DNA from: a phage | Sequence record: PX907400.1 | Reading direction: 5' to 3' (one strand) | DNA: 43,319 bases | Shown: positions 1 to 43,319 of the stretch, in pieces | Position numbering within the stretch: position 1 is the stretch's first letter | Layout of the letters: the number at the start of each line of letters is the position of its first letter | Notes under the pieces: model-generated | The model's input: the letters and a program-made list of their open reading frames with translations, nothing else | Databases searched by the model: none | Told to the model about the DNA's origin: nothing | Made by a program: the position numbers and the translations under genes

Positions 1-99
1 GGCGGCCCCCGCCGCCTTGGTAAGCCCGTTCAGTTGTGATGTGGTTTTATCGACGCCGGTCGATGATACTCGTACTATCAAGCTAGCGGTATCAGCCAT
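1..99 (-). CDS. tail tape measure protein, first 33 codons (gene continues across the window boundary into 41142..43319)
   Basis: ATG at 99..97 overlaps the stop of the upstream chaperone ORF (ATGGCTGA); the frame is open to position 1 and in frame with the ORF running off the other window end. Confidence 0.5.
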   Translation of the reverse strand, partial: MADTASLIVRVSSTGVDKTTSQLNGLTKAAGAA

Positions 100-424
100 G
101 ATTTCTACCTTCAAAGATTGCTTCTAAGCCCATGATAATGTCTATCTCGAACAGGCTAAGCTGTTTTTGCGTAACATCGAGATAGGCTTTCAGGTCTTGC
201 CACGTAACGGATTCTCTTGCGAACAATACTACAGCGTCCTCGCGCACGTGTCGCGTAAACTTAATGTCGCAGTACGTCTCGAAGGTGGATATAAAAAGGG
301 GCGGGCATTCTGGCCCACCCCGTCGCGCTGCACGTTTTTTCTTATCGATTACACCCATCGCGATAAGCGCCTGTTCGTGTCCGTCGGCTATAGAATCAAA
401 CTCTCTGATTTTATGCTTATCCAC
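92..424 (-). CDS. tail assembly chaperone, -1 frame extension ORF (gpT-like), probably expressed as a G-T fusion
   Basis: Open -1 frame overlaps the last codons of ORF 457..873 and sits between the chaperone and tape measure genes; GGAAAAG near the G stop. Confidence 0.5.
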   Translation of the reverse strand: MDKHKIREFDSIADGHEQALIAMGVIDKKKRAARRGGPECPPLFISTFETYCDIKFTRHVREDAVVLFARESVTWQDLKAYLDVTQKQLSLFEIDIIMGLEAIFEGRNHG

Positions 425-456
425 AAACTCATAGGTGGCGAACCTGTACAGCGCGT

Positions 457-873
457 CTACTTTTCCTGTAATGCTTTGCGCTCAGCGTTATGGAACGCCG
501 CTACCTGTGTGCCTAATGCCTTGAACTGGTCCAGCAATTTGTTAAATGCTTCTTTAGAGAAAGGCTCATCAAAGCTCCAGCCGTTTACGACTTCTGCCGC
601 GAGTTGCCGGTTGAGGTCTTCCGCCAGTTCGTTAATAGCCAGGTTATATTCAGTATAGTCGCCGGATTCTTTGGCGGCTTTTTCCAGTTCTTCGAAACGC
701 GCCAACCCGCGACGGTACGCAATAATGAAAGCACGCCCCGCTTTAACGGCGGCATCCGCATCTGGATTTACAACGTTAAGCCACTCACCGGAGTCTTCGC
801 CATTCGGCAGGAGAATCGGCATCTTCTTGCCCGCCAGTGCTTTCTCTTCGAAATAAAAATCAGAAAGTTTCAT
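457..873 (-). CDS. tail assembly chaperone (gpG-like)
   Basis: 138 aa ORF directly upstream of the tape measure start, ATG at 873, lambda G/T-like arrangement. Confidence 0.55.
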   Translation of the reverse strand: MKLSDFYFEEKALAGKKMPILLPNGEDSGEWLNVVNPDADAAVKAGRAFIIAYRRGLARFEELEKAAKESGDYTEYNLAINELAEDLNRQLAAEVVNGWSFDEPFSKEAFNKLLDQFKALGTQVAAFHNAERKALQEK

Positions 874-981
874 TCTTTAATCCTTTGGTTAAGAGGTTAC
901 AGGTTAACGATAAATGCGCCAGACGGGAACCACCCGCTTTTCGTGTGCGACACTAGGCGCAAAATTATTCTATCACATTAC

Positions 982-1010
982 TTGCACACCCCAATATAAT
1001 AGGGTACTAT
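982..1010 (+). promoter_or_regulatory. sigma70-like promoter (-35 TTGCAC, 17-nt spacer, -10 TACTAT) with embedded AATAG-N4-CTATT operator
   Basis: Same architecture recurs at 20134..20162 and 21460..21489 upstream of minus-strand genes. Confidence 0.4.
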
Positions 1011-1040
1011 TCACTTACCCCAACAATGGAGGGATTTAAA

Positions 1041-1232
1041 ATGTCAAGTTTACCAGTTTCCTTAATTCTGTTTGCACTTCTCGTTTATTTTGCGCCTTTC
1101 CTGGTTGCGTACTTCCGTAACCATAAAGCGAAGTTAGCGATATTCATGGCTAATCTGTTTCTTGGCTGGGCGCTGCTGCCGTGGGTCTTTATTTTAATCT
1201 GGGCGTGCAACTCGAATGTTAACGAGAAGTGA
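1041..1232 (+). CDS. superinfection-immunity-like small membrane protein (Imm family-like)
   Basis: Two hydrophobic helices with FLGW...W...LIWA pattern; GGAGGG Shine-Dalgarno before ATG 1041 (track ORF starts at 1026). Confidence 0.5.
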   Translation: MSSLPVSLILFALLVYFAPFLVAYFRNHKAKLAIFMANLFLGWALLPWVFILIWACNSNVNEK

Positions 1233-1270
1233 GCTAGTATAGGACAAATCCTAAACACGAGGAAGTAAGT

Positions 1271-2401
1271 ATGGCCCAGAAGAAAATAACCGACGAACAG
1301 TTGCAGGAAGAATTGAACGCCGGGATGAAGAATATCGATATAGCTCGTAAATACGGCATCTCTGACCGCGTTATCCGTATCCGTAAAGCGAAGCTGGCTA
1401 AGAAAGGCGTAGGCCACGGGCGCGACGTTAGTCACCTTGTGCCGGACGGCTACAAGATTAAAGGAACGTCGTCGCTGGTGGACGAGTTCGGCAACACTAA
1501 GTTGCAATGGGTTAAGACCGACACCGATGCGGAACGTCAGGTCGAGTTAATGAAGGCCGTAATCGAGGGCATGAAGTCGGAGATTACCCCAGTTGCTCCT
1601 GTTAAAGCGACTCGGGCCAAACGTGACGATAAACTACTCAATCTTTACACTGTATCTGATTTCCATCTCGGTATGCTGGCATGGGCAGACGAGAGCGGCG
1701 ACGACTGGGACATGAAGATTGCAGAAGACCTGTTCTCTCGGTGGTTTGATGCCGCGTTTCAGAAAGCGCCTGACGCCGGAACAGGAGTTATTAACCTGCT
1801 GGGTGACCTTGCGCACTTCGATAGTCTGGACGCCGTTACCCCCGCAAGTGGTCATGTTCTTGATGCGGACACGCGCTATCAGAAACTGGTACGCTACATG
1901 ATTCGTATGGTACGTCGTGTTGTCGATATGGCCCTCGCTAAGCATAAAACTGTTCGCTTGCTTATCGTGCAAGGGAACCACGACGAAAGCGGAATGATTT
2001 GGTTAGCTGAGATGTTCAGCACGCTATATGACAATGAGCCGCGTGTGTTCGTCGATACGTCTCCAGATGTTTACAAGATGGTGCAACACGGCAAAACGAC
2101 ATTGTTCTTTCACCACGGGCATAAAGCACGCTTCGACGCTATCGAACCGGTTATGATTGCCAAGTTCCGCAAAGCGTTCGGCGAGAGCGTTTATAGCTAC
2201 GCCCACGTGGGTCACCTGCACCACCAAAAGATTGTAGAAAGCCGTAACATGATTGTTGAGCAACACCGCACTCTCGCGGCTAAAGATGCATATGCCTCCC
2301 GCGGTGGGTGGATGTCGGGCCGCAGTGCAAATGTAATTACTTATAGCGCCGAATATGGTGAGGTCGCACGTTTAACTATTTCACCGGAGATGCTGGGATG
2401 A
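1271..2401 (+). CDS. calcineurin-like metallophosphoesterase with N-terminal HTH domain
   Basis: Motifs DFH, GDLAH, GNHDE, HHGH, GHLHH; N-terminal HTH-like segment; AGGAAG Shine-Dalgarno. Confidence 0.7.
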   Translation: MAQKKITDEQLQEELNAGMKNIDIARKYGISDRVIRIRKAKLAKKGVGHGRDVSHLVPDGYKIKGTSSLVDEFGNTKLQWVKTDTDAERQVELMKAVIEGMKSEITPVAPVKATRAKRDDKLLNLYTVSDFHLGMLAWADESGDDWDMKIAEDLFSRWFDAAFQKAPDAGTGVINLLGDLAHFDSLDAVTPASGHVLDADTRYQKLVRYMIRMVRRVVDMALAKHKTVRLLIVQGNHDESGMIWLAEMFSTLYDNEPRVFVDTSPDVYKMVQHGKTTLFFHHGHKARFDAIEPVMIAKFRKAFGESVYSYAHVGHLHHQKIVESRNMIVEQHRTLAAKDAYASRGGWMSGRSANVITYSAEYGEVARLTISPEMLG

Positions 2402-2883
2402 AAGATATTGTGATTTTCGATTTAGACGGGACATTGGCGGACGGTACACATCGTTTACACCTGCTGCCGAAAGATAACTACAACGAAACATGGGCGTGGA
2501 AACCATTTAACATGGCGTGCAAAGATGATGAACCAATTAGAGATAACATCGAGCTGTGTAACGCCCTTAATCGCCGCTATGCCGTTATTATTTTAACGGG
2601 TCGCAGTGATGACGCAGAAAAAGAAACAAGAATGTGGCTGCAGCGCCACCGCGTCGAATTTTATCAGTTAATCATGCGCAGCAAACACGACAACAGAAAA
2701 GACATCGTAATTAAGGAAGAGGTGCTACGTGCTATCGGGTTAGAAAGAATCTTGTGCGCGTTCGACGATTCGCCTGCGGTGATTAAACATTTCCGCAGCT
2801 TAGGAATCACGACACACGCGGTTACGGAATACGGCTGCAACGGTACTTCTACACACTTAAAATCACACGGGAGCGATAAATAA
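2398..2883 (+). CDS. HAD-family phosphatase resembling the T4 Pnk 3'-phosphatase domain
   Basis: N-terminal DLDGTL (DxDxT) motif, TGRS and KEE motifs; ATGA overlap with the upstream gene. Confidence 0.65.
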   Translation: MKDIVIFDLDGTLADGTHRLHLLPKDNYNETWAWKPFNMACKDDEPIRDNIELCNALNRRYAVIILTGRSDDAEKETRMWLQRHRVEFYQLIMRSKHDNRKDIVIKEEVLRAIGLERILCAFDDSPAVIKHFRSLGITTHAVTEYGCNGTSTHLKSHGSDK

Positions 2884-3437
2884 TGGCTAAGGTAATCATC
2901 CTTAACGGACCTGCGGGATGCGGCAAAGATACGCTCGCTAGGGCGCTGGTAGAAATGGGTTTTGCGAAAGGAACCACCAGCTTCAAGAATCCAATGTTCA
3001 ATATCGCTCTTGCGGCATTAGGGCCAGATGCGTATCACGAGTTCCTCGACGGCTACGACGACCGGGCACGTAAAGAAAAGCCAGAAGGTTTCCTTAATGG
3101 GTTGTCTCGTCGTCAGTTCATGATTGCTATCTCTGAACAATTCATTAAACCGGTCCTCGGCAGCGATTATTTCGGTAAGTATCTCGCTGAAAACTTGCCC
3201 GACGGCGACGAAGTTTTTATAGTGTCCGACGGCGGGTTTGCCAGTGAAGTAGCCCCTATCGTCACCGCGGGTCATGATGTAAGAATCGTTCGCTTGCACC
3301 GAGAAGGCTATACGTTTGACGGGGATAGCCGGGGATATCTGTACGATATTGGTGGTGTTGAAGATTGTGATGCGTACATCATACCGGGGGACGTTAAATC
3401 TAACGTGATAGACATTGCTTTAAAATTAGGTTTGTAA
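2883..3437 (+). CDS. P-loop kinase, dNMP kinase-like (T4 gp1-like); a polynucleotide kinase role is not excluded
   Basis: Walker A GPAGCGKDT; overall resemblance to T4 gp1; start overlaps the upstream stop (TAATG). Confidence 0.65.
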   Translation: MAKVIILNGPAGCGKDTLARALVEMGFAKGTTSFKNPMFNIALAALGPDAYHEFLDGYDDRARKEKPEGFLNGLSRRQFMIAISEQFIKPVLGSDYFGKYLAENLPDGDEVFIVSDGGFASEVAPIVTAGHDVRIVRLHREGYTFDGDSRGYLYDIGGVEDCDAYIIPGDVKSNVIDIALKLGL

Positions 3438-3440
3438 GAA

Positions 3441-3467
3441 AAAGGCCCCTCTCGGGGCCTTAGTTTT
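3441..3467. terminator. bidirectional rho-independent terminator between convergent genes
   Basis: AGGCCCC-TCTC-GGGGCCT stem-loop flanked by T-runs on both strands. Confidence 0.6.
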
Positions 3468-4632
3468 ATGCGTAGGTGATACGCTGGATAACAATAGACG
3501 ACTGATACTGATTGCCAGTAGCCTGGCCTTCGATGGACTGAGTGATTGACTCAGGCCCGCCAATCTCAGGTGTAACCGCGGTAAGTTCTGCACGTTTCAA
3601 GCTGAAAGACATAGCCCCGTTTACCCCCGCCAGAATAGAGTTAATCTCTACCTGCTGCTCGTTGATAAACTTCTGAATCATAGCCATGTCGTACAGCTTA
3701 CCGGAGATGGAGAAGGTGTTAGCCGCGCGGCTACGCTCCACAAACGCCACGTTAGTGTTGCCGAGTTCGAACTGTGCGGACGCGCTGTTGTCGTTGGTGA
3801 TGGTCAGGCTGTCGCAACGCAACGGCGTAGAACCGTCGAACACAGAAACATCGACCGAGGAGAACGGCTCGTCACCAAACGTAACAGAGGAGAAATCAGA
3901 ACCAGACGGCTGCGTGGTGAGAATCTCCTGACTGCGACCGATGAACGGGAAGCTGCCAGTTACCATAGCGTTAACAGCCTGTTCGATGGTAAAACCAGAA
4001 ACTTCCACGCCTTTGGTTAGTGTGTACGCGTCAGTCCCGCCGCACTGGCCTTTGTACCAGGTGAGAATAGAGAACGTCTTGCACTGGCTTCCCGTTTCCA
4101 GTTTATCCCCTGTCTTAGCGGCGGTAGTTACTGTCTCTGTGGTCAGGGTATGCTGGATACCCGCCCCGGTCACTACCAGTGCCTCTACTGCAGTTACGAT
4201 AAACGGTTTTGCGTTGTCACCGGTTAAGTCGGTAAACGCAATCAGGTCGCCCACTTCAACGCCGTCAGAAATAAAGCTACCTTCGGCACGGGTAAAGGTC
4301 TTGCCGGCAGGCGCGACGGTAATTGATAGCCTGGTCAGAGAACTACCGGATTGCCATGTAGAGCCTAAAGCACCCGCCAGCCAGTCGTCCTGGCTTTTCG
4401 AGCTAAGCTCAATAGCGTATTCTCCGCTAACCTGCTTGTTACCGGTGCGGATTGACGTAGTTTCACGGCTGCCGTCCAGTTCGTTGGAGGTCAGCGTGTC
4501 GCGAGTAATAGCAGGAACGCCACCTGTGTTACGCAACGGCGACCAGACAGGGTTGTCTGGTGTTACGCCCGGGACAGTCTCCGCCACATAGAATTGCGCG
4601 GTAGTCGCGCCCTTAAAAGGAGTTGTAGCCAT
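3466..4632 (-). CDS. major tail protein (tail tube), putative
   Basis: Position after neck genes and before the tail chaperones; ATG 4632 with AAGAGG Shine-Dalgarno (track gives GTG at 4638). Confidence 0.55.
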   Translation of the reverse strand: MATTPFKGATTAQFYVAETVPGVTPDNPVWSPLRNTGGVPAITRDTLTSNELDGSRETTSIRTGNKQVSGEYAIELSSKSQDDWLAGALGSTWQSGSSLTRLSITVAPAGKTFTRAEGSFISDGVEVGDLIAFTDLTGDNAKPFIVTAVEALVVTGAGIQHTLTTETVTTAAKTGDKLETGSQCKTFSILTWYKGQCGGTDAYTLTKGVEVSGFTIEQAVNAMVTGSFPFIGRSQEILTTQPSGSDFSSVTFGDEPFSSVDVSVFDGSTPLRCDSLTITNDNSASAQFELGNTNVAFVERSRAANTFSISGKLYDMAMIQKFINEQQVEINSILAGVNGAMSFSLKRAELTAVTPEIGGPESITQSIEGQATGNQYQSSIVIQRITYA

Positions 4633-4634
4633 AT

Positions 4635-5051
4635 TCACAGCCTCTTGGTGAATGCAATAAAGTTAATTGACAATGGTCGTTTGGCCCATCCGTTTTCTAC
4701 AATCAGCGGCCCCAGGCTAACCGATTGAACCTCGGCGCAGATGTCGTTACGAGAAAATGACTTACCTGCTTTGAATGCCGTGTTAAGTAAGTCTGCCATT
4801 TTATTGATTGGCGCGCTACCTTTCACCGATGCGTAGTTAATGTCGACCTGATAAACACCCGCGCGTTGTTCCGTGAAGAACAAATCTGCTTGCTCGGTAT
4901 CCGCCAGTAACATGTAACTTGCCAGATATGGCGTATCGGTTGACGTCGGCGCGTCGATGTTTTCAAGCGCGACATTGATGCCGTTGGCGGTTCCGAAGGC
5001 TACCAGCGGAACATCGAACGCTTTTGTTAAGTCCTCAAAGTAGCCCATCAT
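4635..5051 (-). CDS. tail completion/terminator-like protein, putative
   Basis: 138 aa ORF in the neck region, overlapping its neighbours. Confidence 0.4.
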   Translation of the reverse strand: MMGYFEDLTKAFDVPLVAFGTANGINVALENIDAPTSTDTPYLASYMLLADTEQADLFFTEQRAGVYQVDINYASVKGSAPINKMADLLNTAFKAGKSFSRNDICAEVQSVSLGPLIVENGWAKRPLSINFIAFTKRL

Positions 5052-5443
5052 TTCACCTTGTTGGCTTCTTCGTTAATGAGTTGCTGGAAGCGGGACACAT
5101 TAGTCCTGACAACCCCGGCGGGGGCCTGTTGCGACCAGCCATACTCCAGCCGTTGTGCATACGGCAGATTATTTGTCAGCGTGAACTCGCGCCAGTCTGT
5201 AGCTTTAAGCACGAAACTTGTAGCGTTTCCGGTTGCCGTGTTTCCTGATTTATCCGTAGCGTCTGTAATTCCGGAAGCGGGAGTGCCGCCAGACGCCATC
5301 CAGTTCATACGAAAGCGACCTGTATCTACCGGACTTGCCTTTATGATAGCGGAAAACAGTTTGATAGACACCTGACGCATCACCTTCTCGGGGTTCTTCT
5401 TCGCCTTTTCCACGAACTTAGAGACATCAAGCGCGAAACTCAT
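5048..5443 (-). CDS. HK97 gp10-like head-tail joining protein, putative
   Basis: PVDTGRFR motif recalled from the gp10 family; position in the neck module. Confidence 0.45.
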   Translation of the reverse strand: MSFALDVSKFVEKAKKNPEKVMRQVSIKLFSAIIKASPVDTGRFRMNWMASGGTPASGITDATDKSGNTATGNATSFVLKATDWREFTLTNNLPYAQRLEYGWSQQAPAGVVRTNVSRFQQLINEEANKVK

Positions 5444-5799
5444 TTTCTCACCTGAATAAAATACGCCACGACATCATCGTTAACCATCTTCTTCTCGATA
5501 GCTACGACAGACCATTGCTCGCCGCCGAATTGTACCTTGTCTTCCATTTTTGGCACGACACTGCAATCCGCTTTAACAACCATGTCTCCCGCCTGAATGG
5601 TTGTGCCGTTAACCAAGCCCGAGTTAACCGGAACGGGTACGGCTTTCAGCGGCAGCACTTCATCATCTGACCAGATGTATTCGCCGAGAACTTCATCCCA
5701 CACTTTCGAGCCAGCGCGAACCAGAGATACCGTGCTGCCGAATTTGGCTAGCAGGCGTGTACCCACGCCCTGCATACGTTTACTAAAGGCGGTGCTCAT
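5440..5799 (-). CDS. head-tail connector protein, putative
   Basis: ATG 5799 with GGAGG Shine-Dalgarno (the track ORF extends to 5853 without one). Confidence 0.4.
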   Translation of the reverse strand: MSTAFSKRMQGVGTRLLAKFGSTVSLVRAGSKVWDEVLGEYIWSDDEVLPLKAVPVPVNSGLVNGTTIQAGDMVVKADCSVVPKMEDKVQFGGEQWSVVAIEKKMVNDDVVAYFIQVRK

Positions 5800-6413
5800 T
5801 ACGCGGCCTCCAGTCTCGAGATAACCAGTAATGTCGAAGGTGCTGTACCCCATGCGGTCACTGTTGCGGCCTGCGGATATACGCCGCCGAAGTTTGTCCC
5901 AGCGCTGTCTCGCATAATCTGAACGTCAAATGTTTGTCCGGAGGTTGGGTTAATAACTACACGGGATTCAATAGGGATGGTAGTTTCCGCGCTAACCAGT
6001 TTCGTAGCTGCCGGCGAGCCGTACTGAGCGCCGTTTACCAGAATGCGTGACGACAAGATAGACGTGCCGCTGGCTCCGGTTCTCCCAGCCTGTAGCTTAA
6101 TGCGAACGGCATAGTTGCCCGCGGTATTGAAAGTTACCAGACCCGCGGCATTAATCATGACAGGGTCAGAGGCACTACCCTGCGCTGCACCGAAGGTTAG
6201 TTGCAACGCGGTATCGACCGCGGACGGAGCCTGAACGACAGTAGATGCCGCACGTAGCACCTCAACCTCTTTCGCGCCAGGGTTGGCATAAATAGGCGAG
6301 TCAGCCATTTTAGTGAGAACACCGCGTAACTTCTCAGGGGTGATTAGCCCGGTTGTGTTATCCGGCAATTCAGACCCGATTAGCGTAAATATCTCTGTTT
6401 TAGTCTTCGCCAT
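5799..6413 (-). CDS. hypothetical virion protein
   Basis: 204 aa ORF in the late operon. Confidence 0.4.
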   Translation of the reverse strand: MAKTKTEIFTLIGSELPDNTTGLITPEKLRGVLTKMADSPIYANPGAKEVEVLRAASTVVQAPSAVDTALQLTFGAAQGSASDPVMINAAGLVTFNTAGNYAVRIKLQAGRTGASGTSILSSRILVNGAQYGSPAATKLVSAETTIPIESRVVINPTSGQTFDVQIMRDSAGTNFGGVYPQAATVTAWGTAPSTLLVISRLEAA

Positions 6414-6415
6414 TT

Positions 6416-6928
6416 TTAACCCCGGTACACGTTAAACGAGAAGCCATTGTTAAGGCCTCCGCAAAGAAGCGGGCGCAATGCATCATCGGCTGCGGTGATT
6501 GATGTAGTAGCGCCAGAACTGCCGTTGTTGAAATAGGTGACGGTTACTGCGCCCTCTACGCGCTCAGTCTGTACTGAACGCCAGTCCGAGTTGGCACGCA
6601 CCTCTGTGCCTGCGCCGTATGTTACCGCGGCGATTACCTGTGCGAGAATTACCTGCTTAGGGATTACATTGTTCGCCACAGGGAAGCCGTTCAGAGTCAC
6701 CCCTGTGCGCGGGTACGCCAGCGACTGCTCTGCTGACACACGGCGACCGCACATCTGAGGTTCAGACAGGCCGACGTATGTAGCACCATTTCGCAGGGCC
6801 ACCTCTGCGGCGGTATCGTCGACAGGTAACTCAAGACCATAATTAGCCGCTAACGTGCGGGCGTCAGCCAGGCTAATGTAACTGTCGGCATTAGGGACGA
6901 TTTCACCCGTTTCCACGATTAGCGGCAT
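6416..6928 (-). CDS. hypothetical virion protein (head-tail adaptor region)
   Basis: 170 aa ORF, GAGGAA Shine-Dalgarno. Confidence 0.4.
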   Translation of the reverse strand: MPLIVETGEIVPNADSYISLADARTLAANYGLELPVDDTAAEVALRNGATYVGLSEPQMCGRRVSAEQSLAYPRTGVTLNGFPVANNVIPKQVILAQVIAAVTYGAGTEVRANSDWRSVQTERVEGAVTVTYFNNGSSGATTSITAADDALRPLLCGGLNNGFSFNVYRG

Positions 6929-6931
6929 AAA

Positions 6932-7111
6932 TTATTCCTCAGACTTACGGCGACGACGCTTAGTGCCACCGCCGTTGTTGTGCGCTTCTTCGTTGTCCGG
7001 TTGGGTCGCAACCAGTTCATCCGCTTCTACAACACCGCGCACGGGTATCACCTGACCATCAACCATATCAACGTGGGTGTACTTTTCGCGGATTACATAA
7101 TTATCTGCCAT
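6932..7111 (-). CDS. small basic protein (59 aa)
   Basis: ATG 7111 with AAGGAAAGG Shine-Dalgarno; C-terminal GGGTKRRRRK; below the track length cutoff. Confidence 0.35.
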   Translation of the reverse strand: MADNYVIREKYTHVDMVDGQVIPVRGVVEADELVATQPDNEEAHNNGGGTKRRRRKSEE

Positions 7112-7147
7112 GACCTTTCCTTATTACGGCCCCGAAGGGCCGCTGTA

Positions 7148-7498
7148 TTAAGACACAGTTGCTACAGTGCTGCTGGAGATAATATTACCATACACATCGT
7201 GAACAACCACTTTATACGTGCCGGAATCGGTAGTAGCGAGCGAAGTTTTCTCGTAGGTGTCGGCGGTAGCGCCAGGGATAGCGTTGTTATCTTTGTACCA
7301 CTGGTATGTGTACGGGGCCAGACCGCCGGTTACGGCTACAGTAAGGGTCATCGTCCGCCCCGTAGACTTGGTAGTGGTAGCGGCAAGTGCGGTAGAAAAA
7401 GATGCGGGCGAGATATTCGCCATATCGATTTCAACCTGACCATCGGCAGGAGAATCATCAGAAACACCAGTAATACGACGTTTGATTACATCAACCAT
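7148..7498 (-). CDS. Ig-like domain protein (capsid decoration-type)
   Basis: TYQWYKDN...DSGTYKVVV resembles an I-set Ig-like domain. Confidence 0.5.
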   Translation of the reverse strand: MVDVIKRRITGVSDDSPADGQVEIDMANISPASFSTALAATTTKSTGRTMTLTVAVTGGLAPYTYQWYKDNNAIPGATADTYEKTSLATTDSGTYKVVVHDVYGNIISSSTVATVS

Positions 7499-7510
7499 TT
7501 TTAAGCTCCT

Positions 7511-7816
7511 TTAGCTTACAGTTCCTGCATTTTTAAGCGCAGTCAACAGATCTGCTACGGTAGTGTGCAGCGCGGTTACATCAGTTCGAAGTTTGTTGTA
7601 CTCGGCTACAAGGGCATCGAACTCGGCCTTAGTCAGGTCCGCAGCGGACTGCGACCCGGCGGCAGCGGCAGCGGTAATGGCCGCGGGGGCGGCTACAGTA
7701 GCTGACTTTTTAACCCCACCAACTACGCTGGTAGTAGCCGGCGTTACTGGGATGTCAAAGTCGCCGAAGTCGACATTCTGAAGGCTGCGAGGCAAGCCTT
7801 TTCCGGTCTTAGCCAT
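7511..7816 (-). CDS. hypothetical head protein
   Basis: 101 aa Ala-rich ORF after the capsid gene, AAGAGG Shine-Dalgarno. Confidence 0.45.
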   Translation of the reverse strand: MAKTGKGLPRSLQNVDFGDFDIPVTPATTSVVGGVKKSATVAAPAAITAAAAAGSQSAADLTKAEFDALVAEYNKLRTDVTALHTTVADLLTALKNAGTVS

Positions 7817-7840
7817 AATTTACCTCTTAGTAAATGAAAA

Positions 7841-7858
7841 GAGGGACCGAAGTCCCTC
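7841..7858 (-). terminator. stem-loop/terminator downstream of the major capsid gene
   Basis: GAGGGAC-CGAA-GTCCCTC hairpin followed by a T-rich run on the minus strand. Confidence 0.4.
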
Positions 7859-7875
7859 TCGATTATATCTTAACC

Positions 7876-8925
7876 TTAAGCCCCGACACCAGTTACCAGG
7901 AAGGCAATCGGTACATGCTTACGGTCAACCACACGGTTCCAGTTGGAGGCGTTCGCCAGGTCCTGCCAGGAAGCGGAGCGGGCGACAGTCTCGGTGCCGT
8001 TGCCGGTGATTACCGCGCTGGTGAAGCTGTAGCCCAGTGGGTGCAGCAACCAGGTCTTACGGGTCCACAGGGTTTCAACGCCGCCACCATTGCCGCGGGA
8101 CGCTTCACGTTCGTATTCCAGCGGGTTGGACGGGTTGCCTTCACCATAACCGATGGCACCGTTGCCAAAGATGATGGAGATGAACTTACGGCTTGGACCA
8201 GTACCAACTACAGTCATGCTGTCGTCAACAATCACACGGTAGCCCTGGTAGCTAGCAAACATGGTGTTGTTGTCAGCGTCGCGAATGAAGTCGATAAGCT
8301 GCTGCTTACGCGCCTGTGCATAAACGAAGCTGTGCATCGCGATAGCGCCCAGCACCTCACCACCGTTACCCATCAGAGCATCGCCCATAGTCTGAGTGGC
8401 GTCGATGAACGCACCTGCGTCGAAGCCCAGAGTAGCGGACACGTCGATAACCATATCGTTCTGCGTATGGTAAGCATCGGTAGCAGCTACGTTGTCGTTG
8501 TACAGACCGAGCGCGGTAGCAATCAGACGGCGTTGTGCCTGACGCTGCCAGAAGTTATCCAGACGGGACGCTACGGATTGCAGAGGGTTCTGGCTGGTCA
8601 GTTCGACAGTCAGGTCCGCCTGACCGAAACCTTCGTTCAGGTACGCAACGCGGGCCATCATCTCGCCAGTCTGCACATTACGCGGGGTAGCGATGTCCTG
8701 ATAAACATCGTTCGAGTAGTTAGGCTCGATAGAAGTATCAATCGCTTTCCAGAAAGGAATGTTGGCGACGTTGGACGGACCGCGAGCAATCTCGGCAGCG
8801 TACGGAGTCGGGGTCAGAATACCAGACTGGAAGAACGCGGTTTTTTCTACCGGGTCCTCGGTCATATAAGACGCCAGGACCGGGATGTTGCCAGTTACGA
8901 TATCGCCGATAGTGGTAATTGCCAT
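7876..8925 (-). CDS. major capsid protein
   Basis: 349 aa ORF directly after the scaffold gene, followed by a hairpin; called from position and size. Confidence 0.65.
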   Translation of the reverse strand: MAITTIGDIVTGNIPVLASYMTEDPVEKTAFFQSGILTPTPYAAEIARGPSNVANIPFWKAIDTSIEPNYSNDVYQDIATPRNVQTGEMMARVAYLNEGFGQADLTVELTSQNPLQSVASRLDNFWQRQAQRRLIATALGLYNDNVAATDAYHTQNDMVIDVSATLGFDAGAFIDATQTMGDALMGNGGEVLGAIAMHSFVYAQARKQQLIDFIRDADNNTMFASYQGYRVIVDDSMTVVGTGPSRKFISIIFGNGAIGYGEGNPSNPLEYEREASRGNGGGVETLWTRKTWLLHPLGYSFTSAVITGNGTETVARSASWQDLANASNWNRVVDRKHVPIAFLVTGVGA

Positions 8926-8927
8926 TA

Positions 8928-9683
8928 TTATTTCCTCAGGGCTTTAAGTTGCCGTTCAAATTCGGCAGGGTTCGATTTATACAGGGCTAAACGCTCTGCT
9001 TCACTCATGTCTTTAAACGCTGGTGCGGCCCCGCCGCCTTTGCTACCGGAAGCCCCGCCGCCGGAAGCTGCATTTGCTTTAATCAAATGCGAAAACGCTT
9101 TATGTTCGCGCAGGTATTTGCGGAACTGTTCCGGGTCAGTTGTGACTACGTTGCCATCCGCGCCGACAAACTTAGTAACCACATCATCACCTTCAAACTC
9201 AGTCTTAACGAACGGCGCGAGAATGTCTACTGCTTCCGGGGTAATGAAGTCACCCGCGAAAGAACCTAACACCGCTTTGCGTTCGCTGCCGAGGATGCGC
9301 TCTGCCATTCTGGAGATGCGACCATCTTTCTCGGCTAACACCGGGTCATACTGGCTACGAATCGTCTTTTCGAACTCGTCCATCTTACCGGCGGCTTTCA
9401 GGGCCTCCTGGTGCGCACGCTGCCGCTCTTCTTCGGCCTCTTTTGCTTTACGAGCGGCTTCTTTCTTCTCGTTCAGCAATGCTTCCTGGTTAGCCTTAAG
9501 CCCGGCGACTTCTTTCTCAATCAGCGCCTGCACTTCTTCGGCTGTGTACATTTTAGGTGCGTCACCGCCGCCTGATTTATCTTCTGCTCCAGCTTCTTCC
9601 TGGAACGGATAACGTAAAAAACGATTCATAGTCAGTATGTCCCCTGGACGTTGGAACCCGGGCCACCCGGATTTACATGTCAA
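8928..9683 (-). CDS. scaffolding protein
   Basis: Charged, helix-rich protein upstream of the capsid gene; track start is TTG at 9683, alternative ATG at 9629. Confidence 0.5.
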   Translation of the reverse strand: MTCKSGWPGFQRPGDILTMNRFLRYPFQEEAGAEDKSGGGDAPKMYTAEEVQALIEKEVAGLKANQEALLNEKKEAARKAKEAEEERQRAHQEALKAAGKMDEFEKTIRSQYDPVLAEKDGRISRMAERILGSERKAVLGSFAGDFITPEAVDILAPFVKTEFEGDDVVTKFVGADGNVVTTDPEQFRKYLREHKAFSHLIKANAASGGGASGSKGGGAAPAFKDMSEAERLALYKSNPAEFERQLKALRK

Positions 9684-9711
9684 GAATAAATTATTCCAAC
9701 ATGCAAGGCAA

Positions 9712-9975
9712 CTATTCCAGAATATTCCTCACATAATCCTGCAACTGGAATACTTTCAGGCGCAGTTGCCGTGCGCATTCGGCGTTCCGGACGTCGGTAG
9801 CTAAATCCTCGTCAGCGTCGCTACTTGGCGGCGCCAGTTTGCACGGCGGCTGCATCATCGTCGTATCCGGGGATGGAATTGGCGTTTGCGACGGCGCGGG
9901 ACTTGAGCTGCACGCGCTCAGGGTCAAAAGCGCACACGCTGCGACCAGGCGTTTTAATGTACTTAACGACTTCAC
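9712..9975 (-). CDS. o-spanin (Rz1-like lipoprotein)
   Basis: Signal peptide with lipobox LSAC, Pro-rich mature part; overlaps the Rz ORF in another frame; GTG start with GAGGTGA Shine-Dalgarno. Confidence 0.65.
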   Translation of the reverse strand: MKSLSTLKRLVAACALLTLSACSSSPAPSQTPIPSPDTTMMQPPCKLAPPSSDADEDLATDVRNAECARQLRLKVFQLQDYVRNILE

Positions 9976-10207
9976 GTGTGATCACCTCTGATTTCGTCTT
10001 GCCTTCGTTGTCAGCGGCTGCGGCCTTTGATTCATCCTGCTGCTGCCGTTGTGTTTTCTTCGCTAACTCAGCCTGTGCTTTCTGCTGTTGCTGCGAAACG
10101 AGATTCGCCCGGCCTTCGTTCCAGCCGCTGTGATACTGGTAGATGCCGTGTGCGTAAGCCAGGATGATAAAACATGCCCCCGCTACGACAGTTGCTTTAA
10201 GATTCAT
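9821..10207 (-). CDS. i-spanin (Rz-like)
   Basis: N-terminal transmembrane segment then Q/A/E/K-rich coiled coil; an Rz1-like ORF overlaps its 3' half. Confidence 0.65.
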   Translation of the reverse strand: MNLKATVVAGACFIILAYAHGIYQYHSGWNEGRANLVSQQQQKAQAELAKKTQRQQQDESKAAAADNEGKTKSEVITREVVKYIKTPGRSVCAFDPERVQLKSRAVANANSIPGYDDDAAAVQTGAAK

Positions 10208-10227
10208 GTTTCCCCTTTCTCGATAAG

Positions 10228-10424
10228 TAAAGCCCCGCCTTAAAGCGGGGCGCTAGTCCTTATCATTTAAACATAGAAACGGCGTAATCTCAGTAAACCA
10301 GTTACTTTTTACACAAGCAATAGAGTAAGGCCCTTCCGAACGCGTCAGCGCAACTACACTCGGACTTAACGTCCGGCTCCGTTACCTGCCGCGCCGCGGT
10401 CGCTTGTTCATACTTCACAAGCTC
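10228..10424 (-). ncRNA. putative sRNA or structured leader (copy A of a duplicated element)
   Basis: Conserved promoter then ~110-nt block shared with 21655..21752; GCTTGT...ACAAGC hairpin and a covarying hairpin; ends at GCCCCGC...GCGGGGC stem. Confidence 0.3.
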
Positions 10425-10430
10425 AGGTGG

Positions 10431-10459
10431 AGCTTAGCACATTTTTGGTGAAAAGTCAA
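10431..10459 (-). promoter_or_regulatory. sigma70-like promoter (-35 TTGACT, 17 nt, extended -10 TGcTAAGCT)
   Basis: Identical -35 and -10 hexamers and spacing at 21759..21787; palindrome AACTATTCGAATAGTT overlaps the -35. Confidence 0.45.
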
Positions 10460-10521
10460 CTATTCGAATAGTTTATTCCAACATTTACAATTGAGTGGAA
10501 TAACTGGAATAATCACAGGCA

Positions 10522-10544
10522 CTAAAAAGCCCCTTTCGGGGCTT
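10522..10544 (-). terminator. rho-independent terminator after the Ig-like gene
   Basis: AAGCCCC-GAAA-GGGGCTT stem followed by TTTTT on the minus strand. Confidence 0.55.
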
Positions 10545-10548
10545 CGGT

Positions 10549-11010
10549 TTATTCTGGCTTAGTAACCTTCGCCGCTTTACTGACGGCCTCTACCCCATCG
10601 GCATCGGTGACTTTAACGAAGTATTCACCGACAGCATTAACCGTCAGAGACAAAGCCTCTTCTGGGGCGTTTACCACTTCCTTGCCGTCTTTGTACCAGG
10701 TCAGTACACACGGCGCTTTACCTGCCTTAACTTCGACGGTGATGGTGGCGCTACCGTCGACCAGCTCGGTGTCTTTCGGTTGCACCGAGAAATACACGTC
10801 ACCTGCATCCGCCAGATACGGAATTTCATAAAGCATGCCCGCCGCGGGTAACGCAATACCGGTTTTATCTGCAAACGGCATATCGTCTTCGGGTGTACCG
10901 AGTACACTTTCATCATCAATAAACACCACGTTCTCTCCAGAGCCAGACACGCGGGCGTACTGGACTACGCGACGTGACGGTACATCAGTTACTTTGAAAA
11001 AGCCCATCAT
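10549..11010 (-). CDS. Ig-like domain protein
   Basis: CVLTWYKDGKEV...GEYFVKV resembles an I-set Ig-like domain. Confidence 0.5.
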   Translation of the reverse strand: MMGFFKVTDVPSRRVVQYARVSGSGENVVFIDDESVLGTPEDDMPFADKTGIALPAAGMLYEIPYLADAGDVYFSVQPKDTELVDGSATITVEVKAGKAPCVLTWYKDGKEVVNAPEEALSLTVNAVGEYFVKVTDADGVEAVSKAAKVTKPE

Positions 11011-12086
11011 TAATCCCCTTTCAGATAATCAGCAACACGTTTATCGAGTTCCGCCATCTGCTTAAGCGTGAGCGGATTCCCGAAACCATCTACAGATATT
11101 ACGCGAAACTCTTCCGGCGGTATACCGCTGTTACGGAAAATCTTACCTCGCACCGGGCCGAGCGCCTGGTCCTGAAACCACGCCGGTTGTTGTTTAAGGA
11201 ACTCGTAGTAAGTGGTATCCGCGCTTACTTGCGTTCCGCCATCAGCACCTTTGGCAGCACGTTTTGCGCCTGCATCAAGGAAGTCGAACTCTGAGCTAAT
11301 TACAGGTGCTGTGGTACTTCGACAATTCGGATGGGCTGGCGGCGTAGGGCCTTTACCGATTTCCCATGTCATGCCATCTCTGGCCTTGCATATCGTGCTG
11401 GTACGGCTGTCCAGTGTTGACACCCATTCGTATTTCTCGATGATGTCGCTGTTCTGCCGATAAGTCTCGTTGCGGGCTTCGTTAGATACGTGTGAAAGTG
11501 CGGTGCGGATTACGGTAGCGGCATTGCGCTCTGAGATGTCCGCCAGCCCGCCGGAGCCAACAACGCTCTTGATAATCTGCCGTGTTGTCTGGCCCTGTAC
11601 AAACCCCATCTTAACGCCAGTTACTAGGCGCGACACTTCTGTTTCACCCCAGCCTTCCATAAGTTTCGTGAAATCTGCTGGCTTGTCGCTTAAAGCCAGC
11701 GGTTGGAACACAGCGGCGGACCACACCTGCTCAGCGGTAGGGGTAACAAATTCCGTGTTAACGTTAGCCGCGAGTGTCTTCACACCCCACTCGGCCTCGT
11801 ACGCCGCCAGTTCCTTAAGGTCTTCTGTCAGCTTCGTTTGCCAGTCACCGGTTAACCCGGTCAGTGCTTCTTCTAGGTCGCGTAACAATTTATTCAGACG
11901 TGCTGTGCTTCGCCCGTCGTCGCCGAACAACAACACCTGCCGTTTGATTTCATCGCGCATCTCCTGAATGAATGGTGCTAGGTCTTTCACCTCACCAGAT
12001 GCGGTGCGTTGCAGCCAAATCTGGTGACTGATTAATGATGTCAGTAAGCTCATAAATAAACCCTGTGGCGCTAAAGTTAATAGCAT
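11010..12086 (-). CDS. head morphogenesis protein (phage Mu F-like / SPP1 gp7-like)
   Basis: C-terminal STLDSRTSTICKARDGM...HPNCRST block typical of the Mu F family; follows the portal gene. Confidence 0.7.
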   Translation of the reverse strand: MLLTLAPQGLFMSLLTSLISHQIWLQRTASGEVKDLAPFIQEMRDEIKRQVLLFGDDGRSTARLNKLLRDLEEALTGLTGDWQTKLTEDLKELAAYEAEWGVKTLAANVNTEFVTPTAEQVWSAAVFQPLALSDKPADFTKLMEGWGETEVSRLVTGVKMGFVQGQTTRQIIKSVVGSGGLADISERNAATVIRTALSHVSNEARNETYRQNSDIIEKYEWVSTLDSRTSTICKARDGMTWEIGKGPTPPAHPNCRSTTAPVISSEFDFLDAGAKRAAKGADGGTQVSADTTYYEFLKQQPAWFQDQALGPVRGKIFRNSGIPPEEFRVISVDGFGNPLTLKQMAELDKRVADYLKGD

Positions 12087-12096
12087 ATTATAAGAA

Positions 12097-12112
12097 AGCC
12101 CCTTTCGGGGCT
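12097..12112 (-). terminator. stem-loop between the portal and head morphogenesis genes
   Basis: AGCCCC-GAAA-GGGGCT followed by TTTCTT on the minus strand. Confidence 0.35.
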
Positions 12113-12122
12113 ACAGGTGGAC

Positions 12123-13604
12123 TTATTGCTGGGTGGCATCCTGCTGTTGCGCCGACTGCGGAATCTCGCCAGTTACCTGAGTAACAGCGCCTAACGGCAC
12201 AGGTGCATCCTCAATAGCCGTTGTAATCTCCTCGTCAGTCCAGTCAGTTACCCCAGCCTTACGCAACGCGGCGTAGTAAGCAGTTGCCGGTAGTAAACCG
12301 GCATTAATGTCTGCCATCCACTGCGCACGGTCCTGAGCGGTCATTGGTTGCAGGAAGAATTCCATATTCAGCTTGAACTCAATTTCCGTTCCTTCGCGTA
12401 GACCCAGCATCGCAGCCACCCAACGCAACGCTTCGGTGTACGCCATGCTTACGTTACGCGCAATGGTTGCCATTACGGACGTATCGGCAGCACGTTGCAG
12501 GCGAGCGGATTCGGCGGTGATTTGCTGCGTAGGCGTGATAAGCTGTGCACCAATCTGGATTGCCTGATTCTCTTTATCCAACATGTTCTGTTTGGCGAGG
12601 TTATTCTCTCCCGCCTGGACCAGAAACGCGTTGCCGCCGTAGCCGATATTGTGGCCAGAACGTGAACCCATACGTACGCCGTGGGGGTTGGCCTCTTTCC
12701 ATTGCACCATGCTCATGTTCTCACCGGGGGCGATGAACAGAGTGGGCTGGCCTACAACGAAGCTAGATTCCTCATTGTCTGCGCTGTTGCGAAAATGCCC
12801 GATATTAAGCTCAGCTAACGGCAGCAAAGGCGCGTCATCAACCGTCGCGTCGTTGTTGCTGGCCCCGATGAACGTGAACGGGATTTTACCGCGCAACTGT
12901 TCGCCCAGTTCCGGGAAGATTTCTATTACTTCGTCTTGCGCGCCGCCTTCCGCATCGAATCGGTATATGCGCTGACGGTAGCGCCCGTCAATCAAGTCGA
13001 GAACGCGGTATTGTTCCCCAGACTTGGTTTCAAACTCGGCTCCAGGTTCTGAATATTCCCATACCTCACGCAGCACTACCATCGTAACGCGGTTAACAGA
13101 GCCTACGCGAGTGAGTCGCCAGTTGATGATGTTCTCTGCGGTATAGAATGCGATGACCGGGTTTAATAATCCGGCGTTCTGTTCGGCTGCCGTCGCTGCC
13201 GCTGTCTCCGGCGCATCCACCAGTAAACCGCCACGACCCACCGAGTCAATCTCCATCAGCGTATCCTGCGCGTGCTGCCACAGGCCAACACCCGAGCCAT
13301 CGGCATTGCGTAACAGGTATTCCAGTTCACGTGGAATAATCTGCTCCGGGTCTTTTCGCATTACCGAGCCAACCATACCCGACAGGGTACGCTTGGTGAA
13401 ATTGTAGCAGATAGCGCCGTTCTCGTATTCTTCCTGGCGCTGGACTGCATAAGTTGGGTCCGGCTCGTTCTTCCCGACGTTTCGCAGATAGCGGATAAGG
13501 TCACCCTCCAGTGCGTGGCGCACCTTCTGCCATTTATCGAAGTGATGCAGCCATTCCCGGTGTTTTGTCTTAACACCCTGATTCTGACCGTTCATAGTTA
13601 ACAT
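12123..13604 (-). CDS. portal protein
   Basis: 493 aa ORF immediately after the large terminase; AAGAGGA Shine-Dalgarno; called from position and size. Confidence 0.65.
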   Translation of the reverse strand: MLTMNGQNQGVKTKHREWLHHFDKWQKVRHALEGDLIRYLRNVGKNEPDPTYAVQRQEEYENGAICYNFTKRTLSGMVGSVMRKDPEQIIPRELEYLLRNADGSGVGLWQHAQDTLMEIDSVGRGGLLVDAPETAAATAAEQNAGLLNPVIAFYTAENIINWRLTRVGSVNRVTMVVLREVWEYSEPGAEFETKSGEQYRVLDLIDGRYRQRIYRFDAEGGAQDEVIEIFPELGEQLRGKIPFTFIGASNNDATVDDAPLLPLAELNIGHFRNSADNEESSFVVGQPTLFIAPGENMSMVQWKEANPHGVRMGSRSGHNIGYGGNAFLVQAGENNLAKQNMLDKENQAIQIGAQLITPTQQITAESARLQRAADTSVMATIARNVSMAYTEALRWVAAMLGLREGTEIEFKLNMEFFLQPMTAQDRAQWMADINAGLLPATAYYAALRKAGVTDWTDEEITTAIEDAPVPLGAVTQVTGEIPQSAQQQDATQQ

Positions 13605-13616
13605 TGAATAATCCTC

Positions 13617-14867
13617 TTAAAGTGCGAAAGTCACAGGGATGTTGATTACTGGTTTAACCACCGGCATCTCGTAAACTACAGGATAGCCAAGCGCATCTGC
13701 CATATGGTCGATAATGCCGTCTTTAGCTGGCTCTCCGTTGTCGTCGTACGCCTGTTGCTCCAGCGTCTTGGCTATCTCCGGGCATAAGTGGTCGTTAACC
13801 CACAGCTTACCTTTTTCCAGCGCGGTATTCACGGCTAAAACACGGTCTTTAACTGGTGGGTTGGCGGATTTAGCCCGTACATCGAAACCGGCCTGCTGGA
13901 GTAGGGCGATGTCAGAGATGGACGCCGAGTTGGTCTTGCGGTTCTTGCCGCTGGCGTCCGGGTACACGACGATGCGGTGGCCTTGCGACTTCCACTTCTC
14001 AGTAATTACGCGCACGGTATCCGGTGTATCGAACAGGCCTTTCAGTTCTGCTACCGCGTGCCAGCCGTCTTTACGTTGCACATACACGGCGCTTGCGTTC
14101 TTCGTAACGTTGAAGTCCTGCCCGATGTACAACGTGTCGCCCGGTTGAATTACCTCTTTGCTGCGGTGCTTACGGCGGTCATATGCGTAATACACGCTGC
14201 CGGAGGTAAGGTTGACGAACTCACCATTCAGATACGCGTTAATCAACTGCGCCGGATAAGTCTCGGTCAGCGAACTAATGTAGTCAGGTGGCAGGAATCG
14301 CGCGTTCTCGTGTGTAGAAGCCTGCACCATCGAGTAACTCGGCGTCGGGTTCTCTTTGAACTTGGCGTAGACGAACTTGAACCCTTCCGGTGTCGTGGTG
14401 ACAGAGATGTGGTTAATTACACCAGGAATAACAAGACGCATACGGGCGACAATTTTGTTCCACGCCAGCTCAGCTTTCTCACGGCTCAATACATCAAGCT
14501 CATCCACAACCGCAGCAGCGATTTTGAAGCCGACTATCGAGCCTGGGTTATCCATAGAACGGCAGATAACTGTACCGAGCACCGTCTTACCGCGAGTAAC
14601 CACGACTTCTTTGTCGCCAGATTTAACCAGCACATCGAGTCCGAGCAGGTTAGCGGCTTCCTCAAATGTCGGGTAGAAGATGTCACGGATAGCCGGGTAT
14701 GTCGGACCGAAGTAACCCAGGCGCGTACCTGGATGCTTGAGCATAAACGTAAGCAGGTCAAGGCAGCCAACAAATGTCTTTCCGCTGCCGAAGCCGCCGA
14801 CATATGCCTTATATTTGTTATCACAATTCAGGAACAGCGCCTGCGGTGCGGATAGCTGAATACTCAT
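13617..14867 (-). CDS. terminase large subunit
   Basis: Walker A GGFGSGKT near the N-terminus; start overlaps the small subunit stop. Confidence 0.8.
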   Translation of the reverse strand: MSIQLSAPQALFLNCDNKYKAYVGGFGSGKTFVGCLDLLTFMLKHPGTRLGYFGPTYPAIRDIFYPTFEEAANLLGLDVLVKSGDKEVVVTRGKTVLGTVICRSMDNPGSIVGFKIAAAVVDELDVLSREKAELAWNKIVARMRLVIPGVINHISVTTTPEGFKFVYAKFKENPTPSYSMVQASTHENARFLPPDYISSLTETYPAQLINAYLNGEFVNLTSGSVYYAYDRRKHRSKEVIQPGDTLYIGQDFNVTKNASAVYVQRKDGWHAVAELKGLFDTPDTVRVITEKWKSQGHRIVVYPDASGKNRKTNSASISDIALLQQAGFDVRAKSANPPVKDRVLAVNTALEKGKLWVNDHLCPEIAKTLEQQAYDDNGEPAKDGIIDHMADALGYPVVYEMPVVKPVINIPVTFAL

Positions 14868-15409
14868 TCCTCTACCTCACCCATATTCGTTGTTACAATT
14901 TTACCTACAGGCTCTGCAACACTAAAAATAATCTCGGTCGGTGCCGTTTCTTCGGTGGATTCAACTGGTTTCTCTTTGCCGAGGCCCAGCTTAGCGGCAG
15001 CAAATGTAGCCGAGATTCCCGCGGCCCCTGTCTCAGTGAAGTATGCCTCTTCCAGTGCCTGTGCGGTCTCCCAGGCTTCTGCGAATGCTGGAATCTCACG
15101 CAGCCATAGCTTAATAATAGGGATAGTGACGCCGATGTGTAAGGCAAAGCGGGCCAGTGACGGCGGTTTATCCTGAATCAGCGGGCGTTCGTCACCCTTA
15201 GACGTAGGCACGAGTTCCCACGACGTGCGGTCGAAGAACTCGATTAACGCGTCGCAATAGTCCGGGTCCCACAACGCTGCGGAATTACGGGACGATTGAT
15301 AAAGGCTCTGTTTACCGCGCGGTCGTTTACGGCGGCGGTTTGCGCTAACAGCTTCTTCATGTGCAGCTTGCACCACCTCTGGCGATGGCTGCTTGAGTTT
15401 CAGCTTCAT
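14864..15409 (-). CDS. terminase small subunit, putative
   Basis: Directly upstream of and overlapping the large terminase; ATG 15409 has GAGGGG Shine-Dalgarno (track ORF extends to 15448). Confidence 0.5.
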   Translation of the reverse strand: MKLKLKQPSPEVVQAAHEEAVSANRRRKRPRGKQSLYQSSRNSAALWDPDYCDALIEFFDRTSWELVPTSKGDERPLIQDKPPSLARFALHIGVTIPIIKLWLREIPAFAEAWETAQALEEAYFTETGAAGISATFAAAKLGLGKEKPVESTEETAPTEIIFSVAEPVGKIVTTNMGEVEE

Positions 15410-15507
15410 AGAATCCCCTCGCATATGCGTCTGACCATCAGAGCGCATCAGACGCGCCCTACGCGTCTAAAGGGATTATATAAGGGGATTGGGCGGGATG
15501 TACAGAA

Positions 15508-15528
15508 AAGCCCTCGGTAGAGGGCTTG
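15508..15528 (-). terminator. rho-independent terminator ending the minus-strand early/lysis transcript
   Basis: AAGCCCTC-TACC-GAGGGCTT stem followed by TTTTCT. Confidence 0.45.
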
Positions 15529-15628
15529 TATCAGTTGTATAGGCCGTGGCGTGGTACTCTTTTACCGTCGCCGCCGTAATGGTCGTTAGCTACGGGAATG
15601 GCCCAGGCGTTAGGGATGATTAGTAGTC

Positions 15629-15787
15629 TCATTTGAAGAAACCATCCTTGACAAGCTGACGGTATAGTTTAGCTGCGTAACGCTCTGCCTGGCCTTTGCG
15701 CCGAAATATTTTCCCATTAACTGAATACTTATTTAACTCTGGCTCGTACCAAACTTGGTTGTCGATGAACTCCAGAATACTAATCAT
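15629..15787 (-). CDS. hypothetical small protein (52 aa)
   Basis: ATG 15787 overlaps the upstream stop; below the track cutoff. Confidence 0.3.
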   Translation of the reverse strand: MISILEFIDNQVWYEPELNKYSVNGKIFRRKGQAERYAAKLYRQLVKDGFFK

Positions 15788-16044
15788 TCCCCACTCCCCT
15801 CTTTAGCAATACGTTGCTCTGTTTTAGTAATACCCCGGCGCGTGAATAACACCGGGCTTGTCTTAACGTGCGTCATCAGACGATTGTTATAAATTACATG
15901 GCGTTCACAATCGACGTCTTTGCTGTACTTCGCAATCGTCATTTCGTTGATGCCGGTTTGTCGGCATGTCTCCGCCATCGTGCCAAATTCTTTAATCAGG
16001 TTCGGAATGCTGGTAATCATCCTAAGAAATTCCTCGTTGTCCAC
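15784..16044 (-). CDS. HTH DNA-binding protein, putative
   Basis: 86 aa with an HTH-like segment (TMAETCRQTGINEMTIAKYS). Confidence 0.4.
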   Translation of the reverse strand: MDNEEFLRMITSIPNLIKEFGTMAETCRQTGINEMTIAKYSKDVDCERHVIYNNRLMTHVKTSPVLFTRRGITKTEQRIAKEGSGE

Positions 16045-16211
16045 ATCGCATTCGGATATTTATTATCACGGTCCTGTACCACAGCAATCATGTTTCCGCG
16101 TTGCACAAGGCAGAAGTGCCGTTGCTGCTCACCATTGTACCGGCGCCAGATTGCTTCTTCGATTGCCGCATTAATGTCACTGAACACTGTCTCTACCCCA
16201 CATAAACCCAA
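16017..16211 (-). CDS. hypothetical protein (start uncertain)
   Basis: Track ORF with TTG start; a 31-aa hydrophobic ORF (ATG 16268) overlaps in another frame. Confidence 0.3.
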   Translation of the reverse strand: MGLCGVETVFSDINAAIEEAIWRRYNGEQQRHFCLVQRGNMIAVVQDRDNKYPNAMWTTRNFLG

Positions 16212-16273
16212 TCAATACGCCGATAAAATAACCTGCTGCGACAAGGCCAATAACCACCTCAAGACTCATACTC

Positions 16274-16456
16274 TCACCCCACTATCTCATCACCGAGCCA
16301 CGCCGTTTCTCGTATATCGTCGACCACACAAGCGGCGTGCTCACGGCTAATTGCAAAAATGTAGAAGCTGAACTTCTTCCCGTCGGCGTCGATGTGGTTA
16401 ACCGAGTATGGTTTCCACAGGACGCCATCGATAACTACGGGTTCAGGCGCTTTCAT
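16274..16456 (-). CDS. hypothetical protein
   Basis: 60 aa ORF in the early gene array. Confidence 0.4.
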   Translation of the reverse strand: MKAPEPVVIDGVLWKPYSVNHIDADGKKFSFYIFAISREHAACVVDDIRETAWLGDEIVG

Positions 16457-16691
16457 ACGCTTTACCGCATTTTAAGCATGTGACTCGATGCTCCCCATCA
16501 ACTAAATGCAGGCGGTAATCATGCTCGCAGGCGTTCATCTTTTCCTCTTCTCCTCTCAACAACATGAGAAGAACCTTAAATGCGGCTAACTGGTACTCAC
16601 CGTTAATCGACAGTTGCCCGCCTAGCGTCTGTTTCTCCGACTCAAGCACCAGAATACGGCGCTCGAGCGATGCGATTGTGATTTTAGGCAT
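16443..16691 (-). CDS. zinc-ribbon protein, putative
   Basis: C-terminal CEH...C.KCG; ATG 16691 chosen over the longer track ORF. Confidence 0.4.
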   Translation of the reverse strand: MPKITIASLERRILVLESEKQTLGGQLSINGEYQLAAFKVLLMLLRGEEEKMNACEHDYRLHLVDGEHRVTCLKCGKAYESA

Positions 16692-16929
16692 GACGCTGTA
16701 CCCCGCATTTAATACACTGCCTGCACATATCCTTCGGATTGTAGTCGAACTCATGTTCGCACTTGTTCAGGTTGAAGCGGTTAATCAGTTCACGGCGCGT
16801 CTCATAAAGCGACTCAACCATTTGCTCAGCTACAGCGATTTTAGTATTCAGGACGTGCATCACATGGCTAATGTCTGCGCCGCCGTTAACGGCCTCAACC
16901 ATCATCTTTTCGTATTCACGGTCAGTCAT
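16684..16929 (-). CDS. zinc-ribbon protein, putative
   Basis: C-terminal CEH...CRQCIKCG. Confidence 0.45.
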   Translation of the reverse strand: MTDREYEKMMVEAVNGGADISHVMHVLNTKIAVAEQMVESLYETRRELINRFNLNKCEHEFDYNPKDMCRQCIKCGVQRHA

Positions 16930-17083
16930 TTTTACACTCTCCCCACATGCGATTGAGATACTTGTTCTTGTCCGGGCCGGGGAAACTGTTACGTTTCATC
17001 AGTTCCTCGCGTGTCGGGAACGGGGTGTGACTGACTTTACGGCCTACTCGTAATGGCTGGCTTACTTGACCTTGTTCGCTCAT
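16922..17083 (-). CDS. hypothetical small protein (53 aa)
   Basis: ATGA overlap with the upstream gene; below the track cutoff. Confidence 0.35.
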   Translation of the reverse strand: MSEQGQVSQPLRVGRKVSHTPFPTREELMKRNSFPGPDKNKYLNRMWGECKND

Positions 17084-17229
17084 TTCTTCTCTCCTGCATA
17101 AGCTTCTTTCAGTGTTTGCATCGCAGCGAACCAGAACGCGTCCGCTGGAATGCTGTTGCTCAGGTTACTAACGGCGATGCGTGCCATCAGTTGTGCGTCT
17201 TTGAATGCTTCGATGTCTGTGATTTTCAT
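17080..17229 (-). CDS. hypothetical small protein (49 aa)
   Basis: ATG 17229 abuts the upstream gene; stop overlaps the next ATG. Confidence 0.35.
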   Translation of the reverse strand: MKITDIEAFKDAQLMARIAVSNLSNSIPADAFWFAAMQTLKEAYAGEKK

Positions 17230-17426
17230 TAGTTATTCTCCAGTATTTCTAACGCTTTCACGAGGTAACGTTTACGTAAAACATCAGTCTGCGCGCTATT
17301 AGCCCTGCGTATGTAGCCCGCAGCAGCCTCCATCTGTAGTTTTTCCACCGAACCATCCCCTATAACTGATGCGATACATTTAACTTCGAGTTCTTCGGTT
17401 ATTTCTATCGTCGATACGTTGCCCAT
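17229..17426 (-). CDS. hypothetical protein
   Basis: 65 aa ORF, first gene after the promoter at 17461..17489. Confidence 0.45.
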   Translation of the reverse strand: MGNVSTIEITEELEVKCIASVIGDGSVEKLQMEAAAGYIRRANSAQTDVLRKRYLVKALEILENN

Positions 17427-17460
17427 TTCTCTCTACTCCGTTCTCGTTGTCGATGGAGTA

Positions 17461-17489
17461 AATATAATAGGGTCTAAGGTAATAGTCAA
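17461..17489 (-). promoter_or_regulatory. sigma70-like promoter (-35 TTGACT, 17 nt, -10 TATATT)
   Basis: Hexamers at correct spacing; contains ATATAATAGGG also seen at 992..1004. Confidence 0.35.
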
Positions 17490-17511
17490 CTAGTCATTAC
17501 AGAAAACAGAT

Positions 17512-17544
17512 AAAAAAAAATCCCGGCTGGGTAAGGGCCGGGAT
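17512..17544 (-). terminator. rho-independent terminator after the endolysin gene
   Basis: TCCCGGC...GCCGGGA stem followed by T9 on the minus strand. Confidence 0.6.
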
Positions 17545-17608
17545 AAAACTGGAGAGCAGAGGGATGGAACAGGAGGTGATTTAAGTATCGTCGGATTAGT
17601 CTCAGGTG

Positions 17609-18115
17609 TCAACCTTTCACCGCGCGACCAATAGCCTCAGCCTCCCGCCACGGTTTACCGTCAAACAACGCCAGACGACCAGCGGTACGGCGACGCAGGC
17701 CGAGCACAGGTTCAAGTTTACCGGTCTTATGGTTGCGCTGGTTAATGAACTGGCTCAACTTGTGCCGTAAGGTCGCGGTGTCCCCCTGCCGTAGCGCCTT
17801 ACCCGTGCCAGTAGTACCTGCAATCACTCCAGCGCCAGCGTTATACACCAGGTCGCATACTGCATCGAACTGTGCCTGTGTAAGCGAATGGTGTGCTGCT
17901 GCGTCAACAGCAGCTACAGCCTTAGCCATATCGCGATTCAGTAACAGCAAGCCCTGTCCTGGTGTGATGGTCTTACCTGGTGTTACGTCTGGCCCGTAGT
18001 GACCATAACCAATAGTCAGGTACTTCTCGTTCGGCGTAGCGCGATACGCAGTTCCGCGGAATCCCTCAAACGCAGCGGTAAAATGCAACCCATTATCTGA
18101 AATGTTTCGAGACAC
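17609..18115 (-). CDS. endolysin (phage lysozyme-like)
   Basis: EGFRGTAYRATPNEKYLTIGYGHY lysozyme motif; GTG 18115 with GGAGGA Shine-Dalgarno. Confidence 0.75.
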   Translation of the reverse strand: MSRNISDNGLHFTAAFEGFRGTAYRATPNEKYLTIGYGHYGPDVTPGKTITPGQGLLLLNRDMAKAVAAVDAAAHHSLTQAQFDAVCDLVYNAGAGVIAGTTGTGKALRQGDTATLRHKLSQFINQRNHKTGKLEPVLGLRRRTAGRLALFDGKPWREAEAIGRAVKG

Positions 18116-18365
18116 GCTTATGTCCTCCGTACGACAGCCACGCCTGACGAATCTGGCGCAGCGCAACTAATGTGATTAATGTCTCAGGCAGCGTAGGTGA
18201 CATGCTGCCCTGTAACAGGTGGATACATCCGGCGGCACAGACGATAGCAGTCAGGATATAGAGAACACGCCCGAACAGCCCGTCGTCCACGCGTTCATTA
18301 TACACGTTGAACAGGGACGAAGCGCCCATTGAAAGCATTGTGACAAACCAGAATAGCTCAGTCAT
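18093..18365 (-). CDS. small membrane protein (second holin or antiholin-like)
   Basis: Two hydrophobic segments; ATG 18365 with AGGAGGA Shine-Dalgarno; lies between holin and endolysin. Confidence 0.5.
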   Translation of the reverse strand: MTELFWFVTMLSMGASSLFNVYNERVDDGLFGRVLYILTAIVCAAGCIHLLQGSMSPTLPETLITLVALRQIRQAWLSYGGHKRVSKHFR

Positions 18366-18666
18366 GCGGTCCTCCTGGGAGGGCAATATCGCCGCCCGAT
18401 ACGATGCCAGAAAGGCGGGAATAGATAGGCATCCAGAGAATGGCAATGATGAATCCGAGGCCGGCTATCTCACGCTCACCGGTAATACCGAACCATTGAG
18501 CGGCAAGAGGTGCACCGAAAATAGCACACGCGAAGCCGGTGAGAAGAAATACCAGTCCGTCAATCGGCCCGGATATAGACTTTTTATGTTGTCTTAGCCC
18601 GACCAATCCACCGACCAGTGCGGCAGCGAGAAGCCACCCCGTCACTGTTTCAGTAAATTTATCCAA
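18358..18666 (-). CDS. holin
   Basis: 102 aa with multiple transmembrane segments, upstream of the endolysin; TTG start with GGAGGA Shine-Dalgarno. Confidence 0.55.
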   Translation of the reverse strand: MDKFTETVTGWLLAAALVGGLVGLRQHKKSISGPIDGLVFLLTGFACAIFGAPLAAQWFGITGEREIAGLGFIIAILWMPIYSRLSGIVSGGDIALPGGPHD

Positions 18667-18741
18667 GATGAATCCTCCAGGTGCGTATTAAGTATGCAGT
18701 AACTGGAGGATAGCACGGTTAGGAATTATCCTAATAGTTGT

Positions 18742-19035
18742 TTATTTATGTCTCCAGATGTATTGTCGTCTCTGTGGTTTCGTCGGAATATCATCGTATC
18801 CAAGCGATTTCCAGTAATTAAATAGCCGATTAGCGATTGCTGCGCGTTCCTGTGTTTTAAACTCACCGAGATTCACAGCCTTCCCGTTCTGGAATCCACA
18901 GGCGCGTACCGCTTTGCGTCTGGCCTGAATCTCGGGGTACAGAGCGTTACGGCGGCGCTTGTGTATACGCGTATTCGCTCTCGGCGACAGCGGCGCAAGG
19001 CCGCTTCGTTTCAGGATGTCAGTTGCTAACGACAT
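18742..19035 (-). CDS. AP2-like DNA-binding domain protein, putative
   Basis: NLGEFKTQERAAIANRLFNYW resembles an AP2 domain; ATG 19035 overlaps the upstream stop. Confidence 0.4.
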   Translation of the reverse strand: MSLATDILKRSGLAPLSPRANTRIHKRRRNALYPEIQARRKAVRACGFQNGKAVNLGEFKTQERAAIANRLFNYWKSLGYDDIPTKPQRRQYIWRHK

Positions 19036-19307
19036 CACTCCACCCCTTCCAAATGTGTAACTGACCCACAGTTCGCGCACTCAACGTAATCCGGGAACTG
19101 GTCCTTGTATTTCTGTAACTCAGCGTTTACTTCTGCCAGTCTTGACACAAGCCCCTCTATTTCCATGTCCGTAGTGGTTATGTAGTCCTGGAAACTGCCA
19201 TCCAGTTCCTTGTAATCTTCGTAGCGAACCACCTCGACCCAATCTTCGTAGAATGCGTCGCCGCCTAATTCAGTCCCTCGTGCTTCATATTTACGAACCA
19301 TAATCAC
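19035..19307 (-). CDS. hypothetical protein
   Basis: 90 aa acidic ORF with C-terminal CANCG. Confidence 0.45.
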   Translation of the reverse strand: MIMVRKYEARGTELGGDAFYEDWVEVVRYEDYKELDGSFQDYITTTDMEIEGLVSRLAEVNAELQKYKDQFPDYVECANCGSVTHLEGVE

Positions 19308-19507
19308 TTCCCCTGTTTACCAAGTCGCTTAGGTGAGCAGATAGCGCGTACCTCTGAATCGTTGGGCTTGTCGCCCTGAAACAGGAAGTGCGCGTTCTCT
19401 GCGGTGCGTGCCGCTGACTGGCACGCCTCCATCGAATAAAACGTTTCTGATGCCGCTAGTTGCATCTGGCCCGCCGACAGTACCCAGATAAATAAGATGC
19501 TGGTCAT
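19304..19507 (-). CDS. hypothetical protein
   Basis: 67 aa ORF with overlapping start and stop. Confidence 0.4.
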   Translation of the reverse strand: MTSILFIWVLSAGQMQLAASETFYSMEACQSAARTAENAHFLFQGDKPNDSEVRAICSPKRLGKQGK

Positions 19508-19917
19508 TTCAGTTTAGCCCCGCAATCAAGACACTTTTTAGTAAAACCCGGCGCAAAGCCTTTGCGCAAACCGACGGTATTAGCGTGTTGGCAATCGCTC
19601 AATTCCGATTCTTGCTTACCGCATTTAGCGCAAATGAAGTAGTCCCCTTTTTCATCTAGCGCCCAATCATGCTCGCATTCCTGGGTATCCTCTTTACGGC
19701 AACCGGATTGCTCCTGTTTGCGGATAAGTTTGTACGCCTCCACGTCGCCCGTAGCTTTGACCAGCGCCATATGTAGCTCCTTAATCTGCGCCGACGCATC
19801 ACGTAACTGATTCTTAAGTGACTGCACCCCATGCGCCAGGTCTTCGCACCGGTTGTTATTTACCTGATGCCGTAGCTGGTCAATCAGGTGCTCGAATACT
19901 TCGTTTTTGTTACTCAT
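19504..19917 (-). CDS. zinc-finger protein, putative
   Basis: CAKCG...C...CLDCG cysteine pairs; N-terminus MSNKNE is identical to the next gene. Confidence 0.5.
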   Translation of the reverse strand: MSNKNEVFEHLIDQLRHQVNNNRCEDLAHGVQSLKNQLRDASAQIKELHMALVKATGDVEAYKLIRKQEQSGCRKEDTQECEHDWALDEKGDYFICAKCGKQESELSDCQHANTVGLRKGFAPGFTKKCLDCGAKLK

Positions 19918-20102
19918 GATACGTCTCCTACTAACACAACCTTCATGATACCGCGTTCACCTTTCTCACCAGCACGAAGCCACTCACGCGCAACTTTCTC
20001 ATCAGTGAACACGAATTTAGGTACGTGCTTCCCGTCAGAGGCGATAACCCACGCCGACCATACTGGGGTAACTTTAATCAAATGCTCGTTTTTGTTACTC
20101 AT
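19914..20102 (-). CDS. hypothetical protein
   Basis: 62 aa; GAGAGGGGA Shine-Dalgarno; flanked by 17-nt direct repeats. Confidence 0.45.
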   Translation of the reverse strand: MSNKNEHLIKVTPVWSAWVIASDGKHVPKFVFTDEKVAREWLRAGEKGERGIMKVVLVGDVS

Positions 20103-20133
20103 ATTCTGTCTCCCCTCTCGTTCGTGTAAATGA

Positions 20134-20162
20134 ATAGTAGCCTATTATATCTTAGTGTGCAA
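20134..20162 (-). promoter_or_regulatory. promoter (-35 TTGCAC, 17 nt, -10 TACTAT) with AATAG-N4-CTATT operator
   Basis: Same architecture as 982..1010 and 21460..21489. Confidence 0.4.
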
Positions 20163-20169
20163 GTAAATT

Positions 20170-20343
20170 TTATTGGTGTGTTATAGAGTCGATGAACGCA
20201 AGTAACTCCCTTTCCGCTTCTGCTTCTCTTTCTTCAAGCGACCAGGTAGCGGATTCATCTGTTGCCGTTGCTAAATCGGTTTTTACGTCAATCATCGTGT
20301 CGATTAACGTTATTAGTCGTTCAGCCTGTTCTTTAGTAATCAT
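20170..20343 (-). CDS. hypothetical small protein (57 aa)
   Basis: ATG 20343 with GGAGA Shine-Dalgarno; the S-rich track ORF 20192..20404 is its antisense. Confidence 0.4.
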   Translation of the reverse strand: MITKEQAERLITLIDTMIDVKTDLATATDESATWSLEEREAEAERELLAFIDSITHQ

Positions 20344-20477
20344 TGTTGCATCTCCTGCAATAGTCGCTTCGATTGTTGCGTTTGATGAAAGTGTCGCTTT
20401 TTGACGACACTAAGTTAAAGTTGTACGCTGCTGTGTAGCAGCGTAAGTCACTCAGTAAAACCTTAAACTATTGAACA

Positions 20478-20681
20478 TCACACTTCCGGCGGCTCTGGTA
20501 ACGGCATCCAGTGGGTTACATCTTTAATGGGGGCATCGCTGTCATACTCCAACGCCGCCATGTAGAACCCTTTGTGGCTGGAATAAGAAATACCTGATAT
20601 TACAATCCCGTCTGAACAGGCAACAATGATGTCGTCCGTTTCTTCCGGCATCCGCCCACTGCACTTAATCCACTCACCCAT
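20478..20681 (-). CDS. hypothetical protein
   Basis: 67 aa ORF. Confidence 0.45.
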   Translation of the reverse strand: MGEWIKCSGRMPEETDDIIVACSDGIVISGISYSSHKGFYMAALEYDSDAPIKDVTHWMPLPEPPEV

Positions 20682-20684
20682 AAA

Positions 20685-20828
20685 TCACCCCTTATTCATC
20701 ACAGATTGCACGCCAGCTTTCCACGCCCGCCACGCGAGACGCGTCTTAACGTTCAGGTACTCTTTCTTTGAACCCTTGTTAACCGGCAGACCCTCGACGA
20801 CGGCCCACCGTTCGAATGCTTCTCTCAT
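20685..20828 (-). CDS. hypothetical small protein (47 aa)
   Basis: ATGA overlap with the upstream gene. Confidence 0.35.
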   Translation of the reverse strand: MREAFERWAVVEGLPVNKGSKKEYLNVKTRLAWRAWKAGVQSVMNKG

Positions 20829-20980
20829 ACCAGAGCCTCACATTCATCCCGATACACGAACAATAACGACCCTTTGTACTCAATCATAAAACCATAATGG
20901 TTGATGCTGAACGCCGGAAAAACATCACCTACCGAGATACCGAAATCTATAAGCCTGCGGTCAGTTATACGGATTCGCAT
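20825..20980 (-). CDS. hypothetical small protein (51 aa)
   Basis: TAATG overlap upstream and ATGA overlap downstream. Confidence 0.35.
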   Translation of the reverse strand: MRIRITDRRLIDFGISVGDVFPAFSINHYGFMIEYKGSLLFVYRDECEALV

Positions 20981-21234
20981 TAACGGCAACCTCCCTCAGA
21001 GTCGTCGGCACGAGCATCATGATTCGATGCCGTTGTGAATGAGGCAGAAACAGCATTGACCCTGCTAACGGTTAAAGTTTCTCTTACATCGTCATTTAAA
21101 TCCCATTCATCACCGTCTTCGTCTAAAACATATCGACGGCCGTCGGAATATACTCCGGACGAATATCTGTTACCTTTAACAAACCAATCCTGCACATCCT
21201 GGCTGGATTCAATACAAATTAGTTCTTCCATCAC
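20980..21234 (-). CDS. hypothetical protein
   Basis: 84 aa acidic ORF. Confidence 0.45.
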   Translation of the reverse strand: MMEELICIESSQDVQDWFVKGNRYSSGVYSDGRRYVLDEDGDEWDLNDDVRETLTVSRVNAVSASFTTASNHDARADDSEGGCR

Positions 21235-21425
21235 GTGTTATCCCCTTTGAATTTAAAATTGTTGCCGATGAGTGTTAAATTATCGCGTAAGGCGAAACCA
21301 GGTTTCTTTCTTACCAGACCCCATACGTCGACCAGATTATCCTCGTCATACTCGTTCTCGTCCTGCAACACTAATACATATTGTTCTCCGCGTTTAGTTT
21401 TCACCAACTGACCTTTCTTAAACAT
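21231..21425 (-). CDS. hypothetical protein
   Basis: ATG 21425 with GAGGAG Shine-Dalgarno (track gives GTG at 21434); first gene after the promoter at 21460..21489. Confidence 0.45.
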   Translation of the reverse strand: MFKKGQLVKTKRGEQYVLVLQDENEYDEDNLVDVWGLVRKKPGFALRDNLTLIGNNFKFKGDNT

Positions 21426-21459
21426 AACCCTCACTCCTCTGTCTCGTTTCGATAAGTGA

Positions 21460-21489
21460 ATAGTATCCTATTATGTTGGGGGTGTGCAA
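21460..21489 (-). promoter_or_regulatory. promoter (-35 TTGCAC, 18 nt, -10 TACTAT) with AATAG-N4-CTATT operator
   Basis: Same architecture as 982..1010 and 20134..20162. Confidence 0.4.
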
Positions 21490-21544
21490 GAGATTAGTTA
21501 CGTTGCCGTTGTGATTCTTTCGTTTAATGGGGTAGCGAGCGAAA

Positions 21545-21752
21545 CGAAACGAACGTGGTGCCGAAGGCACCAAGAGTGAGTGAGTGAGCTTGCGGTTCTA
21601 ACCTACGGCAAATCAGTAACTTAGATATTTAGGCGGGAATTACAATAGACTTTGGCCCTTCCGAATGCGCCAGCGAGCCTCACTCCACACGTCAAGACGT
21701 GCTCGTTTCGCCTGCCGCGCACCGCGGTCGCTTGTTCATACTTCACAAGCTC
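21545..21752 (-). ncRNA. putative sRNA or structured leader (copy B of the duplicated element)
   Basis: Conserved promoter then ~110-nt block shared with 10329..10424; ends near the GGTGCC-GAAG-GGCACC hairpin. Confidence 0.3.
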
Positions 21753-21758
21753 AGGACG

Positions 21759-21787
21759 AGCTTACCATATTTCTTAGTAAAAGTCAA
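21759..21787 (-). promoter_or_regulatory. sigma70-like promoter (-35 TTGACT, 17 nt, -10 TAAGCT)
   Basis: Identical hexamers and spacing to 10431..10459. Confidence 0.45.
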
Positions 21788-21834
21788 TACAAGTAGCATC
21801 TTTTGCGCCTTAGTAACTTTGTGTGGTGTTTTGG

Positions 21835-21863
21835 TTGCTTTTACAAAGTTACCGCCTTATACT
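21835..21863 (+). promoter_or_regulatory. sigma70-like promoter (-35 TTGCTT, 17 nt, -10 TATACT) for the rightward operon
   Basis: Hexamers at correct spacing about 30 nt upstream of ATG 21893. Confidence 0.4.
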
Positions 21864-21892
21864 TCGGTATATCTTACATAGGAGAACGTGAA

Positions 21893-22063
21893 ATGACTAT
21901 CAATGAAGTTGCAGAATTAATCGGTGTCACCCGCCAGACAATTAATAACTGGATTAAGAGTGGAAAGTTTCCAGATTGCGGCGTTAAAGTAATGGGCCGC
22001 CGGATGCCGGGAACATTCGACCGTAATAAAGTTGAAGCGTGGATTAAGGAGAACGTGAAATGA
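21893..22063 (+). CDS. AlpA-like HTH transcriptional regulator
   Basis: MTINEVAELIGVTRQTINNWIKSGKFP HTH; GGAGAA Shine-Dalgarno (track ORF starts at TTG 21803). Confidence 0.6.
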   Translation: MTINEVAELIGVTRQTINNWIKSGKFPDCGVKVMGRRMPGTFDRNKVEAWIKENVK

Positions 22064-22293
22064 TTGGGCGTATGGGTTGTAGCTTCCGCGAAGACGGCAG
22101 CATTAAATATTATTTCAAGATTGCGTCAAATATAACCGACGATGTGTGTTATGTAGAACTTTTCCCTTATAACTTTTGTGGACCCACTAAAATAGTTAAA
22201 TTTTCTATAGAGGATATCCTTGATTGCAGTTTTTACCGTAGCGAAGGAGAGTGGGTTAATGCGGTGCGTAGACAAAAGAAACCCCAACGCTAG
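22060..22293 (+). CDS. hypothetical protein
   Basis: 77 aa, ATGA overlap with the upstream gene. Confidence 0.45.
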   Translation: MIGRMGCSFREDGSIKYYFKIASNITDDVCYVELFPYNFCGPTKIVKFSIEDILDCSFYRSEGEWVNAVRRQKKPQR

Positions 22294-22343
22294 AACGTCG
22301 GGGCTAAAGTACAAATCATCAAAGTAAGCACAAGGATTATACA

Positions 22344-22472
22344 ATGACGAAGTTAATAGTTCCACAGCTACGCCGCCAGAAACACGGCGCTGATTTCTTC
22401 GCACCGGTAAAGATGAACCGCGCAATGCGCCGTATGCAGGAAGCCTTAGAACGTGCGGAGAAAAAGAAATGA
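22344..22472 (+). CDS. hypothetical small protein (42 aa)
   Basis: AAGGA Shine-Dalgarno; stop overlaps the primase-helicase ATG. Confidence 0.3.
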   Translation: MTKLIVPQLRRQKHGADFFAPVKMNRAMRRMQEALERAEKKK

Positions 22473-24730
22473 ATATTGTTTTTGCAACGCTGCGTAACAC
22501 ATTCGATAAAAACCCTGTAGCGCGTGAAATGCCGCTGGAGCAGTTCGTAGAGTATGTCTGTGATACATCGAAGCGTTTATCCGTGGACCCGTCGTGGACT
22601 AAGGAAGAGTACGACGCCGCCAAGATTAAACAGAAAGCTATCGCACCTGTTGGTGGTCGCCGTAAGAACGCGATTCTGGAAGACAGTGTGGTTAAGTTCG
22701 ACTTTGACCATCTCAACCGTACTCAGTACCGCAACCTGACACGCAAATTTAAGAATGCGCCGTTCTTCAACATTCTGCATACAACGGCGTCACACCGGCA
22801 CGCGTGCAAAAACGGGGGTTACGCCTTCCGCGTTCTGGTTCCGGCTCGCACGCCGTTTAACTCTAACGATGCGTGGATGGTGCAACGTGCTATTTGTGCC
22901 GAGTTAGAAATAGACGAAGCATTGCGCGACCACTGCACGGAAGACGGCAATCGCCTTATCTACCTGCCGCATAAAGAGTCAAAGATAACGGTTACAGAAG
23001 GGCGGGTTATCCGTGCTGAGCGGTACATCAAGAAAGCCGAAGAGATGGGATTGCGTAAGCGTGAAGCTAAGACGCTTGCTGCCGATGAGCACGGGCTTAA
23101 CGCAGATATAGCCCATTTCTGCGAAGCTGAGTTAGGTCTTGACGCTCTATCTTCCGGCCGCGGGTACGAAGTGCCTTGCCCTAACGAACACCTGCACACC
23201 GGAAAAGGTTCCACCAGCATTATGCTTGACGGTAAAGAAGTGCGCTTCGTGTGCCAGCACACAAACAACGGCGCTTGCACTGAACTTAATCGTCGACAAC
23301 ATTTGGCCTTGCGTATGTGCGGACTGCCAGACGAGCTTAACGTAGACAAGCAACCTATCAGTATTAACAGCATTCGTGCGGCTTTGCCGGATTTACCGGA
23401 CGAAGAGATTGAGGAATTGCACCGCACAGAGAACGAAGAGCCTGTAACTTGCACGCTGGAAGACCTTGAAGACGAGCCGGAAGTAGAAAAAGAACCTGCT
23501 TACTCCGTCGTAGACGGCCTTATGCAGACTAATGAATCCTTCTACATTTGCGCAAAGTCCCACACTGGTAAGTCAACATTTAGTATGGCGATTGACGCCG
23601 CTATTGCCGCTGAAAAAAGATATGCGTTCGGCGGGGCTGAGGTCGCAGAAGGACATGCGTTCATTTTTGCGGGTGAAGGTGCGCAGTCGTTCGAGCGACA
23701 TAAAAAGTCTTTGCAGATTGCCCTCGGTGATAGCCTGGACCGCTTGCACATTATCGATTGTGTCGCCGATGGGTGTAATTTACTTGATGAGGCGTGGCGC
23801 CGCCAGGCGGTGAGAATGATGCGCCGTGTTGCCGGTGAAGAGAAAATTGTAAAGGTTACGTTTGATACCCTACAAACTTGCATACCGGGCTTCGACGAAA
23901 ACGATAACAGGTCGATGAAAGAAGCGGCGCAGGCGCTTAACGAAATAGCGGCAACGCTTAACGCTGCGGTCGGCGCTATGGTGCACCCGACTAAAAACAT
24001 CGACGAAACAGTACCGTCCGAAAACGGCATGATGCCGAAGGGTGGGAGCGACTTTCACAACTCCATCGATAACGGGATGTTCCTGCATAAACCAGACAAC
24101 GACAATAACTTAGAGATAAATCTGTATCACATAAAGAACCGAAACGGAGAACGGCAGAAAGCCAGAGGGTTCGTAATACAGAAGATTCAGATAGCGGAGC
24201 CCCCAGAAAAGAAAGAACCAACTCACAACTTCATGGGACTCCCGGAAGGGTACAGTAGTGACGATGTACGAGATTTTGACGCAGGAAATCCGCACATCGA
24301 TGTCTTTGTTAACTTTAACTCCTTCTCTGTCTTCGTGAAGAAAGTAGAAGGTATGACCGACGAACAGAAGGAAGCCGTTAAAGAAAAGGTAGGCCAGTTC
24401 GAGAAACTGGACACCAAAGAAGCTACGGTTATTTACGCATTGGGTAAATTGCAGGAGCAGGGCGACGACAAGCGGGGGTTTTCCATGTCAGCTATCGTCA
24501 AAGCAGCTAAAGAAGATAGTTACGGCGTACCGATTAACGCTAATAACGACCTTCGAAAGAAACTGGAAGAGATGCACGAGGCTGGGGTTATCGTCTCAGG
24601 CCTGGATAACAACAACAGGCCTATCCCTAAGCAATACCGGTTGCCGTGGGGTATAAACGACAACAAGATCCCGAAGACGATATACGAACCGAATGAACTG
24701 TTAACAGTGACAGAGGAGGATTTAGAATAG
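22469..24730 (+). CDS. replication protein: primase-polymerase-like N-terminal domain fused to a RecA/DnaB-like ATPase
   Basis: DFDH and SHRH motifs, Cys/His zinc-binding cluster (CPNEHLH...C), Walker A AKSHTGKST. Confidence 0.6.
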   Translation: MNIVFATLRNTFDKNPVAREMPLEQFVEYVCDTSKRLSVDPSWTKEEYDAAKIKQKAIAPVGGRRKNAILEDSVVKFDFDHLNRTQYRNLTRKFKNAPFFNILHTTASHRHACKNGGYAFRVLVPARTPFNSNDAWMVQRAICAELEIDEALRDHCTEDGNRLIYLPHKESKITVTEGRVIRAERYIKKAEEMGLRKREAKTLAADEHGLNADIAHFCEAELGLDALSSGRGYEVPCPNEHLHTGKGSTSIMLDGKEVRFVCQHTNNGACTELNRRQHLALRMCGLPDELNVDKQPISINSIRAALPDLPDEEIEELHRTENEEPVTCTLEDLEDEPEVEKEPAYSVVDGLMQTNESFYICAKSHTGKSTFSMAIDAAIAAEKRYAFGGAEVAEGHAFIFAGEGAQSFERHKKSLQIALGDSLDRLHIIDCVADGCNLLDEAWRRQAVRMMRRVAGEEKIVKVTFDTLQTCIPGFDENDNRSMKEAAQALNEIAATLNAAVGAMVHPTKNIDETVPSENGMMPKGGSDFHNSIDNGMFLHKPDNDNNLEINLYHIKNRNGERQKARGFVIQKIQIAEPPEKKEPTHNFMGLPEGYSSDDVRDFDAGNPHIDVFVNFNSFSVFVKKVEGMTDEQKEAVKEKVGQFEKLDTKEATVIYALGKLQEQGDDKRGFSMSAIVKAAKEDSYGVPINANNDLRKKLEEMHEAGVIVSGLDNNNRPIPKQYRLPWGINDNKIPKTIYEPNELLTVTEEDLE

Positions 24731-24740
24731 GCAAAAAGAA

Positions 24741-24757
24741 AGGGGCGTTAAGCCCCT
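24741..24757. terminator. stem-loop/terminator between convergent genes
   Basis: AGGGGC-GTTAA-GCCCCT with T-rich flank on the minus strand. Confidence 0.4.
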
Positions 24758-24963
24758 TCACCGAACGCCAGCCACTTAGCGTCTACTTGCAGCACTTCCG
24801 CCAGTTTAAACAGCGTCGCCGGGCGGACGTCCTGAGTTACCCCAAGTGCCAGCTGGTTAATCGCGCCCTGGGAAACACCGGCCAGGACAGCCAGACGGCG
24901 TTGGGAAATGCCGAGTTCTTTACGGCGCTGTTCTACGCGGATGCCTAGTTCAGATGGTTGCAT
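24748..24963 (-). CDS. XRE-family HTH transcriptional regulator (Cro/CI-like)
   Basis: ISQRRLAVLAGVSQGAINQL HTH; divergent from the rightward operon; AAGGAG Shine-Dalgarno. Confidence 0.65.
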   Translation of the reverse strand: MQPSELGIRVEQRRKELGISQRRLAVLAGVSQGAINQLALGVTQDVRPATLFKLAEVLQVDAKWLAFGEGA

Positions 24964-24983
24964 GTCAATTACTCCTTAGTCAG

Positions 24984-25012
24984 TTGATATGTGAATAGTA
25001 CCATATTAATTA
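24984..25012 (+). promoter_or_regulatory. promoter/operator-like element (TTGATA + GTGAATAGTACCATATTA)
   Basis: Degenerate copy of the operator in the divergent region; direction uncertain. Confidence 0.3.
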
Positions 25013-25027
25013 TTTTAGAAAAGCCCA

Positions 25028-25056
25028 TTGACACGTGAATAGTTCGCTATTATAGT
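25028..25056 (+). promoter_or_regulatory. sigma70 promoter (-35 TTGACA, 17 nt, -10 TATAGT) with AATAG-N4-CTATT operator in the spacer
   Basis: Near-consensus hexamers; same architecture at 27724..27752 and 31430..31458. Confidence 0.55.
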
Positions 25057-25087
25057 TAACCCATACCAAACGAGAGGAGAGAAACAA

Positions 25088-25606
25088 ATGTTAGACCAAT
25101 TCTTAAAATTACTGGAACGTTTCGTAGTTGCGCATGAACTGATTGCCGCTAACAGCGAGAAACCACAAAACGGCAAATCAGTAGGTGAATTAACCGTTGA
25201 TGTTGCGGTAACTGGGGTAGAGACAGTTAAAAAAGAACTGGCTAAAGCACTTGAAGAAGTAGAGAAGGCGAAAGAAATCCCGGTTGAAGGTGAAGACATC
25301 GTCGACACTAAACCAGCAGAAGAAGAGAAGCCGAAACGCAAGCCGCGTAAATCTAAAGTAGAGGAACCGACGCCAGAACCGGAAGAGAAGGAAGAAGTAG
25401 ATTACCAGTCTCTGCGTGACCAGATTCAGGCTATCGACGATGCAATTAATGAAGGTCCGAGCGACGCCGCGTGCGATGATTCCGATGAACTGCTGGAAGA
25501 GTTCACCGGTAAGAAGATGAAGATTGCCGCGATTAAAGACGAAGACCTTGCCGAATACCTGGAACGCCTGACGGCAATCAAGAACAAGTATTTCGAAGAA
25601 GAATAA
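25088..25606 (+). CDS. acidic early protein of unknown function
   Basis: 172 aa rich in E/D/K; first gene downstream of the promoter at 25028. Confidence 0.5.
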   Translation: MLDQFLKLLERFVVAHELIAANSEKPQNGKSVGELTVDVAVTGVETVKKELAKALEEVEKAKEIPVEGEDIVDTKPAEEEKPKRKPRKSKVEEPTPEPEEKEEVDYQSLRDQIQAIDDAINEGPSDAACDDSDELLEEFTGKKMKIAAIKDEDLAEYLERLTAIKNKYFEEE

Positions 25607-25649
25607 TTATCCCACGGCCTTCGGGCCGCTTTAACTGAGGGTCGGGATT

Positions 25650-26048
25650 ATGAAATACGAAGAAATGAGTGATTTTGAAATTAATTGTGCGGTGGCAGTT
25701 GTATTAGGTTTAAGTGAACACCTGTTCTTCCCTTCTGGAACTGATTACTTCGACAGTGATACAGATGAGTCAGATATGGGGCCGATATGGCAAACAGGCA
25801 GGTTGTGGGTTAAAGGTTTAAGAGCATCAAACGGTAACCTATTCAACCCTTGCAATAATGTAGAGCAATCATGGCCTATCATTATTAAAAACAGAATTGG
25901 CACAATTCCAGCTCCAGATAATGGATTGTGGAAGGCTGCGCACAGAAAGGTAGGCAATGATGATACACCATACCATTTTACTCAAGATAAAAACCCACTC
26001 CGCGCCGCTATGATTGTTTTCATGAAAATGCAGGGGGTTGCGGAATGA
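25650..26048 (+). CDS. hypothetical protein
   Basis: 132 aa ORF. Confidence 0.5.
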   Translation: MKYEEMSDFEINCAVAVVLGLSEHLFFPSGTDYFDSDTDESDMGPIWQTGRLWVKGLRASNGNLFNPCNNVEQSWPIIIKNRIGTIPAPDNGLWKAAHRKVGNDDTPYHFTQDKNPLRAAMIVFMKMQGVAE

Positions 26049-26317
26049 TTTATCAACTCTACCGCGGCATCGACCGACGGGATAGCACAGAGGCGTTGTG
26101 GTTGTTGCGTGCGCCGTCAGGTGCGCACCAGATGGAAGAGATGGCCTACCTTGGAAAAATACCGAAGCCGAAAGATATAGGCCGTCACCTGTCGCAGATT
26201 AAGCGCACGACTTTCGTTAAAAGTGACTTTTATGTCTTCGAGTCGATGTATAGCTGGGCTATGCATTGCGACCATAAGACGCGGCATTTAATCGACCAGT
26301 GGGAGGTCAGGGTATGA
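26045..26317 (+). CDS. hypothetical protein
   Basis: 90 aa, ATGA overlap. Confidence 0.45.
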   Translation: MIYQLYRGIDRRDSTEALWLLRAPSGAHQMEEMAYLGKIPKPKDIGRHLSQIKRTTFVKSDFYVFESMYSWAMHCDHKTRHLIDQWEVRV

Positions 26318-26472
26318 CGAACCGTAAAGCGCGACTTCTATTTGTTAGACGTCACCAGCCTTTTCGAGTGAGTAACTCAACTTGGCTGGTCATCTTCAAC
26401 CGTAGTGGCGACACGTGCGCCTGCAAACGTAAAACGCGTAAAGCTAAATGGGGTGTGGGGTTAAGAGCATGA
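26314..26472 (+). CDS. hypothetical small basic protein (52 aa)
   Basis: GGGAGG Shine-Dalgarno; ATGA overlaps on both sides. Confidence 0.3.
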   Translation: MTNRKARLLFVRRHQPFRVSNSTWLVIFNRSGDTCACKRKTRKAKWGVGLRA

Positions 26473-27716
26473 AACTAAAAGAACGCGGCGGCAATAACGA
26501 TGTGCACGCCTTACTGTCGCCGTCTGGAGCTAAAAAGTGGTTAACCTGCCCCGCATCACTGGCCTGTGAAAAAGATATTCCTAACACGTCAGGTAAAGCG
26601 GCGGTATTAGGCACAGCTATGCACACCATAGCTGAGATGCACCTTAACCAGTACATCAAAGGCACTGCGCTGCCGTTAGCGCGTGAAGTTGGCGCGTATG
26701 TACTGGATGAAGGAAAAGGCCAGATTAAGGCGCTAATCAGCCCAATGAAAGGCTCGGTACTGATTACCGCCGACATGATTGAACAGGTGCGCAAGTACAC
26801 CGACTACTGCAAAGCGATTATCGACGTTGCAACTTACGCAAAGCTGGAGATGCGGGTAAATCTTACTGAGGTGCTGCATCCGGGTTACGAAGGCGTTGAG
26901 ACATTCGGAACCGCCGACATTGTTGCCGTTCAGGAACTGGCGAACACCGACGAGCACATGCTCATTATTGGCGACCTTAAAACTGGACGGCATCGTGTTG
27001 AAGCGAAAGAAAACAAGCAGCTTATGCTTTACGCTCTCGGTGTTTATCGCCGACTCAAGAGACGTTATAACATCACAGTAGTGCGCCTGGTCATCTTCCA
27101 GCCGTACGCGGGGGGTGCGTCAGAGTGGGACATCTCGGTCGAAGGTCTGGAACTGTTCGCTAAGTTCGCACAGAAACGGGCACTGTTAGCGCTTGATGCT
27201 TATTTCCGTGGAAAGAAGAACCTGAAAGCGTCGGACTTTAAACCGTCGGTCGATGGTTGCCAGTGGTGCCGGTTCTCTGAACAGTGTGCCGCGCGTACAA
27301 AGACGGTTAATTCTGTACTGGCGGAAGAACTTGAAGACGACTTTGTGCTGGAACTGACGACGGAGCAACTCGTAGTTGAGTATGAGAAGTTGCCGCTGTT
27401 GCGCCAGCACATCGACAAGGTTGAGAAAGCGATGTCCGCCGCATTGCATTCCGGTAAGAAAGTGCCAGGGTACAAACTGGTAGAAGGCCGCCCGGGTAAT
27501 CGTGCGTGGAAAGATGCCGATGCGATTGAAGTGTCACACGGCGACATTCTCAAAAAAGAGGTATTGATGTCCCCTACGGAGGCAGCAAAAGTTCTTTCTG
27601 CGGATGAGATGGCAGCGCTTGAGCCGTTTATTACCCGTAAGCCAGGCGCACCATGTGTCGCAACGGCAGGCGACAAACGTCCTGAGTGGAATCAGGTTAG
27701 TGAAGAAGATTTATAA
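26448..27716 (+). CDS. PD-(D/E)XK nuclease with Cas4-like Cys cluster (DUF2800-like)
   Basis: N-terminal CPASLAC, C-terminal CQWCRFSEQC, GDLKTG and QLMLYALGVY motifs; alternative start at 26469. Confidence 0.6.
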   Translation: MGCGVKSMKLKERGGNNDVHALLSPSGAKKWLTCPASLACEKDIPNTSGKAAVLGTAMHTIAEMHLNQYIKGTALPLAREVGAYVLDEGKGQIKALISPMKGSVLITADMIEQVRKYTDYCKAIIDVATYAKLEMRVNLTEVLHPGYEGVETFGTADIVAVQELANTDEHMLIIGDLKTGRHRVEAKENKQLMLYALGVYRRLKRRYNITVVRLVIFQPYAGGASEWDISVEGLELFAKFAQKRALLALDAYFRGKKNLKASDFKPSVDGCQWCRFSEQCAARTKTVNSVLAEELEDDFVLELTTEQLVVEYEKLPLLRQHIDKVEKAMSAALHSGKKVPGYKLVEGRPGNRAWKDADAIEVSHGDILKKEVLMSPTEAAKVLSADEMAALEPFITRKPGAPCVATAGDKRPEWNQVSEEDL

Positions 27717-27723
27717 TAAAGTG

Positions 27724-27752
27724 TTGACACCTGAATAGTTAGCTATTATAGT
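27724..27752 (+). promoter_or_regulatory. sigma70 promoter (-35 TTGACA, 17 nt, -10 TATAGT) with operator
   Basis: Near-identical to 25028..25056. Confidence 0.55.
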
Positions 27753-27805
27753 TCTAATCACTGGCCGGGCAGTTCCCGGAGTAAACTGAAAAGCGAGAAA
27801 TCACG

Positions 27806-28432
27806 ATGGGTATTAAACTGAATCTGCGTAAAGTAAACACTGCATGGGTTAACGTATTCGAACGCGAAAAAGACCGTGAAAACGATGATGGCTCAATCAC
27901 TAAAGGCCAGTACAGCGCGACTATCATCCTGCCGTCTGACCACGCACAAATCGACGCGCTCTACGACACCGTTTACGCTGTGGTTGAAGAAGCGTTGGGC
28001 GCAGCTGCCGCTGAGAAGTGGATGAAGTCAAACTACGGCGAAGGTAAGCACATGGATAAATGTGCGATTAAAGACATTGCCGAGCGCGACAATCCGTTTG
28101 AAGACTTCCCGGAAGGCTTCTACTTCAAGGCGAAGGCACAGAAACAGCCACTGATTGTAACCTCTAAAAAAGGCGAGACTCAGGTAGAACAGGACTTCAA
28201 TGTAGACGGCGAACAGATTGAAGGTGAACAGGTTTACAGCGGCTGCGTCGCTAACGTAAGCGTTGAAATCTGGTTCAGTCAGAAATATAAAGTCCTCGGC
28301 GTTAACCTGCTGGCGATTAAATACATTGGCGAAGGCAAAGCGTTTGGCGGTTCTAAAGTAGCCGCAAGCGTCAACGACCTGGAAGACGACGAAGAAGATG
28401 AAGCACCGCGCCGCGAACGTCGTCGCCGCTAA
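27806..28432 (+). CDS. ssDNA-binding protein (DUF2815-like), putative
   Basis: Acidic C-terminal tail DLEDDEEDEAP; sits between the nuclease and polymerase genes. Confidence 0.5.
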   Translation: MGIKLNLRKVNTAWVNVFEREKDRENDDGSITKGQYSATIILPSDHAQIDALYDTVYAVVEEALGAAAAEKWMKSNYGEGKHMDKCAIKDIAERDNPFEDFPEGFYFKAKAQKQPLIVTSKKGETQVEQDFNVDGEQIEGEQVYSGCVANVSVEIWFSQKYKVLGVNLLAIKYIGEGKAFGGSKVAASVNDLEDDEEDEAPRRERRRR

Positions 28433-28452
28433 TATCTGAATCAATTTAACTA

Positions 28453-28475
28453 AGGCCCTTCATTGGGCCTTTTTA
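28453..28475 (+). terminator. rho-independent terminator
   Basis: AGGCCC-TTCATT-GGGCCT followed by TTTTT. Confidence 0.6.
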
Positions 28476-28491
28476 CTAAGGGTCGAAAATA

Positions 28492-28647
28492 ATGTTTTTC
28501 TGTAAACACGTTTATCGCTATATGAAACCGCTTCCTTGGTACGCGGATGAGTACCGGGCCGGGTACAGGCATGTGGGGATTTGCCGTGATTGTATGAAAA
28601 TAAGACTCAGCGAAACGAAGGCACTGGATTTAAGGAAAAAGAAATGA
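28492..28647 (+). CDS. small zinc-ribbon-like protein (51 aa)
   Basis: CxxH...CxxC; stop overlaps the polymerase ATG (ATGA). Confidence 0.3.
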   Translation: MFFCKHVYRYMKPLPWYADEYRAGYRHVGICRDCMKIRLSETKALDLRKKK

Positions 28648-30824
28648 GCTACTTATACCTGGACTTTGAAACATTCTCCGAAGCCGATTTAAAGAAAGTC
28701 GGTTCCTACGCTTACGCCGAACACCCAACCACCGAAGTGCTTATCTGCACATATGCTTTTGACGACGAGCCTGTACAGGTATGGGACTGCACCGACGGCA
28801 GCGACATGCCGGGGGATTTGCATCGCGCGTTACGCCGTCTGGTGAAACCAAATAGTCGCATTAAGATGGTATGGCACAACGGCTCAATGTTCGACAGGCT
28901 CATCATGAAACACTGCTGGGGCTTTGATATTCCCGTAAGCAACACCATTGATACGATGATTTGGGCGTTTCGTCACGCGCTGCCGGGTTCACTTGATGCG
29001 CTGTGTGAAGTGCTTGGCGTGTCTGCTGACAATGCAAAAGATAAACGCGGCAAGGCGCTGATTCAGCGTTTCTCTAAACCGACACCGAAGAATTACAAAA
29101 TCCGCCGCTACACCGCAGAAACACACCCGGACGAGTGGGCGCTGTTCATCAAGTACGCCGTGAGCGACATCACTGCGATGCGTGAAGTCTTCCATAAGCT
29201 GCCGCGTTGGGGTAACTCTGAGTTCGAAGACCGTGTACTGGAACTGGACCAGTTAATCAACGACCGCGGGTTTAAGGTTGACGTTGCACTGGCGGAAGCC
29301 GCTACTGAAGCCGTGGAGAAACACAAAGCGCAGTTACAGGAGGAAGCCCAACGCAAATACGGCGGCTCGCTTACTGGTAAGGACTTTCTGCCGATTCTTC
29401 GTGAACTCGCCCCTGCACACCGCATACACAACGCACAGAAGTCGACGCTTAACGACCTGCTGGCGGACGATGATTTACCGGACGACGCACGCACAGTTAT
29501 CGAAATGCGCCTCGGGGCCGCGTCCACCGCGTCAACGAAATATAACCCGCTGCTGTTGGGCCGCTCGTCTGACGACCGACGCCGTGGTTGCATACAATAT
29601 GGTGGAGCTAAGCGTACGTTACGGTTTGCAGGTAAAGGCTTCCAGCCGCAGAACCTCGCGCGCGGGTACTATCACGATGATGAACTGGATAAAGGAATTT
29701 CTGCGTTACTTAAGGGCCGCGCTCATCGTCGATTTGACGTAGCCAAGCTAACGGCATCTACCGTTCGTAGCTGCATCATACCGGAAACTGGACATAAGTT
29801 TGTCGTTGCCGATTACTCTAACGTCGAAGGCCGCGGGCTTGCGTGGCTGGCGGGGGAAGAAACCGCGCTAGATACGTTCCGTGCCGGACTGGATATTTAC
29901 TGCGTAACCGCGGGTAAGATGTTCGGTATGGAGCCGGATTACATTAAGAAAGAACGTAAAGATTTGCGCCAGATTGGTAAGGCCTGCGAACTTGGGCTTG
30001 GCTATGCGGGCGGTGTCGGCGCATTCGTACAGTTCGCCAAGAACCTTGGCCTTGACCTGGTTGATATGGCAAAAACAATGGATGGGACTTTCCCCGACCA
30101 CATCTGGGCTGCTACCGCACGTGGATATGAGTGGGCGCGTATTCAGGAAGCCAAGCGACCACCACGTCCAGGTGAAAAGGATGACCGACCATCATATATT
30201 CTTGATAAGAAAGTGTGGCGTACCTGTGACGCTATCAAGCGCATGTGGCGCGAGTCTCACCCGGAAACAGTAGCTTTCTGGCGAGATATTGAAGACGCAG
30301 CTATGGCAGCTATCCGCAATCCAGGTAAAGAGTTCACTGCAGGGCCTCGCGGCGTTAAGTTTTCACGCAACGTAGAGACAGACAACAACGGCAACAAAGT
30401 CGCCGGTTGGTGGTTGCGCATGACGTTGCCGTCGGGCCGCGTTATGTCTTATCCAGGTGTCGGGTTAAGCGTGTCGAAAGAGACAGACGAAGACGGGAAG
30501 GTGTCCACTAACGTCCGCATCAAGTACCAGGGCGAAAACCAGTTAACACGGCAGTGGGGCTTCCAGTACACATATTCCGGTAAACTCGTGGAAAACTGCA
30601 CTCAGGCGCTGTGCCGTGATTTGTTGGCTAATGCGCTGCTTAACGTAGAAGCAAACGGCTATCCGATTGTGCTTCACGTACACGATGAGATTATCTGCGA
30701 GACACCAGATTTACCAGAATACAATGTTGCAGAACTGGAACGATTGATGTGCGAATTACCAGAGTGGGCCGAGGGGTTCCCTCTTGTAGCAGAAGGCGCG
30801 GAGATGAAGCGTTATGCCAAGTAA
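28644..30824 (+). CDS. family A DNA polymerase with 3'-5' exonuclease domain
   Basis: Exo motifs DFETFS, HNGSMFD, YAVSD; polymerase motifs DYSNVE, KACELGLGYAGG, HVHDE; ATG 28644 with AAGGAAAAA Shine-Dalgarno. Confidence 0.85.
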   Translation: MSYLYLDFETFSEADLKKVGSYAYAEHPTTEVLICTYAFDDEPVQVWDCTDGSDMPGDLHRALRRLVKPNSRIKMVWHNGSMFDRLIMKHCWGFDIPVSNTIDTMIWAFRHALPGSLDALCEVLGVSADNAKDKRGKALIQRFSKPTPKNYKIRRYTAETHPDEWALFIKYAVSDITAMREVFHKLPRWGNSEFEDRVLELDQLINDRGFKVDVALAEAATEAVEKHKAQLQEEAQRKYGGSLTGKDFLPILRELAPAHRIHNAQKSTLNDLLADDDLPDDARTVIEMRLGAASTASTKYNPLLLGRSSDDRRRGCIQYGGAKRTLRFAGKGFQPQNLARGYYHDDELDKGISALLKGRAHRRFDVAKLTASTVRSCIIPETGHKFVVADYSNVEGRGLAWLAGEETALDTFRAGLDIYCVTAGKMFGMEPDYIKKERKDLRQIGKACELGLGYAGGVGAFVQFAKNLGLDLVDMAKTMDGTFPDHIWAATARGYEWARIQEAKRPPRPGEKDDRPSYILDKKVWRTCDAIKRMWRESHPETVAFWRDIEDAAMAAIRNPGKEFTAGPRGVKFSRNVETDNNGNKVAGWWLRMTLPSGRVMSYPGVGLSVSKETDEDGKVSTNVRIKYQGENQLTRQWGFQYTYSGKLVENCTQALCRDLLANALLNVEANGYPIVLHVHDEIICETPDLPEYNVAELERLMCELPEWAEGFPLVAEGAEMKRYAK

Positions 30825-30945
30825 ACTGATTATCGCGGTACTGGCGGGATTTGCTGCCGGTGTCTACTGTCACGAGGGTCAATACGGCATGATGGTCGCC
30901 ATATTAGGCATGTTCATCGCAATTTATCTGTGGGTGCTGGAATGA
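30814..30945 (+). CDS. small membrane protein (43 aa)
   Basis: Hydrophobic; overlaps the polymerase 3' end and the next ATG. Confidence 0.3.
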   Translation: MPSKLIIAVLAGFAAGVYCHEGQYGMMVAILGMFIAIYLWVLE

Positions 30946-31031
30946 AAATCTACTGGTTTTATGAAGAAGACTGTCGAATCTGTCCGCGCTGCGGTATTGA
31001 ACATACGAAACTGGAGGGGTGCGTACTATGA
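30942..31031 (+). CDS. zinc-ribbon peptide (29 aa)
   Basis: CRICPRCG; ATGA overlaps on both sides. Confidence 0.3.
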   Translation: MKIYWFYEEDCRICPRCGIEHTKLEGCVL

Positions 31032-31180
31032 CAATGTTTGTATTTCGGACGATAGTAACCATGCTCGCACTGTTACTCGGGGCGGGAATAGCCGCGATGT
31101 TCTGTTACGGCCTGTTCTTTAAGTTTGCCGGTGTTGCCGTTCTAGGCGGGGCGTTTATAACTTGGGTTCTGCGCTCATGA
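31028..31180 (+). CDS. small membrane protein (50 aa)
   Basis: Hydrophobic; stop overlaps the VRR-NUC ATG. Confidence 0.3.
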   Translation: MTMFVFRTIVTMLALLLGAGIAAMFCYGLFFKFAGVAVLGGAFITWVLRS

Positions 31181-31461
31181 CCCCGGAAGGCAAAATACAG
31201 AAATACGCAAAAGAGCGATTCGAGGCCATTGGTGGCCTCGTTCGTAAGCTCTCCTACGAAGGACGTTCGGGTGCCCCTGACCTGCTGGTAATTCTCCCCG
31301 GCGGCATAGTCTGGTTCGTCGAGGTGAAGAAAGACGAAAACACGAAGCCAGACCCGCACCAGATACGTGAGCACGAGCGGATGCGTAAACGTGGTGCGAA
31401 TGTTTTTGTCGTTGGTTCGTTTAAACAGGTTGACGACCTAATAGCGAGCTATTATAGTTAG
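31177..31461 (+). CDS. VRR-NUC domain nuclease
   Basis: PDLLVILPGG...FVEVKK PD-(D/E)XK core. Confidence 0.6.
   Translation: MTPEGKIQKYAKERFEAIGGLVRKLSYEGRSGAPDLLVILPGGIVWFVEVKKDENTKPDPHQIREHERMRKRGANVFVVGSFKQVDDLIASYYS
31430..31458 (+). promoter_or_regulatory. sigma70 promoter (-35 TTGACG, 17 nt, -10 TATAGT) with operator, embedded in the 3' end of the VRR-NUC gene
   Basis: Same architecture as 25028 and 27724. Confidence 0.5.
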
Positions 31462-31491
31462 TCATACACCAACAATATAAGGAATTGAGAA

Positions 31492-31683
31492 ATGAAACAC
31501 GAATATGACCGCAAACCAGCACGTGACATCGTACCTGGCGATATGATTTTCAACGTTAAGACCCGCCACCCTGTTGCCGTTGATACGGTGTACGTCGAGT
31601 CAAACGGTAAACTGGTTATCGAAGATGTAACCGGTAACGTTACGGCGTTCGGTCGTAAAGAGTTAGTTCTGGTGGCGAAATGA
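31492..31683 (+). CDS. hypothetical protein
   Basis: 63 aa, AAGGAA Shine-Dalgarno. Confidence 0.45.
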   Translation: MKHEYDRKPARDIVPGDMIFNVKTRHPVAVDTVYVESNGKLVIEDVTGNVTAFGRKELVLVAK

Positions 31684-32609
31684 ACTATTACAATGAATGG
31701 GATAAAGGCGCAGCCGCGTGGCTGCGTGAGTTGATAAAACAGGGACACATACCTTTTGGAGTTGTAGATGAAAGAAGCATTACCGAAGTTAAGCCAGAAG
31801 ACCTTGACGGGTTCACCCAGTGTCATTTTTTCGCGGGTATCGGCGGCTGGCCTCTCGCGCTCAGACTTGCGGGAGTTTCGGAGGATACGCCTCTCTGGAC
31901 GGGAAGCCCGCCTTGCCAACCGTTTAGCACGGCAGGAAAACAACTCGGACAGTTCGACCCGAGACACCTCGCGCCGGTCTTCCTCGACCTCATCAGCGAG
32001 TGCCGCCCTCCAGTCATCTTTGGGGAGCAGGTTGCGGCAGCAATTGCAAAATCGTGGATGTGCGATTTACAAGCTCACCTGGAAGGAGAAGACTACGCCG
32101 TCGGGTTTGCTGTACTCCCAGCTTGTAGCGTCGGCGCACCGCACAAAAGAGAACGACTCTTCTTTGGCGCGCACAGACTGGCCCACACCGGCGGTATCAC
32201 TGATAACAAACGACGTGAACATGCGCAGCACAGACGGCAGGACGAAACCGAACAAACTGGGATGGGCCGCTGCGATGGCGGCTTGGCCTACTCCGACAGC
32301 GAACGACTACAGGGGGAGCGGAGAGACAGTGATTCGCAAGGACGGGAAGGACAGGACATTCGACAGGCTGGACTACTCGACGGAGCAGGGTCTGAAAATA
32401 ACACAACCAATCCGCATCACGGCTTCTGGTCAGATACTGACTGGCTCGGATGCCGGGATGGAAAATTCAGGCCAGTTGAACCCGGCGCATTCCCGCTGGC
32501 TAATGGGATACCCGCCAGAGTGGGACGATTGCGCGGTTATGGCAATGCCATCGTCCCGCAAGTAGCCGCTGAATTTATAAAGGCATTCATGGGGGCGGTA
32601 AATGAGTAA
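31680..32609 (+). CDS. DNA (cytosine-5) methyltransferase, apparently frame-disrupted
   Basis: Frame 0 has motifs FFAGIGG, PCQPFS, GEQV, HKRERLFFG and C-terminal YGNAIVPQV; the overlapping +1 ORF 31768..32565 has WPTP repeats and LNPAHSRWLMGYPPEW. Confidence 0.6.
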   Translation: MNYYNEWDKGAAAWLRELIKQGHIPFGVVDERSITEVKPEDLDGFTQCHFFAGIGGWPLALRLAGVSEDTPLWTGSPPCQPFSTAGKQLGQFDPRHLAPVFLDLISECRPPVIFGEQVAAAIAKSWMCDLQAHLEGEDYAVGFAVLPACSVGAPHKRERLFFGAHRLAHTGGITDNKRREHAQHRRQDETEQTGMGRCDGGLAYSDSERLQGERRDSDSQGREGQDIRQAGLLDGAGSENNTTNPHHGFWSDTDWLGCRDGKFRPVEPGAFPLANGIPARVGRLRGYGNAIVPQVAAEFIKAFMGAVNE

Positions 32610-34026
32610 GTTTCAAAGGCGCGAATACCAGAAGCTCATGACTTCGTTCATGCTGCGGCACCATCGCTGCAATATCTGGGCGAGCATGGGCAGCGGTAAG
32701 TCGGGGTCAACGTTGTGGGTTCTCAATCGACTGTTCCGTAATGGGCAACTTAATGACGACGACCGAGTGTTAATTCTGGCTCCTTTACGTGTTGCGTCCG
32801 GTACGTGGCCCGCAGAACAGGCACGTTGGAACTTCCCCTGTCTGAGTGTCGTAGACGCAACCGGTTCAGAGAAGCGCCGTATCGCGGCGCTGGAGTCAGA
32901 TGCTAACGTGGTGTGCACAAACTACGAAGTTATCGAGTGGCTTATTGACTACTACGGCAAAGACGACTGGCCTTTCACAGTTATCGTTGCCGATGAGAGC
33001 ACGAAGCTGAAATCGTTCCGTAGCCGTTCTGGGGGTAGCAAGCGGGCAAAGGCGCTTAGCAAGGTAGCATTCGGTAAGGTTAAGCGTTTTATCAACCTGA
33101 CCGGTACACCGTCGCCTAACGGACTTAAGGACCTGTGGGGGCAGAACTGGTTTATAGACGCGGGCGAGCGCCTCGGTTCTTCGTATACAGCGTTCACCGA
33201 CCGCTGGTTCAACTCTGTACAGAAAGGCAAATCGGCGATGGCGCGTGAGTATCACGCCCGCCCGGGTGCGGATACCGAGATTCATCAGAAGATGAAGGAC
33301 ATTAGTCTCACGATTGACGCTGCCGAGTGGTTCGGTTGCGAAGCGCCGATTATCGTACCGGTTGAAATAGACCTGCCGAAGAAAGCACGCCAGGCGTACA
33401 TCGATATGGAGGAGAAGTTATTCGCGGAACTGGAGAGCGGGGAAGTAGAAGCGGCTAACGCCGCAGCGAAGACGTCAAAGTGTTTGCAGATTGCATCCGG
33501 CGCCGTATATGTGTCAGGGCCGGACGGTGAGGCAACGAAAGACTGGGAGAAAGTGCACGACACGAAACTGGATGCGCTGGAGTCAATTGTTGAGGAGTTG
33601 CAGGGTGCGCCGTTACTAGTCGCCTATCAGTTCAAGCACGAACTGGAGCGCATCCTCAAGCGCTTCCCGCAGGCGCAGGCTTTTGCAAAAGGCGCGAAGG
33701 GCAATAAGCAGATGGAAGCGTGGAACCGCGGCGAAATCGAGATTTTGTGCGTCCACCCTGCGTCAGCCGGTCATGGTTTGAATTTACAGGACGGCGGACA
33801 CCATCTGGCGTTCATCTCGCAAGGCTGGAACCTTGAACACTATTTGCAGGTTGTCGAGCGTATAGGCCCTGTCCGCCAGAAACAGGCAGGTCATGAGCGC
33901 CCGGTGTTCCTCTATCACATCGTTGCAAAAGACACGCTGGACGAGGTTGTTGCCGCGCGTACTGACGAGAAGAAATCCGTCCAGGAAGAGTTGCTTAACT
34001 ACATGAAGAGACGAGGTAAGAAATGA
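32602..34026 (+). CDS. SNF2-family (DEAD/DEAH-like) helicase
   Basis: GSGKS P-loop, VIVADEST box, C-terminal helicase motifs (HGLNLQ...QVVERIGPVRQ). Confidence 0.7.
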   Translation: MSKFQRREYQKLMTSFMLRHHRCNIWASMGSGKSGSTLWVLNRLFRNGQLNDDDRVLILAPLRVASGTWPAEQARWNFPCLSVVDATGSEKRRIAALESDANVVCTNYEVIEWLIDYYGKDDWPFTVIVADESTKLKSFRSRSGGSKRAKALSKVAFGKVKRFINLTGTPSPNGLKDLWGQNWFIDAGERLGSSYTAFTDRWFNSVQKGKSAMAREYHARPGADTEIHQKMKDISLTIDAAEWFGCEAPIIVPVEIDLPKKARQAYIDMEEKLFAELESGEVEAANAAAKTSKCLQIASGAVYVSGPDGEATKDWEKVHDTKLDALESIVEELQGAPLLVAYQFKHELERILKRFPQAQAFAKGAKGNKQMEAWNRGEIEILCVHPASAGHGLNLQDGGHHLAFISQGWNLEHYLQVVERIGPVRQKQAGHERPVFLYHIVAKDTLDEVVAARTDEKKSVQEELLNYMKRRGKK

Positions 34027-34226
34027 ATAATGAGTTTGATATTGACGCCTGCAACGAATTGGTAAAATCTGCTCTTAATGCCCGCGAGCAACTTCTTGCT
34101 ATGCAGTTAAAGCGAGAAATAAAACGTATCAAGGAACTTGAAGAGGAGGTTCTACGACTACGGCAGCAAAGAGACGCCGCTAACGCACAACTGGCGTTTG
34201 TACTGGAGAAGCTATCAGAAGAGTAG
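34023..34226 (+). CDS. small coiled-coil protein
   Basis: 67 aa helix-rich, last gene of the rightward operon. Confidence 0.45.
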   Translation: MNNEFDIDACNELVKSALNAREQLLAMQLKREIKRIKELEEEVLRLRQQRDAANAQLAFVLEKLSEE

Positions 34227-34228
34227 AG

Positions 34229-34257
34229 AAAAGGCCCCGTTTGGGGCCTTAGTTTTC
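34229..34257. terminator. bidirectional rho-independent terminator
   Basis: AAGGCCCC-GTTT-GGGGCCTT with T-runs on both strands; overlaps the tailspike stop. Confidence 0.6.
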
Positions 34258-37209
34258 TTTATCTTCTAGTGCTGCCAGCCTCTTCTCGAACTCGCGCATC
34301 TTCTTACGCTGATAGGCAATCTCTATGAAGAACATCTGGTCCGCCCTAACTCCCCATCTGCCGCCGGGAGGGGATACTTGTACAGTCTGGCCATCTTCAT
34401 CAATATCATACGCAGCTTCAATTGAGTCGTAGCACAAGAAAGCATATTTACAACTGGTAGAATCTTTCTCCATAAGCCCATGGTTGACCAAGATGTCTCG
34501 CACATCTTGGGCTATCACACCGAAGTGTATCCTTGCAGTGTCACCCTTGATTGCTAGGCTTTCAAGCCACTTAAAAGATATTACATGTATATCTTCCCAT
34601 GCGGTAAGGAGTTGTCCCTCAATTTCCTCTTTGTTCGTCTTAAGTGTACCATCAGACGTGTTTATCGTACCGGTGGTCGCGTACACCGTAGTCCACCTAT
34701 TAACTGCCGAACCTAAAGACACTCGCGAGTCTAAGTAAGGAAGGAAATTGTTGTATGAGTAGAAGCCTCCTGACGCATACATAATAGCCCTGTTAGGCTT
34801 TGCATGGTTTGCCCCGTACAGTTGCAGCAACGCACCATCGGAACGGGATGCACCATCACCACCGCTAACTATCAGTCTTTGAGCCGATGGGGTTTTAGTG
34901 GGGACTGTTTTTGAAATCAGCCCGTAATCACCATCAAACCGTGCGCGCACGGCAGACTGTTGTGTACCATCGTATTCCAGCCCCGTTACATGCAGGGAGT
35001 ACACGCTTACATCATTGTCAAACGTTAAAGGTGCTTCTACATGGCGTACACCATCTACCCCCATGGCGACAGGTATTGTACGGTTAGGAGTTGCTCCGTA
35101 TTTGAAATCACGTGATACGTACGGGTGGTCTTCAATCTTTATCCGGTAGCTATATAAGTCAGCCGGATGCCCATCATGTTTGTACCATAACCTCGCACTG
35201 TTATCCCCTATGCTCCAGGGAGAGAAGAAGTCTTCCCCACCAAAGATATAGTACAACCAGCCATCTTTAACACAGACCGAGCCGACGCCGACAGCAGAGT
35301 TAACGATATGACCCTGGTATATTTGGTCGGTAATATTAAACCACTGAACATCATCTAAAGATGAAGGCCAGGACGACACATTAACTTTGCACATAAAGGT
35401 CCTCGGATACGAACCTTCATAGCGGCTGTCCTGCTCGCCACCTTCCCACTCACCAAAGGCACGTTCTGTACCAAAGATGTAGAGATAGTCACCTACTTTA
35501 GCGAACGGAAGATTGGAGTGATGTACATTGTTCGGAAATCGCAAGTAGCTCCAGTTTTGCCCAGAATCGGTGCTCATCGCCAGTGTAGAGCCAGGGGAAG
35601 TGGGTAATGTGCCGCGTGTGGTAAGGTATAACACACCACCATAACTTTTCACACACGGCTCAGAAGCGTTATCAGCGTATGCCTGAGCGACAGTGCGACG
35701 AACGAATACGCCAGGATTGTCATACACGTTACTAAAATACAAGACACCGAGACGCCTAGGGGACACATCGCCGTTGTGATAGCCGACAGCGATAGTGTAG
35801 TTAACATCATCTATAGCCGCAAAACTATGTGTCTCCGTGACACACAAATCAGCGTTAGGGGAGTATGCTACCCCAGGCAATTCGGTAATTTCCCACGGGC
35901 TGTCCCAGAATCGCGTTGCGAAGTTCCAGGTAACACCCGCATTGTTTATGGTGGAACTCGCCGGGCTTGAGAGCGTAACAGTGAACGTATTTCGGTTAAT
36001 TATAGACGAAACCGTCATATTACCCGATACGCCAGTTGCCGATGTATTAGAGAAGTTAACCGCATCTCCTGCTTTTAGGCCATGATTTTCTATGACAATG
36101 GTAGCAGTAGTGGAGCCAGAACTAATAGTTATTCCGCCGGTTGGGTGTCTAAAATACGGCATTGGGCGTGACCAAAGTTCTGCCTTCTTCATCCGCATAT
36201 TAGATAAGTAGCGGGTTTCTATAACTGCATATAATCGGTTGCCGCACGTACCCATGCTCATGCAGTGGTAGTTAACTCTGTCCGTAGGAACACTAGCATT
36301 ATAGTCAGCATGGATTGGAGTCAACCACTCAGGCATTGACCAAGTCTGCCCGTCGTCTCCAGAGCGAACCCAAGCTACATGTAAGTTTTGAACACCATGT
36401 CGTTCGCCCGCCATAAACGGGGCGTAAATAACATGGTCGTAGACGAAAGTTTTATCCTGCGTCCATGCGTTGTAGAACGGGGCATCCGTCACCTTAGTTA
36501 GTGAGCCGTTAAAGAAGCCATCAGCTACATAAGTAAGCGGTTGCCCGGCTACGCGCTCGTAAACGAATGCAGCATTCTTAAATTTACTAATGTCAGGTAA
36601 TTGGGAAACTTTATAAGTCAAACCCCTGCCGTCTATAATCCAATTGTTGGGGGAAGCTGCTAATACATTAAAAATAGATTGAGTATCATCAGTTACGCCG
36701 TCACCCACGGCGCCCCATGCGCGCGGGTCGTATTCGTCCTTCCATCGCGCCACATGTAAATCTGGGTACAGAATTGCACCGTTTACATCAGATATTTGCT
36801 GCCGCAGTATGACCGACCCGACAGGCTGCCACGCCCCATCTGCCACGCCACCGGTGGACTGCGGAGAAGATGACGCCGGGATAATTTTTGGTAGAGCACC
36901 CAACCAATAGTACCAATCCCCGTCACCGCCAGAGGACGACGGCCACAAAACTGCGGTGTTTCGGTCGTTAGCGGATAGTGTACCGCCTGACGTGAAATCA
37001 AAATCTGCCAGTTTAAAACCAGCATCACGCAACACGGCAGGTAACGTCTTCTGGGTCTGTCCAGTAACCTGATTTGTCGCGTAATCAATATCGGCACCAC
37101 CGGCGACACCGCCGGATTTGCCAGTGATAACCTCGGCCTCGAAAATCTGATGTTTCTTGGCGGTTTGTAAATCCGCCAGGCTTAAAACGTCACCGCATCC
37201 GCTTGACAT
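34249..37209 (-). CDS. tailspike with sialidase-like Asp-box beta-propeller and C-terminal intramolecular chaperone (peptidase S74-like)
   Basis: Asp-boxes SGDDGQTWS and STDSGQNWS; C-terminal SDGTLK cleavage-type motif and chaperone-like tail; AGAGGA Shine-Dalgarno. Confidence 0.7.
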   Translation of the reverse strand: MSSGCGDVLSLADLQTAKKHQIFEAEVITGKSGGVAGGADIDYATNQVTGQTQKTLPAVLRDAGFKLADFDFTSGGTLSANDRNTAVLWPSSSGGDGDWYYWLGALPKIIPASSSPQSTGGVADGAWQPVGSVILRQQISDVNGAILYPDLHVARWKDEYDPRAWGAVGDGVTDDTQSIFNVLAASPNNWIIDGRGLTYKVSQLPDISKFKNAAFVYERVAGQPLTYVADGFFNGSLTKVTDAPFYNAWTQDKTFVYDHVIYAPFMAGERHGVQNLHVAWVRSGDDGQTWSMPEWLTPIHADYNASVPTDRVNYHCMSMGTCGNRLYAVIETRYLSNMRMKKAELWSRPMPYFRHPTGGITISSGSTTATIVIENHGLKAGDAVNFSNTSATGVSGNMTVSSIINRNTFTVTLSSPASSTINNAGVTWNFATRFWDSPWEITELPGVAYSPNADLCVTETHSFAAIDDVNYTIAVGYHNGDVSPRRLGVLYFSNVYDNPGVFVRRTVAQAYADNASEPCVKSYGGVLYLTTRGTLPTSPGSTLAMSTDSGQNWSYLRFPNNVHHSNLPFAKVGDYLYIFGTERAFGEWEGGEQDSRYEGSYPRTFMCKVNVSSWPSSLDDVQWFNITDQIYQGHIVNSAVGVGSVCVKDGWLYYIFGGEDFFSPWSIGDNSARLWYKHDGHPADLYSYRIKIEDHPYVSRDFKYGATPNRTIPVAMGVDGVRHVEAPLTFDNDVSVYSLHVTGLEYDGTQQSAVRARFDGDYGLISKTVPTKTPSAQRLIVSGGDGASRSDGALLQLYGANHAKPNRAIMYASGGFYSYNNFLPYLDSRVSLGSAVNRWTTVYATTGTINTSDGTLKTNKEEIEGQLLTAWEDIHVISFKWLESLAIKGDTARIHFGVIAQDVRDILVNHGLMEKDSTSCKYAFLCYDSIEAAYDIDEDGQTVQVSPPGGRWGVRADQMFFIEIAYQRKKMREFEKRLAALEDKEN

Positions 37210-37221
37210 ATAGAGTCCTCT

Positions 37222-39777
37222 TTAATTAAAACCATTGCTGAATCCGTCGGAGAAACCGCTGCCGTATGGCGCGACGCCGTCGTATTTGTAGAATCCGTCG
37301 TCATAGTTGTAGCCAGTAATCTTGACCGTGCGGTCGTCGCCAGGGTCGATTGAAGAAACAACTATCTTCTGAGCATTATGCCTTGCTTCGTTGCCGAATG
37401 AAAACTCAGTTTTTAGTGCGCTATTCCCCGTGTAGATTGCTTCTTCCGGCGCGGAGAGCATAATCACTTCGCGGTCGTGGCTTCCTTTGATAACGGAGAT
37501 ACTCTGTACAGAGCCATCGCGCTTCTTGAGGATGATGGAGTGGTCATCACCCGGAGTAAACGTAACCGGCTGTGACAGTGTCAGCGTAAGCCCATTAACG
37601 GCAGCAACATAGCCGTCCTGTGGCGCAATACGCGAGCCTTTAACTACGCTGATTACACCGCCTGGAGTAGCGAGCGCACCTTCTTCGGTAGCTTCAAACT
37701 CTACGACAACTTTACTTAACGCATTGCGCTGATAGCGACGCCACGCCAGCCAATACGCCTGCTGATAGTTACGTACGCCCTTCGATTCGTATTCCTCTGT
37801 ATTTGCCCCGAGTTCTTCCGGGATGTAAATCGTTTCCCGTACGTTAGTATCCGGGTCGATGTATGAGAACGACAGGCTATCGTAGGTTGTCGAATCGTTG
37901 AACGTGCGGGTCCATTTCTCGGTACCGGTAGTTTTGCTGCGGTGGGTGAACACCATTTCAGGCCCCGCGACAGGACGGTCGAATCGCAGCATAATATCCG
38001 CACCTTTACGGTACGCAGTACAGAAAACGGCTTCCGCTATGGTCTGGACGATGTCCTGCATGGTTGTGTCATAGTCGTCGAACGTGTAGCAGAATTGCCC
38101 TGCTAATTCACTTCCGAAATAGGACTCAATTTCTTCCTGCACAGCAAGTAACTTGTCCATGTTTGCCGTTGTCAGTTCCAGATTGCCTACTGCGGGGTCG
38201 CGCGCCAGTCGAATTAGAGATTGTACGGCTTGCGTGTTCGGTGTCATTACTGTATCGAATACCCCATTGCCGAGGTATTTGTAACACATCTCGGTTGCAA
38301 TCATGCGCAGTTCCGGGTTGTCTATGCTGGCGGCACGCGGCGTCTGTTTACGGGTGCAATGTACGGTAGTTCTGTTGCCGTAGTGTGGAGTGGTGTCCAG
38401 AGACTGCCCATACAGGTTAATGAATGTTATCTCGTCGCTTACCGTACCGTCGTAGTCTTTATCGAAATTAGTTACACGACGCATACGGGCGCGGAAACGG
38501 GATGCGGTCGGCAATTGCCCGTAGATAGACGTACCGACGTAATCCGTATTGTTGCCTGTAATTGTGGCCTGTACCGTGTAAATATCGCTCAACGGGTTAC
38601 GCTGAGAATCAATCATCTGGTACTGGAGTTCCACCGTTACACTGGTGCGGTTATAGCCTCCGTCGTATTTGTAGAGGCCGTTCTGCCCGGCAACGTTAGC
38701 AAGTACCCGGTCAACCTCTCCGCGCACCATGTAATACCAGTCCGTAAGAGATACGTCATAGGTGTTGCTTGGGCCTATAAACGTATCCGAACGCTCTGTA
38801 AGTGCGTAAGTCTCTCCGTTATTAAGGTTGCCCCAGTTACCTATATCCCCGACGTACAACCGAACCTCAAAGTCGTCGACGTATAAAACTTCAAACGAGC
38901 CGTTCAGGTTAGTGACGTCCTTAACGTCGAAATTGCTCAACACTGCGACATCACCAACACTAAGAAACTCAGAAAAAGCAGAGTCGCCTGACGGATCATA
39001 GATGTAGCCAGTGTTTGAAATACGTTTAGCTGTGCCGTCGGCGCTTGGGTTAGCTCCGATGTCGTTTGGCGCTTTCAGCACAATACCGTCAACGTCGTCG
39101 TTGGAGTATGTCACATAGAGTTTCTGGTCAATGACGTCGCCGATTTGTAGTTGCGGAGATGCGGTGTTGTTCGGTGACGTATACGGCGCATATACGGCAA
39201 CAGATGAACCTGTGATGTCGCTTATCAGGGTGTCGCCCTCTGTGACGCCATCAGCCTCAATATGCAGATGTCCGCGCCCTGCGTCATAGTACGAATACTC
39301 CAGCAAAGCACCAGTGGAGTTGAACGCCTTATACGTCTGCATCAGGTCATTAGGGATTGTCTGCACAGTCCCGCAGATGTCATAGGAGCGCTCGTAAGGG
39401 CGTGGTTTGTTTGAGCGGTCTGTGAGGCTGTTATTTGGTGATGTTGTCTGGTTGTTAGTCGCCGTGTAGTTGGCGTTGGCGGCCGTGTTCAGGCCAAACA
39501 ACTTGGCGATTGGCTTAAGGATAAAACCAAACACCTTACTAACCGCACCGAGCGCCCCGCTACCCGCACCCTCAATAATGTGGTACACAGCGTCTTCATC
39601 TTTAAGCGCGTCGAAGTCGTCGGTGACATCAGTATCATCGCCAATCTCGCCCAGGTAGACGCGCACCGGCACGCCGTCCTGGATACGGTTAACGACAAAC
39701 TCCATCGGCATCCCGACGTGTTTTGTACGGTCAAAAGCGCCATCAGCGTTTCGCGTGTAGTGCAGGATTATCGCCAA
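37222..39777 (-). CDS. tail tip / host specificity protein (gpJ-like)
   Basis: 851 aa ORF after the NlpC/P60 gene in lambda-like order; TTG start with GGAG Shine-Dalgarno. Confidence 0.5.
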   Translation of the reverse strand: MAIILHYTRNADGAFDRTKHVGMPMEFVVNRIQDGVPVRVYLGEIGDDTDVTDDFDALKDEDAVYHIIEGAGSGALGAVSKVFGFILKPIAKLFGLNTAANANYTATNNQTTSPNNSLTDRSNKPRPYERSYDICGTVQTIPNDLMQTYKAFNSTGALLEYSYYDAGRGHLHIEADGVTEGDTLISDITGSSVAVYAPYTSPNNTASPQLQIGDVIDQKLYVTYSNDDVDGIVLKAPNDIGANPSADGTAKRISNTGYIYDPSGDSAFSEFLSVGDVAVLSNFDVKDVTNLNGSFEVLYVDDFEVRLYVGDIGNWGNLNNGETYALTERSDTFIGPSNTYDVSLTDWYYMVRGEVDRVLANVAGQNGLYKYDGGYNRTSVTVELQYQMIDSQRNPLSDIYTVQATITGNNTDYVGTSIYGQLPTASRFRARMRRVTNFDKDYDGTVSDEITFINLYGQSLDTTPHYGNRTTVHCTRKQTPRAASIDNPELRMIATEMCYKYLGNGVFDTVMTPNTQAVQSLIRLARDPAVGNLELTTANMDKLLAVQEEIESYFGSELAGQFCYTFDDYDTTMQDIVQTIAEAVFCTAYRKGADIMLRFDRPVAGPEMVFTHRSKTTGTEKWTRTFNDSTTYDSLSFSYIDPDTNVRETIYIPEELGANTEEYESKGVRNYQQAYWLAWRRYQRNALSKVVVEFEATEEGALATPGGVISVVKGSRIAPQDGYVAAVNGLTLTLSQPVTFTPGDDHSIILKKRDGSVQSISVIKGSHDREVIMLSAPEEAIYTGNSALKTEFSFGNEARHNAQKIVVSSIDPGDDRTVKITGYNYDDGFYKYDGVAPYGSGFSDGFSNGFN

Positions 39778-40133
39778 AATTCAATCTCCGTGTACGTGTC
39801 TCTGAGGTCCGCCAGCCTGTCAAGCCGTACCTGACGGGAAGCAAGCTCGCAATGGCTAACCATCCCGTCGAAGTATACTCCTGCATGCCACACGATACGA
39901 CCACCACGGCGATACCCCATAAGCACCGCACAGAAGTTTTCAGGCTTATCAATTTTTGTAAGCCCCTTCGTGTTGCGATGCCCTTCGTCAAACGCGTCGT
40001 TAATTGCCGTTGGGCTTGTAACATCGAAAGCCGGGGTTTCTAACCCGGCGTCCGCACGTACAATGCGCACGTGATGCCAGCAATTGCGTTTGCGAAAGTC
40101 GTAAGGTATTCCCGTGTAGTCGTTAATATTCAT
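39768..40133 (-). CDS. NlpC/P60-like tail assembly protein (gpK-like)
   Basis: Catalytic-type NCWHH and WHAGVY motifs. Confidence 0.5.
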   Translation of the reverse strand: MNINDYTGIPYDFRKRNCWHHVRIVRADAGLETPAFDVTSPTAINDAFDEGHRNTKGLTKIDKPENFCAVLMGYRRGGRIVWHAGVYFDGMVSHCELASRQVRLDRLADLRDTYTEIEFWR

Positions 40134-40645
40134 GTGGTCAACAGGCCGCGTAATAACGGTATCTCTTTAGGTGTCATCAGTATACCAGTGCTTCGTTGGT
40201 TCAGCATAGGCGTACCAACATCCGCAGAGAACTCGCCTTTCTCCTGGTTAATGGCCTGCAACTCGTACACGACAGGACCGTCAGCGGGATAAGACAGGTC
40301 GGTGCTGACATAACGGCGGAAGACGAACTTCGGCAACTCGGTGTTACTCATCGGGATTTTATCCATCTCATCATCCAGTTGATTGAGAATATCCGGTAAA
40401 GTAAACGAGGTCGTCTGGTCCATATCACTGTTGTTAGCGGCACCCGACGCCTCCATCGGGGTAGGTTCGAACGTGATTGTTTCGCCCGTCTCCAGTGTTG
40501 CCGTAAGTTCCTGCAGCCCGCGCACAAGATAGTACGTCTTCGATAGCAACGGGTGACTGATTTGCAACGTGATGTAGTCCATCTCGCCGTCGGGATTTGA
40601 GGCCAGCTTACGGCGATAGGCTGCTTCTACTGATTCCTGACTCAT
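40130..40645 (-). CDS. minor tail protein
   Basis: ATG 40645 overlaps the upstream stop (track gives TTG at 40660). Confidence 0.45.
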   Translation of the reverse strand: MSQESVEAAYRRKLASNPDGEMDYITLQISHPLLSKTYYLVRGLQELTATLETGETITFEPTPMEASGAANNSDMDQTTSFTLPDILNQLDDEMDKIPMSNTELPKFVFRRYVSTDLSYPADGPVVYELQAINQEKGEFSADVGTPMLNQRSTGILMTPKEIPLLRGLLTT

Positions 40646-41142
40646 TGCATCGGGTCCCAAATTCGTGGAAACGTTGATTGTGCAGTTCCGTAGGCTTTAA
40701 GGAAACACCCCAGCCCGTCACCATAGCAACCGTACAAATCTGGCAGATTGTTAATCAGGCACTGGTTCTCAAGGTCCTGGAACGGCGATTTCTCGGCGGT
40801 TGCCGTGAAGGTGATTGTCCAGTTAATCCCGTCTTCGGTGGACTCGGCGATAGTGGACGTAATGGTTACCTGATAATCTTCGATGCCCATGCCGAAGTCG
40901 TGCGCCATCCAGAAACTTGACGCACCGCCGTCTACTTTTTCGAGGAACGACAGAAACGCCTGTCGCCCCATTGCGGATGTAATCAGGGTTACGCTAACAG
41001 GGAACACGTCGTAATACGTGTCACGGCCCTGACGCACCCCGCCACCGGCTAAATCTACACTCCAGACGTTGTTACGTCTGGTCATTGAGTAGCCTTTCGA
41101 TACAATTGGCTTAAGGCTACGTGGGAAATATAAGTCGCTCAT
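40642..41142 (-). CDS. minor tail protein
   Basis: 166 aa immediately after the tape measure gene. Confidence 0.45.
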   Translation of the reverse strand: MSDLYFPRSLKPIVSKGYSMTRRNNVWSVDLAGGGVRQGRDTYYDVFPVSVTLITSAMGRQAFLSFLEKVDGGASSFWMAHDFGMGIEDYQVTITSTIAESTEDGINWTITFTATAEKSPFQDLENQCLINNLPDLYGCYGDGLGCFLKAYGTAQSTFPRIWDPMQ

Positions 41143-43319
41143 TATTTAAACCCCGGCGCATTTCTTGTGGCTTTGCGGGCCTTGCTAATCTTGCTGTTGC
41201 TGTTCTGCAAAGAGGCAGCCACCTGCTCCTCGATGATGATTCGCAAACGGCCTTCATCATCTTGCTCAGTGGATACGTTGCCGATTTGAGAACTCGTGTT
41301 GTTTACGATAGTAACATTAGACGGGCCGGAAGAAGACCCGTTTTGCCCCATAATTTCTTTCATCTGCTGTGCTGTGCGAACACGAGATGCGCCAGCCGGC
41401 ATAATAACTTCTGGTTTACCGCGTTCTGCGATGGTGGAAGCCTGCCCTGCGGATAACTGTCCGCCCTGTTCACGCGCGGACCGGATAGCGGAAACCTGCG
41501 CCATACCTGCACCAACGGCAGCGGCAGCGGCTACAGGGGCCAGGAACGGGCCAACTACAGGGATAGCTGCCGTTGACTTGTACGCCTCAATAGCTGCGGT
41601 GTACGTGGCGATAGTGGCCTGTACGATAGCGAATGCCTTGTACGCGCCAGAAGCCTCACCCAACGCAGACCCGATGTTTGAGGCCATGTTACCAAAGGCC
41701 GTTGCCGTTGCATCGGCACGTTTGGTTGCGTATTGCTCGTTGATGGCGTTAAGAGCGGCCTGATACTGCTTCTCGCTAATCAAACCCTGCTCGCGGTACT
41801 TATCCGCTACCGCCAGTTTCTGCTGTTCCTGGATGTCGAGAAGCTCAAGCTCAGTAGCGTTCTGACCCATAATCTGAGCCATGAAGTCGTCGCCTTTCTG
41901 CTGCTTTTCCTGGGCTTCTTTCTGGCGTTTATCCAGTTCATCTTGTCGTTTTTGCCCGGCTTCGAGGACGATAGCTGTTTTAGCCTGTTCGTATTCTTTC
42001 AGCGACAGCGCGCCCTGGCTGTAGAACTCTTTTGCCTTAGCCAGTTTCTGCTGTTCCTGCGCGTCGATAGCCTTTAACTCATCGTTGTTCTGGCGAGCCA
42101 AAGTGTCGAGGTAATCCTGCGCCTGATTCCGCAATTGTTCTGCTTTCTTGGCGGCGGCTTTTGCTGCTTTATCGTCGGTGTTTCCTGCCCCGCCAGTTCC
42201 GCCCTTTTTATTAACAAGACTGGCTAAGTCAATTTCTTGCTTCTTGCGCTCGTCGTACTGCTTGCGCTGTTCCTCAATTTCTTTCTTACGCTGCTTAGAC
42301 CTGTTGGTAATGGCCTGTGATTCTGCCTCTGCGCGTTTTATGCTAGCGGCGTACGCGGCGTCGGCCTCTGCGGTCAGGTTTTTAAATGTTAGCGCCGCCG
42401 TTTTGCTCGGGTCAAACACGTCGGCAAGGGTCTGCCCTAACGCTACAGCGTAATCGTCGATGCGCTGGAACCACGCAATAACCTCGTGAAATGTCTGCTG
42501 GATGTCCGGCAACCACTCACGGATGGCATCCGGTATAGTCCCCAGCGAGTCAGACATATCAACGGATTTGTCCTCGGTATCGAATGCCAGGTCATTCAGG
42601 GCGTCAGAAATAAACTTGAACGATTCATTGAACAGTGTCACCCAATCCTGGAGCGTGGCGGCTATCTCATTAGACGCGATGGCGTCGGTAAGCGCCGTGA
42701 TAGCGTCTTCCGCTGTGGCCGCTTGCTCACCTACGGCGTCGCCAAAACCAGACTGCGCCACCGCAAGAACAAGACCGTCGAAGGAGTCGGCGAGGCTCGA
42801 TAACTGGCCGTCTAGCGTCTTAGAGCGCGTCTCCATCGCCCCGGCAAAATCGGTGTTGCCGATATTCAGGAGGTATTTCTGAATCTCTTCGGAGTTCTTC
42901 TTAACCGTGGTCGTTACGCCGCGGAACGTGAACGAAACTGTATCTGCCTGTTGCGACGACTTGATGCCGAACTCTTTTAAGCGCTCAAATTCAAATGTAC
43001 TGGCGTCGGCAACTGCCTCAATCATCTGATTAAGGTCTTTACCCATAGCCGCCGCGGTGTTGCCGTAGGAGATTAACGCCTCTTTGCTGGGGTTCAGACC
43101 GAGCGCAACGAGCTTGGTAAACCCCTCTACCGCCTGATTGAGACCGTACGGGGTCTCTTTTGCAAACTGTTGCAGGACGCTGAAAGCCTTAGCCGCGTTC
43201 TCGGCGCTCCCGGTCATCGTGATGAGGCCGGAGTTCAGCTTATCGAAGTTTCGCTGGGAATCCACCAGCGCGCTGAACACCTGCTTAGCGGTTTCCAGAC
43301 TGACAACGGCGGCGGCGGC
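41142..43319 (-). CDS. tail tape measure protein, C-terminal ~725 codons (5' end lies at 1..99)
   Basis: Long Ala/Gln/Lys-rich helical protein upstream of the minor tail genes; frame stays open past the track start 43280 to the window end. Confidence 0.7.
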   Translation of the reverse strand, partial: AAAAVVSLETAKQVFSALVDSQRNFDKLNSGLITMTGSAENAAKAFSVLQQFAKETPYGLNQAVEGFTKLVALGLNPSKEALISYGNTAAAMGKDLNQMIEAVADASTFEFERLKEFGIKSSQQADTVSFTFRGVTTTVKKNSEEIQKYLLNIGNTDFAGAMETRSKTLDGQLSSLADSFDGLVLAVAQSGFGDAVGEQAATAEDAITALTDAIASNEIAATLQDWVTLFNESFKFISDALNDLAFDTEDKSVDMSDSLGTIPDAIREWLPDIQQTFHEVIAWFQRIDDYAVALGQTLADVFDPSKTAALTFKNLTAEADAAYAASIKRAEAESQAITNRSKQRKKEIEEQRKQYDERKKQEIDLASLVNKKGGTGGAGNTDDKAAKAAAKKAEQLRNQAQDYLDTLARQNNDELKAIDAQEQQKLAKAKEFYSQGALSLKEYEQAKTAIVLEAGQKRQDELDKRQKEAQEKQQKGDDFMAQIMGQNATELELLDIQEQQKLAVADKYREQGLISEKQYQAALNAINEQYATKRADATATAFGNMASNIGSALGEASGAYKAFAIVQATIATYTAAIEAYKSTAAIPVVGPFLAPVAAAAAVGAGMAQVSAIRSAREQGGQLSAGQASTIAERGKPEVIMPAGASRVRTAQQMKEIMGQNGSSSGPSNVTIVNNTSSQIGNVSTEQDDEGRLRIIIEEQVAASLQNSNSKISKARKATRNAPGFK

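Follow-up and report, generated by a model that had tools for sequence, protein, structure and literature searches.

What does a phage gain from carrying one sequence element twice, each time in front of a different set of genes? The question is raised by the divergent control region of record PX907400.1, where a sequence-only reading had noticed the second copy of a conserved, leader-like or sRNA-like element at 21545-21790. We refer to the whole stretch of 43,319 nt that was analysed as the window, and to the two copies as A and B. According to BLAST searches with the region and to the genes annotated in the closest record (Escherichia phage EcoPhCCP1, PQ384582), the window is a more or less complete Guernseyvirinae genome, that of a Kagunavirus-like siphophage, and its major capsid protein is 100% identical to the phage K1G counterpart.

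The leftward genes (minus strand) begin at ~21.4 kb and the rightward replication genes at 21.9 kb, where the first gene of the divergent operon encodes a small HTH_17 protein. The leftward block headed by copy B (~11 kb) runs through small early genes, the lysis genes (holins and endolysin), terminase, portal, head morphogenesis genes and a Hoc-like protein, and is closed by a terminator at 10524-10551. Copy A follows, and behind it lie the spanins, scaffold, major capsid, connector and tail genes of a block that ends at the terminator 3442-3461. A 42-aa basic protein encoded at 22344-22472 is uncharacterised. Neither a tRNA nor a tmRNA was found.

Two copies of a promoter-core module

Both copies, each on the minus strand, consist of a sigma-70 promoter, TTGACT-N17-TGnTAAGCT, fused to an RNA core of ~108 nt (Table 1). 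That the element is present a second time is borne out by a repeat search, which aligns A and B over 70 nt (86% identical) and over 33 nt (85%), by the promoter pattern, and by a covariance model (R1). The pattern TTGACT-N16-18-TAAGCT has two sites in the window, P_A and P_B, against 0.01 expected, and none of 100 shuffles reached two. With its filters off, the model gives 120 bits to copy A and 76 bits to copy B; the runner-up in the window reaches 9 bits, and no third copy was found.

Table 1. Features of the two modules and of the region downstream of copy B (coordinates are those of the window)
Feature	Position	Strand	Basis or remark
P_B, -35 hexamer TTGACT	21782..21787	-	sequence; pattern only twice in window
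P_B, extended -10 TGgTAAGCT	21759..21767	-	predicted transcription start is the G at 21752
Promoter P_B, whole	21759-21787	-	
Conserved core RNA, copy B, 110 nt	21643..21752	-	covariance model R1, 75.9 bits, E=5e-16; covariation
P1, 5'-terminal hairpin GCUUGU / ACAAGC, 9-nt loop GAAGUAUGA	21730..21750	-	starts at +3; single-sequence folds
P2, long irregular hairpin	21661..21727	-	folds, RNAalifold, covariation
Segment X (GCGAAACGA) in P2, core position 42	21703..21711	-	complementary to anti-X
P2 apical hairpin CACGU-CUUG-ACGUG	21688-21701	-	
Segment Y (GGAGUGAGG) in P2 internal loop	21678..21686	-	complementary to (ACUC)n run
Conserved single-stranded tail AAGGGCC...UCUAUUG	21643..21660	-	A/B homology stops here; alignments
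(ACUC)n run on the RNA, (GAGT)n on the plus strand	21574..21588	-	anti-Y; anti-Shine-Dalgarno-like
hp2, hairpin UGGUGCC-UUCG-GGCACCA without U-tract	21556..21572	-	d = -40; good terminators in genome +14 to +18
Anti-X (UCGUUUCGC), 8 nt 3' of hp2	21539..21547	-	perfect 9-nt complement of X
Early promoter P_E, TTGCAC-N18-TACTAT with phage-wide ATAATAG-N3-ACTATTC motif	21460..21489	-	sequence, repeats, motif scan
First leftward early gene, 5'UTR and start codon, AUCGAAACGAGACAGAGGAGUGAGGGUUAUG	21423..21453	-	
Palindrome GAATA-AAC-TATTC	10466..10478	-	adjoins P_A -35 on upstream side; present in Jersey-type phages
Promoter P_A, TTGACT-N17-TGcTAAGCT	10431..10459	-	sequence pattern
Conserved core RNA, copy A	10318..10424	-	covariance model R1, 120 bits
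Copy A leader hairpin GCCCCGC-UUUA-AGGCGGGGC, then UUUACUU	10232..10251	-	credible intrinsic terminator, d = +14

The further components that the sequence-only reading had listed for copy B were all located: the same minus-strand promoter as in copy A, a GGTGCC-GAAG-GGCACC hairpin (found as TGGTGCC-GAAG-GGCACCA), a (GAGT)n run (3.75 units) and the promoter at 21460..21489. The gene sets behind the two copies do differ, as it had said. Its interval has to be divided, however: 21643-21787, from the -35 hexamer to about +108, is conserved, whereas most of 21545-21642 is specific to the lineage of copy B.

Across both copies and dozens of relatives, homology starts at the -35 hexamer and stops at ...UCUAUUG. 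The -35, TG and -10 elements are kept among relatives and the spacer varies, and in phage fBC-Eco01 the site homologous to P_B was annotated independently as a predicted host promoter. P_A and P_B are discussed here as probable host promoters, with a predicted start for copy A at ~10424. At about +1 each type has an xAxxxT hexamer that resembles its own -10 (GAGCTT in the K1G type, TACGCT in the Jersey type) and doubles as the 5' strand of P1.

The same C-type core with an A-like promoter spacer occurs at the late site in contig L009 and at the control-region site in contig L022. Because this unit is found at different sites, promoter and core travel jointly by recombination, and the fact that they shift as one unit favours a cis-acting, promoter-coupled role.

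A conserved RNA fold

The core is a folded, structured RNA, a conclusion supported across six sequence types. Single-sequence folds of all types concur on P1 at +3 and on P2 with the basal helix ACCG-C-GGYGCG / CGCRUU-CGG. In every type the predicted 5' end and P1 are 2 nt apart; U.G wobbles occur among the P1 variants, and in the Jersey type the equivalent place is taken by another sequence that also pairs. In copy B the basal helix of P2 reads CCG-C-GGUGCGC / GCGCAUU-CGG and is followed by an internal-loop region and then by the apical hairpin.

RNAalifold recovers the basal helix from a plain MAFFT alignment, in which, at one of its pairs, 18 sequences have C-G, 13 have U-A and 2 have A-U. 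A covariance model was built from the K1G-like types (alignment A3) and then used to align 64 matches (40 distinct sequences). In the resulting alignment, which is fitted to the structure model, the paired fraction of cells is 95.1%, compared with 84.4% after shuffling of columns (0/500 reach the observed value). Both partners have changed in 18 of the 29 pairs, and sliding the partners by 1-3 columns leaves 32-37% paired. The unfitted alignment A3 gives 95.7% paired against 91.0% in shuffles (0/500), with slid controls at 32-42%. When the opposite strand is read, pairing drops to 85.9%, owing to two near-invariant G.U pairs and several U.G variants. The former assign the RNA to the minus strand. 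Of the two options that the sequence-only reading had offered, a shared RNA or a regulator-binding platform, the RNA is thus supported by compensatory pairing and by strand preference.

The apical hairpin differs wholly in sequence among types (GGGAC/GUCCU, GGUGC/GCACU, CACGU/ACGUG, UGCC/GGCA, GGGCG/CGCCC), and its loops are freely variable (GUAA, GUUAA, CUUG, UCUCAA). The other loops and the basal helix show strong sequence conservation beyond pairing (ACCGCGG, GAGUGUAG, UUCGGAAGGG). In the E type (L017) the long basal helix is weakened and a local CCGUG/CACGG hairpin is kept by compensation, so the single fold modelled here may be one of two states. A pseudoknot between the P1 loop (AGUAUG) and the tail (CAUACU) was considered and dropped, because the tail position varies among C, G, U and A without compensation. 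A search by eye for boxA, ops and k-turn motifs gave only partial, non-conserved resemblance.

Distribution and specificity

By BLAST, K1G-type elements are present in 181 phage records, 43 of which have extra places, that is, two copies. A divergent Jersey-type element occurs in single copy, at the site equivalent to copy A, in 269 records of mostly Salmonella phages. Since most Guernseyvirinae manage with copy A alone, copy B is dispensable.

The covariance model detects types A to E as well as the Jersey type, with scores of 37-132 bits, all in Guernseyvirinae phages. It found no match at E<=10 in 669 kb of unrelated viral loci, a control drawn from contigs that a too-unspecific 16-nt promoter pattern had returned and that are mostly unrelated. 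Pattern scans of IMG/VR and metagenomes returned only Guernseyvirinae-like contigs of ~41-45 kb, and 185,579 bacterial species genomes yielded one real match, on a 738-nt contig. BLAST found no similar sequence in 5,426 E. coli genomes, which rules out a host or prophage origin. Klebsiella VLCpiS6a, the closest phage not belonging to the subfamily, with a capsid that is 44% identical, also lacks the element. Rfam release 15 gave nothing at gathering thresholds in the whole window, and when the two copies were scanned sensitively no hit rose above chance level (E>=1). In the literature searched, we found neither a description of the element nor transcriptome, 5'-end or read-through data for these phages. 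We regard the element as a well-supported new structured RNA family, probably a promoter-proximal cis-regulatory leader and in that sense of a familiar general kind.

Hairpins and terminators downstream of the core

The leader hairpin of copy A lies ~75 nt past the core and 12 nt before the spanin ribosome-binding site (10205-10219). Its stem has compensatory variants in relatives, its terminator score of d = +14 compares with +18 for the operon-end terminator, and no other promoter was found between the hairpin and the spanin ribosome-binding site. If the most abundant late proteins are expressed from P_A, read-through is therefore needed, given this terminator. More terminator-like hairpins, with d from -5 to +4, follow the capsid gene (7860-7839) and the portal gene. 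Between the core and the downstream leader of copy A there is no complement of at least 7 nt, which rules out an antiterminator helix formed against the 5' arm of the terminator.

At copy B the corresponding hairpin, hp2, is followed on the RNA by CGUUCGUUUC, and its score and missing U-tract rule it out as a terminator. The C-type and D-type leaders have a different hairpin at this position, likewise without a U-tract (d = -32), and the Jersey-type hairpin at the copy A site is borderline (d = -3). A self-contained sRNA ending at hp2 is unlikely, because hp2 is a non-canonical terminator.

A lineage-specific layer at copy B

Copy B lies in the divergent control region ~300 nt upstream of P_E. 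The P_E motif, GAATAGT-N3-CTATTAT, has 8 sites in the window against 0.2 expected and marks a promoter class different from that of P_A and P_B; the motif is reported as a consensus in the fBC-Eco01 paper (PMC9825357).

Between P_B and the first early gene, several short segments of the B-type leader are complementary to one another. Segment X can pair with anti-X, and segment Y, which recurs in direct orientation in the first early gene as its Shine-Dalgarno region, can pair with the (ACUC)n run, whose copy number differs among phages (~6.75 units in L006). The 5'UTR of the early gene itself contains X' (CGAAACGAG) and Y' (GGAGUGAGGG, the Shine-Dalgarno region). D-type leaders have ACGCAACGC at the core position of X and GCGUUGCGU at the post-hairpin position, sequences unrelated to the B-type pair. 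Taken alone, the X:anti-X match has p ~0.02-0.04 in either type; the coincidence of position between two pairs of unrelated sequence is hard to put down to chance.

B-type leaders can adopt a four-way fold made of X:anti-X, the apical hairpin, Y:anti-Y and hp2. The minimum free energy of the full leader is 16-23 kcal/mol better than that of core and downstream sequence folded apart, against 1-5 kcal/mol in the other types. The four-way fold disrupts P2 and frees a local CCGCG/CGCGG hairpin, the one whose E-type counterpart in L017 is maintained by a compensatory U-A pair. The stretch from anti-Y through hp2 to anti-X is also predicted to form a duplex with the early 5'UTR. Computed for L001 and L006, close B-type relatives that share the window's 5'UTR exactly, the duplex has -29 to -31 kcal/mol, compared with -21 +/- 3.3 when the UTRs are shuffled (p ~0.01). 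In C-type and D-type leaders this complementarity does not reach significance, and neither copy A nor the Jersey type has it. These models suggest that the flanks of copy B could form a lineage-specific conformational switch that, on P_B transcripts, hides the ribosome-binding site of the first early gene.

Proposed mechanism and rival explanations

At both copies the core has its own promoter, starts with the first bases of the transcript, and is followed by a long untranslated sequence and by multi-kb blocks that contain terminators. Because the early genes yield no detectable Q-like or N-like protein, there is room for a mechanism that uses RNA only. We tentatively hypothesize that the module is a promoter-coupled, cis-acting leader RNA that makes RNA polymerase resistant to terminators, in the manner of the put RNAs of phage HK022 without being homologous to them. 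Host sigma-70 RNA polymerase would initiate at TTGACT-N17-TGnTAAGCT, and the first ~108 nt of the transcript would fold into P1 and P2. The nascent core RNA would then act in cis on its own polymerase and convert it, by itself or with host elongation factors, into a form resistant to pausing and termination. P_A transcripts could in this way pass the leader terminator at 10251-10232 and the one after the capsid gene, and P_B transcripts could traverse their long untranslated leader and the internal terminators of the leftward block. At copy B, (ACUC)n and UCGUUUCGC would pair either with X and Y of their own core or with the 5'UTR and Shine-Dalgarno sequence of the early gene, a switch that could silence the first early gene on P_B transcripts. 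The firing of the promoter, the contact between RNA and polymerase and the RNA-dependent read-through are the steps that we infer. Several observations weigh against this reading: copy B is dispensable, hp2 and its C/D-type counterpart do not qualify as terminators, the Jersey-type hairpin is borderline, the core shows no similarity to putL or putR, and the E type may point to a second state of the fold. We are more doubtful of the wider claim that the core represents a new class of polymerase-modifying antiterminator RNA, unrelated to put, that drives the long late units of virulent Guernseyvirinae siphophages from ordinary sigma-70 promoters and at copy B is coupled to a ribosome-binding-site-masking switch between P2 and the four-way fold.

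The core might instead bind a phage protein through its conserved internal loops and basal helix, as lambda nut binds N, or the promoter region might load a DNA-binding factor of the Q or AlpA type, either of which would provide a timed switch to read-through. The conservation of loops and basal helix beyond pairing would fit a protein partner, as would the succession of promoter, ~190-nt leader, terminator and late genes, which is the arrangement of lambda PR'-tR'. The xAxxxT hexamer near +1, which co-varies with the -10 of each type, could be a sigma-dependent pause element, and the small HTH_17 protein that opens the divergent operon and the palindrome upstream of copy A point the same way. 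However, the palindrome is missing from copy B, PHROGs and Pfam scans of 10 early proteins gave no match to the Q, N or AlpA families and only the HTH_17 or Xis-like protein, and the nearest solved relative of the latter is a mycobacteriophage Xis at E=0.15. Neither boxA nor boxB was seen by eye, and the variable apical loops argue against a recognition loop like that of boxB. We consider such a protein-dependent platform for antitermination or attenuation unlikely. About equally unlikely, in our view, is a 5'UTR module for stability, processing or translation, in which P1 shields the 5' end, P2 (~20 bp) or, in copy B, the long-range junction of X:anti-X and Y:anti-Y is a site of the RNase III type, and the copy B flanks mask the early Shine-Dalgarno sequence. 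The constant distance of P1 from the predicted 5' end and the form of P2, a long helix interrupted by internal loops, agree with it; a 5'-terminal hairpin followed by a ~20-bp helix is also typical of an mRNA stabiliser or RNase III site. In B-type leaders it draws further on the strongly favoured four-way fold and on the complementarity to the early 5'UTR and Shine-Dalgarno sequence, but the latter is not shared by the C and D types, copy A or the Jersey type and so cannot be the function of the common core. A simple stabiliser would not require ~110 nt with conserved loops, and the passage of polymerase through the copy A terminator would be left unexplained.

That P_A and P_B produce stand-alone small RNAs of ~190-215 nt, which act in trans on host or phage targets or sequester a host protein, we regard as improbable. 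Each copy does have its own promoter and a GC-rich hairpin ~75-105 nt past the core, the hairpin of copy A scores as a terminator, and the conserved, GGA-containing tail could bind protein. However, without U-tracts at copy B and in the C and D types, transcripts should continue into P_E and the early genes, and at copy A the ribosome-binding site follows the hairpin within 12 nt with no promoter between. The absence of matches in E. coli genomes speaks against a host-derived RNA, though it has no bearing on short base-pairing targets. Least probable is a DNA-level or coding feature, be it an operator array, a small protein gene, or a site where replication originates or is primed. The cumulative GC-skew minimum at ~21.5 kb lies beside copy B and the helicase-primase gene, but it coincides with the switch in gene direction, and there is no inflection at copy A. 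Covariation that fits one strand, with its G.U pairs, argues for a folded transcript over a protein site on duplex DNA. Short ORFs that overlap the element are annotated as hypothetical proteins in several GenBank records (PQ384582, Jersey gp08, fBC-Eco01_09), yet 1-nt indels among close variants (GGC vs GGGC in type A; GCGGTCG vs GCGGGTCG in the Jersey type) break every one of them, and the coding reading was rejected.

If RNA-only antitermination is indeed what the module does, this strategy would have evolved more than once, and it would explain ~18 kb of leftward expression through several terminators in phages that have no polymerase of their own and no recognisable Q or N. It would also offer a compact promoter-plus-RNA part of ~140 bp for synthetic biology. 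Even with a different function, the new structured RNA family would stand as well supported; many phage records in GenBank now mislabel it as hypothetical proteins, and the group concerned is a large and much-isolated set of E. coli and Salmonella therapy phages.

Comparison with known systems

In lambda, the late leader transcribed from PR' (6S RNA) ends at the intrinsic terminator tR' before the late genes, and the antiterminator is Q. Copy A resembles this system in its promoter, its ~190-nt leader and the intrinsic terminator placed directly before late lysis and structural genes, and possibly in the -10-like hexamer of the initially transcribed region, which here is also the 5' strand of P1. 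It differs in that no Q homologue was found in this phage, that copy B lacks a terminator, and that the RNA fold is conserved, which Q systems do not require. With lambda N and nut the module shares two copies of a cis-acting RNA site after promoters that head different operons; unlike nut, it has no boxA or boxB recognised by eye, its apical loops are variable, and no N-like protein was detected, with the uncharacterised 42-aa basic protein (22344-22472) as a caveat.

The c4 RNA of P1 and P7 and the CI RNA of P4 are antisense regulators derived from leaders. Copy B alone invites this comparison: the upstream leader segment of (ACUC)n, hairpin and UCGUUUCGC is the complement of two boxes that lie where ribosomes bind a gene further down the same transcription unit, and X and Y lie further upstream as decoy boxes. 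However, there is no sequence relation, and the boxes, of 7-9 nt, are significant in B-type leaders only and are not a property of the shared core. The 3' GC hairpin and U-tract that mark terminator-ended, Hfq-type sRNAs are lacking at copy B and present at copy A.

To our knowledge, put of the HK022 type and a few bacterial leaders are essentially the only known cases of processive antitermination by RNA alone. The put RNA binds the zinc-binding domain of the RNA polymerase beta' subunit and acts in cis without a phage protein. As a nascent RNA it remains on the polymerase and suppresses pausing and termination, and its two copies follow PL and PR (PMC9378689). Local alignment of the core with putL and putR scores 12-17, which is the level of shuffles (mean ~14), whereas putL against putR scores 35 vs 13, and model R1 has no match on HK022 at E<=1. 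Since there is neither sequence similarity nor a model match, the analogy with put is one of context. The core is longer (~108 nt vs ~70 nt) and comes from a virulent siphovirus, whereas put comes from a lambdoid temperate phage. What the two have in common is a phage RNA that lies just downstream of sigma-70 promoters, occurs in two related copies per genome ahead of different terminator-containing operons, and has a two-hairpin architecture, here in a Guernseyvirinae-type phage in which no dedicated antiterminator protein is identifiable.

Promoter classes and gene-block boundaries

Sigma-70-like promoters facing either way contain the quasi-palindrome GAATAGT-N3-CTATTAT within their spacer and -10; the window has eight sites of this motif, against 0.2 expected. 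It has been named a ‘phage RNA polymerase promoter’ in one paper, a label against which stands the fact that these phages encode no RNA polymerase gene. The motif looks more like the operator of some regulator, marking a promoter class separate from P_A and P_B, the promoters of the two leader-RNA modules (copies A and B).

Besides the divergent control region of copy B there is another, in which a single GAATAGT...CTATTAT motif appears to serve promoters both ways. This divergent layout means that a 2.4-kb insert in opposite orientation separates the late tail genes from the P_A block. Gene-block boundaries in the window are marked by bidirectional terminator hairpins that form a single family, its members near-identical. 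The tape-measure gene carries a direct repeat (74% identical, copies 228 nt apart) that probably stems from the internal repeat structure of the protein itself.

Features of the window and of related phages
Feature	Position	Strand	Remarks
GAATAGT-N3-CTATTAT sites	996-1012, 20132-20148, 21458-21474, 24993-25009, 25037-25053, 27733-27749, 31439-31455; 17479-17495 (weak)		
Second divergent control region	874-1025		rightward, superinfection-immunity and exonuclease module; leftward, tail assembly chaperone and tape-measure genes
Terminator hairpins (AAAAGGCCCC...GGGGCCTT)	3440-3467, 10524-10551, 34229-34256; also 28448-28478		near-identical, bidirectional
53-nt direct repeat	41812-41864, 42040-42092		within tape-measure gene
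Palindrome GAATA-AAC-TATTC	10466-10478	minus	just upstream of P_A -35
-10 repeat	21753-21764, 10425-10436; L158 (relative) 2009-2035		initial transcribed bases
(GAGT)n run	21574-21588; L006 (close B-type relative) 4174-4282 plus downstream		tetranucleotide
‘Hypothetical protein’ calls	PQ384582.1 6990-7091, 38964-39235; NC_021777.1 7265-7456 (gp08); OM272052.1 6200-6316		over RNA element
42-aa protein (MTKLIVPQLRRQKHG...NRAMRRMQEALERAEKKK)	22344-22472	+	phrog_23061 member

Sequences flanking the two modules

The palindrome at P_A, centred ~13 bp upstream of the -35, is kept in Jersey-type phages as GAATA-CTT-TATTC and is absent upstream of copy B; it is a possible binding site, particular to the late copy, for an activator or repressor. 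The -10 of the module promoters recurs among the first transcribed bases: in the K1G type, TAAGCT is followed by (T)GAGCTT, and in the Jersey type, TACGCT by TACGCT. The third base co-varies between types. This repeat might serve as a sigma-dependent pause element, or be a mere by-product of the stem of P1, the 5'-terminal hairpin of the core RNA.

Beside copy B, the (GAGT)n run varies from ~3.75 to ~6.75 units among close relatives, and C-type and D-type leaders carry a similar tetranucleotide run in reverse orientation. Such variation may represent slippage-prone tuning of anti-Y, the RNA run complementary to core segment Y.

Gene calls over the element and a candidate protein partner

In public records, short genes called as ‘hypothetical protein’ lie across the RNA element. 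Because insertions and deletions between element variants break their reading frames, these calls are probably spurious. Directly preceding the helicase-primase gene is the gene for the 42-aa protein, which is rich in Arg and Lys and which we consider a candidate partner of the element RNA, as its composition recalls that of arginine-rich RNA-binding peptides.

Follow-up and report, generated by a model that had tools for sequence, protein, structure and literature searches.

Two nested genes in one Kagunavirus locus and a candidate two-subunit cytosine-5 DNA methyltransferase

The locus and its two genes

The stretch of phage DNA analysed here (the window: sequence record PX907400.1, 43,319 nucleotides) belongs to a Kagunavirus (Guernseyvirinae). 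Across 31400-32900 it shares 97.4% identity with Escherichia phages K1ind3 and K1ind2, and 467 phage records match that region. Two open reading frames (ORFs) lie there on the same strand, one of 309 amino acids in what will be called frame 0 (31680-32609) and one of 265 amino acids in the +1 frame (31768-32565), nested wholly inside the first; the overlap, 798 of 930 nt, takes up 86% of the longer gene. The two are referred to below as alpha and beta. Alpha begins with an ATG that overlaps the stop of the ORF upstream (ATGA), and the SNF2-type helicase gene downstream has its start overlapping the alpha stop. The gene is an orphan methyltransferase, flanked by a VRR-NUC nuclease and the helicase.

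31680..32609, + strand: alpha gene, frame 0, 309 aa; putative C5 DNA methyltransferase subunit with the catalytic large domain
31768..32565, + strand: beta gene, +1 frame, 265 aa; proposed small-domain/recognition subunit

An earlier note on this DNA had described a cytosine-5 methyltransferase whose motifs are spread over two open frames, with motifs I, IV, VI, VIII and X in frame 0, and two WPTP repeats and a motif-IX-like segment in the +1 ORF 31768..32565. The ORFs, the coordinates of the motifs and the PF00145 and PHROG matches given below bear this out, each element lying in the frame to which it had been assigned.

Annotation of the locus is uneven. The GenBank entry of K1ind3 annotates both CDSs, alpha as 'putative C-specific methylase' and beta as 'putative Mte8-like protein' (the literature searched offered no explanation of the 'Mte8' label), and the RefSeq entry of K1ind2 names both ORFs 'DNA methyltransferase'. 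Some other phage records carry only the 309-aa ORF, much as the earlier note had anticipated in remarking that a single-ORF annotation would hide the second frame, and the NCBI pipeline calls one E. coli prophage copy two pseudogene fragments. Since most phage and RefSeq records show alpha alone, or alpha split into pseudogene fragments, beta, the proposed second subunit of what would be a common anti-restriction enzyme of phages, is invisible in them.

Alpha, the putative catalytic subunit

31827-31847, + strand: FFAGIGG, motif I, frame 0
31908-31928, + strand: PPCQPFS, motif IV, frame 0
32019-32033, + strand: FGEQV, motif VI, frame 0
32142-32168, + strand: HKRERLFFG, motif VIII, frame 0
32169..32420, + strand: alpha linker (aa 164-247), frame 0 of the middle segment, without amino-acid constraint, predicted disordered
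32421..32588, + strand: conserved C-terminal region of alpha (aa 248-303: GFWSDTDWLGCRDGKFRPVEPGAFPLANGIPARVGRLRGYGNAIVPQVAAEFIKAF), including motif X; consensus from 87 unique sequences
32538-32564, + strand: YGNAIVPQV, motif X, frame 0

Judged by its motifs, alpha is the catalytic subunit: it carries the AdoMet-binding motif I, the catalytic Cys of motif IV, and motifs VI, VIII and X, with a linker between the last two, and an 'NE.D' motif-II-like element stands N-terminal to motif I. Pfam PF00145 matches residues 73-170 only (E=3e-17; 63.4 bits, with a cut-off of 22), stopping short of the C-terminal part and detecting neither motif IX nor motif X; TIGR00675 reaches 41 bits, under its cut-off of 100.65, and phrog_363 matches alpha from end to end (1.6e-88). 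M.HhaI is found by sequence (E=4e-8), the catalytic motifs aligning with its residues 77-168, and Foldseek places the model of the alpha N-domain with M.HhaI and M.HaeIII (probability 1.0, about 170-190 aligned columns). That AF2 model, built on an alignment of 57 close sequences, is of low overall confidence and serves as support only; it gives the N-domain a pLDDT of 60-85, residues 170-290 a pLDDT of 25-43, and a terminal helix at residues 293-308. Neither a small domain nor a motif IX was found in the same chain as alpha, the stretch from VIII to X being unconstrained and predicted to be disordered.

Beta, the nested gene

31771..31986, + strand: N-terminal leader of beta (about aa 2-73), variable in sequence, predicted disordered, frame open
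31990..32145, + strand: predicted helix and beta-hairpin module of beta (aa 75-126, ...SAALQSSLGSRLRQQLQNRGCAIYKLTWKEKTTPSGLLYSQLVASAHRT), overprinted on alpha motifs VI-VIII
32169..32420, + strand: WxTP repeat region of beta, +1 frame of the middle segment
32179-32190 and 32284-32295, + strand: the WPTP repeats of beta, +1 frame
32410..32523, + strand: conserved C-terminal region of beta (aa 215-252: IRITASGQILTGSDAGMENSGQ and LNPAHSRWLMGYPPEW), motif-IX-like
32476-32523, + strand: LNPAHSRWLMGYPPEW, motif-IX-like, +1 frame

The beta segment matches two PHROG methyltransferase families, phrog_1008 (1.3e-25) and phrog_31772 (5.6e-28), and its relatives are many: a word-indexed search gives 5647 of them, and an exhaustive one 9440 cluster representatives with E<=1e-3. 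The best-scoring of these are themselves products of +1-frame ORFs, with a Ser/Ala-rich N-terminus that comes from out-of-frame reading of the catalytic domain. By tblastn, beta is found in 231 phage records, including epsilon15 and phages of Klebsiella, Rhodobacter, Burkholderia and Xanthomonas; nearly always, one annotated 'methyltransferase' CDS lies across the match. In other phages the matches start at the helix-hairpin module.

The AF2 model of beta (from an 85-sequence alignment; again of low overall confidence, and for supporting use only) has residues 1-70 disordered (pLDDT <50), a helix at 74-95 and a hairpin at 101-123 at pLDDT 84-93, repeats of low confidence and a C-terminal region of moderate confidence. 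The helix-hairpin is its sole high-confidence part, coincides with the first of the two zones of dual constraint described below, and is probably the element that docks on alpha. The WxTP repeats are probably the target-recognition part; single-linkage clustering drew 522 of 826 WxTP modules together in a single family, too coarse a grouping to bear on whether distinct modules have been shuffled. It is odd that a protein like beta should have an unconstrained leader of some 73 residues whose frame is nevertheless maintained.

Over 87 unique sequences the C-terminal consensus of beta reads QLNPahSrWLMG.PpEW, LNPAHSRWLMGYPPEW being nearly invariant. In M.HhaI, motif IX reads LHPRECARVMGYPDSY, a pattern that LNPAHSRWLMGYPPEW fits. 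Neither phmmer nor profile searches of PDB sequences found any similarity between beta and a solved methyltransferase, Foldseek with the beta model found no fold similarity to one, and Pfam (run on 85 beta homologues) and NCBIfam have no family for it. In an artificial chimera of the alpha N-domain, the beta middle and the alpha tail, the Pfam and TIGRFAM matches were not extended to motifs IX and X, and the match to phrog_116 was lengthened by only about 5 bits. Because beta lacks a Pfam family and similarity to a solved structure, and because Pfam misses IX and X, the segment is called motif-IX-like by resemblance of pattern and by analogy with M.EcoHK31I.

Distribution of the two-frame layout

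The viral set comprises 65 loci with relatives of the frame-0 protein (43-91% identity). Where the gene is complete, frame 0 encodes motifs I, IV, VI and VIII and, further on, GNAI, with one to six W(P/A/L)TP repeats and NP..WLMG lying between them in the +1 frame. No stop interrupts frame 0 (264-478 aa), nor the +1 frame between about codon 20-35 and a point a few codons short of the frame-0 stop. Seven loci apparently without the +1 motifs (L019, L024, L027, L049, L061, L063 and L064) carry a variant motif IX. Among bacterial genomes, nearly all of 80 loci from 80 species have the same layout; they span Proteobacteria, Planctomycetota, Verrucomicrobiota, Acidobacteriota and Desulfovibrio, and E. 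coli P2-like and lambdoid prophages have it as well. That both frames stay open, as the earlier note had observed, is thus confirmed and recurs in the complete genes of the viral set and in nearly all of the bacterial loci. In sum, hundreds of phage and prophage genomes share the layout, at 41-97% protein identity, and in most relatives the distance from NP..WLMG to GNA is fixed at 62 nt.

Beta accompanies alpha in every lineage examined and is nowhere free-standing in the loci studied. A search for a single-chain relative whose WxTP repeats share a frame with the catalytic domain came upon only six frame fusions among 267 retrieved proteins (P0121, for example); they are joined at scattered positions, lack motif X, and are read as indels or assembly errors. 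These six sporadic fusions apart, the best 150 of the 9440 beta relatives include no in-frame version.

Selection on the two frames

The selection analyses used 41 distinct sequences, which are related, so that counts taken over them are not independent; the measures of entropy and identity ignore kinship. The linkers in this set vary widely in sequence and in length (33 to 247 codons). Codon-position entropy follows the ordinary frame-0 pattern over alpha codons 1-100, with third positions at 1.0-1.4 over codons 16-100, and the third positions of frame 0 are freely variable across the beta leader (31771..31986). Over codons 101-150 the entropy of these synonymous sites falls to 0.6-0.9, a drop that marks a second constraint. 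Past codon 165 the +1-frame pattern takes over.

Pairwise amino-acid identity in ungapped blocks (at 5-35% nucleotide divergence) divides the rest of the gene into zones:

Middle segment: beta 0.85, alpha 0.59, third frame 0.59
Just upstream of motif IX: beta 0.70, alpha 0.82, third frame 0.68
Motif IX: beta 0.78, alpha 0.70, third frame 0.63
After motif IX: beta 0.64, alpha 0.91, third frame 0.61

In the middle segment there is, then, protein-level constraint on the +1 frame only, and frame 0 drifts like a non-coding frame. This is the opposite of what the earlier note had offered as grounds for giving up its claim, namely a conserved frame-0 middle with +1 motifs that are there by coincidence. 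In its C-terminal region the alpha frame recovers, with identities of 0.82-0.91 and the consensus gfws.adwl.crdgk.rPvEPgtFPLA.GipaRVGrLRgyGNAI; over the 87 unique sequences both frames yield a clear consensus across the same nucleotides. Beta is constrained from about 31980, and alpha is constrained anew from about 32421, well upstream of the motif IX of beta. Two zones of the overlap, 31990..32145 and 32410..32523, are accordingly under dual constraint. The frame switches that the earlier note had placed near 32160..32176 and 32529..32538 do not survive this analysis: the overlap of the conserved parts at either end leaves no place for 'switch points'.

Openness is itself selected. Not one of the 41 related sequences has a stop in the alpha frame through the middle segment, whereas shuffling synonymous beta codons leaves that frame open in about 10% of trials, and in none of 300 for the longest linkers; stops do occur in the third frame, as often as expected. 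Conversely, the +1 frame is open across alpha codons 31-112 in 38 of the 41, compared with about 11% of alpha-synonymous shuffles, the three exceptions having a stop at the very upstream edge. Keeping alpha open through a middle in which its sequence is unconstrained would serve no purpose unless ribosomes read alpha from end to end.

The probable start of beta

31758..31770, + strand: SD and ATG of beta, comprising GGAG (31758-31761), a 6-nt spacer and ATG (31768-31770), within alpha codons Gly27-Val28-Val29-Asp30

In the clade to which the window belongs, the Asp codon at the beta start is GAT in 22 of 22 sequences (41% elsewhere) and the Val codon is GTA, also in 22 of 22. A second clade has its beta start six codons further downstream, as AGGAG-N8-ATG, and its alpha codons are biased there instead: Arg is AGG in 18 of 19 sequences (4 of 73 elsewhere), Ser is AGY in 18 of 19 and Asp is GAT in 18 of 19. 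This biased choice of alpha codons is just what an embedded ribosome-binding site would predict, and, with the openness of both frames, it lends indirect support to separate translation of beta from its own SD and ATG.

The TTG at 32032, which follows GGGGAG (from motif VI), was considered as the start of beta and set aside: it would cut the predicted helix at aa 74-95 and leave the selected openness and the SD and ATG upstream unexplained. Internal starts of this kind are possible as secondary starts of beta.

A probable two-subunit enzyme from nested genes

We consider it very probable, reasoning from the sequences compared here, that the two nested, same-strand genes encode one heterodimeric cytosine-5 DNA methyltransferase like M.EcoHK31I. 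Alpha would supply the whole catalytic large domain and motif X, with a linker in place of the usual small domain; the sequence of that linker would be irrelevant, its sole requirement being the absence of a stop. Beta would be made independently in the +1 frame from its SD and the ATG at 31768, and would provide, after a disordered leader, a helix-hairpin docking module, tandem WxTP repeats and motif IX as the equivalent of a small domain. Assembled on DNA, alpha and beta would together correspond to a one-chain enzyme like M.HhaI. The absence of constraint on the alpha middle across the examined relatives suggests that recognition lies in beta. Phage orphan methyltransferases generally serve as self-protection from host restriction, and this phage presumably methylates its own DNA to the same end. 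Nested, separately translated subunits were not among the explanations put forward in the earlier note.

Alternatives

It might be supposed that alpha alone is a working methyltransferase and that the +1 ORF, overprinted on it, is no obligatory subunit but has a different role, be it in regulation, in anti-defence or as an accessory that binds DNA. Phages often carry accessory genes overprinted on others, and beta has no statistically supported similarity to characterised methyltransferase domains. What makes this supposition improbable is that alpha has no constrained sequence between VIII and X for the small domain that binds and flips the target base, that beta was present alongside alpha in each of the lineages examined and has a C-terminal motif that matches the pattern of motif IX, and that the alpha polypeptide of M.EcoHK31I is inactive without beta.

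Double programmed frameshifting, with a +1 shift past motif VIII and a -1 shift ahead of motif X, would generate a single chain with the order I-VIII, TRD-IX, X; we regard it as very unlikely, and the recoding that the earlier note had entertained is rated accordingly. The cross-frame order of motifs does mimic a canonical monomeric C5-methyltransferase, the fixed 62-nt spacing from NP..WLMG to GNA is suggestive, and rare database proteins such as P0121 are fusions of the frames, but these are joined at scattered positions and without motif X, as expected of indels or assembly errors. Frame 0 stays open for 33-247 codons beyond the supposed shift, which such a mechanism would not need, and neither junction has a slippery heptamer, an in-frame stop or a conserved nucleotide motif. 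Beta has a structured module upstream of the shift site and a selected SD and ATG about 400 nt upstream, and the C-terminal region of alpha begins upstream of the motif IX of beta. The conserved zones overlap, so that no single ribosome path could use all of the conserved sequence. M.EcoHK31I, moreover, works as two separate polypeptides.

Decay or mis-sequencing, in which two compensating indels or errors scrambled a former single-frame methyltransferase, is the default expectation when motifs fall in different frames, was among the explanations of the earlier note, and is what the NCBI pipeline in effect assumed of the E. coli prophage copy. Yet hundreds of genomes from several phyla, sequenced independently of one another, have an identical layout; each frame is under purifying selection where its motifs lie; both are actively held open; and those best 150 beta relatives include no in-frame version, sporadic fusions aside. 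Decay and mis-sequencing can be dismissed almost without reservation.

Implications

If the two genes do encode a heterodimer, what might pass for a pseudogene, for misread sequence or for recoding is a working design, and alpha expressed by itself would probably be an inactive protein. The main interest lies in how widespread and how under-annotated the nested beta is, and in an overlap that is long and anciently maintained. Kept across bacterial phyla, this 86% same-strand overlap is a clean natural system for the study of long-lived overlapping genes: some of its zones are constrained in alpha only, some in beta only and some in both, and there are two stretches in which a frame is preserved only as open.

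A more ambitious reading, taken with all of its parts together, seems to us evenly poised between right and wrong. It holds that M.EcoHK31I is no curiosity, and that nesting of alpha and beta genes is the rule in a very large family of phage and prophage C5-methyltransferases that spans phyla, in which beta bears recognition and the alpha linker is without meaning. Grouped at 50% identity, beta would make up no fewer than 9,000 clusters, mostly without annotation; one to six tandem WxTP repeats would recognise the target; the 'variable region' of alpha, which is the TRD of the literature, would be a linker constrained only against stops; and gain or loss of beta repeats would retune or multiply specificity, alpha passively lengthening from 264 to 478 aa. 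Should recognition truly reside in the beta repeats, they would offer a modular platform for methyltransferase specificity.

Comparison with known systems

Genes with programmed frameshifts (prfB, dnaX and the G/GT tail chaperones of phages) resemble the locus in having functional sequence in two frames. They differ from it in that the phage locus lacks a slippery site or stimulator, has a zero frame that is open throughout, and has a second frame with its own start.

The monomeric enzymes M.HhaI and M.HaeIII (PF00145) share the fold and the catalytic motifs of the alpha N-domain, and the two phage frames taken together give the same order of VIII, recognition region, IX and X; in the phage the small domain would be on a separate chain.

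M.AquI (Karreman & de Waard 1990) is, as described in PMC3404938, a natural two-subunit C5-methyltransferase that is split in the variable region and encoded by consecutive ORFs, the large subunit having motifs I-VIII and the small one half of the variable region with IX and X. The likeness is that of a C5-methyltransferase in two subunits divided within the variable region, but in the phage motif X is back on the large subunit, and the gene for the small subunit is nested in that for the large.

The closest parallel is M.EcoHK31I. EcoHK31I belongs to a restriction-modification pair, whereas the phage gene is an orphan, and in the two large protein searches and the cluster listings no match was labelled M.EcoHK31I, a statement that concerns names only. 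Its alpha and beta polypeptides are reportedly 309 and 176 aa long; selection in the phage family points instead to a beta of 265 aa with a far-upstream start. In the descriptions of the enzyme from E. coli HK31 (Lee, Kam & Shaw 1995) given in PMC2836561 and PMC3404938, M.EcoHK31I is a C5-methyltransferase of two polypeptides, both required, and its beta gene sits wholly inside that of alpha and is read in a different frame. Methylation was lost when silent changes removed the beta starts and came back when beta was supplied in trans, and the N-terminal part of beta mediates its association with alpha (PMC2836561, PMC3404938), which fits the helix-hairpin module of the phage protein. The predicted TRD of M.EcoHK31I has been placed in alpha (PMC2836561, PMC3404938), whereas in the phage family the alpha middle is unconstrained and the conserved repeats are in beta. 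[quoted passage not shown] The arrangement, for which M.EcoHK31I was the first case described, is known but rarely recognised, and by its architecture the Kagunavirus locus is a further case of it.

Overlapping genes and the start of beta

The catalytic subunit alpha (frame 0) and the nested +1-frame gene beta lie in a gene block consisting of VRR-NUC, a small ORF, alpha/beta and a helicase. The following features of the window and of related loci are referred to here:

31680-31683: ATGA, in which the alpha ATG shares bases with the stop of the preceding 63-aa ORF
32179-32400: middle region of beta with W(P/A/L)TP repeats, compared with relatives L004-L151
32602-32609: start of the SNF2-type helicase gene (ATG at 32602), 8 nt upstream of the alpha stop
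L069, 1063-2232 (E. coli Ec1117, NZ_CP126602.1): prophage alpha gene
L027 and L028: viral contigs IMGVR_UViG_3300045988_050163 and IMGVR_UViG_3300045988_074615

Since alpha is overlapped at both of its ends, the genes of this replication module are tightly coupled. The codon for alpha Val29 is GTA in every one of the 22 sequences of the Kagunavirus/Jerseyvirus clade and, in consequence, a +1-frame TAG stop abuts the ATG of beta (TAGATG; window 31765-31770).

Repeats, insertions and a third nested gene

Among the relatives, each beta has one to six W(P/A/L)TP units, and the size of alpha changes in step with that number, ranging between 264 and 478 aa. Single-linkage clustering places 522 of 826 repeat units in one family. 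The length of 478 aa, found in L027 and L028, is due to an insertion of ~170 codons that lies 3' of the beta stop, between "CRDGKFRPVE" and "IPARVARLRGYGNAI" of alpha. Read in the +1 frame, the insertion codes for an HNH endonuclease (match to PF01844 at 22 bits; cut-off 21.4). Even so, the alpha frame stays open through the whole of it, so that the HNH ORF is a third nested gene inside alpha. A shorter insertion is found at the same position in alpha of L024.

Annotation and departures from the conserved layout

In the NCBI pipeline annotation, the prophage alpha gene of L069 is divided into two pseudogene fragments labelled "incomplete", since its resemblance to known methyltransferases is confined to the two ends. 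Its alpha frame is in fact uninterrupted and beta is intact in the +1 frame. The adjoining MT-A70 methyltransferase gene is annotated as frameshifted.

Two viral contigs, L017 and L032, differ from the conserved two-frame layout: frame 0 has a stop at codon 82, and PCQPFS (motif IV) is in the +1 frame, the mark of a 1-nt indel early in alpha, real or artefactual. Six predicted database proteins (P0121, P0129, P0110, P0139, P0206 and P0153) join the N-terminus of alpha to beta, variously after motif I, motif IV or motif VIII; all six lack motif X and end at the beta stop. Where they match (beta aa 133-265), P0121 and the beta of the window share 95% identity; a 1-nt change near 32172-32176 sets P0121 apart. 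The six probably reflect indels or assembly errors, but they may be natural fusions.

Motif order in alpha

Alignment to M.HhaI, a monomeric C5-methyltransferase, taken together with the secondary structure of alpha, bears on the order of its motifs. Within aa 2-56 (31683-31847), the first stretch of alpha is NYYNEWD..AAAWL, a weak match to M.HhaI residues 37-47 (the motif II region), and motif I (FFAGIGG) follows, not before aa 50. With that match lying ahead of motif I, the first motifs of alpha, in contrast with those of canonical C5-methyltransferases, appear to be permuted, II/III preceding I.

Follow-up and report, generated by a model that had tools for sequence, protein, structure and literature searches.

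A 63D-type tailspike gene, predicted to encode a K1-capsule endosialidase with a self-removing chaperone, in a Kagunavirus genome

The 43,319-nt phage sequence PX907400.1 (the whole of which is referred to here as the window) comprises the complete genome, in circularly permuted form, of a Kagunavirus (Guernseyvirinae), and one of its genes almost certainly codes for the tailspike, specific for the K1 capsule, of a siphophage of the K1G/63D type. The tailspike is already known, as it is a near-identical copy of the enzyme cloned from phage 63D. An initial annotation, made from the sequence alone, had described a tailspike combining a sialidase-like propeller with a self-cleaving chaperone, and had not recognized the protein as a member of an already characterized family. 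By orthology, the protein is predicted to be an endo-α-2,8-sialidase (endo-N-acetylneuraminidase), endo-cleavage of polysialic acid being supported through the orthologues 63D and JSSK01 ORF40. The features are summarized in Table 1.

Table 1. Features of the tailspike gene and its surroundings (positions in the window; aa, residues of the tailspike precursor unless stated otherwise).
Feature	Position	Strand	Residues	Evidence or remark
Tailspike precursor gene (predicted endo-N-acetylneuraminidase + C-terminal intramolecular chaperone)	34249..37209	-	986 aa, 108.4 kDa	ORF, Pfam, PDB, nucleotide identity
N-terminal virion-anchor module, with Tail_spike_N at aa 97-131	36715..37209	-	aa 1-165	PF18668, E 1e-13
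Endosialidase N-terminal extension	36511..36714	-	aa 166-233	PF12218, E 7.8e-38, aa 167-233
Catalytic six-bladed beta-propeller, with both Asp-boxes and the catalytic residues	35131..36510	-	aa 234-693	PF12217
Beta-barrel insert in propeller (lectin-like, predicted polysialic acid binding)	35911..36159	-	aa 351-433	PF12195
Asp-box 1, SGDDGQTWS	36337-36363	-	aa 283-291	strict box SGDDGQTW, aa 283-290, 36340-36363
Asp-box 2, STDSGQNWS	35548-35574	-	aa 546-554	strict box STDSGQNW, aa 546-553, 35551-35574
Stalk (tail-spike) domain, with R838	34657..35130	-	aa 694-851	PF12219, E 2.7e-73
C-terminal intramolecular chaperone/autoprotease (Peptidase_S74), with stop codon	34249..34656	-	aa 852-986, 15.4 kDa	PF13884
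SDGTLK motif	34639-34656	-	aa 852-857	
GC-rich hairpin (AAGGCCCC-GTTT-GGGGCCTT)	34231..34250	.		terminator scan, sequence, RNA fold
J-like tail-tip/baseplate-hub protein gene	37222..39777	-	851 aa (own product), TTG start	immediately upstream of tailspike

The open reading frame proposed initially was found as a single frame of 986 codons and a stop, with an ATG start and a Shine-Dalgarno-like AAAGAGGA 7 nt upstream of it. The gene lies on the minus strand, which the initial annotation had not given; a plus-strand reading of the same interval was rejected as its frames are riddled with stops. Both Asp-boxes pointed out earlier were recovered; when the protein was shuffled 20,000 times, at least two strict S-x-D-x-G-x-x-W matches turned up in only two cases. 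In an alignment of six endosialidases (the present tailspike, K1G, 63D, ESCO5, K1F, and K1E) the columns of both boxes are kept, Asp-box 1 being invariant throughout and Asp-box 2 at its defining S, D, G, and W.

Matches to End_N_terminal, End_beta_propel, End_beta_barrel, End_tail_spike, Peptidase_S74, and Tail_spike_N all exceeded the curated Pfam cutoffs. The suggested sialidase-like propeller was borne out by End_beta_propel over its full profile (positions 1-367 of 367, E 1.2e-221), accompanied by the N-terminal extension, the stalk, and the complete beta-barrel profile (positions 1-83 of 83, E 5.7e-41). A generic Asp-box exo-sialidase or BNR-repeat protein was rejected because every strong Pfam match is to an endosialidase-specific family. 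The top PDB match and closest solved structure was 4HIZ ("Endosialidase"; E = 0 over aa 166-851), which we take to be gp143, the endosialidase of phage phi92, and its alignment stops exactly at the cleavage site predicted below. Endosialidase endoNF of phage K1F (1V0E/3GVL) followed with E about 1e-228 to 1.6e-227. The K1F-type endosialidases belong to CAZy family GH58. The alignments to 4HIZ and 1V0E begin at aa 166/167, at the border of the N-terminal anchor module. Taken together, solved homologues with about 50-78% identity span aa 166-984, which is stronger evidence for the architecture than the fold prediction suggested in the initial annotation.

Residues H271, R485, E517, R532, and R583 correspond to K1F H350, R549, E581, R596, and R647, which are listed as catalytic in PMC12632334, and all five are invariant in the six endosialidases as well as in 11 K1G-type alleles. 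The six-bladed propeller carrying them would make internal cuts in α-2,8-polysialic acid. The beta-barrel has been named as a polysialic acid binding site in K1F, and the corresponding insert and the stalk domain are both present here with a predicted role in polysialic acid binding; beta-barrel and stalk would grip the polymer so that the virion could tunnel through the K1 capsule.

The identity of the gene was settled from the annotated phage collection, where the nucleotide identity was 99.1% to phage L AB-2017, 98.9% to the "tailspike 63D sialidase" gene of K1G, 96.2% to the 63D gene (AB015437), and 95.7% to JSSK01. The orthologue alignments to K1G/63D-type phages were gap-free over the full 2961 nt (95-99%), and the amino acid identity was 99% to K1G and 97% to 63D. 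The orthologue, K1G ORF27 or 63D sialidase (K1G, K1H, L AB-2017, JSSK01, and 63D), has the same domain order, and in the K1G-type relatives it occupies the same genomic place, downstream of the J-like tail protein gene and convergent with the helicase gene. JSSK01 ORF40, which is 97.4% identical in amino acids over the catalytic part, has been located at the tail end by immunogold labeling and strips the capsule from K1 E. coli. The initial prediction of a capsule depolymerase can accordingly be narrowed to K1 polysialic acid, given 96-99% identity to the 63D, K1G, and JSSK01 enzymes.

The myophage homologue from ESCO5 is 74% identical in amino acids over the full length and 82% in the propeller, with all catalytic residues in common, but its chaperone domain holds about 30 inserted residues and its N-terminal anchor is unrelated (17% identity), since it is attached to a myophage baseplate. 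EndoNF of K1F shares the order of N-extension, propeller with beta-barrel insert, stalk, and self-cleaving chaperone, as well as the two Asp-boxes, with 50% amino acid identity overall and 37% in the stalk, but has an extra T7-gp17-like N-terminal capsid-binding region of ~80 aa that is absent from the tailspike.

In tblastn searches, the catalytic part was 77-78% identical to ESCO5, nepoznato, and ECO340P2, compared to 49-52% for K1F and K1E. The catalytic part thus stands nearer to 4HIZ/phi92-like myophage enzymes, with 4HIZ at the top of the structural matches, and phi92 gp143 has been reported to hydrolyze both α-2,8 and α-2,9 linkages, so that a bifunctional enzyme that also degrades the alternating α-2,8/α-2,9 polysialic acid of the K92 type, widening the host range, might be envisaged. 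We regard this as unlikely, as K1G-type phages are described as K1-dependent, the JSSK01 ENgase gave agglutination of K1-type strains only, and the 22% by which the sequence departs from the phi92 type suffice for a change in specificity. The preferred reading remains a K1-specific endosialidase.

The C-terminal part had been compared to the autocleaved chaperone of endosialidases, which proved right except that the tail from SDGTLK is 135 aa rather than the ~130 first given. Peptidase_S74 was matched with 48.8 bits (cutoff 22) at aa 852-912, and the chaperone structure 3GW6 at aa 758-984 (E 1.6e-56 to 1e-55), with other S74 structures found at lower significance (3GUD, E 1.9e-11; 4UW8, E 9e-8). 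The engineered S911A position of 3GW6 aligns with S852 and K916 with K857. S852, K857, and R838 (K1F S911, K916, and R897) are invariant in the six endosialidases and in the 11 K1G-type alleles, and the mechanism of the Ser-Lys dyad and of R897, a stalk Arg near the scissile bond, has been described (PMC8326128). From this alignment the cleavage site is predicted to be Thr851-Ser852, with Thr851 as the mature C-terminus; the last residues of the mature crystallized 4HIZ chain, ...TGTINT, align with aa 846-851, in agreement with cleavage at this point.

The tailspike would be synthesized as a 986-aa precursor, in which the C-terminal chaperone would promote trimerization and folding of the stalk before Ser852 and Lys857 catalyze its self-removal, leaving a stable 851-aa (93 kDa) subunit. 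Both the cleavage and the trimeric state are putative for the present protein, and the report of the 63D enzyme as a homotetramer counts against the trimer model. The same PF13884 domain, with an S-x4-K dyad and a C-terminal helical region, is found in the L-shaped fiber of T5 (4UW8), in GA-1 gp12 (3GUD), and in the eukaryotic MyRF, where the N-terminal cargo is unrelated and the domain serves to mature fibers or a transcription factor, whereas the combination with a sialidase propeller and stalk is limited to the endosialidases.

At the other end of the protein, the anchor module is exchangeable among Kagunavirus tailspikes. It is 100% identical in amino acids to that of K1G, while aa 1-161 are also 74% identical to a tailspike of phage vB_Eco_K-01 that has 711 aa and is not a sialidase, the similarity being lost after ~aa 140. 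A weak match to the Sf11 tailspike gp13 (9occ_G) was observed at aa 52-142. This conserved N-terminal module of ~135-165 aa would fasten the trimers to the tip of the tail. Several trimers are probably arranged around the distal tail ring if phage Sf11 is taken as a guide; in its cryo-EM structure the ring formed by the distal tail protein carries six tailspike trimers, and the hub is homologous to the one described below. A 166-aa distal-tail-protein candidate in the window (40642..41142) matched nothing in the PDB, even at a cutoff of E <= 1, and showed no similarity to Sf11 gp17, and an Sf11-type attachment is therefore an analogy, as are the putative copy number and attachment site of the tailspike.

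The adjoining reading frame named in the initial annotation as a gpJ-like tip protein was present as proposed, on the minus strand and with 851 codons. Its product matched phrog_469 "tail protein" (E 2e-252) and Sf11 baseplate hub 2 gp14 (BHUB2; 9occ_E, E 2.1e-25), and it takes the same position as K1G ORF26, a "putative tail protein". Judged by these similarities, the 851-aa protein is clearly a tail-tip hub. Its gpJ-type Pfam matches were below the cutoffs (Phage-tail_3, 17.5 bits against 23; FNIII-A_GpJ, 17.1 against 27), and "J-like" consequently denotes position and role and not a demonstrated family.

The bipartite receptor-binding apparatus claimed at the outset thus agrees with the architecture, while binding of a second receptor by the hub is an extrapolation. 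The neighbor is a J-like tail-tip hub here and in all relatives, so that host recognition plausibly relies on two components: the J-like protein, after capsule penetration by the tailspike, may contact the cell surface and trigger DNA delivery. The tailspike could instead constitute the entire receptor-binding apparatus, with the 851-aa protein as a structural hub or DNA conduit without receptor specificity. This would be in line with the BASEL paper, which ascribes "only glycan-targeting tailspikes" to Kagunavirus-type phages as opposed to siphophages with a porin-binding central fiber, and with the gpJ-type matches below cutoff, but we find it the less probable arrangement, as the homologous hubs of Sf11 are located at its tail tip and endosialidase-bearing phages have been suggested to use R1-core LPS as a secondary receptor. 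The role of the J-like protein in infection is putative.

Compared to ten relatives, the present allele has seven private amino acid substitutions (T243A, S308P, T451P, V465A, S789R, Q829R, and G836V). In addition, the TAA stop common to all ten relatives is GAA, which adds Glu-Asn to the C-terminus, and the new stop is found 6 nt downstream of the usual one. The substitutions and the 2-aa extension are the sole window-specific features, and any significance they may have is hypothetical. Seven of the nine private nucleotide changes are non-synonymous, an excess that is not significant (Fisher p = 0.08), and none of the private changes affects a catalytic, dyad, or Asp-box residue.

A ratio resembling that of unselected mutation, with one change abolishing a shared stop, could indicate a functionally altered or impaired allele, or variants that are assembly or sequencing errors or mutations from laboratory passage. 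We consider this very improbable: besides the lack of significance and the untouched active residues, the reading frame is intact with a replacement stop close by, the C-terminal domain is discarded once folding is done, and, according to a mutational scan of K1F, portions of the stalk and of the C-terminal domain are broadly tolerant of change. S789R, Q829R, and G836V lie in the beta-helix stalk, where the substitutions bring in positive charge, which would be turned toward the polyanionic polysialic acid. The positions of K1F S848 and Q853 are R789 and L794 in the tailspike. Together with R837, these K1F residues presumably make up the polysialic acid site of the stalk. R837, S848, and Q853 are not named in the K1F scan paper, which identified the beta-helix stalk as a "tuning knob" that sets processivity and the discrimination between hosts. 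A functionally tuned allele, with altered processivity or a wider host range including K1/K92 or O-acetyl variants, is conceivable on these grounds, and because the catalytic core of the K1G type stands nearer to the bifunctional phi92-type enzyme than to K1F, though improbable.

The window was 93.8% identical to K1G over 89% of its length, and its ends are contiguous in K1G. The genome backbone is mosaic, and its identity to the three relatives used for full comparison is only about 91-94%. The order of TMP, three minor tail genes, J-like protein, and tailspike is that of K1G. The hairpin overlaps the tailspike stop and lies where the tailspike arm and the replication-gene arm converge. With T-runs flanking it on both strands and a predicted RNA fold of -24.4 kcal/mol (z -6.1), it is likely a bidirectional intrinsic terminator.

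The value of the tailspike gene is in annotation, as it fixes both the host (K1-encapsulated E. coli) and the genus (Kagunavirus) of the phage. K1 endosialidase tailspikes are of practical importance in capsule typing, in neurobiology as tools to remove polysialic acid, and in phage therapy against the E. coli K1 of neonatal meningitis and of the urinary tract. Phages K1G, K1H, and JSSK01 carry the same enzyme, as do the Smith and Huggins phages.

The initial annotation placed a tailspike gene at 34249..37209, where we found a single open reading frame on the minus strand, with an ATG start and 986 codons followed by a stop; AAAGAGGA, resembling a Shine-Dalgarno sequence, lies 7 nt 5' of the ATG. 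The plus-strand reading of this region is riddled with stops and was rejected. The Pfam architecture of the encoded protein is complete and unambiguous (see table). Among solved structures, the top match was 4HIZ ("Endosialidase"; E = 0 across aa 166-851), which we take to be the phi92 endosialidase, followed by K1F endoNF (1V0E, 3GVL and related entries) at about 1e-228, while 3GW6, a stalk-plus-chaperone construct of endoNF, matched at 1e-55 to 1e-57. The full-profile propeller match and 4HIZ thus bear out the sialidase-like beta-propeller proposed earlier, and the two Asp-boxes and the SDGTLK motif were all located in the protein. Two strict Asp-box matches occurred in just 2 of 20,000 shuffles of the tailspike protein.

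Features of the tailspike and the tail module
Feature	Protein position (aa)	Window position	Strand	Evidence or remark
N-terminal anchor module	1-165	36715..37209		
Tail_spike_N	97-131			Pfam E 1e-13
End_N_terminal	167-233			Pfam E 8e-38
End_beta_propel	234-693			Pfam E 1.2e-221, full profile
End_beta_barrel, inserted	351-433			Pfam E 6e-41
End_tail_spike	694-851			Pfam E 3e-73
Peptidase_S74, "chaperone of endosialidase"	852-912			Pfam 48.8 bits, cutoff 22
Asp-box SGDDGQTWS	283-291	36337-36363	-	motif search of protein
Asp-box STDSGQNWS	546-554	35548-35574	-	motif search of protein
SDGTLK	852-857	34639-34656	-	motif search of protein
Private changes of the tailspike		34257 (stop codon), 34703, 34724, 34845, 35816, 36288, 36483		
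Tape measure		41142..43280 + wrapped part	-	first in K1G-type tail module order
Three small tail genes		40642..41142, 40130..40660, 39768..40133	-	after tape measure
851-aa tail protein		37222..39777	-	after small tail genes, then tailspike

Residues were mapped by aligning the tailspike with the endosialidases of K1G, 63D, ESCO5 (phi92-like), K1F and K1E and transferring the K1F numbering. In this six-sequence alignment the first Asp-box is invariant and the second is invariant at its S, D, G and W positions. K1F H350, R549, E581, R596, and R647, key catalytic or substrate-binding residues according to a deep mutational scan (PMC12632334), correspond to tailspike H271, R485, E517, R532, and R583, and all five are invariant. 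The same holds for S852, K857, and R838, the counterparts of the Ser-Lys autoproteolytic dyad of K1F (S911 and K916) and of the stalk arginine R897 needed for cleavage (PMC8326128). S852 also aligns with the engineered S911A position of 3GW6, and the mature protein crystallized in 4HIZ has a C-terminus (...TGTINT) that aligns exactly to aa 846-851, directly before SDGTLK. Together with the Peptidase_S74 and 3GW6 matches, these invariant residues agree with the autocleaved C-terminal chaperone of the initial annotation. Cleavage is predicted to convert the 108.4 kDa precursor into a mature subunit of 851 aa (93.0 kDa) and a released chaperone of 135 aa (15.4 kDa).

When the gene was compared with a phage collection by megablast, 21 records spanned at least 80% of it at 95-99% identity. 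At the nucleotide level it is 99.1% identical to that of Escherichia phage L AB-2017, a Smith and Huggins K1 phage, 98.9% to K1G (annotated there as "tailspike 63D sialidase"), 97.3% to K1H, 96.2% to the endo-N-acetylneuraminidase gene of phage 63D (AB015437), and 95.7% to JSSK01. Protein identities were 99% with K1G, 97% with 63D, 74% with ESCO5, 50% with K1F, and 47% with K1E. ORF40 of JSSK01 has been immunogold-labeled at the distal tail end, and the purified protein strips the capsule from K1 E. coli and also showed K1-specific agglutination; in the Smith and Huggins paper, as in the BASEL paper, K1 specificity is said to be set by the K1G-type endosialidase. Given these descriptions and the gene identities, the enzyme is one already described and not a new one: the sequence comparisons support a known K1-specific endosialidase with a self-cleaving chaperone, carried by a K1G-like Kagunavirus, so that the predicted capsule depolymerase can be narrowed to the K1 capsule. 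In the public record of MirsaeidiM_Esher4 (PQ579973.1, L008; 37213..40173) the annotated CDS covers just 1290 nt of the tailspike, whereas the DNA holds an intact open reading frame of 984 aa, which marks an annotation gap.

A review cites the 63D endosialidase as a homotetramer (PMC5380687), which is at odds with the trimers seen in crystal structures of homologues and with a chaperone mechanism that depends on trimerization. Because of these structures and this mechanism, a trimer appears much more likely for the tailspike.

Compared with ten K1G-type alleles, the tailspike carries seven private substitutions (T243A, S308P, T451P, V465A, S789R, Q829R, and G836V), and the TAA stop common to all ten is GAA, adding Glu-Asn before the next TAA. 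Seven of the nine strict private nucleotide singletons are non-synonymous (six substitutions and the stop change), an excess that does not reach significance (Fisher p = 0.08). T451P is not among the nine, since a third residue occurs at that position in one relative. None of the private changes hits a catalytic, dyad, or Asp-box residue. Three of them (S789R, Q829R, and G836V) fall in the stalk, and S789 aligns with K1F S848, presumably part of the stalk polySia site. Functional tuning by these substitutions is a lead rather than a finding; in the K1F mutational scan the stalk is described as a "tuning knob" that affects processivity and discrimination between hosts.

Over its first ~135 aa the tailspike shares 74% identity with the N-terminal part of the 711-aa vB_Eco_K-01 tailspike (L002:4001-6136), the first 60 residues being near-identical; that protein, from the same genomic slot, is without sialidase domains. 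Several Kagunavirus records match no further than nt 393 of the gene. Within the family, enzymatic bodies are therefore swapped on a constant anchor, with the junction near aa 131-140. The vB_Eco_K-01 gene in the distal-tail-protein position measures 1419 nt, versus 501 nt in the window.

The 851-aa neighbor, termed J-like for its position and role only, matches phrog_469 "tail protein" (E 2e-252), and over its last 300 aa it matches gp14, the baseplate hub protein 2 of the Shigella siphophage Sf11 (9OCC, E 2e-25); in Pfam, Phage-tail_3 and FNIII-A_GpJ both stayed below their curated cutoffs. A tail-tip protein, as annotated initially, is thus retained, but without gpJ-type domains above cutoff. 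The protein has 851 aa in the window and Esher4 versus 837 aa in K1G, and the gap to the tailspike start is 12 nt versus 54 nt in K1G, which points to length polymorphism at the C-terminal end of the J-like protein. In Sf11, the distal tail protein has an adaptor helix to which six tailspike trimers attach through their N-terminal helices, and there is a weak match between aa 52-142 of our tailspike and the N-terminus of the Sf11 one (9occ_G, E 9e-6). The 166-aa distal-tail candidate of the window had no detectable match among solved structures, so that attachment of the Sf11 type is no more than an analogy. A two-component apparatus of capsule-degrading spike and tip protein is plausible and partly evidenced; the architecture supports the bipartite arrangement claimed initially. 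The tip protein may bind a second receptor; R1-core LPS has been put forward as one for other endosialidase-carrying phages.

The window represents an entire Kagunavirus genome in circularly permuted form: 89% of it aligns to K1G, at 93.8% identity, and its ends (43319 and 1) adjoin in K1G (15760 and 15762). The minus-strand tape-measure gene crosses this junction (41142..43319 + 1..99, ATG at wrapped position 99) and, when circularized, encodes 758 aa versus 757 aa in K1G; the minus-strand gene order of the tail module is the same as in K1G. Between the tailspike and the convergent helicase arm lies a perfect 8-bp GC-rich hairpin (34231-34250; dG -24.4 kcal/mol, z -6.1 by RNA folding), which extends into the tailspike stop codon and is accompanied by runs of T on either strand; it probably acts as an intrinsic terminator in both directions. 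With K1G, L AB-2017, and Esher4 the tailspike gene shares 98-99% identity, versus 87-96% for the flanking genes (32602..34026 on the helicase side, and 37222..43280 with the J-like and tail genes). This comparison indicates that the genome is mosaic and its host-range cassette conserved; the 22-24 kb region is absent or strongly diverged relative to K1G, as are 7-9 kb relative to L AB-2017 and the tape measure relative to Esher4.
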